This document shows, in pieces, positions 1 through 64,000 of a stretch of DNA of 64,000 bases. How positions within the stretch are numbered: position 1 is the first letter of the stretch; the number at the start of each line of letters is the position of its first letter. A program made the translations under genes and the position numbers. Source of the stretch: Candidatus Latescibacterota bacterium (lineage in GTDB: Bacteria; Latescibacterota; UBA2968); assembly GCA_038279365.1 (NCBI GenBank), contig JAYODI010000006.1:4354-68353 (forward strand), read 5' to 3'. The notes beneath the pieces were generated by a model. The model was not told where the DNA came from, searched no databases, and saw only the letters and a list, made by a program, of their open reading frames with translations.

Positions 1-1224
1 TTTCCACACGCAAAGGGCCATCTCACGCTTCGCAGTTCTCAGCCCAATTCCTTTTCACCAACTGACATCGAGTTTTTAGAACAGGTCATTGCCGTAATAT
101 CCATTAGCATTTCAAGAATAGAAGATCTCGAAATTGTGGAAAAAACACGCTTAAAGCATGAAGCAATGGTCAACTCGATTGATGGCATTGTGTGGGAGGC
201 CGATGCCAAAACATTTGAATTTACATTTGTGAGCAAACAAGCAGAACGCCTGTTGGGCTACCCTGTTCAACAATGGCAAAATGAAAAAGATTTCTGGAAA
301 AACCACATTCATCCCGATGATCGTGATTGGGCAATAGCATTTTGCCAACAAGCCACAACCGAAAACCGCAACCATGAATTTGAATACCGCATGCAAACCG
401 CAAACGGCAACTATATTTGGCTACACGATATTGTATCGGTCATCAGCCAAGGAGAACGCCCTGTTTTGGTGCAAGGGGTGATGATTGATGTGACAAAACG
501 CAAAGAAATGGAACAGGAGTTGATTCGTATTCAGCGCCTGAACGCCGTAAGGGAACTGTCGGCGGGTATTTGTCACAATTTGAACAACATTTTGGTGGGG
601 GTCGTTGGCCCAGCACAACTCTTGCAAATGACCACCAAAAATCCAGAAGCATTAGAAGAAATTGAAAACATTTTAAATGCCGGATTAAGAGCCAAAGAAT
701 TAGTACATCGTCTTCATTTGTCTACACGAGGTCTGGATGATATGCCTTGTGCCACAAACCTCAACACCGTTGTTGAACAAGCCGTACAAATTACACGCCC
801 ACGTTGGAAAGATCAGTGTGAAGCTTTGGGAAAAGTCATTCAAGTTCATACCCAGCTCCAACCTCTGCCCAATGTGTTGGCAACCCAATCGGGCCTCTTA
901 GATGTCGTGGTCAACCTCATATTTAATGCCGTAGATGCCATGCCTCAAGGCGGTGAAATAATCATTTCTACCACACAAAATAATAACCAGGCCTTATTAA
1001 CCATTAAAGACACCGGTATAGGTATGTCTGAAAGTGTGCAGGCTAAGATTTTTGAACCCTTTTTTACCACCAAAAAGACCGTCGGTACGGGGCTTGGACT
1101 TTCAACGACTTACAAAGCCATCCACAGTTGGCAAGGCCAGATTGAAGTGATCAGTGCTCCCAACCAAGGAACAACATTTGCAATTTGGTTGCATTTACAA
1201 AAAAATACGGCGAAAACAACCTAA
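1..1224 (+). CDS. PAS-domain sensor histidine kinase (5' partial; frame is open from base 1)
   Basis: PAS/PAC (IHPDDR...EYRM...WLHD), H-box ELSAGICHNLNN, N-box NLIFNAVDAM, G1 DTGIGM, F-box FEPFFTTK, G2 GTGLGL; no stop in frame from 1 to 136. Confidence 0.9.
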   Translation, partial: FPHAKGHLTLRSSQPNSFSPTDIEFLEQVIAVISISISRIEDLEIVEKTRLKHEAMVNSIDGIVWEADAKTFEFTFVSKQAERLLGYPVQQWQNEKDFWKNHIHPDDRDWAIAFCQQATTENRNHEFEYRMQTANGNYIWLHDIVSVISQGERPVLVQGVMIDVTKRKEMEQELIRIQRLNAVRELSAGICHNLNNILVGVVGPAQLLQMTTKNPEALEEIENILNAGLRAKELVHRLHLSTRGLDDMPCATNLNTVVEQAVQITRPRWKDQCEALGKVIQVHTQLQPLPNVLATQSGLLDVVVNLIFNAVDAMPQGGEIIISTTQNNNQALLTIKDTGIGMSESVQAKIFEPFFTTKKTVGTGLGLSTTYKAIHSWQGQIEVISAPNQGTTFAIWLHLQKNTAKTT

Positions 1225-1246
1225 CCGATCCCATCAGTTACCGCAC

Positions 1247-1287
1247 AAAAAAACACCACTCTTAATTCATAAGCCGGGTGTTTTTTT
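1247..1287 (+). terminator. possible intrinsic terminator
   Basis: AAAAAAACACC/GGTGTTTTTTT inverted repeat just after the kinase stop; weak stem. Confidence 0.4.
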
Positions 1288-1376
1288 ACCTTTATCTCAC
1301 CAAAACTTCTCCCTGGTGCACCACGCACAACATCTCCCAAACCCATAAAAAACCCGAAACAATCGCAGATCATACA

Positions 1377-1405
1377 TTGTCATAAAAGCGTGTTTGCGAT
1401 ATATT
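1377..1405 (+). promoter_or_regulatory. putative sigma70 promoter
   Basis: TTGTCA-N17-TATATT upstream of the PhyH gene. Confidence 0.5.
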
Positions 1406-1459
1406 CCTCCTCGCAATAAAAAAGACGCACATTCAATTGGGGTGAAGATGGGAGTTGAC

Positions 1460-2227
1460 ATGACCACACTGACCAAAGAACAGATTGAAACATTTCACCG
1501 TGATGGCTTTATAAAATTGCCCAAACTGGTCGATATTAAAATTGTACAACAAATGGTCACCTTAACCGACCAATTTATGATCGACCAAATTCCGCCCATT
1601 GAATATGAAGCCGAATTGGGTTACCCGGGTGCACCGTCTACCACAGATGCAGATGGTGGACAAACCATTCGACGTTTTTTGCGCGCCATGAGCCGCCACC
1701 CCCTCTTTTTGGATTGGGCCACGTCGCCCAATGTTATCCAATTATTGCGCCCGATCTTGGGTCCAGATATTGTCATGCCGTTGGCGCACCACAACTGTAT
1801 CATGGTCAAAGACCCACGTTTTAGCAGCGACACGGGGTGGCATCAGGACATTCGGTTTTGGCATTTTGAACGCCAGGAACTCGTCAGCACCTTGTTGGCC
1901 CTCAACCATGCCAACATCGAAAATGGATGCCTGCGCTTTTTACCAGGCACCCACCGCATGACATTTCGCCCTGACCAACTGGACGAAAACACATTCTTAC
2001 GCACAGATCTCCCCGAAAACAATGCACTCATAGAAACAGAAGTCGGTGTGGATATGGAACCCGGCGACGTCGTTTTTTTTCATTGCAAAACTTTTCACGC
2101 CGCCACCCGAAACCGATCAAATGTGGCGCGTAAATCCGTTCTGTTTACTTATCGTCCCAAAGACAATCCGCCAAAATCAGGTACGCGCTCAGCATCTTTG
2201 CCTGAACTTCTATTACCTTCAAATTAA
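1460..2227 (+). CDS. phytanoyl-CoA dioxygenase (PhyH) family Fe(II)/2OG dioxygenase
   Basis: LTKEQIETFHRDGF start, WHQD and FHA iron ligands, NGCLRFLPGTH, GDVVFFH; ATG 1460 with GGAG RBS. Confidence 0.9.
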   Translation: MTTLTKEQIETFHRDGFIKLPKLVDIKIVQQMVTLTDQFMIDQIPPIEYEAELGYPGAPSTTDADGGQTIRRFLRAMSRHPLFLDWATSPNVIQLLRPILGPDIVMPLAHHNCIMVKDPRFSSDTGWHQDIRFWHFERQELVSTLLALNHANIENGCLRFLPGTHRMTFRPDQLDENTFLRTDLPENNALIETEVGVDMEPGDVVFFHCKTFHAATRNRSNVARKSVLFTYRPKDNPPKSGTRSASLPELLLPSN

Positions 2228-2243
2228 TATGTAGGGAGAAAAC

Positions 2244-2558
2244 ATGTCACAATTTGAAAATGTTACTGTTATCAAGGCTGCCAACATCTACTTTGATGGC
2301 CAAGTCACCAGCCGAGCCATTTTGTTTGCAGACGGCTCAAAAAAGACCTTGGGCATTATGAATCCTGGGGAATATGAATTTGGAACCGCTGAAAAAGAGA
2401 TTATGGAAATTTTAGCGGGCAAGCTGGACGTCTTGTTACCAGATTCATCTGATTGGCAGTCCTTTAAGGGCGGTGATACCTTTGAAGTACCTGCATCATC
2501 TAAATTTAAACTCAAAGTGCACAGCCTTACGGACTATTGTTGCTCTTACATTGCCTAA
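2244..2558 (+). CDS. ppnP: pyrimidine/purine nucleoside phosphorylase (YaiE/DUF1255 cupin)
   Basis: [26 protein letters not shown]-terminal YCCSY. Confidence 0.9.
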
Positions 2559-2626
2559 GGTAAAAGTCCCAAAGTAATCATTCACGCCAACCAATGGCAA
2601 CGTTGTCCACCCAATGGGAGAAAACC

Positions 2627-3076
2627 ATGATCTTTGACATACTCGAAAATGCACATCTGTATCAATCGTTAAACTCAGGATTTGCCAAAGCCATTGAATT
2701 TTTGCAACGCCCCGACTTAAAAGAACTGCCCGTAGACACCTATGAAATTGATGGCAAGCGCATTTATGCCATGGTTGCCAAAGACCCAGGCCGTAAAAAA
2801 GAAGAAGCCCTCCTTGAAGCACATAATAAATACATAGACATCCAATTGGTACTCGATGGCATTGACACAATGGGCTGGAAACCACGTTCTGCCTGCAAAC
2901 AAGCCACCAGTGATTACGATTCTGAAAAAGATGTGCAACTCTTTAAAGACACACCCGACACGTGGTTGGCAACACACAGTGGTGCATTTGCCATCTTTTT
3001 CCCCGACGATGCACACATGCCCCTCATCGCATCCGGCATTCTGCACAAAGTTGTTGTCAAAATAGCCGTCGATTAG
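2627..3076 (+). CDS. YhcH/YjgK/YiaL family protein
   Basis: MIFD start with GGGAG RBS, LEAHNKYIDIQ, FAIFFPDDAHMP, KVVVKI. Confidence 0.9.
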   Translation: MIFDILENAHLYQSLNSGFAKAIEFLQRPDLKELPVDTYEIDGKRIYAMVAKDPGRKKEEALLEAHNKYIDIQLVLDGIDTMGWKPRSACKQATSDYDSEKDVQLFKDTPDTWLATHSGAFAIFFPDDAHMPLIASGILHKVVVKIAVD

Positions 3077-3186
3077 CGCTTATATGTATCATGGGGCTTT
3101 GCATGAGATAGGTCATCTGGCAAAGCCTCATTTTCTTTTGCCCTAAGAGCTGGTGATTTCTGAGATTGTATGAGGAAGGAAATAAA

Positions 3187-3480
3187 ATGTTCGCAGTCGT
3201 TTTCAGAGCCGAAATAAATGCCCTTGATGACACCTATCGTGTGATGGCGGCTCGAATGCGGGAATTGGCGATAAAAAAATATGGCTGCCTTGAATTCACG
3301 GCGGTCACAGAGGGCAACCAAGAAATTGCCATATCCTATTGGGAAAACCAAGCGCACATTCGGGCGTGGAAAAATGATGCTGAGCATTTGGTGGCCCAAC
3401 AACGGGGGCAATCGGAGTGGTATGCATCCTATCGGGTGCAAGTCATGGAAGTGGTTCGTGAATATAGTAAAAATGTATAG
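3187..3480 (+). CDS. antibiotic biosynthesis monooxygenase (ABM) family protein
   Basis: MFAVVFRA...ISYWE...IRAWK...EHL.AQ.RG..EWY..Y pattern; AGGA RBS. Confidence 0.85.
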   Translation: MFAVVFRAEINALDDTYRVMAARMRELAIKKYGCLEFTAVTEGNQEIAISYWENQAHIRAWKNDAEHLVAQQRGQSEWYASYRVQVMEVVREYSKNV

Positions 3481-3584
3481 ATACTACTTAGCCACGAAAA
3501 TACATAAAACAATTAAATACAAATATTTAAAATGAAAATTTCTAATAATTCTACATAAACATTTTTTTATAGAACCAAAATATT

Positions 3585-3630
3585 CACAAAAAAGCGGGCA
3601 TTCCAAATAGGAATCGCCCGCTTTTTTGTG
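3585..3630. terminator. bidirectional intrinsic terminator between convergent genes
   Basis: CACAAAAAAGCGGGC ATTCC/GGAAT..GCCCGCTTTTTTGTG hairpin with A/T tracts on both sides. Confidence 0.85.
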
Positions 3631-3694
3631 CGTAACCTCATCTATCACCTTTTAAATAATCGGTATAACCCTGTTCGCCAGAGTCAAAATACGC

Positions 3695-3770
3695 CCAGCC
3701 CCCCCCACCTTCAGCACGTAGATAGGGTTTAAGCTGATAGCTGATGGCTGATGGCTGATGGCTGATTGCT
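3695..3770 (-). repeat. heptamer tandem array (GCTGATN x5) plus dispersed core, copy A
   Basis: 3733-3770 GCTGATA GCTGATG GCTGATG GCTGATG GCTGATT GCT; adjacent core on minus strand TTAAACCCTA TCTACGTGCTG AAGGTGGGGGGGGC. Confidence 0.85.
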
Positions 3771-3774
3771 CCCA

Positions 3775-5112
3775 TTAAAACGCACTTAAATCTTGCATCA
3801 CCAACCCACTAAATACCTTGGGGTAAAAAAACGTGGACTTGGGCGGCATGCGCTCGTCATTGAGCACCACATTTCGCAATTGATCCATTCCTGTCGAATT
3901 GAGGAAAAAGCCCACACGGTCTTTGGCGCCATTGACAATCTTGAGCACATCGGCTTCTACTTTCACAAACTGCACCTTCTCGCCCTTGATCAGCGTCTCT
4001 GTGTCCAAGTCCAACACTTTCCCCAACGTCATTTGCAACAAAGCCGTATCGAGCGTTTGCCACGCTTCGGAATGACCTTCTACATCCAGTGCAGACAGAT
4101 CCACGCCAGATTTTAAAGTCAAAAACAACACCCGTGACAAATCGCCCGCGCACATCGCCAAAACGGGCGCACCACTTTTGCGCGCCTCAAGGGCTTTCAT
4201 CACCTCAGAGGACGACGCAAAAGACAGCGTTTCAACCGTAAAATACTCGGCCAACCCACTTTCTAAAGCCGCAATACCCCCTTGACCCAAATCGACCACC
4301 ACACGGTGAATGGGGTTAACCGCCAACCCATCTGAATCATCCATATTCACCAAAGTTTGCATCCCAAAACCGTAAGGCTTGTCAGATGCATCGGTCACCC
4401 CCTCTTTGGCCATTCGCTCATTGCGATAGGTCACCGATGTTTCATAACGATGATGCCCATCGGCAATAAACAACGGCTTGTCTTTTAACACCTCGGCAAT
4501 GCCCGTCAACGTGGCTGAATCTGTGATTTGCCAAAACTTGTGTGTCACCCCTTCACCATCCACATATTCAAACAAAGGCGCCCCCCCCACGTGGGCATTG
4601 ATCAACGCCTGAACCTTGTGCTCAGGATCCGAATAAAGTGAGAAAATTTGGCCAAATGCCCCACCGGTGTGGCGCATCAATTCCAACCGATCTGCTTTTG
4701 GCCCGGGCATCGTGTGCTCGTGGGGCAAAATAGACCCCTCGCCCAACGGCTCAATCTTCACCAATGTAACAATGCCCCACCGCGTTTTGGCTACGGGGCC
4801 ATCGGGTGTTTGCGCCAAAAAATCTTGGGCATAAACGTAAATACTGGGCACGTCGTCTTTCACCAAATCACCCGATTTTAGCCAACCCAAAAAACAATCT
4901 GCAGCGCGGGTATACTTATTGACCTGGGCCGAATCACCCACTTCTTCTTTGCCCTGAATAATGCGCACCACATTGTTGGGGTGTGCATCGTATAATGCTT
5001 GTTGCATCTTCTCATCAATCACATCATAAGGAGGTGATACCAATTTACCAGCCTCATTGCCCAACTTTTCCAAATGGTATCGAATACCTCGAAACGGTCT
5101 AATCTGTGCCAT
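3775..5112 (-). CDS. DUF1015 family protein (ParB/Srx-like fold)
   Basis: IRPFRGIRY, SPPYDVI, ILPHEHT, IADGHHRYETS, MPPKSTFFYPK. Confidence 0.92.
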   Translation of the reverse strand: MAQIRPFRGIRYHLEKLGNEAGKLVSPPYDVIDEKMQQALYDAHPNNVVRIIQGKEEVGDSAQVNKYTRAADCFLGWLKSGDLVKDDVPSIYVYAQDFLAQTPDGPVAKTRWGIVTLVKIEPLGEGSILPHEHTMPGPKADRLELMRHTGGAFGQIFSLYSDPEHKVQALINAHVGGAPLFEYVDGEGVTHKFWQITDSATLTGIAEVLKDKPLFIADGHHRYETSVTYRNERMAKEGVTDASDKPYGFGMQTLVNMDDSDGLAVNPIHRVVVDLGQGGIAALESGLAEYFTVETLSFASSSEVMKALEARKSGAPVLAMCAGDLSRVLFLTLKSGVDLSALDVEGHSEAWQTLDTALLQMTLGKVLDLDTETLIKGEKVQFVKVEADVLKIVNGAKDRVGFFLNSTGMDQLRNVVLNDERMPPKSTFFYPKVFSGLVMQDLSAF

Positions 5113-5195
5113 TTAATTCCATCTCCTTCAAAATGGATTGCACCCAAACACCTGTGCAATCAAGATATCCCCAATCCAATATTGACCCACAAAAC

Positions 5196-5223
5196 CAAAC
5201 CCCACCTTTTGAGATGGGGTTTG
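5196..5223 (-). terminator. possible terminator after metH
   Basis: CAAACCCCA/TGGGGTTTG stem followed by GTTTTG on the minus strand. Confidence 0.5.
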
Positions 5224-5256
5224 ATATTTACATTTTGGGAGCTCACAACGCAACCA

Positions 5257-8200
5257 TTATTTATAACCCAAATTGGGAGCCAACCACCGTTCCATTTCAG
5301 CCAGCGTCATCCCCTTGCGCTTGGCATAATCGACCACCTGATCTTCACCCACTTTGCCCACTGCAAAATATTGGGCCTCTGGGTGTGAAAAATACCACCC
5401 ACTCACAGAAGCTGCAGGAAACATTGCAAAACTCTCCGTTAAACGAATGCCCGTTTCTTTTTCAGCTCCCAACAAATCAAACAACGTGCGTTTTTCTGTG
5501 TGATCGGGGCAAGCCGGATAGCCAGGTGCGGGGCGAATGCCTCTGTATTTTTCTCGAATCAATTCTTCATTTGTCAAATTTTCATCTTGCCCATACCCCC
5601 AATCGCGTCGCGCTTGAGCGTGTAAATATTCGGCAAAGGCTTCGGCCAAACGATCGGCCAAGGCCTGAACCATAATGGCATTGTAATCGTCCAATTTTTC
5701 TTTAAATGCTTTGGCCCTTTCATCGGCACCCAAACCAGCCGTAAGTGCAAACCCTCCCACATAATCGGCCACATCAGAGCCCACGGGCGCCACAAAATCG
5801 GCCAGTGAAAAATAGGGCCCGCCCGTGCGCTTCTCTTGTTGCTGGCGCAACATATGCAAACGCACCCGTTCCTCTTTGCGATCTTCATTGCGATAAACAA
5901 CGATATCGTCACCATCGCTATTGGCAGGAAAAAATCCATAAACAGCTTCTGCTTGAAGCCACTTTTCAGCCATCACCCGATCCAACATCGTTTGGGCTTC
6001 ATCATATAACCGACGGGCTTCTTCACCTTTTTGAGGGTCATTGAAAATCTTGGGATAACTGCCCCGCAATTCCCACGTATGAAAAAAGGGTCCCCAGTCA
6101 ATATAATGCACAAGATCTGATATGTTCACATTGTGCGACCTAACGCCCGTAAAGGATGGGGTGGGCACACCCGCCCAATCCAACACGGGGCGGTTGGCTG
6201 CCGCATCGGTATAGTCAATCAAAGCCCGACGCGGTGTACCACCTTCAAAATCGACCAACGCTTGTTCTTGCTCCGCGCGGTTTTGATCAACAAAATCAGC
6301 TTTCAACTCATCATTTAACAAGGCCCCCACTACGTGTGCAGCCCGTGACGCATCTTTGACATGCACTGTGGCATCCGAATAGACGGGCGCAATTTTCACG
6401 GCGGTGTGCTTACGGCTGGTGGTTGCCCCACCAATGAGCAACGGCACCGAAAACCCTTCGCGTTTCATTTCTTCTGCCACATGAACCATTTCATTCAAAG
6501 AAGGTGTAATCAGACCACTCAACCCAATGATATCGACATTTTCTTCACGTGCCACCTTCAAAATCTGATCAGACGGCACCATCACGCCCAAATCAATCAC
6601 CTCATAATTGTTGCACCCCAACACCACACCCACAATATTTTTGCCAATGTCGTGTACGTCGCCCTTTACGGTGGCCATCAACACCTTGCCACGAGAACTG
6701 CCTCCGCCGGCTTTTTCGGCCTCAAGCAATGGGTGTAAATAAGCCACGGCTTGCTTCATCACACGCGCCGTTTTGACCACTTGTGGCAAAAACATTTTTC
6801 CAGCCCCAAACAAATCTCCCACCACATTCATGCCATCCATCAGGGGGCCTTCTATCAACTCAAGCGGTTTATACGTTTGTAATGCCTCTGTCAAATCGGT
6901 TTCCAAATGCTCACTGCGTCCATATAACAATGCATGTTTGAGCCGTGCCTCTACAGATCCTTCTCGCCACGCATCATCTTTCTCACGCGTTTTGCCCTTG
7001 GCCTTCACAGACTCTGCAAATTCGACCAAACGCTCGGTTGCATCTGCACGCCGATTAAACAACACATCTTCAATCACTTCTAAAAAGTCTTTGGGAATCT
7101 CTTCATAAACCATCAATTGACCCGCATTGACAATGCCCATATCCAAACCGGCCTTGATTGCGTGATACAAAAACGATGCATGAATGGCCTCACGCACATA
7201 ATCGTTGCCCCGAAACGAAAAAGAGACATTGCTCACCCCACCACTGGTTTTGGCACCCGGGCACACTTTCTTAATTTCTCGAACCGCTTCGATAAAGTTC
7301 ACGGCATAATCGTTGTGCTCTTCAATGCCAGTTGCCACAGTTAAAATATTGGGATCAAAAATGATGTCTGTTGGATGAACCCCTATTTCTTCGGTCAAAA
7401 TCTTATAGGCCCGCTGACAAATGCGCACCTTGTCTTCTATGGTGGTCGCCTGCCCTTCTTCATCAAAAGCCATTACCACCATCGCCGCACCATAGCGCAA
7501 AACGGTTTCGGCATGATGGCGAAACACATCTTCGCCCTCTTTTAAACTGATCGAATTGACAATGGCTTTGCCCTGTACACATTTTAAGCCCGCCTCAATC
7601 ACCTCAAAATCGGAACTGTCTATCATAATGGGCACACGTGAAATGTCGGGTTCGGCGGCAATGAGATTCAAAAAGGTTGTCATTTCGGCCTTTGAGTCCA
7701 ACAACCCCTCATCCAAGTTTACATCAATGATATTAGCCCCGCCTTCTACCTGGTCGCGTGCAACATCTAAGGCGGCTTGATACTCTTTATTTTTAATCAA
7801 TCGCGCAAACCGCTTTGACCCCGTCACATTGGTGCGCTCACCCACCATTATGAAATTGGAATCGGGATAAATAATCATGGGCTCCAAACCACTGTATCGA
7901 GACAATTCTGGCCGTTTGGGCGCAGTGCGAGGTGCCTTACCCTCTACCGCCTCGGCAATAGCCCGAATATGATCGGGTGTTGTACCACAACACCCACCCA
8001 CCATGTTTAACCAACCTTGTTCGGCAAAATCGCCCAAAACACCTGCCATATGTTTGGGTGTGTCATCGTATTCACCAAATTCGTTGGGCAAACCCGCATT
8101 GGGGTAACAACTGGTAAGCGCCGAAGAAAAATGAGACAACGTTTCAACATAAGGCCGCATGTCGTGAGCGCCCAAAGCACAGTTGATCCCCACACTCATC

Positions 8201-8919
8201 GGCTTCATATGGGCAATAGACAACCAAAAAGCCTCAATGGTTTGCCCCGACAAGGTACGGCCACTTTGATCGGTTATGGTTCCCGAAATCATCAAGGGCA
8301 CACGCACCTTGTGTTCTTTAAAATATTGGTCAATGGCAAATAAGGCCGCTTTGGCCGTCAACGTATCAAACACGGTTTCCGTCAGCAACACATCGACCCC
8401 ACCGTCCATTAATCCGCGCACCTGCTCATAATAAGAAGCAACCACCTGATCAAATGTGTGCGTGCGAAACCCAGGGTCATTCACATCGGGTGACAAAGAC
8501 AACGCAGCACTCGTTGGCCCAATGGCCCCCGCCACAAACCGAGGCTTATCGGGTGTTTTGGAAGAAAAGGCATCAACTGCCTTTCGCGCCACCTTTGCCG
8601 CTGCCAAATTGAGGTCGTAAACACACTCTTGTAACTGATACTCGGCCATTGAAATGGCCGTGGCATTAAATGTATTTGTCTCAATAATATCAGACCCAGC
8701 AGCCAAAAACTGGCAGTGCACTTCTTCAATCAAATCTGGTTGGGTCAACACCAAGAGATCATTGCATCCTTTGAGATCAACCGAATGGTTTTGAAAATCA
8801 CGGCCTCTAAAAGTAGATTCATCTAACTCATATGCCTGAATCATGGTGCCCATGGCACCGTCAAGCATCAAAATTCGATTGGCCAAAGCATCTTCTATTG
8901 GGTGTTTTTCTGCATGCAT
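5257..8919 (-). CDS. metH: cobalamin-dependent methionine synthase
   Basis: [37 protein letters not shown]12 motif, [12 protein letters not shown] activation domain; 1220 aa. Confidence 0.99.
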
Positions 8920-9061
8920 AGATATATCCTACTGAAAACAAGTCAAAAGGATGAACGATAAGATGTTGTAAATTAGGGCAATCACCCAATATTGGCAATC
9001 AAGGCATCGTTGAATCTGCTGACGCAAGACTTCATCCCTCCCCCAAAAGACCCAAAAAGAC

Positions 9062-9146
9062 AAACGGCAAATGGCAAACGGAGCATCCTCTCCACGTTCG
9101 GAGTGACACCTCGTTTGCCATTTGCCGTTTCACATTTGCCCGTTGT
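9062..9146. repeat. heptamer-built perfect 19-bp inverted repeat
   Basis: AAACGGCAAATGGCAAACG (9062-9080) and CGTTTGCCATTTGCCGTTT (9112-9130), 31-nt spacer, further degenerate heptamers to ~9146. Confidence 0.9.
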
Positions 9147-9159
9147 CTTTTGCCTTTGG

Positions 9160-10509
9160 TTACTGCATATCTTGTCTCTTTTTGGCTTCGCGCCTTTTGG
9201 CAAAAGCCTTCTTCAAATTTTCATCCACATATTTCCCCTTCGTCTCTTCCCGACGGCTCTTGATAGAATCTTGAACCGAAGCCAGTTTGTTCTTTTCTTC
9301 ATCTGGGCGTGCATCGTCTTTCATGCGCTGGCCAATTGCAACCATCATTTTGCGATATGTGTTGTGATCTTCAGGGTTGGGATGCAAGGTAAAAGGTGGT
9401 ACAAACTTAATGCCTGGAAACTTTTTGCGCCGAGCAGGGTTGGTTTCTTGAGTCAAATCGCGTGGGAACAATTGAAACAGCAGGCGCAATTTGCCGGGTT
9501 CGGCATCGGTCATCTGCCCCAAAGTTAGCGGCAACCACACCTCTGATTCTTTGCCGATTTTTGTCCCAATGGTGCGCATCAACAACTCTTTAATTTCATC
9601 AGAAACTTCAAATTTCAGCAAAAAACCCAAAGCGGCATTGATCTTTTGCAAATTGTCATTGGGCTTGCGAAGCACCGAGGGGGCCAAAAAGTCGTGGTCA
9701 ATATCTGTAAGCGGATTGATGCTCACAAACATCGAAATTTCATCTACGCCAAACTCGATCAATGTGACTGGCGAAATCACCTTCTTCTCTTCAATCTTCT
9801 CAATATATTTTTCTAAAGTATCGGGAATCCCCTCAAAATAACCATTGCCCCCTCGTTTGGCCCACACCCCACCACCACCCAAAACATGAAGTTCGGGCGC
9901 AAAAACATAAGGAGAAATTTGATCTGCCGAAAAAGACTCGGGTGGATTTGGAAAAACGGTAATTTGATCCACACGAACCTGCAACACCTCTTCGCCCCGA
10001 TTCACACCCGACTCACCATATTTCTTTTCGGTGGCATCGCGCGACCCCACCCACGGCTTGCTGGGATCTTCTGGATTGGGAATAAACAGTGCCGTTTGCA
10101 CATAAGTCGCTTTGGCCGTAAAATAAAGTGTGTTGCCATCGGCTTCGGGAATGGCCATGCTGTAGCTAAATTCGATGGCCTCTCCTGGTTCTAATGGATT
10201 GTCTGCTGGAACAAAATTCCCTCCCTTGGTAGAACGCGGAAAAGTCATCACCAGCACAGGCTTAGGCCCACTTTTAAACTTATACATGCTGTAAGTATGA
10301 ATTTGCGCCTCACCACGCCCACTCACCAAAGAGGCCGCCTTAAGCTTAATTCGGCTCACATTGGCGGTCACGTTTTCTTCGCGCACACCTTTTAACAACA
10401 TATTTAAGATTGGAGGCTTCGACACCACCTGTATGCGACTAAAGTTTGGCTTAGCACTTGCGGCCGTTGGGGCAGCCTCTTTTTTTTTGCCCCCAAATAA
10501 ATTCAGCAT
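9160..10509 (-). CDS. hypothetical protein (possibly degenerate YcgR/PilZ-like)
   Basis: 449-aa ORF with GAGGA RBS and its own promoter; no family motif recognised with certainty. Confidence 0.8.
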   Translation of the reverse strand: MLNLFGGKKKEAAPTAASAKPNFSRIQVVSKPPILNMLLKGVREENVTANVSRIKLKAASLVSGRGEAQIHTYSMYKFKSGPKPVLVMTFPRSTKGGNFVPADNPLEPGEAIEFSYSMAIPEADGNTLYFTAKATYVQTALFIPNPEDPSKPWVGSRDATEKKYGESGVNRGEEVLQVRVDQITVFPNPPESFSADQISPYVFAPELHVLGGGGVWAKRGGNGYFEGIPDTLEKYIEKIEEKKVISPVTLIEFGVDEISMFVSINPLTDIDHDFLAPSVLRKPNDNLQKINAALGFLLKFEVSDEIKELLMRTIGTKIGKESEVWLPLTLGQMTDAEPGKLRLLFQLFPRDLTQETNPARRKKFPGIKFVPPFTLHPNPEDHNTYRKMMVAIGQRMKDDARPDEEKNKLASVQDSIKSRREETKGKYVDENLKKAFAKRREAKKRQDMQ

Positions 10510-10560
10510 AATCAATTCCTCACAAACGCACAATGAGTGGCTTTATGTTGTAATAACACA

Positions 10561-10589
10561 AGGTTAAAGAGTATGGCACACGGTGTCAA
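10561..10589 (-). promoter_or_regulatory. putative sigma70 promoter
   Basis: minus strand TTGACA-N17-TAACCT upstream of the 10509 start. Confidence 0.6.
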
Positions 10590-10608
10590 GAGAAATAAGG
10601 CCTTTGAC

Positions 10609-11958
10609 CTATATAGCAGAACGCAACCAAACATCCCCTATATACCTGCGCCACAGCATCATAAAACGCCCCACCATCAAACTATTAAGCCCCAACCAAG
10701 CCCCTGTAAGCCCCAGTGAAAAGCCATATACAAAAATAAAAAATGCGGGTAAAAAGACCACAAATGAAGCCACTGCCATGGCCCCAAACAAATAGCGCGT
10801 ATCATTGGCTCCAATAAACACCCCATCCCACACAAAAACTGCGCCATTTATTGGCAAAATAAGCGACACCCACAACCACTGTGCCCCTGCCAAATCGGCC
10901 ACAGCCTGATGATCGGTAAAAGCGTTCACAATTGCATCGAGTCCAAACACATAAATCACTGTATAAACGGCAGATAAGACAACCCCCCATCCCAAACACC
11001 GCTTGGCCGTTTCGCGCCCCAAAACAAAATCTTTTGCCCCCAAAGCATTGCCCACCAAAGTTTCGGCAGCATGTGCGATCCCATCAATGCAATAACTCAC
11101 CAGCGACCACACCTGAAGCAAAACCGCATTGGCCGCCAAAGCCACTTCCCCCATACACGACACTTGGCTGAGCATAAAAAATTGGGCAAAGAGCAAACAA
11201 GCCGTTCGGCCAAACAGATTCAAATTGGTTGCACCCAACAGTCGCAACTTCTCTATATCAAACAATTTATCTGGTCGCTTAAGCAAATAACCGCGATGTT
11301 TCCAAAACAAAATCCCCGCACCATAAAGAACCCCAGATGCCGTCGCCAACACCGTGGCCCACGCCGCACCCACCACACCCAAGGCAGGTGCCCCCCAATG
11401 ACCACTGATCAACATATAATCGGCCACCACATTCACCACATTGACCACCAACGTCAACCACATGGGCGAAACAGCATCGGCAATGCCCCGATAAAACCCC
11501 GTAAGAACAAATGTCAGCAACACCAACGGCGCCCCCAACATCCGCACCGCCAAATATTGCTTGCCCCACATCTGCACATCCTCACTGCCTCCAGCCAACC
11601 AAAATCCCACATCGGCCAAAGGTGCACGAAATATGGCCAATACCAACCCTGCCAAAAGGGCAATCATACCTGCCTGAAACAGCACACCCGTACAATCTTG
11701 ATGCTGCTTGGCACCAAAATACTGCGCCGTTAAAGCCGTGGTCCCCATCCTCAAAAAACCCAATCCCCAGTACAACACATCAAAAATCACACTGCCCACA
11801 GACACCGCGCCCAAAAACGCCACATCGGGCAAATGCCCCACCAAAATGGTATCGACAATCCCAATAAGCGGCACAGACAACGAGGCCACCATGCTCGGCA
11901 AACCCAACCGAAAAATCTGCCGATCCAATATGTTCTCTCGCGCCCCCCAAATGGCCAT
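10609..11958 (-). CDS. MATE family efflux transporter (DinF-like)
   Basis: SVPLIGIVDTILVGHL, FLRMGTTALTAQ, ~12 hydrophobic helices. Confidence 0.93.
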   Translation of the reverse strand: MAIWGARENILDRQIFRLGLPSMVASLSVPLIGIVDTILVGHLPDVAFLGAVSVGSVIFDVLYWGLGFLRMGTTALTAQYFGAKQHQDCTGVLFQAGMIALLAGLVLAIFRAPLADVGFWLAGGSEDVQMWGKQYLAVRMLGAPLVLLTFVLTGFYRGIADAVSPMWLTLVVNVVNVVADYMLISGHWGAPALGVVGAAWATVLATASGVLYGAGILFWKHRGYLLKRPDKLFDIEKLRLLGATNLNLFGRTACLLFAQFFMLSQVSCMGEVALAANAVLLQVWSLVSYCIDGIAHAAETLVGNALGAKDFVLGRETAKRCLGWGVVLSAVYTVIYVFGLDAIVNAFTDHQAVADLAGAQWLWVSLILPINGAVFVWDGVFIGANDTRYLFGAMAVASFVVFLPAFFIFVYGFSLGLTGAWLGLNSLMVGRFMMLWRRYIGDVWLRSAI

Positions 11959-11983
11959 AAGTCAACCCCACCTAAAACCGCAT

Positions 11984-12715
11984 TTAAAAAATGATCGCCG
12001 ACACCCCACCCAACATGACCATGCCCAATGCCACCCACCTAAAAATTTGCGCATTCACCAAAGAACGAAGCCATTTGCCCAAGAAAAACCCACCTACCAA
12101 CCCCGGAAAAGCCGCGCCAGCAAACCGAACCGTATCACCATGAACCAACCCCATATGCCAATGAAAGGGAATACTCAAAAGAGAAACCATTGTAAAATAG
12201 GCAATTAATGTTGCTCGAAAATTTAGATATGGCCATTTTTGCTTAAGCCCAAGCAACACCAAGGGCGGCCCAGATACCCCCGTGCTGGCCGCTAAAGCCC
12301 CACTCAAAAAACCCGTTCCGATACGCGACAAAAAATCATGGGAAAACGGATTCCCGGGGCGAAGTTGCAACAACGCAGCCAAACCGATCATCATGGCCCC
12401 AATGCCCATGCGCATCATCACGGCATCGGCTTGCCCCAATATGTAGGCCCCAAAGGGCAGTGCAAAAAGCGCACTGATCACAAAAGAACCCCAAATCCGA
12501 AAATCGATCAACCGCCACATCAACAGGGTTTGAAGCAAACCCAATGGGATAAACGACATAATCACACCAGGCACAACCACTTGGGGCGAATAAACCAAAA
12601 TCAAGGCCGGCACAGCCAACATATTAAACCCAAACCCCGTAATCCCTTGCAAAGACGCCGCAACCAAAATCACACCACTAATCAACAAAACCGCGTCATA
12701 AGAAAATTCCGCCAC
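11984..12715 (-). CDS. sulfite exporter TauE/SafE family protein
   Basis: QGITGFGFNMLAVP and GALAASTGVSGPPLV repeats; GTG start after AAGGAG. Confidence 0.9.
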   Translation of the reverse strand: MAEFSYDAVLLISGVILVAASLQGITGFGFNMLAVPALILVYSPQVVVPGVIMSFIPLGLLQTLLMWRLIDFRIWGSFVISALFALPFGAYILGQADAVMMRMGIGAMMIGLAALLQLRPGNPFSHDFLSRIGTGFLSGALAASTGVSGPPLVLLGLKQKWPYLNFRATLIAYFTMVSLLSIPFHWHMGLVHGDTVRFAGAAFPGLVGGFFLGKWLRSLVNAQIFRWVALGMVMLGGVSAIIF

Positions 12716-12752
12716 CCAAACTCCTTCCAAGTCTCAAACACTCAACAGATTA

Positions 12753-12854
12753 TAGCTTTCAGCTTTCAGCGGTCGGCTTTCAGCTTTCAGCCCACCCCTC
12801 CTTGCTTTTGGGTTAGGGTTTAAACGGACTGCTGATCGCTGACTGCTGACAGCT
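12753..12854 (-). repeat. dispersed element copy B: inverted heptamer arms around a conserved core
   Basis: minus strand AGCTGTC AGCAGTC AGCGATC AGCAGTC CGT TTAAACCCTAACCCAAAAGCAAGGAGGGGTGG GCTGAAA GCTGAAA GCCGACC GCTGAAA GCTGAAA GCTA. Confidence 0.9.
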
Positions 12855-12859
12855 TCTTT

Positions 12860-13906
12860 TCACCACACGAACGGACGCGACAAAGTCACCACACGCTCTG
12901 CAGGTTCATACCACCCTTGAGGAGCATAATCGCTGGTGTGCATATAACATTGCACCCGCACATCTGCGCTGTGGGGTGTAAATGTCAAATAGCGACTCAT
13001 GGCAAACGTGGTCAAATGTGCGTGATATTTGCTCATGGAGGCACAGTTGATAAATGTTGTGCCACCCCATTTTTTCTCGATGTGCGAACGGCCACCGCGT
13101 GTATCATCAGGATGTGTGTGCGTGTGCCCGCCAAACCATAAGTCAACCGCATTGGGATGGGCCTCTAAAAAAGATTCAAATTTTCCCGTATCTGGCTCTC
13201 CCCCAACCCAATAGAGATAAGATGCTCCAATGGGAGCCCCATCTTCAAAACGACCGTGATACTTGCCTTCCATGCCCTCCCAATCGCCCGAAGCAACCGT
13301 TGTTTCTTTGAGTACATGATGATGCGCTGTAATCACAATCTTATCTTTGTTGGCCAAAACCTGCTCTTTCCACCATTCAAATGTCTCAAGCGAAACCGCC
13401 CCGGCAGGATAACCACCGCGCTCACCTCGCCCAACAGGTGGCCCACCATCGTTGCGATCCCCCATACACAAAAACACCATATTGCCCACTTCAAACTTGT
13501 ATCGTGCCCAATTGCCCTCAACCCGGTATGGCCGTTTCTGCGCATCCACACCCGAAAACGCAGTGTGCTCACCCATCGGATCAACCCACTTTTGAAACCA
13601 CCACTGTGTGGGTTCATTGGGGCCACTGGCATCGTGATTGCCCACAATATTGTAAAAGTGCTCGCGAGGGTGTTTGCTCGAAACCCCATATTGTGCCACC
13701 ACCTCTTCACCCTCTCCATCATCAGGCGGGGTTTGTGACCCAGACAAGTCTCCCACGTCCAACATCACATCCCAATCAAAAGGAGGCCCACCTTCATCCC
13801 CACCATTTTCAGATAACAAAATGGCCTCCGCAAGACTTTTTCGCCCATTGCGTAAATCCGTTCCGACATGAGCGTCTCCGCCCAACCACAATCTAAAACC
13901 TGCCAT
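12860..13906 (-). CDS. calcineurin-like metallophosphoesterase
   Basis: DAHVG, GDLSG, GNHD, HHH, GHTH motifs in canonical order. Confidence 0.9.
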   Translation of the reverse strand: MAGFRLWLGGDAHVGTDLRNGRKSLAEAILLSENGGDEGGPPFDWDVMLDVGDLSGSQTPPDDGEGEEVVAQYGVSSKHPREHFYNIVGNHDASGPNEPTQWWFQKWVDPMGEHTAFSGVDAQKRPYRVEGNWARYKFEVGNMVFLCMGDRNDGGPPVGRGERGGYPAGAVSLETFEWWKEQVLANKDKIVITAHHHVLKETTVASGDWEGMEGKYHGRFEDGAPIGASYLYWVGGEPDTGKFESFLEAHPNAVDLWFGGHTHTHPDDTRGGRSHIEKKWGGTTFINCASMSKYHAHLTTFAMSRYLTFTPHSADVRVQCYMHTSDYAPQGWYEPAERVVTLSRPFVW

Positions 13907-14049
13907 AACAAATCGCCCTTATAGATTGTCCAACAACAAATTACATGCACAACTCAAACCAAACACACATATCCCAAAATAACTTATTATCTCGTGCCCC
14001 AAACCATTGTCACCCATAACCCATCTCCCAATAACGGAGCAACATCCAA

Positions 14050-14102
14050 ACTGATAGCTGATAGCTGATAGCTGAAAGCTGACCGCTGACCGCTGAAAGC
14101 TA
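14050..14102 (-). repeat. heptamer tandem array overlapping the PhyH stop codon
   Basis: plus strand ACTGATA GCTGATA GCTGATA GCTGAAA GCTGACC GCTGACC GCTGAAA GCTA. Confidence 0.9.
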
Positions 14103-14816
14103 CTTATCATTCCCCATATAAACCCGCTTACCCTGCACCAACCATCGCTTCGGTTGCACATCGCCTAATAACTCATCTGCGCTGTGATACCCCACTGTCA
14201 TACTCATGCGTGATTGATCGGTTACATTGTCACCAATGCGATGAAAAATGAGGCTGTCAATGGCCAGCATGCCACCAGCAGGCATCGGCACAGGCACCGC
14301 TTGCGACAACAAACCCGAATGATCAATGGCCCCGTCTGCTTGCAAGTTATGAAGCGTTGTCACTCCTGGCCAAAGATGTGAACCCGGCACCACCAGTGTA
14401 CACCCATTCTCCAAAGTCGTCGCTTCCAAATAAAAAATAACCGTCACCAATCCCCGTGTCCATTGCACCACATCGCGGTGAAATGTATCGGCCTTTCCAG
14501 CCAAGTTCAGTGTTGCGTGGTTATGCCGATTGAGCACCACCTCAATATTCGGGCCCAATAAAGCCGTAAGGGGCTCCAAAACGGCCCTGTCGGACACAGT
14601 CTCGCCAAAGATCGAATCGCGGCTTAAAAGTCGTGACAGGCGCACCACGCGCCCGTCTGTATTGCGCACCACGGGTTCCACAGCGTTGGTCACATTGTTT
14701 AAAATGGCATCCTTTAGCGCCACCACACGATCAGGAGGCAACACATTGGGCAATTTCAAATAGCCATTGTGCCGAAACAACCACACGGCTTCAGGAGACA
14801 ATCCACAAACATCCAT
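14100..14816 (-). CDS. phytanoyl-CoA dioxygenase (PhyH) family protein
   Basis: FRHNGYL, FHRD, ENGCTLVVPGSH, FHRIGDN, RMS. Confidence 0.9.
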   Translation of the reverse strand: MDVCGLSPEAVWLFRHNGYLKLPNVLPPDRVVALKDAILNNVTNAVEPVVRNTDGRVVRLSRLLSRDSIFGETVSDRAVLEPLTALLGPNIEVVLNRHNHATLNLAGKADTFHRDVVQWTRGLVTVIFYLEATTLENGCTLVVPGSHLWPGVTTLHNLQADGAIDHSGLLSQAVPVPMPAGGMLAIDSLIFHRIGDNVTDQSRMSMTVGYHSADELLGDVQPKRWLVQGKRVYMGNDK

Positions 14817-14859
14817 AATCAGCACTCACACAATCAGTTAATAATATTACCTTCAAAAA

Positions 14860-15894
14860 TCACGCAACCCAATTCACATCAAATTGCGCATAAACCAAAC
14901 GCCCATAGGGCCTACCTTCACCACATTCATACAAACACCCAATTTGGCCATCTGCCTGAACCACCAAGTCAGAATAAGCCGCAGGACCTTTGTGCAAAAC
15001 AGACCCACGAGACCAAGATTGCCCCCCATTGACACTCAAACGCACCGTTAAGTTTTCGCGTGCCTCACTGGCTGGGTTGGCAAAAATCAACCGATCATTT
15101 TCCAAAGCAATCACGCTGGCCTGACAAATGGGTTCCACCAATGTCTCTTCCCAGCGAAAATCGCCAAATGTTTGCCCACCATCACGGCTTAATGCCGAAG
15201 CCCGTCTTTTATCCCCCACATAGTTTCGACAATTGATATACACCGTGCCATCTTGAAGCTCTGCCACTTCACACTCATTGGTGCCATTTTGCACACTGCC
15301 CCCCATCTGCCACGTTTTGCCATAATCATCGCTATAAATCACGTGGGAATGATAGGGATCTTTTTTGCGATCAAAATGCACACCAATCATATGATCACAC
15401 GGAATCAACAATCGCCCAGATTGCAACTGAATGCCATGACCGGGCCCTGTTGCATACCACGTCCAAGACGGGTCTTTCACATCTTTTGTAATCTCTATGG
15501 GTTCGGCCCAAGAACGCCCATCATCGTCACTCCATGTAAGCCAAACTGTGCGCGGTGCCTTGCCCTCACAAATGAGCGTCTCTGGACCATCGGCCAAATT
15601 CTTACAAAAAGGCATCCAAATGGTGCCAGTATTGCGATCTACCACCGGGCAGGGGTTGCCACAGGTCATACCCTGTTCGGCCACCACAACCTGCGTATCG
15701 CCCCAAGAAATCCCACCATCTTCACTGCGCTTTATCAGCAAATCGATGGTGCCAGCATCTCCTCCCCCATCTTTACGCCCTTCACAAAATGCCAGCAAAG
15801 TGTCATCTACCGTCTTGACCAATGCAGGAATTCGGTAGGTATGATACCCTTGTTCGCCACCCGTCCAAATGGTTTGTTGTTTTAATACTGGCAT
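14860..15894 (-). CDS. exo-alpha-sialidase (GH33, BNR/Asp-box repeats), no signal peptide
   Basis: YRIP motif, Asp-boxes SEDGGISW, SDDDGRSW, SDDYGKTW, SRDGGQTF, SVNGGQSW, AYSDL. Confidence 0.93.
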   Translation of the reverse strand: MPVLKQQTIWTGGEQGYHTYRIPALVKTVDDTLLAFCEGRKDGGGDAGTIDLLIKRSEDGGISWGDTQVVVAEQGMTCGNPCPVVDRNTGTIWMPFCKNLADGPETLICEGKAPRTVWLTWSDDDGRSWAEPIEITKDVKDPSWTWYATGPGHGIQLQSGRLLIPCDHMIGVHFDRKKDPYHSHVIYSDDYGKTWQMGGSVQNGTNECEVAELQDGTVYINCRNYVGDKRRASALSRDGGQTFGDFRWEETLVEPICQASVIALENDRLIFANPASEARENLTVRLSVNGGQSWSRGSVLHKGPAAYSDLVVQADGQIGCLYECGEGRPYGRLVYAQFDVNWVA

Positions 15895-16053
15895 GCCTTG
15901 CTCCTCAACAAATTCTTGTTAAATACGCTCTTGCAATAAGTTACATGTATTACATGAATTAAAATCGAATGATGTCACTTTTTTACATCCCAAATACCAT
16001 GCATTCCTCAAATGTTTACCAGACAAGGATCGCGTTAATTTTAATACCATCTC

Positions 16054-16082
16054 TTGACAACAACAGGCGATCCCATTACTCT
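16054..16082 (+). promoter_or_regulatory. putative sigma70 promoter
   Basis: TTGACA-N17-TACTCT upstream of the MFS gene. Confidence 0.55.
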
Positions 16083-16113
16083 TAGCATCTTCATATTTCA
16101 CAACAGGAATCCA

Positions 16114-17310
16114 ATGAAAGCACTGCTTCGCAACCCCATCATCTTTCCGGTATATGTCCCCACCTTTCTGCTGTCGTTTTGCAGAGGCCTCATCATTCCC
16201 ATTTTACCGCTGTATGCCAAATCTTTCGATATTTCTTATGCCCTCGTCGGTGTCATTTTGGCAGCAGAAGGCATTGGCAGCATCATTGGCGATTTGCCCA
16301 CCAGCATTGTGCTGAACAAATTGGGCCGTAAAAATGCCATGATATTGGGCGTGCTGTTGGTCGCCTTTTCGGGTGTTGGATTGTTTTTTGCCCCTTCCGT
16401 CATTGCCGTTTTGATCTTACGTCTTATATCTGGCATTGGCGCGTCCATCTGGAACATTTCTCGCCACGCCTACATCACCGATGTCACATCTCCCCATCAG
16501 CGCGGCAGAACGCTGGCTGTATTTGGGGGCGTCAATCGCATTGGCACCTTTGCTGGCCCCGCATTGGGTGGCATTTTGGCCGCAGCCTTTACACTGCGCA
16601 CCCCGTTTCTCGCCTTTGGCTTCATCGCATTGCTGGCAACACTTGTGGCGGCATTGGCCGTCGAGCGCAAGGATGTGCCCGTTGCCATACCAGCCAAAGG
16701 GCACTTACACCACATCGCAGGAATCTTCAAAACACACTATAAAATTTTATGCACAGCAGGCATTGGCCAACTGTGTGCCCAAACCATTCGCAGTGGGCGC
16801 ACCGTGATTGTGCCCCTCTTTGGTGCCGATGTCTTGGGATTGGGCTATGAAGATGTGGGGTATATTGTCAGCATATCGGGTTTTGTTGACATGCTCCTCT
16901 TTCCCGTAGCAGGCATCATCATGGATCGTTTTGGCCGCAAATTTGCCATGATTCCCTGCTTTGCCATTCAAGCCCTTGGCATGGCCCTCATCCCCCTCAC
17001 GGGTGGGTTTGTTGGGCTGCTTGCCGCCACCTGCCTCATTGGTTTTGGCAACGGCCTTGGCTCTGGCACCATGATGACCCTCGGTGCCGATTTGGCTCCA
17101 AAAGAAAACATGGGCGAATTTCTAAGTTTCTGGCGTCTCATTGGCGATGGTGGGCATATGGGTGGCCCCATGATCGTGGGCCAAGTCGCCGATATTGTGG
17201 GCTTGTCTCCTGCCGCTTTTGTTATTGCGGGCGTGGGGCTTACAGCTTCGGCCATCTTCCTCTTTTTTGTGCCTGAAACATTACAAAAAGCCCCTGCGCC
17301 TACTCCCTGA
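16114..17310 (+). CDS. MFS transporter
   Basis: motif A variants LNKLGRK and IMDRFGRK, ~12 TM helices. Confidence 0.93.
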   Translation: MKALLRNPIIFPVYVPTFLLSFCRGLIIPILPLYAKSFDISYALVGVILAAEGIGSIIGDLPTSIVLNKLGRKNAMILGVLLVAFSGVGLFFAPSVIAVLILRLISGIGASIWNISRHAYITDVTSPHQRGRTLAVFGGVNRIGTFAGPALGGILAAAFTLRTPFLAFGFIALLATLVAALAVERKDVPVAIPAKGHLHHIAGIFKTHYKILCTAGIGQLCAQTIRSGRTVIVPLFGADVLGLGYEDVGYIVSISGFVDMLLFPVAGIIMDRFGRKFAMIPCFAIQALGMALIPLTGGFVGLLAATCLIGFGNGLGSGTMMTLGADLAPKENMGEFLSFWRLIGDGGHMGGPMIVGQVADIVGLSPAAFVIAGVGLTASAIFLFFVPETLQKAPAPTP

Positions 17311-17316
17311 GTTTGC

Positions 17317-18105
17317 CTAACTTTTTGCCAAAAAAGCCACAGCATCGGGAAAATGGGCTTCCAAGTGGGCAATCACCTCATCTAGTGGCGCACTGCACCA
17401 CAATGAGGCATATGGAAAATCGCCCGTATCGCGCAATATTTGCCCATTGCGCTCATGAAACCTGCCCGTGCGATCCATAAACTGCCCCCAATGTCCCATA
17501 CCAAACCCAGACCGTGGGCTTTTGTGTGGGTCTTTGTGCCAAACAGGGGGAAACATTTCCTGAAATGGTTTGATCGAATTCATCCAACTGCCACACCCCA
17601 CCGTCACAACCTCAGATCGCCTCTCTTTTGTATCTCGCAATAATTTCAGCAACATAGCCACAAAGTTAACCCGCATTTCACTCAATGGTGATTTGGGCTG
17701 ATACACATTGGCAATATGAATCGCAATGTTGTCATCGTTATCGTCAAATGTCCAACATTCATAAGGACGCCCCTTCGTGGACGGCAAATGGTATTCCTTT
17801 CTCACATGAGGCCACAAATAAGCCAATCCTTCAGTTTCCAACCCATCTGTATCATCGGCATTGGGATAGCGATCATAAATGGCTTTTAACCCTACCAAAT
17901 ACGCGTCCCAAGCAGGGTCTTCATGCCCCCGCCCAGGAACCTTGTTACCACCTTCATAAAAATCGGTGTTGCGATAAATATTCACGCGCCCATTGATGGC
18001 CTCCTGAAAATCTGCCCCCTCAATGGCCATCAACTGCCGCACATACCACAAACTCAGCTTCAAAAAGTGTGTGGCATAATGAATCCGAATATCATTTTGG
18101 CTCAT
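17317..18105 (-). CDS. hypothetical protein (possible GNAT-like C-terminal domain)
   Basis: 262-aa ORF with GAGGAGG RBS; IAIHI...GCGSWMNS pattern. Confidence 0.75.
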   Translation of the reverse strand: MSQNDIRIHYATHFLKLSLWYVRQLMAIEGADFQEAINGRVNIYRNTDFYEGGNKVPGRGHEDPAWDAYLVGLKAIYDRYPNADDTDGLETEGLAYLWPHVRKEYHLPSTKGRPYECWTFDDNDDNIAIHIANVYQPKSPLSEMRVNFVAMLLKLLRDTKERRSEVVTVGCGSWMNSIKPFQEMFPPVWHKDPHKSPRSGFGMGHWGQFMDRTGRFHERNGQILRDTGDFPYASLWCSAPLDEVIAHLEAHFPDAVAFLAKS

Positions 18106-18183
18106 CGGTTACCCTCCTCATTACAAAAAAGATGAAAGACGCGCCAAAATACGACATCCGCAGCTAAGATCAAAGTACAAAGA

Positions 18184-18215
18184 AAAAACGGCGTGATAAA
18201 AACCACGCCGTTTTT
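18184..18215 (-). terminator. flagellin terminator
   Basis: AAAAACGGCGTG/CACGCCGTTTTT hairpin with T tract ~20 nt after the fliC stop. Confidence 0.85.
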
Positions 18216-18236
18216 GAGGGTACTGCCAGCCAATTG

Positions 18237-19430
18237 TTACTGCAACAACGTTAATGCACCTTGCGGAATCACATTGGCTTGCGCCAAAATAGATGTGCCC
18301 GATTGTACTAAAACTTGGGCCTGGGTAAAGGCCGAAACTTCTTCTGCAATATCGGCATCGCGAATAGACGATTCGGAAGCCTGGTTGTTTTCAATAGAGC
18401 TTTCTACCGTTCGCAAGCTATAACTCAACCGATTTTGATAAGCACCCAAATCGCTACGAGTTTTGGCCACATTGGAAATGGCCAAATCAATTGTAGGAAT
18501 GGCCGACTGAGAAGATGCCAGGGAAGACAATGACAAATTGCCCACATTGAGCATTGCCCCAGATGCACGCATATCGTGAATATTCACTTCAAGCCGATCC
18601 GCGGCGGTATCATCAGCCCCCACCTGGAAGGTGCCTCCAGTACCTGCATTGATCACCAAGGTCGTCCCGTCCAAATCACCATCACGATACCCATCGGTTG
18701 CCGGTTTAATGCCTGCAGCCGGTTTTTGCCCCGAAAGCGTCAATTGAATGCCCAAACGATCAAAATTGGCCACAATTGCACTGCCAGTGGCCACCACACC
18801 ACCTGCCCCATCAATATCTAAAGAAGGCCCCAAATCCAGTGTTTGTGTGGCAACCCCATTGCCCAGCGTAATCTGATTATCGGTTGTGCCACTGTCAACA
18901 AACACATAATTCCCCGACTGTGCGCCAGACAGTTGCACATTGGCAACACCAGTTGTGCCCGATGCCAATGCCGTTGACGTGGCCACATTGTTGTCTAAGG
19001 TATTGCCATATCCCGTCAACAACGTGGTGTTGTTATAAGATGTAACCGATGCAATGCGGTCAATTTCATTGTTGAGTTGCACAAACTCGGCATTGATCGC
19101 TTCGCGGTTGTCGTCATTTACCGTAGAAGATGCCGATTGAACGGCCAGCTCACGCATCCGAATCAACATGGCACTCACTTCATTGAGCGCACCTTCAGCA
19201 GTTTGAACCAGATTAATGGCTTGCTCTGTATTGCGTGCACCTTGACGCAAACCACTGATATAACCTCTAAAACCTTCCGACACGCTCAATCCTGCGGCAT
19301 CATCGGCTGCCCGATTGATACGTAACCCGCTCGATAAGCGCTCAATGCGCACCTTCAGGTTCTTATTGTTAATATGCCCGATGCGTTGCACATTCATGCT
19401 CGGGATATTGTGATTGACTCTAAGTGGCAC
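18237..19430 (-). CDS. fliC: flagellin
   Basis: ERLSSGLRINRAADDAAGL, QTAEGAL, RSDLGAYQNRL, SIRDADIAEE, ILAQAN; GTG start after AAGGAGG. Confidence 0.98.
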   Translation of the reverse strand: MPLRVNHNIPSMNVQRIGHINNKNLKVRIERLSSGLRINRAADDAAGLSVSEGFRGYISGLRQGARNTEQAINLVQTAEGALNEVSAMLIRMRELAVQSASSTVNDDNREAINAEFVQLNNEIDRIASVTSYNNTTLLTGYGNTLDNNVATSTALASGTTGVANVQLSGAQSGNYVFVDSGTTDNQITLGNGVATQTLDLGPSLDIDGAGGVVATGSAIVANFDRLGIQLTLSGQKPAAGIKPATDGYRDGDLDGTTLVINAGTGGTFQVGADDTAADRLEVNIHDMRASGAMLNVGNLSLSSLASSQSAIPTIDLAISNVAKTRSDLGAYQNRLSYSLRTVESSIENNQASESSIRDADIAEEVSAFTQAQVLVQSGTSILAQANVIPQGALTLLQ

Positions 19431-19435
19431 CAGTA

Positions 19436-19494
19436 ACCTCCTTGTTCAACTTATCTTGGCATCCTTGCCGTTCAAAAATTGAGGCAATCCATTG
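19436..19494 (-). promoter_or_regulatory. CsrA-type ANGGA sites in the flagellin leader
   Basis: minus strand CAATGGATTG (19494-19485), GGCAAGGATGCC (19469-19458) and SD ACAAGGAGGT. Confidence 0.7.
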
Positions 19495-19571
19495 ATCACC
19501 CACAAACTTAATACTACTTAGTATTCCAAAATCGTTTACTACTGATTGTTTCTAAACAATTTACACCAATA

Positions 19572-19598
19572 TTATCGTCACAGTTTCAAAGTCCTTGA
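19572..19598 (-). promoter_or_regulatory. sigma28 (FliA) promoter of flagellin
   Basis: minus strand TCAAG-N14-GACGATAA, close to the TAAAG/TCAAG...GCCGATAA consensus. Confidence 0.75.
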
Positions 19599-19703
19599 GC
19601 CTTTTTTCATGATCTAAAATCGGCAAAACAAACGAACCAACTTGATTTTAATGGGGGTTTATCTTAAGTTTTCATAACTATTTCTGCTCAAGGAGGAAAT
19701 TAT

Positions 19704-20252
19704 ATGGCCGATGAAAACACGCCTGATGAAAATGATGTTGAAGCCGAAATGATGCGCATGATGCAAGAAGAATTATCTGGCGATGACGCAGAAAGCACAG
19801 GCTCAGAAGAAGACGATGCGTTGGCAGAAATGGCTGCCGCCTTGGGAGGTGGCGACGATGGGGGCAACATTGACGAAATGCTTGAGCAAGAAATGCTCAA
19901 GGCCATGCAAAATGATACCGGAGATGATTCCGGCGCTCATTTTGGTGCCCTCCCTGCTTTTGGGGGTGGCGCATCTGTCTCCCAAAACGCCGATGGCATT
20001 GAACGTTTGGCAGATGTTGAAGTCAATGTAACAGTAGAATTAGGTGGTGCCTCCATCGAAATCAAAGACATTATGCAATGGACCAGCGATTCTATTGTCG
20101 AACTCGAAGCCCAAGAAAGTGACCCCGTAGACATACTCGTCAATGGCAAACTATTTGCCAAGGGCGAAGTGGTCGTTGTGGCCGACACATTTGGCGTTCG
20201 TATTATAGAGCTTGTTGACCCAACAATAGAGCCAACCTTTAGACATCAATAA
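19704..20252 (+). CDS. fliN: flagellar motor switch protein FliN (SpoA domain) with acidic N-terminal extension
   Basis: LADVEVNVTVELG...PVDILVNGKLFAKGEVVVV..FGVRI; AAGGAGG RBS. Confidence 0.9.
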   Translation: MADENTPDENDVEAEMMRMMQEELSGDDAESTGSEEDDALAEMAAALGGGDDGGNIDEMLEQEMLKAMQNDTGDDSGAHFGALPAFGGGASVSQNADGIERLADVEVNVTVELGGASIEIKDIMQWTSDSIVELEAQESDPVDILVNGKLFAKGEVVVVADTFGVRIIELVDPTIEPTFRHQ

Positions 20253-20268
20253 ACGCAATCTTGACTGC

Positions 20269-20314
20269 AATAAAAAAAGCGGTGTGCTCACTTGGAGCAC
20301 ACCGCTTTTTTATT
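20269..20314. terminator. bidirectional terminator between fliN and fliL
   Basis: AATAAAAAAAGCGGTGTGCTC/GAGCACACCGCTTTTTTATT. Confidence 0.92.
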
Positions 20315-20322
20315 TCTCTTTT

Positions 20323-20889
20323 TTACTCGCTCTTATATCCTGGCAGTGCTTGTATGGTTAATCGGCTAAAATAAATATCCACCACCTGCCCCTCATATAA
20401 CAACTCATTCACACGCAACTTCATGCGCTCCTTGACCACATCGCGTCCATCTCTTCCAGACAATTCTTTTGGCGTAGCATGTGTAAACTCATAAACAATC
20501 GCATCTTTTACTTGATCTATTTTGGCGTCATCTTCAATTTCACCCTTTGCATCATCTGGTGACACAGCCAAGGTCACATCGACCGTCACCAACAATCGCA
20601 AATTCTCAGAACGCGGGTTGATCACAAACTTGCCCATGTCAACGCTGTCTTCTGGCTCATTGCTTTCAGGAATAACGCGTGGGCGCTCACCAAGCTCCCC
20701 TTCTGCACCGCCATCTTTTTGAAACAAAAATCGCTCAATTCCCCAATAAACGCCCACTGCTTGTAACGCCAGAATAATGATTACAATTGGAAAATATCGC
20801 AACAAACTGGGCTGCTTAACCGGCGCAGCAGGTGGGGCGGCAGCACCTTGGGGGGCATCTTCTTCTGGGTCATCTTCCTCTTCTGCCAT
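20323..20889 (-). CDS. fliL: flagellar basal body-associated protein FliL
   Basis: single N-terminal TM, FVINP, VKDAI..., EL..RDGR..VKERM..RVNELL..GQV.DIYF. Confidence 0.85.
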   Translation of the reverse strand: MAEEEDDPEEDAPQGAAAPPAAPVKQPSLLRYFPIVIIILALQAVGVYWGIERFLFQKDGGAEGELGERPRVIPESNEPEDSVDMGKFVINPRSENLRLLVTVDVTLAVSPDDAKGEIEDDAKIDQVKDAIVYEFTHATPKELSGRDGRDVVKERMKLRVNELLYEGQVVDIYFSRLTIQALPGYKSE

Positions 20890-20940
20890 AGATGAAAAAT
20901 CACTTTCAGTCCAAAAGCCAAACCACAACCAACATCTTAT

Positions 20941-21270
20941 TTACTCTACAGTTTCATCGGTTTCCACACGATGCCGCGTAGGTCTCCGAGAAGCCTGTTG
21001 TTGGCGAAATTGATTAACCTCTTGTTCCATCTTTTTTTCTGTCTGCTCCAACGTATCAGATTCAGACTTAAGATCGGCCAACTGCTCAGCCAACTCTTCT
21101 GCACGGGCCTCATATTCTTCAGCTTGCACAGCCACATCTTGCTGGTTACTCAGTGCAATCTCAATTTGGGCTTGGATGTTATCGACTTGACGACGATAAA
21201 CCATTAAAATCTGCACCGTCCAAGTTACAAAGGCGATGATAAGAATTAAGTAAATCCATTCCAAAAGCAT
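20941..21270 (-). CDS. hypothetical membrane-anchored coiled-coil protein
   Basis: N-terminal TM followed by a Q/E-rich heptad helix; AAGGA RBS; lies between the kinase and fliL. Confidence 0.8.
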   Translation of the reverse strand: MLLEWIYLILIIAFVTWTVQILMVYRRQVDNIQAQIEIALSNQQDVAVQAEEYEARAEELAEQLADLKSESDTLEQTEKKMEQEVNQFRQQQASRRPTRHRVETDETVE

Positions 21271-21288
21271 TTCCTTAAAAAAGTGGGC

Positions 21289-22548
21289 CTATACCTGACT
21301 TTTGGCAACCGGAACACGCACCAAAAATGTAGCACCTTCACCTATTCGATTTTGCAATTCGATCTCGCCGGCATGGGCATTGACAATGCGCTGACAAATA
21401 GCCAACCCCAACCCCGTGCCTTTGTCTTTTGCCTTGGTGGTAAAAAACGCTTTAAAAACATCGGCCTCTTTGTTTGCAGGAACCCCACCTCCCGTATCAG
21501 TAACCTCCACCTCAACATACCGCTTGCCCAATTTATCCACTTCTCGCGTTGCCAATCTCAGCGTACCTCCCCGCTGGCCCTGCATGGCTTGGGCAGCATT
21601 TTGAATCAAGTTCATAAAGACCTGTTCCAAACGATTTGCATTGCCCAACACTGGCGACAACTCTGCCGCCATCTGCTGTTTGATCGTGACGCCAAATTTG
21701 ACCAACAGACGCTCTGTAAGCATCAAGGCTTCTAACAAGACCCGATGGATATCCACCTCACCAAAAGAATCGGCATCACCCCGCGCATAATTTTGAATGC
21801 TATCGACCAAACTGGTAATGCGCTCCGTTTGCCGCACGATCACCCGAGATGCGTCCAACACATCCGATATTTCTGGAAATTTTACGGCCAAAATTTCGGC
21901 ATTGCCCATAATAACAGCCAATGGATTTTGAATATCATGTGCAACCGTACCTGCCAACAATCCCAACACCGACAGTTTTTCAGTCAACAACACCTGATCA
22001 TAAGCTTCTGATAATTTGTGGTTGGTGGTACGCAATTCATCAACCAACAATGCATTTTCCAATGCAACAGCGACCCCTGCGGCCATTGCCTGTAACAAAG
22101 CCTCATCGTCTTCATCAAATAGGCCCGACTTTTTGTTTAACACCGCAAAAGCACCAATCACTTGCCCCATACGCCCCCGTAAAGGACAACACAACATCGA
22201 GCGCGTTGTATATCCATGTTTTTGATCCCAGGTGGGGTCAAATTCAGGCATTTCATATGCGTCGGCCACATTTAAAATATGACCAGAAGATACCACAAGG
22301 CCCGCAATGCCGCGGTTGGCCGGCATACGAATTTCATCTATTCCTTGCGCAACCCGCGTCCATAGCTCATCTTTAACCCGATCTACCACATAAACACTGC
22401 ACCGATCAGCTACCATGACCTGTACGGCAGCTTCTGCGATCAGAGCCAGCAATTTATCTAAATCTAATTCGCGAGCCAATTCTCGGTTGACATCCAACAG
22501 CGTTTCCAACTTTTCTAACCGCTGTAACAAAGGTATATTCTGATCCAT
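21289..22548 (-). CDS. GAF-domain sensor histidine kinase
   Basis: GAF (GIAGLVV..G..LNVADAY, TRSMLCCPL, NKKSG.FDEDD), H-box AHDIQNPL, NLIQNAAQA, FFTTK, GTGLGL. Confidence 0.93.
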   Translation of the reverse strand: MDQNIPLLQRLEKLETLLDVNRELARELDLDKLLALIAEAAVQVMVADRCSVYVVDRVKDELWTRVAQGIDEIRMPANRGIAGLVVSSGHILNVADAYEMPEFDPTWDQKHGYTTRSMLCCPLRGRMGQVIGAFAVLNKKSGLFDEDDEALLQAMAAGVAVALENALLVDELRTTNHKLSEAYDQVLLTEKLSVLGLLAGTVAHDIQNPLAVIMGNAEILAVKFPEISDVLDASRVIVRQTERITSLVDSIQNYARGDADSFGEVDIHRVLLEALMLTERLLVKFGVTIKQQMAAELSPVLGNANRLEQVFMNLIQNAAQAMQGQRGGTLRLATREVDKLGKRYVEVEVTDTGGGVPANKEADVFKAFFTTKAKDKGTGLGLAICQRIVNAHAGEIELQNRIGEGATFLVRVPVAKSQV

Positions 22549-22580
22549 ATCCACCCAATTATGAAAACAAACAACCGACC

Positions 22581-23273
22581 ATGAAACCACGCATATCTGT
22601 TATTATACCCGTATTTAACGAACAAGATGCCATCGAAAAGGTCATTGGGGAAATTCCCAAAGAACTCGTGACCGAAATCTTGGTGGTAGACAATGGATCA
22701 ACCGATCAAACCGCACGTTTGGCCACCCAAATGGGTGCCAAAGTTATTCGAGAAGACCGCCGAGGATATGGATGGGCTTGTTTGGCAGGTATGGCTGCCG
22801 TTGACAACCCCAATATTGTGGTCTTTCTCGATGGCGACTACAGCGACCACCCCAATGAGATGACGGCACTTGTGGCTCCCATTTTAGAAAACCGTGCCGA
22901 TCTGGTCATTGGTTCTCGCGTTTTGGGAAATCGGGAACCCGGTGCGCTCTTGCCTCAAGCGCGTTTTGGAAACTGGTTGGCCACCCGCCTGATTCGCTGG
23001 TTCTACGGGGTTGCACACACCGATTTGGGCCCTTTTCGCGCCATTGCTCATCCAGCTCTCCAGCAAATCAACATGCAAGATAAAACGTTTGGCTGGACAG
23101 TTGAAATGCAAGTCAAGGCCGCAAAATTGGGTTTAAAAGCCACAGAAATACCCGTGAGTTATCGACGGCGAATTGGCGTTTCAAAAATTACAGGCACACT
23201 CAAGGGCACCGTAAAAGCTGGCTGGAAAATCTTATACACCATCTTCAAGTATACACTTGTTGGCGTAAAATAA
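22581..23273 (+). CDS. glycosyltransferase family 2 (DPM synthase-like)
   Basis: ISVIIPVFNE, VVDNGSTD, FLDGD, DLVIGSR, GWTVEMQ. Confidence 0.93.
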   Translation: MKPRISVIIPVFNEQDAIEKVIGEIPKELVTEILVVDNGSTDQTARLATQMGAKVIREDRRGYGWACLAGMAAVDNPNIVVFLDGDYSDHPNEMTALVAPILENRADLVIGSRVLGNREPGALLPQARFGNWLATRLIRWFYGVAHTDLGPFRAIAHPALQQINMQDKTFGWTVEMQVKAAKLGLKATEIPVSYRRRIGVSKITGTLKGTVKAGWKILYTIFKYTLVGVK

Positions 23274-23313
23274 AGCCCATCATCCAAACAAAAATGCGCC
23301 CAACAAAGGCGCA

Positions 23314-23766
23314 TTACTTTTGAGCACGCAACATAAACCGAATTGTTTTGGCAAATGCTTCTGCTCCCTGCTGACTAATTTGAAAGGTCTCTTGGCGCCG
23401 TACCATTTCGCGAAGGGCCATCATACACCGCACCTTAGGTGGACCATCTAAGCGCACAGCCTGAACCATTGCTCGCCCGGGTTTGGGCACTGACACCTCA
23501 ACGGGTGCAGAAACAGGCACGGGCGTTGGGCGCTCATCTTCTTCGGGCCACCAACGAATAAAGAAATAGAGCGTAAATGAAACCAAAAAAATCGACATCA
23601 ACATAGAACCAACGGGCAACAGACCATAATAAAAAGCCACCACACCCAACACACCCATCCCCACGCCCAACATCATAATCCAACGCGACAGATTATTGGC
23701 CACCACCTGCAATGGCCCAACGCCCGCATCCATCTGTTTTGCCTTTTCTTTAAGCGGCTTCTCCAT
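23314..23766 (-). CDS. hypothetical membrane protein (2 TM), overlapping the zapA end
   Basis: two hydrophobic helices, Pro-rich linker, amphipathic C-terminus; start uncertain (23766 or 23733). Confidence 0.7.
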   Translation of the reverse strand: MEKPLKEKAKQMDAGVGPLQVVANNLSRWIMMLGVGMGVLGVVAFYYGLLPVGSMLMSIFLVSFTLYFFIRWWPEEDERPTPVPVSAPVEVSVPKPGRAMVQAVRLDGPPKVRCMMALREMVRRQETFQISQQGAEAFAKTIRFMLRAQK

Positions 23767-24067
23767 CTTTTTGTACCCCATCCAAAAACTGCCCCAAGCG
23801 CTTCACGGCAGAAATCGTTCGCGTTTGATCCACATCTTGCATGGCGCGGTGTTGAAACAAACGATCCGCAATATCTAAAGCTGCCATAATGGCCACTTTT
23901 GCCGTATCGCCAATGTTCATCTCGTGCGCAATTTCCTTCATCCGCCGATCCACATAACCTGAAATTTTATGGGTATAGGCTTCCGATTCACTGCTTTTAA
24001 GTACATATTCTTGACCAAAAATGATCACACGCGTAATATGTACATCATAATCGTCCATTTTGGGCAT
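23750..24067 (-). CDS. zapA: cell division protein ZapA
   Basis: VIIFGQEY.L, ISGYVDRRMKEI, KVAIMAALDIAD. Confidence 0.92.
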   Translation of the reverse strand: MPKMDDYDVHITRVIIFGQEYVLKSSESEAYTHKISGYVDRRMKEIAHEMNIGDTAKVAIMAALDIADRLFQHRAMQDVDQTRTISAVKRLGQFLDGVQKDGEAA

Positions 24068-24241
24068 AACTTAACTCGCAAAAAGAAGCGTGTGTCGAGC
24101 GTGCAAGATCATACTTGCTGCTGGGGGGCATTGCTCGTACCATTTCTTCTTAAAAAAAATAAGGGAGTGCTTTTAAATCTAAGCAGATTCGCTTTGGATT
24201 GTCAAGCACCATAAAAAATTAAAAAAAATTAAAAAAATAAC

Positions 24242-24269
24242 TCAAGAAATGATATGGACCTGTCGATAC
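24242..24269 (+). promoter_or_regulatory. putative sigma28 promoter
   Basis: TCAAG-N15-GTCGATAC preceded by an A-rich tract; same -35 as the flagellin promoter. Confidence 0.55.
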
Positions 24270-24386
24270 TATGAGAGAGGGGTTGAGTTTTCTTTTTTCA
24301 CTGAAGATTTCCACTTCGCCATTGGCCGGCACAGTTTGAAACTCAACCCCGTTTTGCCGGTCTACACAATTGTAAGGTGGTTCAAT

Positions 24387-24866
24387 ATGCCGGGTCCTGT
24401 TACGTCAACAACTGATATCATCCCAAATACACCACCGCCCCAACCTGCTCCACCCCCAACAACCGAACCAACGCCCCAATCGCCACCTGAAGATATTGTT
24501 GATATCTCCATTCAAGGCGATCCCAATGGCACATCTGCCAATACGGGGTTACAGACCTATGGCCCCCCATCAATAAAAGACCAGTTTCGTTTTGATATAG
24601 AAAATGGGCGATTTAGCAACCGTGGGCGTTACACACCATTAACCACCAACTTCGAAACCGTTGCAAAATCGACCTATCACTCACGTGCCAATTTGGGCGG
24701 GCAAGTCAACGGACTTTCAGGGCACAGCAGCGCCCAGGCCACATTGTTTGCCCTGGGGTATCAAGACGCATCTCCAGATTCAACGCACGCCTCAAGCAAT
24801 GTAGAAGCCCGGGCCCAAGAAACACGACGCATCAACAGCAACTTGGATCTTCTCAACATGCTTTAA
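24387..24866 (+). CDS. hypothetical protein with Pro-rich N-terminus
   Basis: ATG after AAGGTGG; 159 aa; followed by a terminator. Confidence 0.75.
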   Translation: MPGPVTSTTDIIPNTPPPQPAPPPTTEPTPQSPPEDIVDISIQGDPNGTSANTGLQTYGPPSIKDQFRFDIENGRFSNRGRYTPLTTNFETVAKSTYHSRANLGGQVNGLSGHSSAQATLFALGYQDASPDSTHASSNVEARAQETRRINSNLDLLNML

Positions 24867-24885
24867 ACAAGATTCCCCGTAAAAC

Positions 24886-24920
24886 AAAAAGGCCGAAGCG
24901 ATTGCGCTTCGGCCTTTTTT
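24886..24920. terminator. bidirectional terminator
   Basis: AAAAAGGCCGAAGCG/CGCTTCGGCCTTTTTT. Confidence 0.9.
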
Positions 24921-24934
24921 AATGCCCTGCCATC

Positions 24935-25183
24935 CTACGAAGACTTGGCCATTGGATCTGTCCTGACAACACCATCGGTTGCAGGCACTTCGATCTCCAC
25001 GATCCACCCCTTCATCACCTTTCCCATCACCACAATTTCGCGCGGTGCTTTGTGAAGCAATTTGGCGTCTTTAGACACACGTTCCAACGCACGACAATTG
25101 TCGTCATCAACACAAAAATAACGCTGCACACGTCCTTCGGGAATGCCACCCAATCGGTCTATGGCTTTGGAAGTTTCTGACAT
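24935..25183 (-). CDS. small hypothetical protein downstream of nadD
   Basis: 82-aa ORF starting 10 nt after the nadD stop and ending just before the terminator. Confidence 0.65.
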   Translation of the reverse strand: MSETSKAIDRLGGIPEGRVQRYFCVDDDNCRALERVSKDAKLLHKAPREIVVMGKVMKGWIVEIEVPATDGVVRTDPMAKSS

Positions 25184-25193
25184 CGTATTGTCT

Positions 25194-25781
25194 CTATTGG
25201 TAAAGGTTGTGTGTTTCAATATATTCGATGACCGCATTGGGAACCCAATAGCGAATAGGCCACCCCATTCTTACGCGCTCGCGAATAACCGTAGACGATA
25301 TTTCCAGCAACGGCGTTTTGACAAATTGCATTTTTGCTTTTAAAATGGGGTCGATACCCTCACGGTCAAAATGGGGGCGTTCGGCCACCAACACTTGAGC
25401 CAAATCCAAAACACCTTCAGGATTGTGCCAAGACCGCATATCCACGGCATTGTCGGCCCCAATAATTAAAAAGAGCGAAACGCCATTCCCCATTTCATTG
25501 CGCAATGTGCGCAACGTATCAACCGTATAAGACTTGCCTGCACGTTCTAATTCAAACAAGCTCACCGAAAATTTATCGTGGTCATCCAAGGCCAGACGCA
25601 CCATTTCTGCACGATCTTGTGCAGTGGCCATGCCTGAATATTGCTTGTGTGGCGGTATGCCAGACGGCATAAAGATCAAGTGGTCGAGTTGACATTGCAA
25701 AAACACCTCTTGGCCTACCAAGAGGTGTCCCATATGAATGGGGTCGAATGTGCCCCCATAAATCCCTACGCGCCCAGTCAT
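25194..25781 (-). CDS. nadD: nicotinate-nucleotide adenylyltransferase
   Basis: GGTFDPIHMGH, PPHK, SYTVDTL, IIGAD, ISST.IR. Confidence 0.97.
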   Translation of the reverse strand: MTGRVGIYGGTFDPIHMGHLLVGQEVFLQCQLDHLIFMPSGIPPHKQYSGMATAQDRAEMVRLALDDHDKFSVSLFELERAGKSYTVDTLRTLRNEMGNGVSLFLIIGADNAVDMRSWHNPEGVLDLAQVLVAERPHFDREGIDPILKAKMQFVKTPLLEISSTVIRERVRMGWPIRYWVPNAVIEYIETHNLYQ

Positions 25782-25789
25782 AATAGCCG

Positions 25790-26548
25790 TTAATTTTTCT
25801 GCAAGTCTTTTTGCACCTTCACCGTTAAATCAATCACCATTTTTTTGAGCTTAGGCTCCAAATCTTGTCCAGACAACAGAGTCAGGTCGTTTAAAGCACC
25901 TTTGAGATCTTGGGTTTTGATCTTCACTTTTGCAAGAACAAATTGGGCTTCTAACGCCGCCTCTGTATTCGGAAACTTTTCTATAATGGCGTCCGAATAC
26001 AACTTTGCAGATGTGACATAGCCCCACTTTAGATAATTGTGGGCAATTTCAACATCTCTTAATGCCAGCTTGTTACGCAATTGTGTCACACGCGCTTGTG
26101 CGTCTTTGACAAGGTCACTGTTGGGGTAATCTTCTATAAAGCGCGTAAACTCCTGAATCGCTTTGTTTGTTTCATTTTGGTCGTGGTGAATGTCTCGTGC
26201 TTGCTGAAAATATGATTCCCCAATTTGAAAACGTGCAGCAGGAGCATAGGGGCTTACCGGATATTCATTCAACAAACGTTCAAATTCAAAAATAGCGACC
26301 AAATATTCTTCTCGACATTGTGCAGCCTGCCCCAACCCAAATTGGGCATCATCTGTCAAATGGGATCCCGGAAAATCCATTAACATATTGCGAAAGAGCA
26401 ACTCCGCAGGATAACATTTGCCATCTTTCAATGCTTTTTGCCCATTTTCATAATAGATTTCTGGGCTTGACCGCCGATACTTATTTTGGGCACATCCGCC
26501 AGATAAAGCAAGCAGTGCCGCACACCCCACAATCAAAAATCGTTTCAT
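25790..26548 (-). CDS. bamD: outer membrane protein assembly factor BamD
   Basis: lipobox LSGGC, TPR repeats, DQNET.KAIQEF..FI..YPNS, LRNKLA..DVEIA..Y. Confidence 0.88.
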   Translation of the reverse strand: MKRFLIVGCAALLALSGGCAQNKYRRSSPEIYYENGQKALKDGKCYPAELLFRNMLMDFPGSHLTDDAQFGLGQAAQCREEYLVAIFEFERLLNEYPVSPYAPAARFQIGESYFQQARDIHHDQNETNKAIQEFTRFIEDYPNSDLVKDAQARVTQLRNKLALRDVEIAHNYLKWGYVTSAKLYSDAIIEKFPNTEAALEAQFVLAKVKIKTQDLKGALNDLTLLSGQDLEPKLKKMVIDLTVKVQKDLQKN

Positions 26549-26572
26549 AACCCTCACAATCGCCAAATTTAC

Positions 26573-27337
26573 TTATGGGCCAGCATTTTGAGCCGCACGA
26601 ATTCGGCGAATATATGCCTCCGCCCTCCCAATGTATTCACTGTTCGGATAATCAATCTTCAGTCGATTAAACTCGACCAACGCACTGTCAAAGTTGCCCA
26701 ACTGGTGATAAGACTGCCCCAACATAAACTGTGCGTCATCATCCTTTTCTGTTTTGTCAAACTGAAAAACTTTATGAAATGCATCTAAGGCCGTTTGATA
26801 ATTCTTTTGTCCATACTCACATTCGCCAATCCAATATTGCGCATTGTCGGCCAAGTTGCTGTTGGGATAATCGGTCAATAGACGTTCAAACAGATCTTGA
26901 GCCGTCTCATATTTTCGGTCATAATACGCACTTAAACCTTGCTCATACAACCGATCCAGGCTCACAGCAGGAACCATGGTGGTGTTGGTTTTAGGCATTT
27001 GTGCAGATGGTGTTGGAGCCATCATCTCTTGAGGTGCATTTTGCACTTGTTTGCTCAATGCTTCCAATTGCTCGGCCAAAACCATAACCCGTGTGGCCAA
27101 ATCACCGTGTGATGTTTCAATGCCCGTAAAACGGGTGACCAACTCGGCTTCCAACAACCCAACGCGCGTTTCCAAATCCTGAATGCGCCGTTCCAAAAGC
27201 GGCATGGTTTCTACTGCACTGTTGCGCATCAAAGCATCTTTGGGTGGATCACCAAACTCTTCATACCGCGTACTGGCACACCCCAAACCAAATACGACCA
27301 ACAACACATACCTGCAAATTGTATAAAAATGTGTCAC
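26573..27337 (-). CDS. cpoB: Tol-Pal system protein CpoB/YbgF
   Basis: N-terminal signal/lipobox, coiled coil, TPR YPNSNLADNAQYWIGE. Confidence 0.88.
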   Translation of the reverse strand: MTHFYTICRYVLLVVFGLGCASTRYEEFGDPPKDALMRNSAVETMPLLERRIQDLETRVGLLEAELVTRFTGIETSHGDLATRVMVLAEQLEALSKQVQNAPQEMMAPTPSAQMPKTNTTMVPAVSLDRLYEQGLSAYYDRKYETAQDLFERLLTDYPNSNLADNAQYWIGECEYGQKNYQTALDAFHKVFQFDKTEKDDDAQFMLGQSYHQLGNFDSALVEFNRLKIDYPNSEYIGRAEAYIRRIRAAQNAGP

Positions 27338-27532
27338 ACGTCCCCCTCGTTCATAAACGATACAGCATCAGGATTGTTCCACCTGGCCATTTTAACTGTG
27401 CTGAGGTTTTGGTTTTTCCGCAAGGGGAAATCGCGGTCAAATCGCAGTACAACACCCTCATCAACAAAGGCTTACCCAAAATAAGCAAACGACCCAAACA
27501 AGTCAAGAACCGTCACCCAAATGCGTTGCAAC

Positions 27533-27561
27533 TTGACCGAAAGATAGACAAAGACTACCTT
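27533..27561 (+). promoter_or_regulatory. putative sigma70 promoter (leaderless transcript)
   Basis: TTGACC-N17-TACCTT; ATG at 27568 is at the expected +1. Confidence 0.5.
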
Positions 27562-27567
27562 TTGGCC

Positions 27568-28347
27568 ATGAATTTTAACATCAAAAAACAGGTACAAAAA
27601 GGGTATTCTCGCGCTTGGGTGGTCGATAAGTATGCGGTTGTTGGGTTGTGGCCATCCGAAGACGAACTCTTCCAAAAGTTTTGGCCATATGGCACCCGCG
27701 TTTTAGATCTGGGCTGCGGTGCAGGCAGAACCACCCTCCCCATTGCCCAACAAGACTATTGGGTAACAGGAGCAGACATTTCTTTTCCGATGGTCCAACG
27801 AGCACGCGATCAAGCCGAACGTTGGCGCTTGCCCATTACCTGGGCCACATTAGATGCAACAGACTTGCCATTTGCCAATGAAACTTTTGGCGCCGTGCTT
27901 TTTTCATACAATGGTATTGAACTGGTTCCCGATGGCAAATTGGGCAAACAACGTGTTTTGAGTGAAGTTTGGCGTGTATTAAAACCAGGTGGTCATTTCA
28001 TTTTTACCACACACGCCATAGAGGCCTTGAACCAATATACCTTTCTTCGTTTTTCACGCCTCATTTCCTTTCTCGTTTCAAAAACGTTGCGACGCCCCAC
28101 CTTAGAAAAAGAAATTGGCGAAGTGGTGAACGACCCCAACCGCAATTTGGAAGTCTATTATATGCAAATCATTTCGCCACGCACCTATCGCAAAATGCTC
28201 GCCAACACGGGTTTTGAAGTGGTCTATTACAACAGCAGGCAACGCATCGACCAACAAAAACCGCCCAGTTGGATTGCCGATATAGACCCCGATTTTAAAT
28301 TTTATGTCGCAAGAAAGCCCATTGCCCCTTCAATCTGTGACCCTTGA
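27568..28347 (+). CDS. class I SAM-dependent methyltransferase
   Basis: VLDLGCGAGRT, GADIS, DATDLPF, RVLKPGG. Confidence 0.92.
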   Translation: MNFNIKKQVQKGYSRAWVVDKYAVVGLWPSEDELFQKFWPYGTRVLDLGCGAGRTTLPIAQQDYWVTGADISFPMVQRARDQAERWRLPITWATLDATDLPFANETFGAVLFSYNGIELVPDGKLGKQRVLSEVWRVLKPGGHFIFTTHAIEALNQYTFLRFSRLISFLVSKTLRRPTLEKEIGEVVNDPNRNLEVYYMQIISPRTYRKMLANTGFEVVYYNSRQRIDQQKPPSWIADIDPDFKFYVARKPIAPSICDP

Positions 28348-28355
28348 GGTTTCCA

Positions 28356-29273
28356 ATGCCACATGTTCTTGTTGTTGGCAGTTCAAACACCGATTTGGTG
28401 ATGAATACCCCACGTTTACCCACCCCTGGTGAAACATTATTGGGGGCCACATTTTTCTCCGTTCAAGGCGGCAAAGGTGCCAATCAAGCCGTTGCTGCAG
28501 CACGTGCCGGTGCAAAAACCACGTTTATTGCACGTATGGGAAATGACAATTTTGGCCAACAAGCCTTATTGAGCTTACAAAAAGAAAACATTCATACCGA
28601 CCACATTCTATTAGACCCAGATTGGCCTTCGGGAGTGGCCTTTATTTTGGTCGATGACCATGGAGAAAACAGCATCATCGTAGCATCGGGAGCCAATGCG
28701 GCCCTATCACCCATTCAGCTTGAAACTGCCGAAAGAGTTTTTGAACACGCCGATATCTGCCTGCTTCAGCTTGAAACTCCCATAGACACCGTGCTATATG
28801 CTACGCAGTTGGCCAGCCAATACCAAACTCCCGTCATTCTCAACCCCGCCCCAGCCACACAGCTTCCAAGTGAAATATGGCCCCATCTGTATCTTATAAC
28901 CCCCAACGAAACCGAAACCGAAATGCTCACTGGCATTTCTCCCAATACCGATCAAAATGCACAAAGGGCAGCTCAGATGCTTTTAAACCGTGGTGTTCAA
29001 AATGTAATTATCACATTAGGCGCACGCGGAGCCCTTCTGGTTACCCCCACCCAAACCCATCACATAGCAGCCCCTCACGTAACCCCAGTCGATACCACTG
29101 CGGCAGGAGATGCCTTTAATGGTGCCCTTGCTTATGCCCTTGCCAATGATCAAACATTGCCACAGGCGACCCGTTTTGCCTGTGCAGCAGGGGCACTTAC
29201 CGTGACCCAAGCAGGCGCACAACCCGCGATACCCACAGCAACACAAATTTGGCAATTACTTAAAAATCAATAA
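28356..29273 (+). CDS. rbsK: ribokinase
   Basis: VVGSSNTDL, GGKGANQAVAAAR, TPNETE, DTTAAGDAF. Confidence 0.95.
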   Translation: MPHVLVVGSSNTDLVMNTPRLPTPGETLLGATFFSVQGGKGANQAVAAARAGAKTTFIARMGNDNFGQQALLSLQKENIHTDHILLDPDWPSGVAFILVDDHGENSIIVASGANAALSPIQLETAERVFEHADICLLQLETPIDTVLYATQLASQYQTPVILNPAPATQLPSEIWPHLYLITPNETETEMLTGISPNTDQNAQRAAQMLLNRGVQNVIITLGARGALLVTPTQTHHIAAPHVTPVDTTAAGDAFNGALAYALANDQTLPQATRFACAAGALTVTQAGAQPAIPTATQIWQLLKNQ

Positions 29274-29306
29274 AATATCCCAAAATATGCGCCCATAAAA
29301 TCACCC

Positions 29307-29335
29307 TTGACCCTTCGATCAGGTTGTCCTATATT
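29307..29335 (+). promoter_or_regulatory. putative sigma70 promoter
   Basis: TTGACC-N17-TATATT. Confidence 0.6.
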
Positions 29336-29421
29336 TTCCTTCCCGACTAAAGGGATCCCCCATTTTCCTTTCTCTCCCTTTAAGCCACCCCTGTTTGTAT
29401 TGAAACATAGAAAGGACTTTT

Positions 29422-29619
29422 ATGAGCTGGCGGGAAACAGATACCATCAAACTCGACTTTGAAGATTTGGTCAAAGAACTTGACCAGTTTGAACAAGACA
29501 TCCAATCCCTTCAAAGTCGTATCGACGATTTTATGAACGAAGCGCGACAAACACACGGTGACCCTGTAGAAACAGCCGAGGTAAGCGCATCTGACATGGG
29601 CGATATGAGTGGTACCTAA
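29422..29619 (+). CDS. small acidic coiled-coil hypothetical protein
   Basis: 65 aa, AAAGGA RBS, own promoter and terminator. Confidence 0.75.
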   Translation: MSWRETDTIKLDFEDLVKELDQFEQDIQSLQSRIDDFMNEARQTHGDPVETAEVSASDMGDMSGT

Positions 29620-29638
29620 ATAAGAAGCAGATCACTTT

Positions 29639-29682
29639 AAAAAAGCAATAGGCGGGGCAAATGCCCCGCCTATTGCTTTTTT
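29639..29682 (+). terminator. intrinsic terminator
   Basis: AAAAAAGCAATAGGCGGGGC/GCCCCGCCTATTGCTTTTTT. Confidence 0.92.
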
Positions 29683-29797
29683 ATTGCAAAATACTTTAGA
29701 TTATACAAAACCACAGGGGTGCCATCTGGTAAATTATGCGCAGTTCATGCATAAAATCCATTGCCCTTAGAACACAAAAAACGAAAGTTCGTAAACG

Positions 29798-29995
29798 ATG
29801 TTTATTACCCTTCTTTTTGCAGGCGTCCTCATCGTGGTTGTCGCACTCAAATATTTACACAAACCTACCCCACGTTGCCCAGAATGTCACACCCCCCGAG
29901 ATGGTGACCACCCCATTTGTGAATGTGGGTATGTGTTTGAATTTCCCGATGACGACGAACCTTTTGAATACAGTGACTCTAATGACACCCCTTAA
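29798..29995 (+). CDS. small membrane-anchored zinc-ribbon protein
   Basis: N-terminal TM, CPECH...ICECGYVF, acidic tail. Confidence 0.7.
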   Translation: MFITLLFAGVLIVVVALKYLHKPTPRCPECHTPRDGDHPICECGYVFEFPDDDEPFEYSDSNDTP

Positions 29996-30007
29996 AAGGA
30001 ATCCGCT

Positions 30008-31045
30008 ATGAAATGCGCTTGGATATCTGCGCTTATTGTGAGCCTCTTAACCATTGGCCATTCCGTTCCCGTCGAAGCCGACATTGACTCGACCAACACG
30101 TTTACGTATTCAAGCATTGGAGATGTCGATGGTTCATTGGGGCTTATTGCACTCTATCTCAAACAACAAAATCGGCGAGAAGGTGCCACCTATGTATCTC
30201 GCGAAGTAGAATCAGGGATTGTTGGATATCAACTCAAATATTTTGATGATGGCAATGGCGATGTTGACAATGCCGATTGGTTCAGTGTAAAACGATACCG
30301 TATTCCTGCCGAACCTGACACACTCAAACCTGTGGGCTATTACAAAAGCGACTATATCGAACTGGTTGATTTGGGGTTGGACGGCCTTGATGCAAAAGAC
30401 TATTACTTTATCAAAGGTCGTCGATTCGATTTAAGAGGCCAAACGGAAGAGGTATTGCGTCAATATCAAGTACAAATAGAAAGCGGCGTAACGGCCTTTC
30501 TACAAAAAATCACTGCCGCAAAAGTTGCCGATGCCATTGGTTCAAAGGCACAAACTGGCATCAAAAAAACACAATCTTATGACGATGGCTCGTTGCCTGC
30601 TCGATTGGTATTCGGTTTGGATATGGGATATGTTTTTAAACCCATAGAGCGCAGTGGCAACAAACTCTCCGAAAAAGAGATGATTGAAGAAATTCGCCAA
30701 CGAGTGGGCTTTGTTTTTAGTGCCGCCGTCGAATATACCGATCTCAATGGCTATCGTTTTCGCGAAGTTGCCGATCAAACAGCCCTTTTGCAGCGCACGT
30801 ATGACCCCGTAGAAAAGATCATCCTCAAATTGGTCATAGATGCCCTCTTTGATACAGACGGTGATGGAGTGATCACCTCAGACAACATTTCAAATGGCTA
30901 CACCCGCTTTCGAGAAATTCACCAACAACTCATCGAGCAAGCCCGTGCCAAAAACCAACGTATTGTTTTACCAACCGACAAACTCTTCCAATTGCGTGAA
31001 GAATATCAGGCCCTTCATGGACAAGCTTATAAAATACCCAATTAA
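30008..31045 (+). CDS. secreted hypothetical protein with EF-hand-like loop
   Basis: signal peptide ending VEA, DTDGDGVITSDN loop; AAAGGA RBS. Confidence 0.8.
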   Translation: MKCAWISALIVSLLTIGHSVPVEADIDSTNTFTYSSIGDVDGSLGLIALYLKQQNRREGATYVSREVESGIVGYQLKYFDDGNGDVDNADWFSVKRYRIPAEPDTLKPVGYYKSDYIELVDLGLDGLDAKDYYFIKGRRFDLRGQTEEVLRQYQVQIESGVTAFLQKITAAKVADAIGSKAQTGIKKTQSYDDGSLPARLVFGLDMGYVFKPIERSGNKLSEKEMIEEIRQRVGFVFSAAVEYTDLNGYRFREVADQTALLQRTYDPVEKIILKLVIDALFDTDGDGVITSDNISNGYTRFREIHQQLIEQARAKNQRIVLPTDKLFQLREEYQALHGQAYKIPN

Positions 31046-31059
31046 ACGTTTCCAACCTT

Positions 31060-33003
31060 CTAATACACAGGAATGCGGTTCCCTGTTGTGCCTGTCATCA
31101 AGTCAATGACCAGCCAAAAACCCGCCACACCAATTTGCCCCAATATCACACCATAAACCAAATAGCGCGATCGGTTGTAAAGCGTAAGACTCCCAAAGCG
31201 CAACATCAAAGACTTCAACACCCACGCCAACAAAAACGGAAACCAAAGGGCATTCATAATCCACGCAGGGCTTACCATATATCCCAAGGGGCTTAACGGC
31301 CACCACGTAAAGCGATAAGACAACACCGTCAACAACGCCATTACCCCCGCACCAACACCCGTCCACATCCAACCACCTGCATCGGCCAATGTGGGGTTGC
31401 GCAATTTGTTGGCAGCAATGGCCGCAGGAAACTGTGCAAACCCCTGAAAGTATTGCTGGTGTAAATTGGCCGCACCGTGTTGATGCCCCAACCAAATCGT
31501 CACCCCCACAGAAACCACCAAACTGCACACCATGGCCAACAACAAGGCCCACACAAAACGCCACTTGCCCACCTTCACCTCATCGGCAATGCGCACCGAA
31601 TGTGCGGTGGGCACCATCATAAAGGTGAGCAAATCGCCACACCACACCAGCGTAAACCCAATGGCCACCACACCAGCCACACCCAATGCCTCAGAACCAA
31701 AAGCCGATAGCGTGAACCCAAGTGGGATCATAGCCGGTACAATGGTGGCCAACCCACCATCGGTTACTGAGCGTGTAAGTGCCACAAATATCACAAAGGC
31801 CACCAACACCACAACAGGCGCAATCCATAGCGGAATGCCCGTTTGCCACAACCACCCCACCATCACACTCCAGCCCACCACCAGCCCCCAAAATGCCCGC
31901 CGATACGACATCATCTCTTGCTGATCTTCGCCTCCTCCATTGCCCACAACAGCCGCCCAAACGGATTTTAAGTGCTGTCGCCCTGCCCACAAACCAAACA
32001 CCACCAGCACAATCATTGCCCCCATGCCTTGATGTGCAAATATGGGTGCAACAGGTCCAGAATCGGTCCACTCACCCAACTCTTCTTTGTTGCTAATGCC
32101 CAACACACTAAATGCACCAAACAAACAAACCTTAATCAAATAGAAAAACCACAAACTCAAACTCACCCGCGTATTGACCAAATACGCAAACCCCAGCATC
32201 AACAAGTTGGTTCGAAACTGTAAATTGACAGCACCACGGAAAAGACTCACACGCGGAATGCCCCCCCCAAAAGCAGGAAATGTTGGAAAATAGTGGTGTA
32301 TGGCCCCCCAAGACCCAATAATAAAGGGAATGGCAAACCCTGCCCACACCAAAGGATCGCGAAAGAATCTGGGAAACCGCGTTTTATCTACATCCTCCAC
32401 CATTGCCAGAGGCACTTGCATCACCGGATACGTTAAGCGTTCACGCTCAACCCATTGGCGCCGAAAAATAACCATCAAACACAACACCGACACCCACAGT
32501 GCCAAAAAGAAAATGCCCCACGCCAACAAGGGCTGAAACCAAATGGCCCAATCCGCTGTTTCATTTTTGGGCACCCCTTCAAAAAAATGTCTCAGCCCAA
32601 CTTCACCGTGCGCCACCATCCACGACTTGGTGTGCGGAATGAGAAGCTCCATCCACTGGTTCTCTGCCGAAGCATAATAGTGCGTCCCCGTAATCATCGA
32701 CAACAAAGGCCCCGTTACACCCCGCGTAGGAATGGCCGTGGCCACCATCATCATCCCAAAAACCAACAGCAATTCACTGCGTCTTAAACCCCAGTCTGGG
32801 CGAATTGTTTTCAGTAGAGGATTCACAATCAGCATCCACACCAAAAACACAAAAAATGCAGCCGGTGTTAAACTCGACAACCCCAACCGACTGCCGCGCA
32901 CCATCATTTCATTATAAGGCGTTGCCGCCGCAATCAACACCACCAAGCCAAGCCCAATCCACAAAGCATAAAGCCGAGGGGCATCCGAAGTCTCTTGTAT
33001 CAT
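31060..33003 (-). CDS. DUF6785/DUF6784-type polytopic membrane protein (putative transporter)
   Basis: 647 aa with many TMs; ELL.VF.MM.VA, FRRQWVERERLTYP, WWPLSPLGY, AWVLK..MLRFG motifs (family assigned from recall). Confidence 0.75.
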   Translation of the reverse strand: MIQETSDAPRLYALWIGLGLVVLIAAATPYNEMMVRGSRLGLSSLTPAAFFVFLVWMLIVNPLLKTIRPDWGLRRSELLLVFGMMMVATAIPTRGVTGPLLSMITGTHYYASAENQWMELLIPHTKSWMVAHGEVGLRHFFEGVPKNETADWAIWFQPLLAWGIFFLALWVSVLCLMVIFRRQWVERERLTYPVMQVPLAMVEDVDKTRFPRFFRDPLVWAGFAIPFIIGSWGAIHHYFPTFPAFGGGIPRVSLFRGAVNLQFRTNLLMLGFAYLVNTRVSLSLWFFYLIKVCLFGAFSVLGISNKEELGEWTDSGPVAPIFAHQGMGAMIVLVVFGLWAGRQHLKSVWAAVVGNGGGEDQQEMMSYRRAFWGLVVGWSVMVGWLWQTGIPLWIAPVVVLVAFVIFVALTRSVTDGGLATIVPAMIPLGFTLSAFGSEALGVAGVVAIGFTLVWCGDLLTFMMVPTAHSVRIADEVKVGKWRFVWALLLAMVCSLVVSVGVTIWLGHQHGAANLHQQYFQGFAQFPAAIAANKLRNPTLADAGGWMWTGVGAGVMALLTVLSYRFTWWPLSPLGYMVSPAWIMNALWFPFLLAWVLKSLMLRFGSLTLYNRSRYLVYGVILGQIGVAGFWLVIDLMTGTTGNRIPVY

Positions 33004-33307
33004 TCACAAACCTTTCGCTAAAATTTCCGCTCGCAAAATAACACACAACCCACGTAAAGCCAACACACAAAAAAAGGGTCTAAAAGAGTATCCACCCCTA
33101 TCTAGAGTCCGTGCTTATTATATTGTATGCACCTGCCTCAACCTACTGTTTTAAGAAAACATTTTTTATTATAAAATCACCAAAATAACAAAATATTATT
33201 TATTAAACACTTAAGCGAACAGTGCACGTCATATAATTTTTCATATTTTAAAATAACTAAGTATTGAAGCAAAATAATTTGTGAGTTTATCGAATCCACT
33301 GGCGGTC

Positions 33308-33375
33308 CAGCAGTCAACTTAAACCCTAATCCAAAAGGTAAGGATGAGTGGGCACAATGCTAATCGCAGACTGCT
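33308..33375 (+). repeat. dispersed element copy C (degenerate arms)
   Basis: CAGCAGTCAAC TTAAACCCTAATCCAAAAGGTAAGGATGAGTGGGC ACAAT GCTAATC GCAGACT GCT; core closely matches copy B. Confidence 0.8.
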
Positions 33376-33664
33376 TTTTATTCAAATGTGCCCAATAAAA
33401 GTGCGATGTCTTCACAAGCTATTGTGCTCAACAACTTATTTATCCAAACCAGTAATTAATATTATTTATCAATTCGATGAATATTATAAATTTTGAAAAT
33501 CCATCTGTATCCGTAAATTTTAAATGTCTCCTGTTTGTCCATGTTTGAGACAACATCCATCACGTATGTCACACCCCAATTTATCCGTTGCAAATTGTGT
33601 CATTGTCCCTTATCAATTATCACTTCTTGCACAGTCCCTTATTCACAGCCACTTGGAGTCTGCC

Positions 33665-35023
33665 ATGCCTCTCAATGCCATATCCCCACTCGACAATCGC
33701 TACACCAGCCAACTGACCGACCTTGTGCCTCACCTGTCTCATTTTGGCCTCATCTACTACCGCGTGCTCATCGAAATCGAATGGCTCCGTTTTCAGTCCA
33801 AACACCCCGACATCACCCACGTGCGTGCATTCACTGCCGAAGAAGACAAAACCCTCCAAAGCTGGTTGGATAACTTTGATGAAAAACAAGCCCAACGCGT
33901 TACCGCAATAGAACGCGAAACCAACCACGATGTGAAATCGGTTGAATACTATATCAAAGAACTGCTCGCTCCCACCACAATGGCCGATATCAGTGAGGCT
34001 GTTCACTTTGGGTGTACCTCAGAAGATATCAACAATCTCTCACATGCCCTCATGATCAAAAACGCCGTGGAAAAAGTTTGGCGCCCCCAAGCCGAAGCCC
34101 TCACCCAAGCCGTTGTTGAACGCGCCCAAGCCACCCGCGACATTGCCATTTTGGCCCATACACATGGCCAACCCGCCACGCCCACCACAATGGGCAAAGA
34201 AATGGCTGTGTTTGCTTATCGCTGGCAACGCCAACTCAAACAGCTCAACCACGTCGAATACCTCGGCAAATTTAACGGTGCCACAGGCAACTACAACGCC
34301 CACGTGTCGGCCTATCCCAATCTCAATTGGGAAAACATCGCTCGCGAATTCATCGAATCACTCGGCCTCACATTTAACCCACTCACCACACAAATTGATC
34401 CACACGACTACATGGCCGAAGTCTTTCACCTCATGATTCGCTTTAATACCATCACCCTCGACTTTTGCCGAGATATGTGGACCTATATTTCCATGGGCTA
34501 TTTCAAACAAAAGACAGTAGCAGGTGAAGTGGGTTCGTCCACCATGCCCCACAAAGTCAACCCCATCAACTTCGAAAATGCCGAAGCCAACATGGGCATC
34601 AGCACCAGCTTGCTCGAACATCTGGCCACCAAACTTCCCGTTTCGCGACTCCAACGTGATTTGTCAGATTCCTCTGCCATTCGCAACATGGGGCCTGCCA
34701 TTGCACACAGCAGCCTGGCCTTGCAATCGGCACTCAAAGGCTTGGCCAAAACCGAAATTAACGAAGCCCCCATTCAACATCACCTCAACACCGAATGGGC
34801 CGTTCTCGGTGAAGCCATTCAAACCGTAATGCGCAAAGCCGGCATCGCCAATCCTTACGAACAAATGAAAACCCTCACCCGAGGCGTACAAATCACCGAA
34901 CAAGACATACAAGCCTTCATCCAAAAACTAGACATCCCAAAAGAAGACAAAGACTACTTATCAAAACTCACCCCAGCAACCTACATCGGCATCGCTTCAC
35001 AACTGGTCGATCACGTCTCTTAG
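33665..35023 (+). CDS. purB: adenylosuccinate lyase
   Basis: AISPLDNRY, TNHDVKSVEY, HFGCTSEDINN, GSSTMPHKVNPINFEN; GGAG RBS. Confidence 0.98.
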   Translation: MPLNAISPLDNRYTSQLTDLVPHLSHFGLIYYRVLIEIEWLRFQSKHPDITHVRAFTAEEDKTLQSWLDNFDEKQAQRVTAIERETNHDVKSVEYYIKELLAPTTMADISEAVHFGCTSEDINNLSHALMIKNAVEKVWRPQAEALTQAVVERAQATRDIAILAHTHGQPATPTTMGKEMAVFAYRWQRQLKQLNHVEYLGKFNGATGNYNAHVSAYPNLNWENIAREFIESLGLTFNPLTTQIDPHDYMAEVFHLMIRFNTITLDFCRDMWTYISMGYFKQKTVAGEVGSSTMPHKVNPINFENAEANMGISTSLLEHLATKLPVSRLQRDLSDSSAIRNMGPAIAHSSLALQSALKGLAKTEINEAPIQHHLNTEWAVLGEAIQTVMRKAGIANPYEQMKTLTRGVQITEQDIQAFIQKLDIPKEDKDYLSKLTPATYIGIASQLVDHVS

Positions 35024-35045
35024 CAGTTGACTTTGCCCAAAAGAA

Positions 35046-35280
35046 CACACCTCTCCCTAAAACATCTCCCCGGTGGTGTGGGCCGTTGTGCAGTTGGTGC
35101 GGTGGTGGCGGGTGAGTGGTGTGGCGCGTGGAACGCGAGGTGTGATGTGGGAACGGCACGGGCAGGTAAGGGTGGTTTCTGTTAGAAATAAACACTGAGC
35201 AAAATTTAAGCCCCACGCAGTGGCACCTTTCTTTTGCCTACTTTTCTTGGGTGTTCAAGAAAAGTAGGTCGCCGAAGGCA
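35046..35280. repeat. REP-like palindromic element
   Basis: 13-bp hairpin CCTACTTTTCTTG/CAAGAAAAGTAGG (35237-35268), mini-hairpins CCAC-GCA-GTGG and GCC-GAA-GGC, G-rich tract. Confidence 0.6.
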
Positions 35281-35332
35281 AACAATATTAAAAAGTTAAA
35301 AACCTAAAATATTATCTCAAAAAGAGCCCCCA

Positions 35333-35899
35333 ATGCCATTCGAATTCAAACCCCTAAAAATCCCCGACGTCATCCTCATCACCGCCAAACAATTCCCCGA
35401 TGAGCGAGGTTTCTTCATGGAAACCTACAAAAAATCCGACTTCGAAGCCCACGGCATCACGCGCACATTCATTCAAGACAACTACTCTCGCTCTACCTAT
35501 GGTGTCTTGCGCGGTTTGCACTACCAAAAAGATCCCATGGCCCAAGGCAAACTCGTCTCTGTCATCAAGGGCAAAATATTTGATGTCGCCGTAGACATTC
35601 GCCAAGGTTCTCCCTACTTTGGCCAATGGGTTGGCGTTGAACTTTCTGACGAACGCCCCGAACTTCTCTGGGTCCCAGAGGGCTTTGCTCATGGCTTTTG
35701 TGTCATGAGTGAAACGGTCGACTTTACCTACAAGTGCAGCGGTGGTGAATATGCCCCAGACACCTATCGGGGCATCGCCTGGAACGACCCAGACTTGGAT
35801 ATTCCTTGGCCCGTAGAAACCCCCAACTTATCAGAACGCGACACACAACTCCCCCCACTCAAAGATGCCGACAACAATTATGTATACAAATCCGAATAG
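35333..35899 (+). CDS. rfbC: dTDP-4-dehydrorhamnose 3,5-epimerase
   Basis: DERGFFME, QDN.SRS..GVLRGLHYQ, FDVAVDIR.GSP.FG.W, PEGFAHGF. Confidence 0.97.
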   Translation: MPFEFKPLKIPDVILITAKQFPDERGFFMETYKKSDFEAHGITRTFIQDNYSRSTYGVLRGLHYQKDPMAQGKLVSVIKGKIFDVAVDIRQGSPYFGQWVGVELSDERPELLWVPEGFAHGFCVMSETVDFTYKCSGGEYAPDTYRGIAWNDPDLDIPWPVETPNLSERDTQLPPLKDADNNYVYKSE

Positions 35900-36065
35900 A
35901 CGAACCTGCGGGTGTGCGAAAGCGCAAGTTCTCGAAGAGAACGCACCGAAGGTGCCCCGCTGCTCACGTAATAGACGAATAGACGAATAGACGAATAGAC
36001 GAGGATATTTTGATCCGTTGATTCGCAGTTTCGTTAATTCCCTGACTCGTTGATTCGTTGACTCG
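35895..36065. repeat. octamer arrays with an embedded four-way-junction cloverleaf
   Basis: AATAGACG at 35895 and x4 at 35970-36001; TTGATTCG-like x7 at 36010-36065; cloverleaf at 35908-35960. Confidence 0.88.
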
Positions 36066-36120
36066 TCCCCTTTTTAATTTTACATTTTTAATTTTCTTCT
36101 TCCTTTCTCAAGGAGCCTTC

Positions 36121-39100
36121 ATGAGCCTGCTGCACTTCTTCCGTAAACCCGCTCTCTCCCCGGCACAAAAACAAACCTTGCTCAAAAATGCCCGGCAAAA
36201 TGTATCAACCAACATTCAAGACCTTGATACCGAATACTGTTTTAACATCGACGTAAGCACCCCACTCTCTGCCGAACAACAAAATCTACTCGCTTGGCTC
36301 TTGAGAGAAACCTTCGAAGCCGATGCATTTTCCAATCAAAGCTTTTTAAAAGGACACGTGCTCGAAGTGGGCCCACGCCTGAACTTTAGCACTGCCTGGT
36401 CCACCAACGCCACATCCATTTGTCACGCCTGTGGGCTCACACAAATCACACGCATAGAACGCTCGCGTCGCTACCTCATCAAAGGCACGCTCAGTCCGGC
36501 AGAGCAAGAACAGTTCTTGGCTTTGGTTCACGACCGAATGACCGAATGCCCCTATCCAGAACCACTCACAACCTTTGAAACAGGTGTCACCCCAGAGCCC
36601 ACTTTTGAAATCCCGCTCATTGAAGAAGGTCGTGCCGCCTTAGAACGCATCAACCGCGAAATGGGCTTGGCCTTTGACGATTGGGATATGGACTATTACA
36701 CCGATCTGTTTCTCGATCAAATCAAACGCAATCCCACCAATGTCGAGTGTTTTGACATTGCCCAGTCCAACAGCGAACACTGCCGCCATTGGTTTTTTAG
36801 AGGGCGAATGATCATCGACGGGCAAGAAATGCCCGACCACCTCATTGCCATGGTTCAAAAACCACTCAAGGCCAACCCCAACAACAGCACCATCGCCTTC
36901 AAAGACAATTCCAGTGCCATTCGTGGGTACCCCATTCGCACCCTCACTCCCACACAACCCGGAAAACCAGGCGCATTTATACTCACCGACCAAAACTACG
37001 ACATCATCTTTACCGCAGAGACACACAATTTCCCGTCTGGTGTCGCACCGTTTCCCGGTGCCGAAACGGGTACTGGCGGTCGCATTCGCGACGTGCAAGC
37101 CACAGGCCGTGGTGCGCTCGTTGTGGCAGGTACATCGGCCTATTGCGTGGGCAATCTCTACATCCCCGGTTATGATCTTCCCTGGGAAGATCGCACATTC
37201 AAATACCCCGAAAATTTGGCCACACCCTTGCAAATCGAAATTGACGCCAGCAACGGGGCCTCAGACTATGGCAACAAATTTGGCGAACCCATGATTCAGG
37301 GCTACACACGCTCATTTGGTTTGCGCTTGCCCAATGGCGAACGGCGCGAATACATCAAGCCCATCATGTTTAGTGGTGGCATTGGACAAATGGATGCACG
37401 CCACAGCGACAAAGAAAAACCCGAACCCAAAATGCTCGTCACCAAAATTGGTGGTCCCGCCTATCGTATTGGCATGGGCGGTGGTGCCGCATCCAGTATG
37501 GTGCAAGGTGAAAACGAAGCCGAACTCGACTTCAATGCCGTACAACGCGGTGATGCCGAAATGGAACAAAAGCTCAACCGCGTCATTCGCGCCTGTGTCG
37601 AATTGGGCGATGCCAATCCCATTGTCAGCATTCACGACCAAGGTGCCGGTGGCAACTGCAATGTACTTAAAGAAATTGTTGAACCCGAAGGCGCGCGCAT
37701 CGACATTCGCTCGGTTATTGTCGGTGACAACACCTTATCGGTGCTCGAAATTTGGGGTGCCGAATTTCAGGAAAACAGCGCCCTACTCGTTCGCCCCGAA
37801 CACGCCCAATTATTTGATGCCCTCTGCAAACGCGAAAAAATGCTCTACGCATTTGTAGGCGAAGTCACAGGCGATGGCAAAGTGGTCGTTTACGACAGCG
37901 AAACAGACACCACCCCCGTCGATTTGGAACTCGACAAAGTCTTAGGTGATATGCCACAAAAAACATTTAAGTTTGATCGTTTCCCCATCCAAACCCAAGC
38001 GCTCGCATTACCAAACAATCTCACCGTTGTCGATGCCTTAGATCGCGTTTTGCGTTTGGTCTCCGTGGGCTCCAAACGCTTTTTAACCAACAAAGTAGAT
38101 CGCAGCGTCACTGGGCTTATTGCCCAACAACAATGCGTGGGCCCTTTACAAATTACAGCCGCCGATGTGGCCGTTATTGCCCAAAGCCATTTCGCCACCA
38201 CTGGTGCCGCAACCGCCATTGGCGAGCAACCCATTAAAGGCCTCATCGACCCCGCCGCCATGGCCCGTCTTTGTGTGGGTGAAATGCTCACCAACATTGC
38301 TTGGGCAAACATCAGTGCCATTGAAGACATCAAATGCTCTGGCAACTGGATGTGGGCCGCCAAATTACCCGGTGAAGGTGCAGCCCTTTACGATGCTGCC
38401 CAAGCCTTGGTCGATATTCTACTCGACTTGGGCATGGCCATCGACGGGGGCAAAGACAGCCTGTCCATGGCCGCCATTGCACCAGGAGAAAACGGAAAAG
38501 ACGAAACCGTTAAAACACCAGGCACACTGGTGGTTTCAGGTTATGTCACTTGCCCAGACATCAACAAAACGGTCACCCCCGACCTCAAGTTGGCAGATTC
38601 TGGCAAATTGCTCTATATCGACTTGGGCAATGGCAAACACCGTCTGGGTGGATCATCACTGGCCCATGTCTTTCAACAATTGGGTGATACATCTCCCGAT
38701 GTTGATAACGTGGCCCAACTCAAACATGCCATAGAAGCATTACAAATCTGCATTGCAAATGGATGGATTTCAGCGGGTCACGACCGCAGCGATGGTGGGC
38801 TGATCACCACCTTGCTCGAAATGGCTTTTGCTGGCAATTGTGGCATCCAAATCAATCTCACATCTCAAGCCGATCCCATTTCAACTTTGTTTTCCGAAGA
38901 ACTCGGTTTGGTCATCGAAGTCGATCCCACACGTGAAGCCGATGTTGTAAACACTTTCCAAAACGCCAATGTGCCCATTGCCACAATTGGACACGTAACA
39001 TCCGATACGGCCATTCACGTTTCAGTTAATGCCACAACAGTGCTGCAAGCCAATATGACCGACCTGCGCAACACGTGGGAAGCCACCAGTTTCCAACTCG

Positions 39101-40026
39101 AGCGCCGCCAAACCAATCCAGAATGTGTCGATCAAGAAGAAGAAGGCTTGGTCACCCGCAGCGCACCACCTTATCAACTCACATTCACTCCCACGCCTAC
39201 ATCCAATGAAATACTTTCGGCCAAAGACAAACCCAAAGTCGCCATCATTCGCGAAGAAGGCAGCAATGGTGATCGCGAAATGACGTCTGCCTTTTTTGCC
39301 GCAGGCTTTGAACCCTGGGATGTGACCATGTCCGATCTTTTAAATGGCTTGGTCACACTCGATGCATTTCGTGGTGTTGTTTTTGTGGGTGGATTTAGTT
39401 ATGCCGATGTGCTCGATTCCGCCAAAGGCTGGGCAGGTGTCATTCGTTTCAATGAAAACCTTTGGACACAGTTCAATGCCTTTTACAATCGCCCAGACAC
39501 CTTTTCACTCGGCGTCTGCAACGGGTGCCAACTTATGGCCTTATTGGGTTGGGTGCCATTTTCTGGCCTTGAAGATACCATTCAGCCCCGTTTCATTCAC
39601 AATGCTTCAGGTCGTTTTGAATCGCGTTTTTCCACGCTTCAAGTTCAAGAAAGCCCATCCATTATGCTCAAAAATATGGCAGGGTCATCGTTGGGCGTCT
39701 GGGTGGCGCACGGTGAAGGCCAAGCCTTTTTTCCCAACAAAGACATTCTCAATCGCGTTCAAAACGAAAACTTGGTGCCCGTCAGTTATGTCGATGACAA
39801 CAATGCCCCTACCGAATCTTATCCCTTTAACCCCAATGGTTCACCCAATGGCATAGCAGGCCTCTGTTCTCCCGATGGCCGTCACTTGGCCATGATGCCC
39901 CACCCCGAACGCGCCTTTCTCAAATGGCAATGGGGATGGATGCCCACCGATTGGAAAAATAACCTGCAAGCTTCTCCTTGGTTGCAAATGTTTCAAAATG
40001 CACGCGCCTGGTGTGACACCATCTAA
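36121..40026 (+). CDS. purL: phosphoribosylformylglycinamidine synthase (large single-chain type)
   Basis: EVGPR, QSNSEHCRH, ETHNFP, GAETGTGGRIRD, GGKDSLSM, GVCNGCQ, MMPHPER; AAGGAG RBS. Confidence 0.98.
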   Translation: MSLLHFFRKPALSPAQKQTLLKNARQNVSTNIQDLDTEYCFNIDVSTPLSAEQQNLLAWLLRETFEADAFSNQSFLKGHVLEVGPRLNFSTAWSTNATSICHACGLTQITRIERSRRYLIKGTLSPAEQEQFLALVHDRMTECPYPEPLTTFETGVTPEPTFEIPLIEEGRAALERINREMGLAFDDWDMDYYTDLFLDQIKRNPTNVECFDIAQSNSEHCRHWFFRGRMIIDGQEMPDHLIAMVQKPLKANPNNSTIAFKDNSSAIRGYPIRTLTPTQPGKPGAFILTDQNYDIIFTAETHNFPSGVAPFPGAETGTGGRIRDVQATGRGALVVAGTSAYCVGNLYIPGYDLPWEDRTFKYPENLATPLQIEIDASNGASDYGNKFGEPMIQGYTRSFGLRLPNGERREYIKPIMFSGGIGQMDARHSDKEKPEPKMLVTKIGGPAYRIGMGGGAASSMVQGENEAELDFNAVQRGDAEMEQKLNRVIRACVELGDANPIVSIHDQGAGGNCNVLKEIVEPEGARIDIRSVIVGDNTLSVLEIWGAEFQENSALLVRPEHAQLFDALCKREKMLYAFVGEVTGDGKVVVYDSETDTTPVDLELDKVLGDMPQKTFKFDRFPIQTQALALPNNLTVVDALDRVLRLVSVGSKRFLTNKVDRSVTGLIAQQQCVGPLQITAADVAVIAQSHFATTGAATAIGEQPIKGLIDPAAMARLCVGEMLTNIAWANISAIEDIKCSGNWMWAAKLPGEGAALYDAAQALVDILLDLGMAIDGGKDSLSMAAIAPGENGKDETVKTPGTLVVSGYVTCPDINKTVTPDLKLADSGKLLYIDLGNGKHRLGGSSLAHVFQQLGDTSPDVDNVAQLKHAIEALQICIANGWISAGHDRSDGGLITTLLEMAFAGNCGIQINLTSQADPISTLFSEELGLVIEVDPTREADVVNTFQNANVPIATIGHVTSDTAIHVSVNATTVLQANMTDLRNTWEATSFQLERRQTNPECVDQEEEGLVTRSAPPYQLTFTPTPTSNEILSAKDKPKVAIIREEGSNGDREMTSAFFAAGFEPWDVTMSDLLNGLVTLDAFRGVVFVGGFSYADVLDSAKGWAGVIRFNENLWTQFNAFYNRPDTFSLGVCNGCQLMALLGWVPFSGLEDTIQPRFIHNASGRFESRFSTLQVQESPSIMLKNMAGSSLGVWVAHGEGQAFFPNKDILNRVQNENLVPVSYVDDNNAPTESYPFNPNGSPNGIAGLCSPDGRHLAMMPHPERAFLKWQWGWMPTDWKNNLQASPWLQMFQNARAWCDTI

Positions 40027-40037
40027 AATGAAAAAAG

Positions 40038-40080
40038 AAAAGCCCTTCAGAAATCTGATAAATTTCTGAAGGGCTTTTTT
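40038..40080. terminator. bidirectional terminator
   Basis: AAAAGCCCTTCAGAAAT/ATTTCTGAAGGGCTTTT. Confidence 0.9.
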
Positions 40081-40099
40081 AATGGCCATGCCATTCCAA

Positions 40100-40675
40100 T
40101 TATTTTTTCTTTTTTAATTCTGCAATCTTAGCCACAAAATCATCAAAATCGTAGCGGTCGCCATTGTTTTTTCCCACATACCGAAACACTTCTTTACCCT
40201 TTGGGTCAAGAATCACCAGTGCAGGGTAGTGCACCACTTGACCGTGAAATTTATATCCAAACGGAATATCAAAAGCTTTGGCAAGTCCTGCTTCTGTGTC
40301 GCGATAAATAACAGGCAAATCATCTGCAACATTTTCACCAGATTGGTTTTTCTGATCTAACTTAACGCTCCATTCTTTTATCTCTTCGTCTGTATCAGGT
40401 TTTAAAAAAACGTGTACGGCTTCTGGCACTTCATTGGCACGCCACGCATAATCAATCGTATGGCGAATACAATAAGGACAAGCCGTCTTTAATAAAAAAT
40501 GTAATGCAACATACTTCCCCTTGGCATCCGACAATTTAAAAACGCCATCACCATCGGCCTCGTGTACCACAAAATTTGTTTTATCCACACCTTCCATCTT
40601 TTTGGCATCTTCTGCCCACACCGTTGTGACACCCCATACCAAAAGCAGCAAACAACCTACCCATATATTTTTCAT
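40100..40675 (-). CDS. exported redoxin (TlpA/peroxiredoxin-like) protein
   Basis: signal peptide, FKLSDAKGKYVALHF, CPYC, YPALVILDPKG. Confidence 0.85.
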   Translation of the reverse strand: MKNIWVGCLLLLVWGVTTVWAEDAKKMEGVDKTNFVVHEADGDGVFKLSDAKGKYVALHFLLKTACPYCIRHTIDYAWRANEVPEAVHVFLKPDTDEEIKEWSVKLDQKNQSGENVADDLPVIYRDTEAGLAKAFDIPFGYKFHGQVVHYPALVILDPKGKEVFRYVGKNNGDRYDFDDFVAKIAELKKKK

Positions 40676-40793
40676 TCATTCATCTCCAAAAACAATATTG
40701 TGATTTATTCAAATGAGAAATCATACTTTCTCCGGCTATGTGAATAAATGAAAATGTAATGTATTTTACACCTCCCGCCAGTCTAACAACTTA

Positions 40794-41957
40794 TCACTCA
40801 ATACGCTCTGCGCCATTGACCGCCGAGCAAACATAAATCTCAGGCGTGAGTTTTGTCGCCTGAGGGTACTTTTCATTGATTGTAGCCATAAAGCCATCAA
40901 CAGCATCATCTTCCACCAGATTAACCGTGCAACCACCAAATCCAGCCCCCGTCATCCGTGCCCCCAAAACCCCAGGCACCCCATTGGCAATATCCACCAA
41001 CAGATCCAACTCCATACCGCTCACTTCATAATCATCGCGCAAGCTCACATGAGATGCATGCATCAATTGTCCAAAGCCAGCCACATCACCTACCTGTAAC
41101 AATGCCACAGCCTTTTTTGTGCGGTCATTTTCCGTAATGACGTGACGACATCGTTTAAATATCTCTTCCGACAATGCACCTTTATAGGTCTCCAACTGGT
41201 CCATAGATACATCGCGCAGTGCTTTAAAATCTTTTCCTGATGCCAATCCCAAATGCCGCACCCCATTCTCACATGCTGACCGACGTTCGTTATAAGCCGA
41301 AGTGGTTAACCCCCGTGTCACACCAGAATTACAAATCACAATACGCACACCCTCTTTCGCCAATGGCACCAAATCATAAGACAAGTCACGGCAATCCAAA
41401 AACAACGCGTGGCCAGCTTTGCCGTTGGCCGAAATAAACTGATCCATAATGCCACAATTAACACCCACAAATTGATTTTCGGCACGTTGCCCCAACAGCG
41501 CCAAATCGGGGCCAGAAAGATCGATATCATTTAACGCCAAAAGCATTTTCCCTACGGCCATCTCTACAGCCGCAGAACTGCTTAACCCTGCTCCCATAGG
41601 CACATTGCCCACCACCGCAGCATCAAAACCTTTAAGAGAATGACCCAATTTTTGAAATTCTCTAATCACACCTTTTCCATAATCTGCCCAATGTTTTTTA
41701 GCCACCAATTCTTTGTCCAAGGCATATTCTACCAATTCCTTATGCATGCCCGAAAACACACGCACCAACTGATCATTTCGGGCACGCACAGCAATCACCA
41801 CCCAGCGATCAATCGCAACTGGAAACACAAAACCATCATTATAGTCCGTATGTTCACCAATTAAATTCACGCGACCTGGTGCTTGTACCAAAAACTCAGG
41901 TGAACAATCAAAAGCCGATTCAAATGCACTTTGCGCCTGCACAACAATGGGATGCAC
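40794..41957 (-). CDS. galK: galactokinase
   Basis: APGRVNLIGEHTDYN, PMGAGLSSSAA, CGIMDQF, GARMTGAGFGG. Confidence 0.98.
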   Translation of the reverse strand: MHPIVVQAQSAFESAFDCSPEFLVQAPGRVNLIGEHTDYNDGFVFPVAIDRWVVIAVRARNDQLVRVFSGMHKELVEYALDKELVAKKHWADYGKGVIREFQKLGHSLKGFDAAVVGNVPMGAGLSSSAAVEMAVGKMLLALNDIDLSGPDLALLGQRAENQFVGVNCGIMDQFISANGKAGHALFLDCRDLSYDLVPLAKEGVRIVICNSGVTRGLTTSAYNERRSACENGVRHLGLASGKDFKALRDVSMDQLETYKGALSEEIFKRCRHVITENDRTKKAVALLQVGDVAGFGQLMHASHVSLRDDYEVSGMELDLLVDIANGVPGVLGARMTGAGFGGCTVNLVEDDAVDGFMATINEKYPQATKLTPEIYVCSAVNGAERIE

Positions 41958-42014
41958 ACTCGCCTCCTTCTCACTTATCAGATAAGTATTTTAAATTTTA
42001 CTGCCTCTCACCCA

Positions 42015-44162
42015 TTATCCACACATGGCATGACGCAACTCTTCGGCGGTGATATCTGGGTCCGATGGATTAATCAAATTTCCAAAAATATCGGCACCAA
42101 CCACGTGCTTTCGCAAACCTGGCCCACGCAAAAGAGAGGTGATATGAATTTGCATGTGGTATCCATAATCAACCCCATTGGTTGGCGTTTGCAACAATGC
42201 CAATGTATAATGATAAGGCGAATCAAATAAACCATCCAACCCCACCAATACACGTTTCAAAACACTGGCCAATCCCCACCGTTCACGGCCATCCAATTCA
42301 ACCAAACTGGCCACATGGCGCTTGGGTACAATCATTACATCATAAGGAAATTGTGCCGCGTAAGGCACATAAGCCACCACATCTTCCTGATCAGCGAGAA
42401 TACGCCGTCCATCATCTCTTTCAACCTGATTGGCATCACATACAAAACATCGGCCGTGATCTTTTTGATATTGTGAAAACATGGCCAATTGGGGTTTGAT
42501 AATCAGATCCGGAATTTCGCCATAGGCATACACTTGTCCATGTGGGTGAGGTTGTGAATTGCCCATCACCGTGCCTCTGTTTTCAAAAATCAACGGATAC
42601 ACAATCTCTATCTGTTTACCCAACCGATCATAAATATCTGCCCAAGCATCCACCACTTTCACAATGGCATCTACCGACAGCGTAGACAACCTTTGTGAAT
42701 GATTGGGGCCATAAACCACCACCTCACACACACCGCGCGATGTTCGTGAGGCATACGGGCCATTTTGTGAAGAAGCTTCATATGCATCCAAAACCAATGA
42801 TGAAAAATCATTGGCAAATGTCCAAACCCCTTCATACTTTGGGTTCACATCTCCCGTAACACGCGTATTGGTGGGGCACAAATAACACTCAGGTTCATAA
42901 GTTACATCCCCCCCAGTCTCCATCGCTTGGGTTTCCCCACGCCATGGTCTATTACCCCGATGGGCCGCAATATTCACCCATCGATTCCAAAATGGGTTAA
43001 ACCGCTCTTCTTGAACAACACGATATCCTTGCGGATGTAAACGATGCCAATGCCATGCCGATTCCAATGTCTCTAATAGCGTTTCTTTCGTTTTCCATCC
43101 CAACTCTTGTGCAATTTTATCGGCATTGGCAATCAGTGTCGCAGGATCCCCACTTCTGCGCTGTCCAGAAATTTCAGGAATGGCATGCCCCGTCACCTCT
43201 CTGGCCGCTTCAATAATTTCTCTGACCCCAAACCCTTTGCTCGACCCCAAATTATAGGTCATGGAAGGTGCACCGGATATTAATTTATCCAAACACAAAA
43301 CATGGGCATCGGCCAATTCGGGCACAGAAATATAATCTCTAACCGCCGTGCCATCAGGCGTGTCATAATCGTTTCCAAAAACTGTAATGTGGGGCCTTTG
43401 CCCCAATGCCACTTGTAAAACAATCGGAATCAAATGTGTTTCAGGATCGTGATCTTCACCAATCAACCGAGAACGATCTGCACCTGCTGCATTAAAATAA
43501 CGCAAAGCAGCAAACCGACGCCCCGAACGGATCAACAAACGTTCATCCATCACCTTGGTGATACCATATACATTGGTCGGAATTTTTAAATGCGCAACAT
43601 CATCACCACCCAATGCAAGCAAATCATTTTGTTCGGCAACCTCTTTTGTATACCAATTTAACAGTGTTTCAAAATCCACCGAAGCGGGCATCAACTGACT
43701 CTGATCAAACCCACCAGAAGACAAAAGCATATCCTGATAATTTTCTTTGAGAGGAATATGCTTTGAGGCAGGTTCACCATAGGTCGCAGCCGTTGAAGAT
43801 TTAACAATTGGCACATCACCCGATACAGCAACAAGATTTCGAAAAGCAATCACATTGTTGTCAAAATAAAATCTCGGTTTCTGTTGAGATTCACCCACCA
43901 AGCTTTTGGCTGCAAAATCAATAATTCCCACAAAGGAATGACGGTTAAAAACCTCAGATAATGCAGGCAAATCCAACAAACTCACTTTTTCAAAACAAAA
44001 TTGTCCTGGGCCATAAACCCGTTCAAACAATGTCAATACCTCTTTGTGCCCTGTAGACAAGTCGTCTAAAACCACAACGCGTCGATTGTCTTCTAACAGT
44101 CGGCGTGCCGTATGGCTACCAATATATCCTGCCCCACCCGTAATCAAAATCGCATCCGTCAT
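42015..44162 (-). CDS. galE-galT: UDP-glucose 4-epimerase / galactose-1-phosphate uridylyltransferase fusion
   Basis: N-half ITGGAGYIGSH, YGITK, LRYFNAAGA, RDYI; C-half RFNP...HR.NRPW.G, CYLCP, FENRG..MGNSQPHPHGQ; one uninterrupted 715-aa frame. Confidence 0.93.
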   Translation of the reverse strand: MTDAILITGGAGYIGSHTARRLLEDNRRVVVLDDLSTGHKEVLTLFERVYGPGQFCFEKVSLLDLPALSEVFNRHSFVGIIDFAAKSLVGESQQKPRFYFDNNVIAFRNLVAVSGDVPIVKSSTAATYGEPASKHIPLKENYQDMLLSSGGFDQSQLMPASVDFETLLNWYTKEVAEQNDLLALGGDDVAHLKIPTNVYGITKVMDERLLIRSGRRFAALRYFNAAGADRSRLIGEDHDPETHLIPIVLQVALGQRPHITVFGNDYDTPDGTAVRDYISVPELADAHVLCLDKLISGAPSMTYNLGSSKGFGVREIIEAAREVTGHAIPEISGQRRSGDPATLIANADKIAQELGWKTKETLLETLESAWHWHRLHPQGYRVVQEERFNPFWNRWVNIAAHRGNRPWRGETQAMETGGDVTYEPECYLCPTNTRVTGDVNPKYEGVWTFANDFSSLVLDAYEASSQNGPYASRTSRGVCEVVVYGPNHSQRLSTLSVDAIVKVVDAWADIYDRLGKQIEIVYPLIFENRGTVMGNSQPHPHGQVYAYGEIPDLIIKPQLAMFSQYQKDHGRCFVCDANQVERDDGRRILADQEDVVAYVPYAAQFPYDVMIVPKRHVASLVELDGRERWGLASVLKRVLVGLDGLFDSPYHYTLALLQTPTNGVDYGYHMQIHITSLLRGPGLRKHVVGADIFGNLINPSDPDITAEELRHAMCG

Positions 44163-44250
44163 ACCACACCCTTTTTCTAATAAACAATGAAACAGACCTA
44201 TCTTCTTACCCTGGCATCATCTGCAAAAAGATGTCCCTACCGAAAACCAC

Positions 44251-44760
44251 CTATTCATCCATTTTCATTTGAATAGGAAGCAATACCGTAAATGTTGTGC
44301 CTTCTCCCAGTTTGCTAAAAACGCGAATTTCTCCATGATGATCTTCTATAATTTGATAGCAAATTGACAACCCCAGCCCAGTTCCCACGCCGACCCCTTT
44401 GGTCGTAAAACCAGGGTCAAAAATGCGAGAAATATTTTCTTTTGATATGCCTCGCCCATTATCAACAATATCTATTTCAACCATTTCCCCAACCTTGCGT
44501 GTGCGAATCGTGATCTGCCCTTTACCCTCTATGGCCTGAGCCGCATTGACCAATAAGTTGAGAAATACTTGATTCACACGTGAAAAATAAACATCCGTGC
44601 TGTCAACCTCAGACATTATGGTCAAATCATACGGATCATGTTTATATGTGCTGTCCATATAAACGGGTTTTATCTCTTGGGCATTAACCGTTCCCCAAAT
44701 GCACCACATAAGAATCATCCACCCGCCCAAACGCAGAAGACACCCTATTGTTCTTTCCAA
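44251..44760 (-). pseudogene. internally deleted sensor kinase: signal peptide fused to an HATPase_c domain
   Basis: TTG start after GAGGTG, signal-like N-terminus (VNA/QE), then NQVFLNLLVNAAQA, DNGRGI, FDPGFTTK, GTGLGL; no HisKA or TM. Confidence 0.55.
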
Positions 44761-45071
44761 AACACACCTCACACAAGCCAGGTAAAACACCCACTATTAT
44801 CCACAGAGACCCAAAAAACATGTCCATTGCAATGGCCAATCATACCATAAGATAGGTACATTTACTGCTTTTGCAATAGCTTCCAATGCCCCAATTACAC
44901 AGGTAGGTTATAAAATATAAAACCTTTCATGATCTCCATGACAAGTAATCTCTATGCATTCAAAAGCATGTCTAACCCCATCTTCCCCCAAAAGGTGTAG
45001 ATGTCACTCAAGCCCAGTCAAACACGACACAACCATAGGCGCCCACAACCAAAAAACTGACCTTAAATCCC

Positions 45072-45100
45072 TTGACATATGCTACAAAAGTACTTATGTT
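45072..45100 (+). promoter_or_regulatory. sigma70 promoter of greA
   Basis: TTGACA-N17-TATGTT. Confidence 0.7.
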
Positions 45101-45117
45101 TTTTGAACATAAGATGA

Positions 45118-45210
45118 ATAGCGGCGTTAGGCCGCTGTTTTTATATTCCAATCTATCCCGAGGTTCTATTTCTCTGTTATTGAGGAATCGAGTTTCGGGA
45201 TAGGTTTTTA
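45118..45210 (+). promoter_or_regulatory. greA leader with two terminator-like hairpins (possible attenuator)
   Basis: TAGCGGC/GCCGCTG + TTTTT, then CTATCCCGAG.../...TTCGGGATAG + GTTTTT. Confidence 0.6.
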
Positions 45211-45233
45211 ATATTAACCTTGTAGGGAAACAT

Positions 45234-45707
45234 ATGGATCGTGTCTATTTAACCAAAGAAGGTTACGAAAAAATTCGTAGCGAATTGATTCGTTTGCAAA
45301 CGGAAGACCGCCCAAATGTCATCGCGGCCATCAAAAAAGCCCGTGAATTTGGCGACTTAAGCGAAAATGCCGAGTATCATGCAGCAAAAGAAAGACAAGC
45401 ATTTTTAGAAAATAAAATTGCAGGTCTTCAGACCAAACTTACCAATTCGGAAATCATTGACGAAAGCCTCATCCCCAAAGACAAAGCCTATTTGGGAGCT
45501 ACGGTAAAGCTCAAAGACCAAAAAACAGGAAATGAGATCCAATATAAGTTGGTCAGTACCGATGAGGCCGATATTTCAGAAAACAAAATATCTACTGCCT
45601 CACCCATTGGCAAAGCACTTTTGGGCAAAGCAGTTTCAGATGTGGTTGAAATCAAAGTACCAGTTGGTCTTCTGACTTACGAAATTCTCGAAATTTCACG
45701 CGACTAA
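45234..45707 (+). CDS. greA: transcription elongation factor GreA
   Basis: LTKEGY, AREFGDLSENAEYHAAKE, ISTASPIGKALLGK. Confidence 0.98.
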   Translation: MDRVYLTKEGYEKIRSELIRLQTEDRPNVIAAIKKAREFGDLSENAEYHAAKERQAFLENKIAGLQTKLTNSEIIDESLIPKDKAYLGATVKLKDQKTGNEIQYKLVSTDEADISENKISTASPIGKALLGKAVSDVVEIKVPVGLLTYEILEISRD

Positions 45708-45725
45708 AGCTTTTTATTATCAATT

Positions 45726-45759
45726 AAAAAAGGCGACGCATTTTTGCGTCGCCTTTTTT
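45726..45759. terminator. bidirectional terminator greA/rlmD
   Basis: AAAAAAGGCGACGCA/TGCGTCGCCTTTTTT. Confidence 0.9.
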
Positions 45760-47128
45760 AATTGCCATCAACCAATCGAATCAGCACCTCGCAATGCGGG
45801 GTGTGTGGAAACATATCTACCAACTGTCCATAATCTACCCGATAACCTGCCTCCGAGAGCACTTTGAGGTCTCGTCCCAAAGCCTGTGGATTACAAGAAA
45901 CATATACTATTTTTCGAGGACGCAACCCGATCAATGCCTGCAAGGCCTTTGGATGCATTCCCACCCTTGGCGGATCGGTAACTACCAAATCAAAGCGTTC
46001 GGTTTGCTCCGCCAATTGCCCCAACAGATCTTCTACTTGCCCAGCCATAAAAGCACAATTAGAGATTCCATTTTGAGCACTGTTTTGAATGGCATCTTGG
46101 ATGGATGCGTCTGATACTTCAATACCCAAAACCTGCTGAACACGTTCTGCCAAGAAAAAGGATATGCCCCCCATACCACAATACAAATCCAAAACCCGGT
46201 CCTGTGGTTGAGGGTTTGCCAAATCAACAACTCTTTGATAAAGTTTTTCCGCCTGATGGGTATTGGTCTGAAAAAAAGAACTGGGTGAAATTTCAAATGT
46301 AAATGTGCCCAATGTTTCAAAAATGTGATCCCGACTCGCCAAAGACACCTCTTCATCTCCAAAAGCAACCTGCGCTTTTCGCCGATTGATGCTATGGATC
46401 ACACATTTAACCTGCGGAAAAGTGTCTTGGAGCCCAAGAGACAATGCCTCTGCATCAGCAAAGTCTTCACCAGAGGTGGTCAATATAACCATGGTTTCAT
46501 CGGTATTTTTGCCTTCACGAATGGTTAAAAAACGCAACAAACCCTGATGGTGTTTGAGGTGGTAAACCGACAATTCACGATCACGCAAAAATTCTCGCAC
46601 ATAAGAGACTATGTCATTCGACAATTCAGATTGCAAATAACAGGCTTTCAGGTCAAATACATGATCAAAACGTCCGGGTATATGCAATCCCAAATCCATA
46701 CCACCGTCTTGGGAGATCCCAAAAGAAAATTCCATTTTATTGCGATAAAAAAAAGGGGTCTCCATAACCAATGGTTCTTCTAATTTGACATCAATACCCG
46801 ACGTAGCCAAACAGTGTTGAACCAACTGCAGCTTAATCTCCACCTGATCCACATAATTTACATCTTGCCAGACACATCCACCACAGGTTCCAAAGTGCTC
46901 ACAACGGGCTTCTGTGCGTTTTTTTTCTGCATCTAACAACTCAGTTTTACGAATCTCTACTTCCCGCTGTCGGTTGCGAACCTTTCGGATATACCCTCGA
47001 ATCAAATCTCCAGGAATGGCACCACGCACTTTCACAGTATAATCAGACCACAAACCGATGCCTTGTCCCTTCTCATCTATATGAGTAATTTTTACATCAA
47101 CAACTTCCCCACGACGTGGTTTTGCCAT
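45758..47128 (-). CDS. rlmD: 23S rRNA (uracil-5)-methyltransferase, RlmD/RumA family
   Basis: TRAM domain, CEHFGTCGGC, YRNKMEF, SFFQTN, DLYCG, DPPR, YVSCNP, DMFPHTPHCE. Confidence 0.92.
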   Translation of the reverse strand: MAKPRRGEVVDVKITHIDEKGQGIGLWSDYTVKVRGAIPGDLIRGYIRKVRNRQREVEIRKTELLDAEKKRTEARCEHFGTCGGCVWQDVNYVDQVEIKLQLVQHCLATSGIDVKLEEPLVMETPFFYRNKMEFSFGISQDGGMDLGLHIPGRFDHVFDLKACYLQSELSNDIVSYVREFLRDRELSVYHLKHHQGLLRFLTIREGKNTDETMVILTTSGEDFADAEALSLGLQDTFPQVKCVIHSINRRKAQVAFGDEEVSLASRDHIFETLGTFTFEISPSSFFQTNTHQAEKLYQRVVDLANPQPQDRVLDLYCGMGGISFFLAERVQQVLGIEVSDASIQDAIQNSAQNGISNCAFMAGQVEDLLGQLAEQTERFDLVVTDPPRVGMHPKALQALIGLRPRKIVYVSCNPQALGRDLKVLSEAGYRVDYGQLVDMFPHTPHCEVLIRLVDGN

Positions 47129-47139
47129 AGTATCCTCAC

Positions 47140-47175
47140 AAAAAAGGGCAAACTGAATAACATCAGTTTGCCCTT
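47140..47175 (-). terminator. alpha-operon terminator
   Basis: minus strand AAGGGCAAACTGA/TCAGTTTGCCCTT followed by a T tract after rplQ. Confidence 0.85.
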
Positions 47176-47207
47176 CTAATTTTGGTTCACACAAAGTGCT
47201 ATGCGTC

Positions 47208-47609
47208 TTATTTCTCTTCTGCCGCATCACTTGCTGGTGCTTCAACACGCGCTTCTTCACCAACGAGTTGGATCATACAAAGTTCTGTACTGTCACCGCG
47301 TCGAGGGCCAATTTTCAAAATGCGTGTATACCCACCCGACCGATCAGAAAAAGATGGGCCAATTTCATCACACAACTTTGACACAATTACTTTGTTGCGA
47401 ATACGACGCAAAATTTGGCGTCGAGCGGCCAAATCGCCACGCTTAGCAAATGTAATCAACCGCTCAGCAACACCACGCAATTCCTTTGCTTTGGGCAATG
47501 TGGTGCGAATGGTACCATGCTCAAATAAGGACGTTGCCATATTATTAAGCATTGCACGCTTGTGGCTTGCTGTGCGCCCGAGTTTACGTCCTTTTTGTCC
47601 GTGCCTCAT
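47208..47609 (-). CDS. rplQ: 50S ribosomal protein L17
   Basis: MRH...[17 protein letters not shown]. Confidence 0.99.
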
Positions 47610-47627
47610 AATATCTTCCTAACCTCA

Positions 47628-48644
47628 CTAAAATTCGTCTTCCAAAACCGCCATCTGTTCGGCATTTGCAGCAACATCGCTGTAGCTGTCAATGTCCATG
47701 CCAAAAGAAAGACCGAGCGTTTCGAGAATAGCATTGAGTTCATTGAGTGACTTACGCCCAAAGTTACGGAATTTGAGCATTTCTGTTTCTGGTTTTTGTA
47801 CCAAATCTTCAAGGGTGTTAATATTGGCCGCTTTCAAACAATTTGCCGAACGAACCGATAATTCCAACTCGTCAACTTGCATTTTTAACAAGTTTGCAAT
47901 GCGACGGGTTTCTTCATCAACCACCTCTGTTGGCTCTTCTTCGGGCTCATCTTCAAAGTTAATAAAGAGCTCTAAGTGATCCTTCAAAATTTTGGCAGCA
48001 TGAGAAACCGCATCATCGGGTCTAACAACCCCATTTGTCCAAATCTCCATTGCGAGTTTATCATAGTCTGTTTGCTGGCCAACGCGCGCATTGTCAACTT
48101 CGTAATGCACTTTACGAACAGGTGAAAATGCTGTGTCCAAAGCAATTGTGCCCATGGGTTGATCTGCACCCTTGTTTTGATCGGCCAAAACAAAACCACG
48201 ACCTTTCCCAATCGTCAACTCCATATCAAGCACACCATCTTTATCTAAGGTGGCAATATGCAATTCTGGGTTCATGACTTCCACATCGGCATCTACTTGC
48301 AGATCAGCCGCAGTCAAAGTGCCAGCACCTTCTTTTTTGATATGGATGACTTTGTCGTCGTCGGAGTGTACGCGCACACAAACTTCTTTAAGATTTAATA
48401 TAATTTCAGTTACGTCTTCAACAACCCCATCAATCACTGTAAATTCGTGTTGCACACCTTCGATTTTGGCTGCTTTTACAGCAGATCCTTCAATCGAAGA
48501 CAACAACACACGACGAAGTGCATTCCCTATGGTCGTTCCAAAACCACGCTCAAGTGGTTGAACCGTAAACTTCCCATATTCATGAGTGAGGGTATCTTCA
48601 TCAATTTGTACAGATCGGGGCATCTGGAAATTTTTCAATTTCAT
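47628..48644 (-). CDS. rpoA: RNA polymerase alpha subunit
   Basis: PLERGFGTTIGNALRRVLLSSI, ELSVRSANCL, NFGRKSL. Confidence 0.99.
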   Translation of the reverse strand: MKLKNFQMPRSVQIDEDTLTHEYGKFTVQPLERGFGTTIGNALRRVLLSSIEGSAVKAAKIEGVQHEFTVIDGVVEDVTEIILNLKEVCVRVHSDDDKVIHIKKEGAGTLTAADLQVDADVEVMNPELHIATLDKDGVLDMELTIGKGRGFVLADQNKGADQPMGTIALDTAFSPVRKVHYEVDNARVGQQTDYDKLAMEIWTNGVVRPDDAVSHAAKILKDHLELFINFEDEPEEEPTEVVDEETRRIANLLKMQVDELELSVRSANCLKAANINTLEDLVQKPETEMLKFRNFGRKSLNELNAILETLGLSFGMDIDSYSDVAANAEQMAVLEDEF

Positions 48645-48697
48645 AAAACAGACTCCTTGTGCATTATGCTGGTTGCACAACGTGTATCGAAAGCGAA

Positions 48698-49327
48698 TTA
48701 TTTAGAGTAAAGTTCGACGATAAGTTGTTCTTCAACTGGCGTTGGGATATCATCGCGTTGCGGATATTCCAAGATCGAACCACTCAAATTGGCCTTATCT
48801 ACCGACAACCAAGCGGCTTGACGGCCATCGCCAACACGTCTGAGCGCATCGTGAATAAGAGGAATCTGACGACTTTTTTCGCGAATCTGAACGGTCTCCC
48901 CAGGAGATACTTGAAAGGAGGGAATATCAACAAGTTGACCATTAACCGTTACATGGCGATGGCGCACCAACTGCCGAGCAGCCTTGCGTGATGGCGCAAA
49001 ACCCAACCGGTACAAAATATTGTCTAACCGGCATTCCAACAGTTGTAAGAGGACTTCGCCCGTAACACCTTTGCGACGCGCTGCATTGGTATAATAGGTG
49101 CGAAATTGATTTTCTAAAACGCCATAAATGCGCTTGGTTTTTTGTTTTTCACGTAACTGCAAAGCGTATTCTGAGGGTTTCCGGCGCATATTTTGCCCGT
49201 GCATCCCAGGTGCATAACTACGACGGTCAAATGCACATTTGTCAGAATGACACCGCGCGCCCTTCAGGAATAATTTCATACCTTCACGACGGCATAATTT
49301 ACAGTTGGCTTCCGTATACCTCGCCAT
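48698..49327 (-). CDS. rpsD: 30S ribosomal protein S4
   Basis: CKLCRREG, QLREKQK, LE.RLDN, IVELYSK. Confidence 0.99.
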   Translation of the reverse strand: MARYTEANCKLCRREGMKLFLKGARCHSDKCAFDRRSYAPGMHGQNMRRKPSEYALQLREKQKTKRIYGVLENQFRTYYTNAARRKGVTGEVLLQLLECRLDNILYRLGFAPSRKAARQLVRHRHVTVNGQLVDIPSFQVSPGETVQIREKSRQIPLIHDALRRVGDGRQAAWLSVDKANLSGSILEYPQRDDIPTPVEEQLIVELYSK

Positions 49328-49364
49328 TCAGATCTTCTCCTCGGTTCAGTCAATTTGCAAAAAG

Positions 49365-49751
49365 TTATACGCGACGCCGTTTTGGCGGGCGACAACCATT
49401 GTGCGGAATAGGGGTCACATCTTTAATTGCAGAAATTTCTAAGCCCGCACCTTGTAGTGAACGGACTGCGGCCTCACGCCCCACGCCTGGGCCTTTAACC
49501 CAAACTTCTACGCGGCGCAACCCCATCGACATCGCCACACGAGCAGCATCAGTGGCCGCCATTTGTGCAGCATATGGGGTACTCTTTTTAGAGCCTTTAA
49601 AACCTACTTTTCCCGTTGATGACCACGAAATAACTTCACCTTCGCGATCGGTTAGGGTAACAATCGTATTATTAAAACTGGCATTGACATGCGCAACGCC
49701 GTTGGCATCGACACGTTTTGTACGACGCTTTGTTCCTGTTCTTGGTGGCAA
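49365..49751 (-). CDS. rpsK: 30S ribosomal protein S11
   Basis: [33 protein letters not shown] start. Confidence 0.99.
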
Positions 49752-49784
49752 CCGACTCCTCCTTGTGCGCTAAAACCTAAAGGT

Positions 49785-50156
49785 TTAGCCCTTTTTTCGA
49801 CCTATTTGGCCTTTCTTTGGCCCTTTTCGAGTGCGAGCATTGGTACGCGTACGCTGTCCACGAACCGGTAAACCTCTTCGCCAGCGAAGCCCTCGATAAC
49901 ACCCAATATCCATCAATCGCTTAATATTCATAGCGGTTTCGCTACGTAAGTTACCTTCAACTTTATAACCGCCTTCAATCACCGAACGCAACTTGGCCAC
50001 ATCGTCTTCGGACAAAGATGAAACACGCGTTTCTGGTGAAATTTGTGCTTGTGACAAAATTTTACGCGACGAGCTTGGCCCTATGCCAAAAATGTAAGTC
50101 AACGCCACGACAACACGTTTTTCTCTTGGAATATCGACACCAGCAATTCGTGCCAT
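49785..50156 (-). CDS. rpsM: 30S ribosomal protein S13
   Basis: [28 protein letters not shown]. Confidence 0.99.
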
Positions 50157-50190
50157 TCATTTACCCCTAAAATTGATGAAAAGTTTTCAA

Positions 50191-50307
50191 TTAACCTTGG
50201 CGTTGCTTGTGACGCGGATTGATTTTGCAAATAACACGAACAACTCCACGACGCCGAATGACTTTACAATGATTACAGCGTTTACGAACAGAAGACTGCA
50301 CTTTCAT
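50191..50307 (-). CDS. rpmJ: 50S ribosomal protein L36 (below the ORF-track length cutoff)
   Basis: manual translation [38 protein letters not shown]. Confidence 0.98.
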
Positions 50308-50330
50308 GATAACACTCCCTTAAGTGACGC

Positions 50331-51671
50331 CTAACCGCGACGACCTTTGATTCGACCTTTTTTCATAAATCCATCATAGTGGCGCATCAGCAAATGAGAT
50401 TCAACTTGTTGCAATGTGTCCAATGCCACACCAACCATAATGAGCAAGCCCGTTCCACCAAAAACTTGTTCTAAACCAGGATGCACACCCAAATAGTTGA
50501 TGACAAAAAATGGTGCCACTGCAATTGCTGCCAAAAATACAGAACCCGGTAAATTGATACGGGTTAAGACATGATCTATATATTCCGCTGTTTTCTTACC
50601 CGGGCGCACACCAGGGATAAAACCACCCTGACGTTTCATATTGTCGGCCAAATCAATCGGGTTAAAAACAATTGCCGTATAAAAATAAGCAAAGAATATA
50701 ACCAAAATGCTGTAAATACTCCAGTATGGAAATGATTGCCAAGTCATACTGGGTGAAAACGAAGCTGCCAAATTTTGCATAAACTCATTCCCTGGCGCAA
50801 ACCCTGCTAACGTGGCCGGTAAAAACATAATGGCCTGTGCAAAAATAATGGGCATCACACCCGAAGTGTTAACTTTTAATGGGATGTGGGTACTTTGCCC
50901 ACCATAAACGCGCCGTCCAACAACGCGTTTGGCATATTGAACGGGGATTTTCCTCGAACCTTGTGTGATCAGTACAACCAATCCCGTAACAATGACAATG
51001 AGAATAACCACAAGCAATTCTAATAAAATGCTTTTGTCATTTGTAACAAAATCCAAATATTCCATCCGCACCACATAAGGCAGTGCTGCAATAATACCAA
51101 TAAAAATGATCAGAGACATTCCGTTACCAATACCATGCGAGTCAATCTGTTCGCCCAACCACATAATGAACACAGTACCCGCAGTAATGGTCAACACTGT
51201 CAACAACCGAAATCCCCACCCATGATACAAAACGACATGAGAACCTGTTTCTGGAGATTGGAGACTTTCCAAGAAGAAACTAACACCCAGCGACTGCGCA
51301 GCAGCAAGTGCCACGGTGCCATATCGGGTAAACTGCATAATCTTCTTGCGACCGGCTTCGCCCTCTTTTTGCAATTTTTGTAGGGTTGGTACCACGGCAC
51401 CCATTAATTGTAAAATAATGGACGCACTGATATAGGGCATGATACCCAATGCAAACACAGTTGCACGCGTAAAAGCCCCACCTACAAACATGTCATAAAG
51501 GCCGAATAAACTGTTTCCGGCCCCAGCAAAAAACTCCGTCAGCGCAACCCGATCAATACCAGGAATAGGTATTTGACCGCCTAAGCGATAGATTGCCAAA
51601 ATGCCCAAAGTGAACAACACTTTATTACGCAATTCTGGTATCTTAAAAATACTCTTAATACTTTCGAGCAA
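50331..51671 (-). CDS. secY: preprotein translocase subunit SecY
   Basis: FALGIMPYISASII, GIGNGMSLIIF, FIPGVRPG, GGTGLLI; TTG start after GGAGGAG. Confidence 0.99.
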   Translation of the reverse strand: MLESIKSIFKIPELRNKVLFTLGILAIYRLGGQIPIPGIDRVALTEFFAGAGNSLFGLYDMFVGGAFTRATVFALGIMPYISASIILQLMGAVVPTLQKLQKEGEAGRKKIMQFTRYGTVALAAAQSLGVSFFLESLQSPETGSHVVLYHGWGFRLLTVLTITAGTVFIMWLGEQIDSHGIGNGMSLIIFIGIIAALPYVVRMEYLDFVTNDKSILLELLVVILIVIVTGLVVLITQGSRKIPVQYAKRVVGRRVYGGQSTHIPLKVNTSGVMPIIFAQAIMFLPATLAGFAPGNEFMQNLAASFSPSMTWQSFPYWSIYSILVIFFAYFYTAIVFNPIDLADNMKRQGGFIPGVRPGKKTAEYIDHVLTRINLPGSVFLAAIAVAPFFVINYLGVHPGLEQVFGGTGLLIMVGVALDTLQQVESHLLMRHYDGFMKKGRIKGRRG

Positions 51672-51696
51672 CGTCTCCTCCCGCCAACCAAGTGCC

Positions 51697-52164
51697 TTAG
51701 TCGTCTTCTCCATCAGGGCCTATAGCTACTGTAACCACTTGGCCACCAGCCTTAACGATTTTCTCTGTTGCAGACGCCGAAACGGCCTGCACCTTAACTT
51801 GTAATGCTTGTGTCACATCACCCCGACCCAATATTTTCACTGGACGGTTTTTTGAAGATATAAGCCCAGCTTTTTTGAGAATTGACGGTGTAATTTCACC
51901 CGAAAGTTCTTTGCGTGCCAAATCACCGAGATTGACAACCTGATAAACAGTACCAAATGGGTTGTTAAAACCCACTTTAGGTAAGCGTTGTTGCAAAGGC
52001 ATTTGCCCACCCTCAAACCAAGCATGGTGTTTTGCACCTGAGCGTGCTTTTTGCCCTTTATGCCCTTTACCTGCTGTTTTTCCTTGTCCAGAGCCAACCC
52101 CAATACCCAAACGCTTGCTCTTTTTGACAGCTCCCTTAGGTGGAGCCAATTGACCCAATTTCAT
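51697..52164 (-). CDS. rplO: 50S ribosomal protein L15
   Basis: GKTAGKGHKGQKARSG, FEGGQMPL. Confidence 0.99.
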   Translation of the reverse strand: MKLGQLAPPKGAVKKSKRLGIGVGSGQGKTAGKGHKGQKARSGAKHHAWFEGGQMPLQQRLPKVGFNNPFGTVYQVVNLGDLARKELSGEITPSILKKAGLISSKNRPVKILGRGDVTQALQVKVQAVSASATEKIVKAGGQVVTVAIGPDGEDD

Positions 52165-52187
52165 TTTTAATACCCCAAAACCAGTTT

Positions 52188-52373
52188 TTAGGATGCTTCC
52201 TCAACATGAACTAAGTGAGATACAACATTGATCATTCCGCGAATCTCTGGTGTATCTTTTTGCTCTACAGAGTGCCGAATGCGGCGTATGCCCAAAGCTT
52301 CTAATGTTTGTGCTTGTTTTTTTGGGCGCTTAATAGCACTTCGTGTCTGCGTAATTCGCAAGGTACCTGCCAT
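52188..52373 (-). CDS. rpmD: 50S ribosomal protein L30
   Basis: [18 protein letters not shown]. Confidence 0.98.
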
Positions 52374-52379
52374 AAGTCA

Positions 52380-52895
52380 TTATCCTCGTGCTGGAATCAA
52401 ATCTTTCTCATCAAGGCCGCGAAGCTGTGCAACATTTTTTGCATCACGCAGGTTCATCAACCCAATCAATGTAGCCTTCACAGCATTTTGCGGATTCTGC
52501 GCCCCCAATGACTTTGTCAAGACATTGTGAACCCCCGCCAGCTCTAATACCGCCCGAACACCACCACCAGCAATAATACCAGTACCGGGTGCGGCGGGTT
52601 TTAGCAAAACGCGCGCAGCACCAAAACGGCCGATAATATCGTGGGGCAATGTCCCATCAACAACTGGCACCCGCACCAAATTCTTTTTGGCATCGTCCGT
52701 TGCTTTACGGATCGCTTCGGAAACTTCGCCTGCTTTTCCGGTGCCTACACCAACAACATTGTTCTTGTCACCGACAACAACCAATGCGTTAAAAGCAAAG
52801 CGTCTACCACCTTTGCGCACATGAGATACGCGCTTGATGCTGTTGTTGATCACAATTTCTGTTAAATCAAGTCCAGTTGGATCGATTCTGGCCAA
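52380..52895 (-). CDS. rpsE: 30S ribosomal protein S5
   Basis: [22 protein letters not shown] start after AAGGAG. Confidence 0.99.
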
Positions 52896-52908
52896 CGTGT
52901 ACTCCTTT

Positions 52909-53283
52909 TTAAAGTTGCAAACCGCCCTCACGGGCACCTTCTGCCAATGCTTTCACCCGACCGTGATAAAGGTATCCACCACGATCAAAAACTGCCTGAG
53001 CAATACCCGCTTCTTTTGCTTTCGCGGCCAGTGCTTTACCCACTTCTCGGCTCTTGTCACACTTGCTACCCAAATTTTGCAAAACATCCCGCAAATCTTT
53101 GGAATTAGATGATACACCCAATAACGCTTGCCCTGTTGCATCATCTATCAAATGAGCATGAATGTGTTTCAAGCTGCGAAAAACCGCCAAGCGAGGGCGC
53201 ACCGCAGTGCCATTTACCTTGTTTCTTATGCGCAATTTTCGACGTGTGCGCATCGCACGTTTTTTCGAATCATTATTCGCCAT
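52909..53283 (-). CDS. rplR: 50S ribosomal protein L18
   Basis: [25 protein letters not shown]. Confidence 0.99.
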
Positions 53284-53300
53284 GGAGCTTATCCTAACAA

Positions 53301-53864
53301 TTACGCAGCAGTCTTACCAGCTTTACGCCGCACATGTTCATCAATATACCGAATGCCTTTGCCTTTGTAGGGCTCAGGAGGACGGATGCCTCTAATATTA
53401 GCGGCAGTGCGCCCCACAAGTTCTTTATCTGCACCAGAAACCTTCACCAAAGCCTGAGCACTTTCAATACCTGCTGGCGCCCCCTCTACACTAAACACAA
53501 TGCCTTCGGGCGCTTCAACCACAACAGGATGACTAAAACCCAAACTCATATCTAAGTTTTTGCCCTTTATCTCAGCGCGATATCCAACACCAACAACAAC
53601 CAAGCCTCTATCAAAGCCTTCTGATACGCCAGTGATGGCATTGACCAACAATGCACGGGTCAGGCCCCACAAAGCACGTTGCTTGCGATCTTTGGGGTTT
53701 TGAACAGTAACGGTCAACTCACCACCGTCTTGTCCAATCCTTACTTCCTTGTTCAAAGGTACTTCTAAGTTGCCCTTAGGACCTTTTACTTGCGCCAAAT
53801 CTGGGCCAAGCTTAACATCAACACCGCTGGGCACCGAGATGGGGTTTTTTCCAACTCGCGACAC
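53301..53864 (-). CDS. rplF: 50S ribosomal protein L6
   Basis: MSRVGK, GVGYRA, PEPYKGKGIRY. Confidence 0.99.
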   Translation of the reverse strand: MSRVGKNPISVPSGVDVKLGPDLAQVKGPKGNLEVPLNKEVRIGQDGGELTVTVQNPKDRKQRALWGLTRALLVNAITGVSEGFDRGLVVVGVGYRAEIKGKNLDMSLGFSHPVVVEAPEGIVFSVEGAPAGIESAQALVKVSGADKELVGRTAANIRGIRPPEPYKGKGIRYIDEHVRRKAGKTAA

Positions 53865-53880
53865 GTTATGACTCCTTCGT

Positions 53881-54276
53881 TTACCAAACGCTACAGATTA
53901 ATTCGCCACCAACACCAGCTTTACGTGCGTCGGTACCTGTTATAATACCCTTAGATGTCGAAAGAATGGCAACACCCAAGCCGTTGAGAACGCGTGGAAT
54001 ATCATCTTTTCCCACATAATTGCGCAACCCAGGTCGACTTTCACGTTGCACACCTTGAATGGCACATTGTTCTTCAGAGTTATATTTCAGATAAAGCCGC
54101 AAATATCCCTGACGATTGTCATCAACATATGCATAATTATGAATAAAGCCACCATCTTTTAAGATTCGTGCAATTTCCCGTTTGATCTTTGAACTTGGGA
54201 TATCAACTTTTCGATGGCCAGCCTTGCATGCGTTTCGCACGCGTGTGAGCAAATCCGCAATAGGATCAGTCATCAT
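53881..54276 (-). CDS. rpsH: 30S ribosomal protein S8
   Basis: TDPIADLLTRVRNA, SRPGLR, STSKG. Confidence 0.99.
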   Translation of the reverse strand: MMTDPIADLLTRVRNACKAGHRKVDIPSSKIKREIARILKDGGFIHNYAYVDDNRQGYLRLYLKYNSEEQCAIQGVQRESRPGLRNYVGKDDIPRVLNGLGVAILSTSKGIITGTDARKAGVGGELICSVW

Positions 54277-54291
54277 GATACGTATATCCTC

Positions 54292-54477
54292 CTACCAACT
54301 GGCCTTAGTGACGCCAGGGATTTCCCCAGCCAATGCCAAATCTCTAAAACAAATACGACACACACCAAATTTGCGCAAAAACGCTCTGGGTCGCCCACAT
54401 CGGTGACACCGATTGTATTGACGAACTGAAAATTTTTGTTTGCGTTTGGCTTTGGCGATCATTGATTTTTTTGCCAT
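54292..54477 (-). CDS. rpsN: 30S ribosomal protein S14 type Z
   Basis: RCHRCGR...[15 protein letters not shown]. Confidence 0.99.
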
Positions 54478-54496
54478 GAGATACAAACACCCTTTC

Positions 54497-55063
54497 TCAC
54501 GCGGCTTCAGAAGCCTGATTCTGATTTTGGAAAGGCATCCCCAAACGGGTCAAAAGCTCAAGAGCCTCTTCGTCTGATTGGGCCGTCGTTACAAATGTGA
54601 TATCCATCCCTCTGATTTTATCGATTTTATCGTAATCAATCTCGGGAAAGATGATTTGCTCGCGAATTCCTAATGTATAATTCCCACGGCCATCAAAAGA
54701 ACGGGTTGAAAGGCCTCGGAAATCTCGAATACGCGGCGTTGAAAAATTAAAAAAACGATCTATAAATTCATACATTCTGTCACGTCGAAGGGTTACCATA
54801 CAACCAATGGGCATTCCTTGGCGAAGTTTAAAATTCGACACGGCTTTTTTGGCACGTCGAATGGAGGGTTTTTGACCCGTAATGGCCGTCAAATCTTCCA
54901 CTGCCCCTTCAATGGCTTTGGAATTTTGCACGGCTTCACCAACACCCATGTTGATAACAACCTTCTCCAAGCGAGGAATCTGCATCGCGCTTTTATAAGC
55001 GAAACGCTCCATCAGCTGAGGTGCTACCTCTTTTTCGTAAAATTCTTGTAATCTAACAGCCAT
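54497..55063 (-). CDS. rplE: 50S ribosomal protein L5
   Basis: [30 protein letters not shown]. Confidence 0.99.
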
Positions 55064-55079
55064 ATTCCCCTCGAGAAAC

Positions 55080-55406
55080 TTAAACAGCGTTTGGAATCTG
55101 TTCGCCACTTTTCACTGAAATGCGCACACGAGAACCATCACCAAGTTGTTGACCACGAACGCGCGTGCGTTCATCTGTCTGTGGGTCAATCAACATCAAT
55201 TTAGACAGGTGCAAAGGTGCTTCTTTTTCAATGATGCCCCCTTGCTGGTTATTTTGATTTGGGCGCGTATGGCGCTTGACATTGTTAACACCTTCAACCA
55301 AAGCTCTTTGTTTGTCAGGAAAAACCCGCAAAACTTTGCCACGCTGTCCAGCATTAACACCACTGATTACTTCTACTTGATCACCTGTTCGAATTCTGGC
55401 TTTCAC
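55080..55406 (-). CDS. rplX: 50S ribosomal protein L24
   Basis: KOW motif [20 protein letters not shown]. Confidence 0.99.
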
Positions 55407-55422
55407 AATATCAAACCTTTCG

Positions 55423-55791
55423 TCAAATTACCTCAGGTGCCAGAGATACGATACGCATAAATTGTTTTTCTCGCAATTCGCGTGCAACTGGCCCAAAGAT
55501 TCGCGTCCCACGGGGTTCACCATCTGGGGTAACCAAAACAGCAGCATTGTCGTCAAACCGAATATAAGAACCATCAGGTCTGCGCACTTCTTTTTTGGTT
55601 CTAACCACCACAGCACGAGCAACGTCGCCTTTTTTAACGGCACTATTGGGTTGAGCGTCTTTTACTGCCACAACAATGGTATCACCAAGTCTTGCATATC
55701 TCTTCTTGGAACCTCCCAAGACACGAAAACACATAACTTTGCGTGCACCAGAATTGTCGGCACAAGTTAATACAGAATATTCTTGAATCAT
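55423..55791 (-). CDS. rplN: 50S ribosomal protein L14
   Basis: [26 protein letters not shown]. Confidence 0.99.
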
Positions 55792-55806
55792 GATTTCACC
55801 ACGTTC

Positions 55807-56073
55807 CTATTGTGCTTTTTTGACAATTTCAGAAAGACGCCAACATTTGGTTTTACTCAAAGGGCGTGTCTCAGTCACCATGACCGTATCACCGATTCTG
55901 GCTTCGTTATTTTCATCATGAGCTGCCAACTTAGAACTGCGTTGAACAACTTTTCCATAAAGCGGATGTGGAACCCGCCGACTGATTTTGACAATAATCG
56001 TTTTGTTCGACTTGTCGCTCACCACTAGTCCAATCCGCGTTTTTTTGCGACCGCGAGTTTGCGCTTCGGCCAT
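55807..56073 (-). CDS. rpsQ: 30S ribosomal protein S17
   Basis: [22 protein letters not shown]. Confidence 0.99.
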
Positions 56074-56119
56074 ACTGGTTCATCTCCTTAGATCACAACT
56101 TTAAATCGACGCTCAAATT

Positions 56120-56305
56120 TTATTGTTGCTCGCGCAAGATCGTTTTCAAACGAGCCAGTTCACGTCGCGTTTCTCTGACCAAAAGTGGGTTTTCCAACTG
56201 ACGGGTGGTCAGCTGAATACGCATGTTGGCCAATTCTGCTTCTTGTTCTTGAATTTTTTCCCGAATATCACCGGGGCTTAAATCTCTAATTTCACTGGGT
56301 TTCAT
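56120..56305 (-). CDS. rpmC: 50S ribosomal protein L29
   Basis: [21 protein letters not shown]. Confidence 0.98.
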
Positions 56306-56718
56306 TCTTCATGACTCCGTTCAACAAACCGCACTTTAATCGGCAACTTTCGACCAGCCAATTGGATGGCACGTTGTGCACTTTCGCGCGGTACGCCTTC
56401 AATTTCAAACATAATACGTGCAGGCTTCACAACCGAAACCCAATATTCAGGATTGCCTTTGCCTTTACCCATGCGGGTTTCAGCAGGTTTGATGGTGATG
56501 GGTTTATCTGGAAAGATACGAATCCAAACCTTACCACCGCGCCCAAGTGAACGGCTAATGGCCACGCGAGCAGCTTCTATTTGCCGGCTGGTAATCCATC
56601 CAGCCTCCACAGCTTGCATCCCAAACTCACCAAAAGCAATATATGCCCCACCTTTGGTCATTCCTGTACGGCGCCCACGTTGTTGTTTGCGCCACTTTAC
56701 GCGTTTTGGCATTAACAT
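56302..56718 (-). CDS. rplP: 50S ribosomal protein L16
   Basis: [22 protein letters not shown]. Confidence 0.99.
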
Positions 56719-56746
56719 AAAAAATTACTCCCTATCCCCAAAAACT

Positions 56747-57403
56747 CTAATTTTGCTGTGGGTTTACAGCTTCTTTGCCCATTTTTTCACCGTGGCAGAT
56801 CCATACCTTAACTCCTACTGCACCTGAAGTCGTAAATGCCGTAGCTTGTGCATATTCAATGTCTGCACGTAAAGTATGAAGAGGAACCCGACCAGCAGGC
56901 TCCGATTTTTCAACACGCGACATTTCGGCACCACCCAATCGGCCACTGCACACGATCTTAATGCCTTCTGCGCCCATCCGAACCGCTGACGCAACTGACT
57001 TTTTCATGGCGCGTCGAAACGAAACACGAGATTCTAGTTGGCGTGCGATGTTGTCGGCAACCAACTGAGCATTGAGTTCAGGACGTTTAATTTCATTAAT
57101 GTTGATATAGATTTCTTTACCTGTCAGGTGCTTTAATTCGTCCCGCAACTTATCAACTTCAGTGCCTTTGCGCCCAATCACAATACCAGGACGTGCGGTA
57201 TTAATGGTAATTGTCACGCGCTTAGGGGCACGCTCAATTTCAACCAAAGCCACACTGGCTCGTTGTAAACGGCTTTTCACATAACGCCGCAACATTAAAT
57301 CTTCTTGCAATAACTTTGGAAATTCTCGACCGGCAAACCAACGAGAGTTCCAATCTTTTACGATGCCTAATCTTATCCCGGTGGGATGTGTTTTTTGGCC
57401 CAA
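56747..57403 (-). CDS. rpsC: 30S ribosomal protein S3
   Basis: [33 protein letters not shown] start. Confidence 0.99.
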
Positions 57404-57428
57404 AGGAGCACTCCTAATCGGTTAATAA

Positions 57429-57770
57429 TTACTCGTCGTTGGCGACAACCAACGTAATGTGGCTATATCGTTTTCGAATGACACCCGCCGAACCTCTTGG
57501 CTGCGGACGCATTCTTTTCATACCAATACCACCATCGACAAATGCTTCTTTTACATACAATTCTTCTTCACGCACAGTTACCTCTTCTTGGTTGACGGCA
57601 TTTGCAACCGCCGACCGCAAGGTTCGCTCGACCAGGCGAGCTGCCTTTTTCGGCGTAAACTGCAAAATATTCATTGCCTCTCCGATTCCTTTACCTCGAA
57701 CCAGATCAACCACTTGCCGTGCTTTGCGAGGCGAAACTTTGGTGTAACGCAATACAGCCTTGGCTTCCAT
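57429..57770 (-). CDS. rplV: 50S ribosomal protein L22
   Basis: SPRKAR.V.DLVRG, SAVANA, SHIT. Confidence 0.99.
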   Translation of the reverse strand: MEAKAVLRYTKVSPRKARQVVDLVRGKGIGEAMNILQFTPKKAARLVERTLRSAVANAVNQEEVTVREEELYVKEAFVDGGIGMKRMRPQPRGSAGVIRKRYSHITLVVANDE

Positions 57771-57799
57771 GTGTGACTCGTCCTTATTTAATATCCAGA

Positions 57800-58087
57800 T
57801 TATCTTAAGCTCGTTGCCCGTTCTGACGATTGACCACGCTGCCCACGATAGGTGCGGGTTGGTGCAAATTCACCCAATTTATGACCTACCATATTTTCGG
57901 TAATATAAACGGGAATGAATTTATTGCCGTTGTGTACGGCTAAAGTATGACCAACAAAATCTGGGGCAATTGTAGAGCGTCGTGCCCAAGTTTGGATCAC
58001 GCGCTTATTCCCACCTTTGTTCATTTGTTCGATCTTTTTCTGCAAGCTGGCCTCAATAAAAGGGCCCTTTTTGACAGAACGTGCCAT
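57800..58087 (-). CDS. rpsS: 30S ribosomal protein S19
   Basis: [21 protein letters not shown]. Confidence 0.99.
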
Positions 58088-58104
58088 AGAGCATCAACTC
58101 CTAA

Positions 58105-58932
58105 TTATTTTTTACGACGTTCTACAATCATTCGATTAGATTTCTTATTTTTCTTACGTGTTTTATAACCTTTGGTTGGCTTTCCCCAAGGTGTCACTGG
58201 ATGACCACCACCAGAGGAACGACCTTCACCACCACCATGTGGGTGATCAATGGGGTTCATGGCAACACCACGAACCTTAGGCCGACGCCCTTTCCAACGA
58301 CTGCGCCCTGCTTTGCCCAGAACAACATTTTCATGTTCAAGGTTGCCCACTTGACCCAAGGTTGCATAACAAACCAAAGGAACCAAACGACGTTCACCCG
58401 AAGGCAATTGGAGGGTTGCGAAACGACCATCTTTGGCCATCAACTGAATTTCAACACCCGCAGAACGACCCAATTGCCCCCCCTTGCCGGGTTGCAATTC
58501 AACATTGTGGATCGTGCTACCCAAAGGCATGTTCTCTAAAGGCAACGCATTGCCTACTCGTATGGGTGCTTGAGGACCTGCAACAAGCTGATCGCCTACT
58601 TGAAGACCATTGGGGCTCAAGATATAACGTTTTTCACCATCTGCATAATGCAACAATGCGATCCGCGCCGAACGGTTTGGATCATATTCAATGCTGTTGA
58701 CGACAGCTGGAACAGAGAGTTTGTTGCGCTTAAAATCGATACGACGATAAGCCCGTTTGTGACCACCGCCAATGTGCCGACTCGTGATACGCCCTCTGCT
58801 GTTTCGTCCACCCGTTTTTTTGAGCGGTTCAAGCAATGATTTTTCTGGCGTTGTTTTGGTAATCTCGACAAATGATGAAACCGTTTTAAAACGCAGTGTC
58901 GGGGTTACTGGGCGAAATTTTTTGACCGGCAT
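58105..58932 (-). CDS. rplB: 50S ribosomal protein L2
   Basis: [26 protein letters not shown]. Confidence 0.99.
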
Positions 58933-58937
58933 ATTAA

Positions 58938-59225
58938 TTATCCTTCAAAAAAGTCGATGTTATGACCTTGTGCAAGTGTTACGACAGCTTTTTTCCAGTT
59001 AGACCGACGCCCTTGGAAACGACCCAGTCGTTTGAGTTTGCCGTGCATGTTAGATGTATTTACTTTAACCACATCAACATCAAACATGGACTCTACTGCG
59101 CGACGAATATCAATCTTATTGGCACTTGAGAGCACTTCAAAAATATACTTCCCGTGCTTTTCTTGTAAAGCTGACGCACGTTCCGTAATCATTGGGCGTC
59201 GAATAATCGAATGGTGATTTGTCAT
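58938..59225 (-). CDS. rplW: 50S ribosomal protein L23
   Basis: [18 protein letters not shown]. Confidence 0.98.
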
Positions 59226-59854
59226 GCCGCCCCCCACAAAGACTGAATACGATCAAGCGCACCTTGAGTCAAAATCAAAGCATCTGCTTGAACAACATCA
59301 TAAGTTGAAACTTGAGAAATTGGCAAGATAGAAAGCCGAGAAATGTTCTGACAAGATCTGACCACATTATCAGACTTTTCAGCTGTCAACAACAATGTTT
59401 TCTGATCTTGAACTTTTAAATGCTGCGTCATTTGAGCCATGCGTTTTGTCTTTGGAGCTTCCAAATCAAAATCTTCCAAAACCCGCAAAGCCTCATCTTT
59501 TACCTTTTGAGAAAATGCAGAACGAATGGCCAAACTCTTAACCTTCTTTGGCACGCGCTCGTGGTATGCATGGGGCTTAGGACCATGAGCAATACCACCA
59601 CCAACCAACACCGGCGAGCCTGCAGTACCCTTACGTGCGCGACCCGTACCTTTTTGACGATACATTTTCTTTTTTGTTAAGTCGACTTCTGCACGCGTCT
59701 TTGTGGAAGCATTGCCTTGACGTTGATTTGTCAAATAAGCTTTGACCACATAATAGACCGCTTCGGAAGATGGTTCGATACCAAAGATATTGTCTGGCAG
59801 ATCGACAGAACCGACTTCTTTTCCATCGATGTTTTGAACCCCAATTGATGCCAT
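59222..59854 (-). CDS. rplD: 50S ribosomal protein L4
   Basis: RQG..STKTRAEV, RQKGTGRAR, GGG.AHGPKP. Confidence 0.99.
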   Translation of the reverse strand: MASIGVQNIDGKEVGSVDLPDNIFGIEPSSEAVYYVVKAYLTNQRQGNASTKTRAEVDLTKKKMYRQKGTGRARKGTAGSPVLVGGGIAHGPKPHAYHERVPKKVKSLAIRSAFSQKVKDEALRVLEDFDLEAPKTKRMAQMTQHLKVQDQKTLLLTAEKSDNVVRSCQNISRLSILPISQVSTYDVVQADALILTQGALDRIQSLWGAA

Positions 59855-59874
59855 GAATCACGTTCCTTAAAGTA

Positions 59875-60507
59875 TTAACTACGCTTTTTAATAATTACCG
59901 TCACTCCACGAGCACCAGGCACCGCACCCTTTACAACCAACAAATTGCGTTCGGTATCTATTTGAATGATCTTAAGTCCCTTTACGGTGACTTGTCGATC
60001 ACCCATATGGCCTGCCATGCGAGTGCCTTTGAAAACGCGAGAGGGATCAGAGCTTTGTCCAATGGAACCAGGGGCACGATGTCTATCGGATTGTCCGTGT
60101 GTTTTTGGACCACCGCTAAAACCATGACGTTTCACACCACCTTGAAAACCACGTCCCTTAGATTGCCCGGTTACATCTACAATGTCACCGACAGCAAACA
60201 TGCTCACATCCAGTTTGTCTCCCACAGAAAAGGCATCAGCATCGTCAACACGAAATTCTTTTAGCCCTTTGTGGGGTGCCACATTTGTCTTTTTGAAAAG
60301 ACCCATCTCTGCCTGTGACAAACGCTGTGCTTTGGTCTCATTATAAGCGACTTTCACAGCAGAATACCCATCAGCAGAAGATGTTTTTTTAACTTGAACA
60401 ACAGGGTTGGGAGCGACTTCCAACACCGTTACGGGTGTTAGTTGTTCGCGCTCATCAAAGGCCTGTGTCATTCCTTTTTTTGTACCAATTAGTCCCTGCA
60501 CGATCAC
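59875..60507 (-). CDS. rplC: 50S ribosomal protein L3
   Basis: [32 protein letters not shown] start (60507 or 60501). Confidence 0.98.
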
Positions 60508-60812
60508 ACCTTAATTTCAATATCGATACCTGCTGGCAGATCCAACTTCATCAAAGCGTCTACCGTCTGCGGTGTCGAATTGTGAATATCAATTAAGCGC
60601 TTATGTACCCGCATTTCAAACTGTTCACGCGATTTCTTGTTCACATGGGGTGAACGAAGAACCGTATACAAAGAGCGCTTGGTTGGCAGAGGGATAGGGC
60701 CAGAAATTAAGGCCCCAGTCCTTTTAGCCGTCCGAACAATCTCTTCAGCCGAACGATCCAATGCATTGTGATCGTAAGCTTTGAGGCGAATTCTAATTTT
60801 CTGAGCTGGCAA
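60504..60812 (-). CDS. rpsJ: 30S ribosomal protein S10
   Basis: [34 protein letters not shown] start. Confidence 0.99.
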
Positions 60813-60833
60813 TGAACACTCCTTGGGCCGCTA

Positions 60834-62027
60834 TTACTCAATGATTTCCGTGATCACACCAGCACCAATTGTACGACCGCCTTCACGCACAGCAAAGCGC
60901 AATTCGGTTTCCATTGCAATGGGTGTAATCAATTCAACTGTCATCGTCACATTGTCACCAGGCATTACCATTTCAACGCCTTCGGGCAGTTGAACGTTGC
61001 CAGTCACATCTGTTGTACGGAAAAAGAATTGGGGGCGATAACCTGTGAAGAAAGGTTTGCTACGTCCACCTTCTTTTTCGGTCAACACATAAACTTCACC
61101 AACAAATTTTTTGTGAGGGGTGACCGTACCGGGTTTGGCAATAACCATACCACGATCGAGATCTTCTTTGTTGATACCGCGCAACAAAAGTCCCACATTG
61201 TCACCAGCCATACCTTGATCGAGCAATTTGCGGAACATTTCCACACCCGTTACAGTGGTCTTACGGGTTTCGCGCAAGCCCACAATTTCAACTTCTTCGT
61301 TTACATTTACCACACCACGTTCGATACGTCCTGTACCGACAGTACCACGACCGGTAATTGTAAATACGTCTTCAACGGGCATCAAGAAGTCTTTGTCTAC
61401 ATCGCGTTGGGGCATAGGAATATGCTCGTCCACAGCAGCCATCAATTCCCAAATACAAGCACATTCTGCAGAATCAGGGTCATCGGATTCCAGTGCCTTC
61501 AAGGCTGAACCGCGAATAACTGGTGCATCATCGCCAGAAAATTCATATTCAGACAACAATTCACGTACTTCCAAATCAACCAAGTCGAGCAATTCTTCGT
61601 CATCGACCATGTCGACTTTGTTCATAAAGACCACAACGGCGGGCACATTTACTTGACGAGACAACAAAATGTGTTCGCGTGTTTGAATCATAGGACCATC
61701 AGCAGCGCTCACAACCAAGATAGCACCGTCCATTTGAGCAGCACCAGTGATCATGTTTTTCACATAGTCAGCGTGTCCAGGACAGTCCACGTGTGCATAG
61801 TGGCGTGCTTCTGTTTGATATTCCACATGGGAGGTATTAATGGTAATACCACGCTCTTTTTCTTCTGGGGCTTTGTCAATATTTTCAAATGGTGTAAATT
61901 GAGCCAAACCTTTGCCTGCCAATGTTTTGGTAATAGCAGCTGTCAGTGTGGTCTTTCCATGATCCACATGCCCAATTGTACCAATATTAACATGTGGTTT
62001 GTCACGTTCAAACTTTTCCTTCGCCAT
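60834..62027 (-). CDS. tuf: elongation factor Tu
   Basis: [29 protein letters not shown]. Confidence 0.99.
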
Positions 62028-62078
62028 GGTCTCCTCCTGTGAGAGCAAACGATCCTATAAAAGACGCATTGTTAACAT

Positions 62079-64000
62079 TTAAGTTGCAGCATTAATCTTA
62101 GACATAACCTCTTCAGCAATGCTACGTGGCACTTCTTCAAACTTCGCAAATTCCATTGAATAAATAGCGCGCCCTTGTGTACCTGAGCGCAATTTTGTTG
62201 CATAGCCAAACATTTCGCTCAAAGGGACAGTGGCATTAATAACCTGTGCATCTGGGCGGTTGACAATACCAACAATTTGGCCTCTGCGCGAATTCAAATC
62301 GCCCATCACCTCACCCATATATTCCTCAGGCACAACCACTTCAACATCAAAAACGGGTTCCATCAAGTATGGCTTGGCGCGCTTTGCGGCCATTTGGAAT
62401 GCCATTGAACCTGCGATTTTAAATGCCATTTCTGAGGAGTCTACATCGTGGTAAGAACCATCATGCAAAGTCACCTTGACATCTTCAATCGGATACCCAG
62501 CCAACACACCGCCAGCCATTGCTTCTTGAATGCCTTGCCGAACAGAGTTGATGTATTCACCAGGAATGGCACCACCCGATATCTTGTTTTCAAATATATA
62601 TCCGGCACCAGGCTCACTGGGCTCCATATCAATCACAACGTGACCATATTGACCACGACCACCGCTTTGACGAACAAAACGAGCGTCCACATCGACAACT
62701 TTTTCTTTAATGGCTTCTTTGTAAGAGACTTGAGGCTTGCCAACGTTTGCATCCACCTTGAACTCACGCTTTAAGCGATCTACAATAATTTCAAGATGCA
62801 ACTCACCCATACCAGAGATAATGGTTTGTCCTGTATCCTTATCTACGGTAACGTGAAATGTCGGATCTTCTTCAGCAAGCTTGGCAAGAGCAGAGCCCAA
62901 TTGATCTTGATCTGCTTTTGTTTTTGGCTCTATGGCAACAGAAATCACGGGCTTTGCAAATTCCATCGATTCCAAAACAATAGGATCGCTTTCAACACAA
63001 AGGGTCTCCCCTGTGCCCGTGTCTTTAAGACCTACAACGGCAGCAATATCGCCAGCAAAAACTTCGTCAATTTCTTCACGTGTATTGGCATGCATTTGGA
63101 GCACACGCCCAATACGCTCGCGTTTGCCTTTATTCGAGTTTAACACATAAGAACCCGTAGGCAGATGCCCAGAATAAACGCGGAAGAATGTCAAACGTCC
63201 AACGTAAGGATCTGTCATCACCTTAAATGCCAACGCCGCAAAAGGAGCATCATCTGCAACAGGGCGTGTCAACTTTTGCTCAGTATCTCTTGGTGCATGA
63301 CCTTCAATTTCTGGCACATCCAAAGGTGATGGCAAAAATGCAACAATGGCATCTAAAAGACGTTGTACACCTTTGTTTTTAAAAGCAGATCCACACAAAA
63401 CTGGCACTGCAGTACCATTGTTTACAGCTGCTCGAAGCGCGCTTTTAATTTCAACTTCGCTAATTTCTTGGCCATCTAAAAACTTTTCCATAAGCGTGTC
63501 ATCAAAGTCTGAAATAGACTCAAGCAACAACTCACGCCCCTTATTGGCCCGTTCTTCCAAATCGTGAGGAATATCGCTTTCAATAAACTTGGTGCCCATT
63601 GTATCATCTTCATAGGTCACCAATTTCATTTTGATTAAGTCGATAAGCCCCGTAAACATTTCACCAGCACCCACAGGCAACTGAACGGGCACAAAATTAG
63701 AAGCCAAACGTTCACGCATCATCCCCAACACGCGGTCAAAGTCTGCGCCTGTGCGGTCCATCTTATTCACAAAAGCAATACGAGGCACACCATATTTATC
63801 GGCTTGGCGCCATACGGTTTCCGATTGTGGCTCAACACCACCTACGGCACAAAACAAACCAACAGCACCATCCAACACACGCAATGAACGCTCGACCTCA
63901 GCAGTAAAGTCTACGTGACCTGGGGTATCAATGATATTAATGCGGTGATCATCCCAGAAACAAGTGGTGGCAGCAGAGGTAATGGTAATACCGCGCTCAC
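62079..64000 (-). CDS. fusA: elongation factor G (5' end beyond the window)
   Basis: window edge reads [15 protein letters not shown]...[12 protein letters not shown], then [21 protein letters not shown]. Confidence 0.99.

Follow-up and report, generated by a model that had tools for sequence, protein, structure and literature searches.

A dispersed intergenic repeat predicted to fold as a closed four-way junction in one uncultured family of Latescibacterota

Small structured intergenic repeats such as REP, BIME, Correia and BOX are common; to our knowledge their movement is still poorly understood, and those described so far are either simple hairpins or long inverted repeats. Elements of the IS200/IS605 family insert in one orientation 3' of a short specific sequence, produce no target duplication and need folded subterminal structures. 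Tiny repeats are also associated with short tandem arrays, heptamer STRR arrays being known in cyanobacteria, and Elhai and co-workers reportedly described in 2008 very small, nested and dispersed cyanobacterial repeats which form hairpins and insert into one another. A branched fold is found at the inverted terminal repeat (ITR) of AAV, a T-shaped three-way junction read by the HUH protein Rep. REP, REPIN and BIME sequences, which go together with RAYT (TnpA-REP) transposases in Enterobacteria and Pseudomonas, are GTAG- or CGTC-tagged palindromic repeats, and the REPs in Table 1 of the same source, as far as its available part goes, are single stem-loops with stems of 5-13 bp (PMC3733652). 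Transposition of the IS200/IS605 family is presented in the available part of PMC6006769 as a single-strand 'peel and paste' process. Moreover, the DNA mini-hairpin motifs GCGNAGC and GCGNNAGC, both described in the available text of PMC13037366, are given there and in the available part of a second paper as far stabler than their RNA versions, as poorly bound by SSB and as single-strand recognition sites (PMC13037366, PMC3201870).

The element reported here lies in the window, by which we mean the whole 64,000-nt stretch of DNA that was analysed, and all features described below are on its + strand. The cloverleaf module proper (35905-35962) folds both as RNA and as DNA. Re-reading of the sequence matched, letter for letter, the 53-nt four-way junction that the initial annotation had described at 35908-35960. 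Indeed, a closing stem GCGGG/CCCGC (35908-35912 with 35956-35960) holds hairpin 1, TGTGC-GAAA-GCGCA (35913-35926), hairpin 2, GTTCTC-GAA-GAGAAC (35928-35942), and hairpin 3, GCACC-GAA-GGTGC (35943-35955), with A35927 as unpaired junction base between hairpins 1 and 2. The cloverleaf is the minimum-free-energy fold of this segment, at -26.8 kcal/mol as RNA (z = -4.3, 0 of 200 shuffles as good) and -15.9 kcal/mol as DNA (z = -4.3, again 0 of 200 shuffles as good), and the bottom strand folds equally well as DNA; folding energies hence distinguish neither the strand nor DNA from RNA. The predicted fold leaves 0-1 unpaired bases in the junction and contains no internal loops. The closing stem can be extended to C35906-G35962 (35906-35912 with 35956-35962) across a T.T mismatch at 35907/35961, a position that is A-T in divergent copies. 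Hairpin 1 includes one T.G wobble, and only because of this wobble was the window copy missed by a strict Watson-Crick descriptor (closing stem of at least 4 bp, three hairpins of at least 4 bp, loops of 3-5 nt and at most 1 nt per junction), which over the 6.03-Mb genome found only 5 sites, namely 3 family copies and 2 minimal 4/4/4/4-bp cases. Downstream of the junction, alignment to other copies identified a remnant of a 3' tail (CTCACG..., 35963-35969) in which an 11-nt deletion has removed most of a fourth hairpin, ACGAGCGAAGCGAGT. Across the family this fourth hairpin (CTCAC/GCGAG) is paired in just 64% of cells, and an inner GC-GAA-GC mini-hairpin is an alternative that suits some copies.

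The element was compared with known structured families. ARAGORN found 0 tRNA or tmRNA genes in 35700-36200, in agreement with the initial annotation, which had stated that the junction is not a tRNA. No Rfam match with E up to 10 overlapped the element when 35000-37000 was searched, the only matches being chance ones elsewhere, and the conserved unpaired core nucleotides of multi-way-junction ribozymes (hammerhead, hairpin, twister-sister) are absent. A hammerhead-like motif beside another copy was considered and set aside, being without an Rfam match. The initial annotation had placed the element in a cyanobacterial frame, which was wrong, the organism being a member of the Latescibacterota; by their description the repeats of Elhai and co-workers differ in phylum and in sequence and are single hairpins of 21-27 nt, compared with a four-way junction of 58 nt. 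The AAV ITR is alike in that a closing stem holds small internal palindromes with 3-nt loops, and in that a nicking enzyme recognises a branched fold of single-stranded DNA next to short tandem repeats; however, it is the terminus of a eukaryotic virus, has a three-way junction and shows no sequence relation, leaving an analogy of mechanism only. As for the d(GCGNAGC)/d(GCGNNAGC) sites, hairpin 1 contains GCGAAAGC in the window copy and GCGAAGC in most other copies, the loops are of the C-GNA-G type and the hairpins are clustered, whereas the sites treated in the available part of PMC13037366 each act as an individual functional origin or promoter in a phage or plasmid and are neither dispersed chromosomal repeats nor closed four-way junctions.

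The cloverleaf is part of a composite repeat of ~ 175 nt (35893-36067) between rfbC and purL. The rfbC gene (dTDP-4-dehydrorhamnose 3,5-epimerase, 35333-35899; PF00908, E = 1.2e-71) has its TAG stop (35897-35899) inside the first octamer, and its last three codons and stop lie at or within the left edge of the repeat, the protein ending in ...NYVYKSE* in the window and in ...NYVYSPK* in a same-genus relative with an empty site. From left to right, the composite consists of a left octamer AATAGACG followed by AA (35895-35904, the octamer itself being 35895-35902), ending in the CGAA right before the module, then the cloverleaf module with its tail remnant, a left arm of four tandem AATAGACG units (35970-36001), a spacer AGGATATTTTGA (36002-36013), comparable to GGTTTTGAT and AATCAAAACCTATT in other composites, and a right arm of degenerate, inverted period-8 units CGTTGATT, CGCAGTTT and CGTTGACT (36014-36067). 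The octamer AATAGACG reads GACGAATA in another register. The right arm pairs imperfectly with the left one (folds with z of about -2.2 to -2.3) and carries a -35-like TTGACT, with a promoter-like match at 36058-36086 by consensus alone. Three features were absent from the initial description, namely the inverted right arm, the 11-nt tail deletion and a conserved 3' tail which is common to a second, smaller module. Downstream lies purL (large FGAM synthase, 36121-40026; PF13507, PF22689, PF02769, PF18076 and PF18072), and no intrinsic terminator was found on the + strand after the composite.

The rfbC-purL junction is probably an operon junction, a location which favours a cis-acting RNA. The co-transcribed module would then act as a compact mRNA barrier or processing site (stabiliser, RNase target or cistron spacer), as proposed for REP, BOX and Correia sequences. 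We consider this explanation unlikely. Besides the strong RNA fold, it is favoured by the orientation of whole composite arrays relative to genes (16 with both neighbours on the same strand versus 3 with both opposite) and by a 171-nt metatranscriptome contig identical to window positions 35822-35992, running from rfbC through the cloverleaf into the array, a weak argument as RNA libraries can hold DNA. On the other hand, neither an Rfam match down to E = 10 nor a terminator-like site on the + strand speaks for it, and the copies elsewhere bear on it more directly, as described below.

Further copies are numerous. BLAST and nhmmer located 11 loci and 1 nested copy, thus 12 copies, in the genome of the window (G000). 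A covariance model, R1, gave 11, 7, 6, 43, 1 and 1 matches in six of 31 genomes of the family, the own genome included, the remaining 25 being without a match. A second, separate sample comprised 151 genomes of the phylum, 30 of them from this family; the same six genomes matched, and there were 0 matches in the 121 genomes from 13 other Latescibacterota families. The cloverleaf is hence a dispersed repeat between genes in one uncultured Latescibacterota family. Scans with short exact words added little: two 20-mer hits in public genome contigs were chance matches in coding sequence of unrelated MAGs, a single viral-contig locus found with 19-mers was not matched by the covariance model, and among 34 loci from the 19-mer scan of metagenome contigs only 5 were true copies, with one further marginal (E = 0.004) and no autonomous element. 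The limited literature collection searched contained no published description, and within that literature the repeat is previously undescribed. The initial annotation had proposed a minimal mobile module inserted into the array, to be judged by a structure-based search for other copies and by a match to a known family; since further copies exist in the own genome and in relatives and no Rfam match was found, that proposal is supported.

The copies also bear on whether the fold is maintained. In an alignment of 68 R1 matches from the six genomes, which was fitted to the model and is therefore biased towards pairing, helices 1-4 are paired in 87-97% of cases and 16 of 23 pairs change on both sides. 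Its covariation score of 0.177 was reached by 0 of 500 shuffles, which score 0.099, and slid partners score 0.045-0.054. Furthermore, RNAalifold applied to a structure-blind MAFFT alignment of 11 copies again gave the cloverleaf, and 9 of its 26 pairs are compensatory. Pairing reaches 96.7% of cells in hairpin 2, with both-side changes in 4 of its 6 pairs, and 96.2% in hairpin 3. All four helices are thus kept by compensatory changes between subfamilies, which implies that the fold itself is selected. Among the 68 copies examined, a c(GNA)g loop is present in hairpin 2 of 48 of the 61 copies with the closing pair aligned and in hairpin 3 of 50 out of 63. On the element's own strand the first and third loop bases are conserved and the middle one is variable (for hairpin 2, G 0.90, N 0.52 and A 0.98).

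This pattern fits poorly with the RNA explanation. By crude ORF calls (≥ 100 aa, not gene prediction), both flanking ORFs share the strand of the copy in 17 cases and lie opposite to it in 18, so that RNA from genome G005 would mostly carry UNC loops; yet on the strand of the element the GNA loops keep their G and A. An RNA acting through its structure alone would be indifferent to orientation. Stems are not spared by private or rare variants, whose frequency is 0.019 in stem columns, 0.016 in unpaired columns and 0.015 in flanks, and mismatches of the G.U type are not favoured over A.C (G.T/T.G 46 versus A.C/C.A 48). Taken together, the occurrence in either gene orientation and a stem mutation rate like that of unpaired bases fit selection at the copying step, which a REP- or IS200-like non-autonomous module mobilised in single-stranded form would be expected to show. 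The evidence from gene orientation and from GNA loops kept on the element's strand hence leans to DNA over RNA.

The immediate surroundings of the copies are regular. The arrays consist of 8-base units, (AATNNNCG)n. Of the 68 aligned copies 67 retain their 5' end, and in 56 of these CGAA lies directly 5' of the module. The module stands in one orientation 3' of this CGAA, which is either the constant part of the octamer (AATNNNCG-AAT) or the C-GAA-G loop of another copy. Nested copies begin immediately 3' of the CGAA in a hairpin loop of the host copy: in contig C109 of the own genome the insertion is in the loop of hairpin 3, the host copy continuing beyond the insert, and in G005 it is in the hairpin-2 loop at L169/L186 and in the hairpin-3 loop at L172, the host resuming on the far side in each. 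At L171/L175 a 5' copy fragment stops at the CGAA of the hairpin-1 loop and a full copy follows, the 3' part of the host not being seen. In the nested copies examined the flank is not repeated after the element. An 8-9-bp target duplication, suggested by the identical octamers on either side of the module, was therefore ruled out by these copies, and the identical octamers are accounted for by the array. The module starts with [C/T]C[A/T]GCGGG and has the tail ACGAGCGWAGCGAGT, with an ill-defined 3' boundary which is GAGTCA|T in arrays and GAGTAACAT(A/T) or GAGTCAC in nested copies.

The IS200/IS605 family shares this mode of insertion, seen here in the CGAA 5' of most copies, in nested insertions of three kinds, each following the CGAA of a loop, and in the lack of a flank repeat. 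However, the module has no transposase gene between its ends or nearby, it is one closed multi-branch fold with a tail instead of two separate end hairpins, and its target would be CGAA; the IS200/IS605 copy present in G005 has end sequences unrelated to the module. Features of classical MITEs are lacking, the inverted ends amounting only to the 7-bp closing stem and nested copies showing no target-site duplication. Carriage by a larger element with terminal inverted repeats was also considered in G005, where only 13 of 42 copies have such an element within 300 nt and 29 do not.

Another explanation, which we judge quite improbable, is that the cloverleaf is a passive passenger, spread among octamer arrays by gene conversion or unequal recombination, with the arrays or larger composites doing the moving and the fold a by-product of stacked small palindromes. 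Every non-nested copy is in or adjoins an octamer unit, in the same register, and gene conversion between arrays could therefore spread the module without transposition. Moreover, chimeric nested copies (L168 and L178) show that the family is also shaped by recombination of one copy with another, orthologous sites have gained and lost entire composites, and short variants without hairpins 2 and 3 persist (L182-L185 and L149). Array exchange could nevertheless not place an insert exactly inside the 3-nt loop of hairpin 2 or hairpin 3 with the host resuming afterwards, the compensatory changes imply selection on the fold, and orthologous arrays hold the cloverleaf, module A or nothing.

This last point comes from the comparison of sister genomes, proposed in the initial annotation and borne out here, as orthologous sites are empty or otherwise filled. 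The composite of the window is missing at the orthologous rfbC-purL junction in L044, G002 and G005. Conversely, for 10 cloverleaf loci of G001 and G002 with an orthologous site in the own genome, 0 have a cloverleaf there: 4 sites have an array with the 32-nt module A, 1 is a bare array and 5 have no composite. Adding the window site, a cloverleaf is in both genomes at 0 of the 11 sites compared within the genus, which also argues against an RNA role. Presence or absence of the cloverleaf in sister genomes is independent of the arrays. Along with nesting in loops and the further copies, these empty or differently filled sites speak for a module that inserts into arrays.

Module A has one hairpin and shares with the cloverleaf its conserved 3' tail. 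The composite layout of the window recurs at at least 30 other places in the genome, and arrays, spacer, inverted arm and modules A, B and C occur in variable combinations at at least 30 loci. Such a mosaic of palindromic units and short motifs, varying in number and order, is of the BIME type, a descriptive class and not a homologous family. A longer form carrying a gene between its two ends was looked for and rejected, as all 46 of 46 genuine genomic 3'-tail motifs have module A, B or C within ~ 110 nt upstream. The single PF05635 gene of the genome, considered for a link with the 23S-rRNA-IVS protein, is boxed by inverted heptamers and not by these octamers. Like REP, REPIN and BIME sequences, the repeats are short, GC-rich, structured, intergenic, multi-copy, patchy among relatives and mosaic with other short motifs, and those sequences are likewise thought to be handled as folded single-stranded DNA beside a conserved tetranucleotide. 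On the reverse strand module A starts with GTAGCC and the cloverleaf with GCAGCGGG, and the octamer reads CGTCTATT; the reverse complements of module A and of the octamer start with GTAG and CGTC respectively, which may correspond to the REP tags. A single imperfect palindrome of ~ 20-40 bp forming one stem-loop, as in REPs, would describe module A but not the cloverleaf, which is a four-way junction of 53-58 nt with three capped hairpins and a tail, is found within tandem arrays of 8-base units and inserts into loops of its own kind. The words 'cloverleaf' and 'nested' do not occur in the available part of the REP paper (PMC3733652).

A host DNA signal, the junction-mimicking recognition site of the initial annotation, appears highly improbable. 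According to this explanation the folded or extruded four-way junction, or SSB-resistant mini-hairpins on the lagging-strand template, would be bound by a host protein, such as one that binds or resolves junctions, a site-specific recombinase, or a primase or primosome of the kind acting at single-strand initiation signals. The junction has nearly no unpaired bases, both strands can fold, as a cruciform requires, and the loop motifs are those of the phage G4 origin, plasmid ssiA and N4 promoters, read by primases or a polymerase (available part of PMC13037366). Yet positions vary between congeneric species, copy number runs from 0 to 43 across family genomes, stems decay freely at individual loci and variants without hairpins 2 and 3 persist, which makes a poor fit to a required host site.

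No partner enzyme stood out. Y1_Tnp (PF01797) occurs in 19 of the 31 family genomes, unrelated to the presence of the cloverleaf: G002 has cloverleaves without a PF01797 hit and many genomes have a hit without a cloverleaf. The Y1 genes of the own genome, on contigs C91 and C63, are flanked by other palindromic repeats, and the one in G005 has no flanking cloverleaf sequence. In these 31 assemblies, which are 82-98% complete, neither a cognate Y1 (HUH) transposase adjoining or correlating with the module nor a RAYT gene flanked by it was found, and Y1/RAYT was rejected as partner enzyme on both counts. Four sequencing runs showed no excision or insertion joint and no excised form at the level of contigs, in which rare forms are invisible; the DNA contigs break at the repeat.

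Considering all of the above, the likeliest explanation, to which we give an even chance, is that the cloverleaf forms the core, in folded state, of a mobile DNA module of ~ 80-96 nt that is not autonomous, rather than a gene or a known RNA. The module would be one of at least two that reside within the 8-base arrays of a mosaic of intergenic repeats in one Latescibacterota family. The module would be copied or moved as single-stranded DNA by a trans-acting enzyme that would read the folded structure and cut beside a short specific sequence, by analogy with HUH/Y1 enzymes acting on IS200/IS605 ends and REP sequences. The GNA triloops would give compact hairpins on the top strand, of a kind known to arise in single-stranded DNA and to be poorly bound by SSB, and copies may insert into each other because each loop reproduces the CGAA target. 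In a bolder version, which we find doubtful, the family would be a new class of single-strand mobile DNA recognised as a closed four-way junction of GNA-capped mini-hairpins and moved by an enzyme whose role as a transposase has so far gone unrecognised, perhaps a nuclease specific for junctions or hairpins; the CGAA displayed in each loop would lead to self-nesting, and the arrays would be landing pads or even a by-product.

If true, this would open a mechanistic approach to the short tandem arrays between bacterial genes, which lack an explanation so far. The family offers a compact four-way junction supported by covariation, a readable insertion rule (CGAA, one orientation, no duplication), natural nested insertions and different modules in the same arrays among sister genomes. 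Given the junction, the insertion rule, the nesting and the module swaps, recognition of fold versus sequence is directly testable with oligonucleotides. Many arrays are at contig ends, and the repeats break assemblies of Latescibacterota. In the chromosomes of this family, DNA mini-hairpin motifs are used in bulk, and the old puzzle of short tandem intergenic arrays gains a new example.

The sequence at positions 35908-35960 of the window was reread and folded with both RNA and DNA parameters. A closing stem GCGGG/CCCGC holds three hairpins, TGTGC-GAAA-GCGCA with one T.G wobble (hairpin 1), GTTCTC-GAA-GAGAAC (hairpin 2) and GCACC-GAA-GGTGC (hairpin 3), and A35927 is the sole unpaired junction base. 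The RNA minimum free energy structure is exactly this four-way junction (-26.8 kcal/mol, z = -4.3, matched by 0 of 200 shuffles) and the DNA structure is the same (-15.9 kcal/mol, z = -4.3), the opposite strand folding equally well with DNA parameters. The stems and single unpaired base are thus as the initial annotation had described them, and its statement that the element is not a tRNA agrees with a negative tRNA search at the site. Rfam gave no match to the cloverleaf, even at E = 10. A strict Watson-Crick cloverleaf descriptor scanned across the 6.03-Mb genome returned five sites, three of them relatives of the module and two minimal with four 4-bp stems; the cloverleaf is therefore far beyond chance. 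It lies just 3' of rfbC (PF00908), whose TAG stop (35897-35899) falls within the first octamer of a repeat array, and upstream of the large purL. Between rfbC and the upstream gene there is also a strong hairpin, CCTACTTTTCTTG...CAAGAAAAGTAGG (35236-35270), for which Rfam returns chance microRNA-like matches only.

The search for further copies, set beforehand as a check, located 11 loci in the window's own genome by BLAST and nhmmer, with a twelfth copy nested inside one of them, and others in further genomes of the family. The usual unit is ~96 nt long and reads AATAGACGAA, then [C/T]C[A/T]GCGGG, the three hairpins and CCCGCTG, then the tail CTC-ACGAGCG(A/T)AGCGAGT, and finally [C/A]AT before the next octamer; the closing stem reaches 7 bp in divergent copies. 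The tail of the window copy carries an 11-nt deletion and is therefore absent at 35908-35960. R1, a covariance model of the module, was searched across 31 family genomes, including the window's own. Matches were found in six (11, 7, 6, 43, 1 and 1) and none in the remaining 25. A separate set of 151 genomes from the phylum gave matches in those same six only and none in the 121 that belong to 13 other families; many of the genomes searched are incomplete assemblies. The cyanobacterial framing of the initial annotation, which had in mind the small nested repeats reportedly present in cyanobacteria, does not hold, since the host is no cyanobacterium and the closest named RfbC record (88% identity) is labelled as a Latescibacterota MAG.

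In a 68-copy alignment fitted to R1, the four helices are 87-97% paired and both-sided changes occur at 16 of 23 pairs. The covariation score is 0.177; shuffles give 0.099, with 0 of 500 as high, and sliding the partners by 1-3 columns gives 0.045-0.054. As this alignment is itself fitted to the structure, the 11 own copies were also aligned with MAFFT alone and given to RNAalifold as a check; the cloverleaf came out again, and 9 of 26 pairs showed compensatory changes. In the copy on contig C125 all four helices are replaced (GCAGG/CCTGC, TGCC/GGCA, ATTTCC/GGAAAT and GCAGC/GCTGC). Judged from these alignments, the cloverleaf fold is under selection. Pairing is weak in a putative fourth hairpin within the tail (64% of cells paired).

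The loop type of the module is C-GNA-G. Among copies with an aligned closing pair (68 examined), GAA, GCA or GTA closed by C-G is found in 48 of 61 for hairpin 2 and 50 of 63 for hairpin 3; the G is conserved at 0.87-0.90 and the A at 0.97-0.98, the middle base at only 0.52-0.62. Hairpin 1 of most copies contains GCGAAGC, and that of the window copy contains GCGAAAGC, both being 'mini-hairpin DNA' sequences. According to the available text of PMC13037366, such DNA melts near 80 °C and r(GCGAAAGC) at 39 °C, mini-hairpins are poorly bound by SSB, and they are found at single-strand recognition sites (G4 origin, ssiA, N4 promoters). One rival explanation is that the module is a host DNA signal, for example a junction- or primase-binding site.

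The arrays belong to composites of one design, of which the genome holds at least 30: each has up to 16 AATAGACG-like octamers in a left array, then a short spacer and, as its right arm, degenerate period-8 units in inverted orientation (CGTTGATT, CGCAGTTT, CGCTGATT). The fold of the window composite (~35893-36067) is a long, imperfect hairpin from which the cloverleaf branches off (z about -2.2 to -2.3); other examples lie at C57:11896-11975 and C134:33056-33183. By crude ORF calls, 16 composites have both flanking ORFs in the same orientation and 3 have both opposite. Many composites sit at contig ends or next to N runs. In the window, the right-arm unit CGTTGACT supplies a -35-like TTGACT, with TACATT 17 nt further on (together 36058-36086), just upstream of purL; this is a consensus match only, and arrays might donate promoter elements. 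Beside another composite, a G-rich hairpin that includes CTGATGAG ... GAAAC and resembles a hammerhead core is conserved between same-genus genome G002 (L126, ~1600-1660) and the orthologous C163 ~2500-2560; Rfam has no match to it at E up to 0.1. Elsewhere, the genome's only PF05635 gene (23S rRNA intervening-sequence protein; C124, L242 ~1430-1880) is enclosed by heptamer arrays in inverted orientation, (GGCAAAT)n and (ATTTGCC)n.

Modules inserted within the arrays have a common 3' tail, ACGAGCGWAGCGAGT, with 47 matches in the genome, one of them a chance match in coding sequence: 12 belong to the cloverleaf, ~30 to module A and a few to a third module (CACAGTGAACG...CCTTA plus the common tail; contigs C74, C85 and C169). 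Module A is a 32-nt single hairpin, AGCC-GNA-GGCT covarying to AGGC-GAA-GCCT (C31:6-61, C34:37944-38060, C98, C163:2371-2426 and ~25 others), placed between octamer units of either arm and always oriented with the CGAAT-reading strand. It has the same start (CAGC...), end (...GCT) and tail as the cloverleaf; between these ends there is a triloop in module A and three further hairpins in the cloverleaf, and by their sequences the two look related.

The earlier impression that the cloverleaf sits among octamers as if inserted is consistent with a fixed register, as CGAA lies directly 5' of the module in 56 of the 67 copies whose 5' end is covered, and TGAA in 8. In the sister-genus genome G005 (43 copies) octamers of other types flank the module (AATCAGCG, AATCTGCG, AATCGGCG) and the register is unchanged, in their constant CGAAT part. 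Nested copies are the strongest cases, since every one begins directly 3' of CGAA in a C-GAA-G loop. A divergent copy on contig C109 is placed within the hairpin-3 loop of a host copy intact on both sides, and G005 has nested copies in the loops of hairpin 2 (L169, L186 and relatives) and hairpin 3 (L172); at L171 and L175 a 5' fragment stops at the hairpin-1 loop CGAA and is followed by a full copy, the host 3' part not being seen. No flank repeat was seen 3' of nested copies, hence target-site duplication is absent. For array copies, the identical octamers on either side were rejected as a duplication, being the array itself. The 3' boundary is less clean than the 5' one: array copies have GAGTCA|T there, nested copies GAGTAACAT(A/T) or GAGTCAC. 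Chimeric copies indicate that recombination between copies also occurs, and passive spread among arrays by gene conversion is a second rival explanation. A separate repeat family with terminal inverted repeats of ~33 nt (GGGTTCATCCAGAAATAA... / ...TTATAGACAGACCC) and TTA or TAA flanks is present at G005 loci such as L158, L162 and L143, near 13 of 42 G005 cloverleaf copies, and throughout the window's genome, where its end motifs have 91 and 44 matches.

Orthologous sites without the insert were compared. The rfbC-purL junction is repeat-free in a named relative (L044) and in G002 (~45 nt), as well as in G005 (~40 nt); in the window, the last three codons and stop of rfbC differ from those of the relatives and merge into the first octamer. 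In the reverse comparison, the orthologous site in the window's genome could be identified for 10 cloverleaf loci of two other family genomes, G001 and G002, and 0 of 10 such sites carry the cloverleaf: four are arrays with module A, one is a bare array and five have no composite. Modules are thus gained and lost independently of arrays, which turn over too.

A role of the module at the RNA level is a third rival. A 171-nt contig from a metatranscriptome run is identical to window 35822-35992, weak evidence that the cloverleaf region is probably transcribed with rfbC, which does not demonstrate an RNA function. Both flanking ORFs are on the module's strand for 17 copies and both opposite for 18. 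Copies of genus g1 are mostly 'same' and those of G005 mostly 'opposite', because they occupy opposite arms of a gene-oriented composite; the module therefore follows the CGAAT-reading strand, not transcription. Indeed, the GNA loops remain on that strand also in places where transcripts would have UNC instead, and among mismatched cells G.T/T.G (46) are no commoner than A.C/C.A (48). Rates of private or rare variants are similar in stem columns (0.019), unpaired columns (0.016) and flanks (0.015). Taken together, these results indicate that individual copies decay neutrally while spreading lineages keep the fold. Selection would therefore act when copies are made, in line with a mobile element whose machinery reads its structure.

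One orientation, insertion 3' of a short fixed sequence, lack of duplication and a kept structure together match IS200/IS605 elements and RAYT-handled REPs, and we infer that the cloverleaf is the fold by which a non-autonomous single-strand DNA module would be recognised. PF01797 genes occur in 19 of the 31 family genomes with no relation to cloverleaf presence; the two of the window's own genome have other palindromes at their flanks, and the G005 gene has no flanking cloverleaf sequence. A long module copy enclosing a gene was looked for and not found. The Y1/RAYT-like gene at C63:18514-18780 is preceded by a GC-rich palindrome then CTAC (GTAG-tagged on the other strand), and the one on C91 (L198, 1200-1440) has another hairpin repeat, AAGTCC-TTTG-GGACTT, in three copies after it; both look like REP-type systems of their own.

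In how the module works, its closest likeness is to REP/BIME and IS200-type derivatives; with the IS200/IS605 'peel and paste' elements it has in common the fixed orientation, the placement 3' of a short fixed target and the lack of duplication. It was rejected as a REP, not being a single stem-loop and having no associated RAYT found, and as a classical MITE, having neither terminal inverted repeats nor duplication. GTAG- and CGTC-tagged repeats are, in the available text of PMC3733652, single stem-loops only. No description of the module was found in the literature searched. Although its host lineage is uncultured and no enzyme was found, the module is relevant to students of mobile DNA and of nucleic-acid structure.
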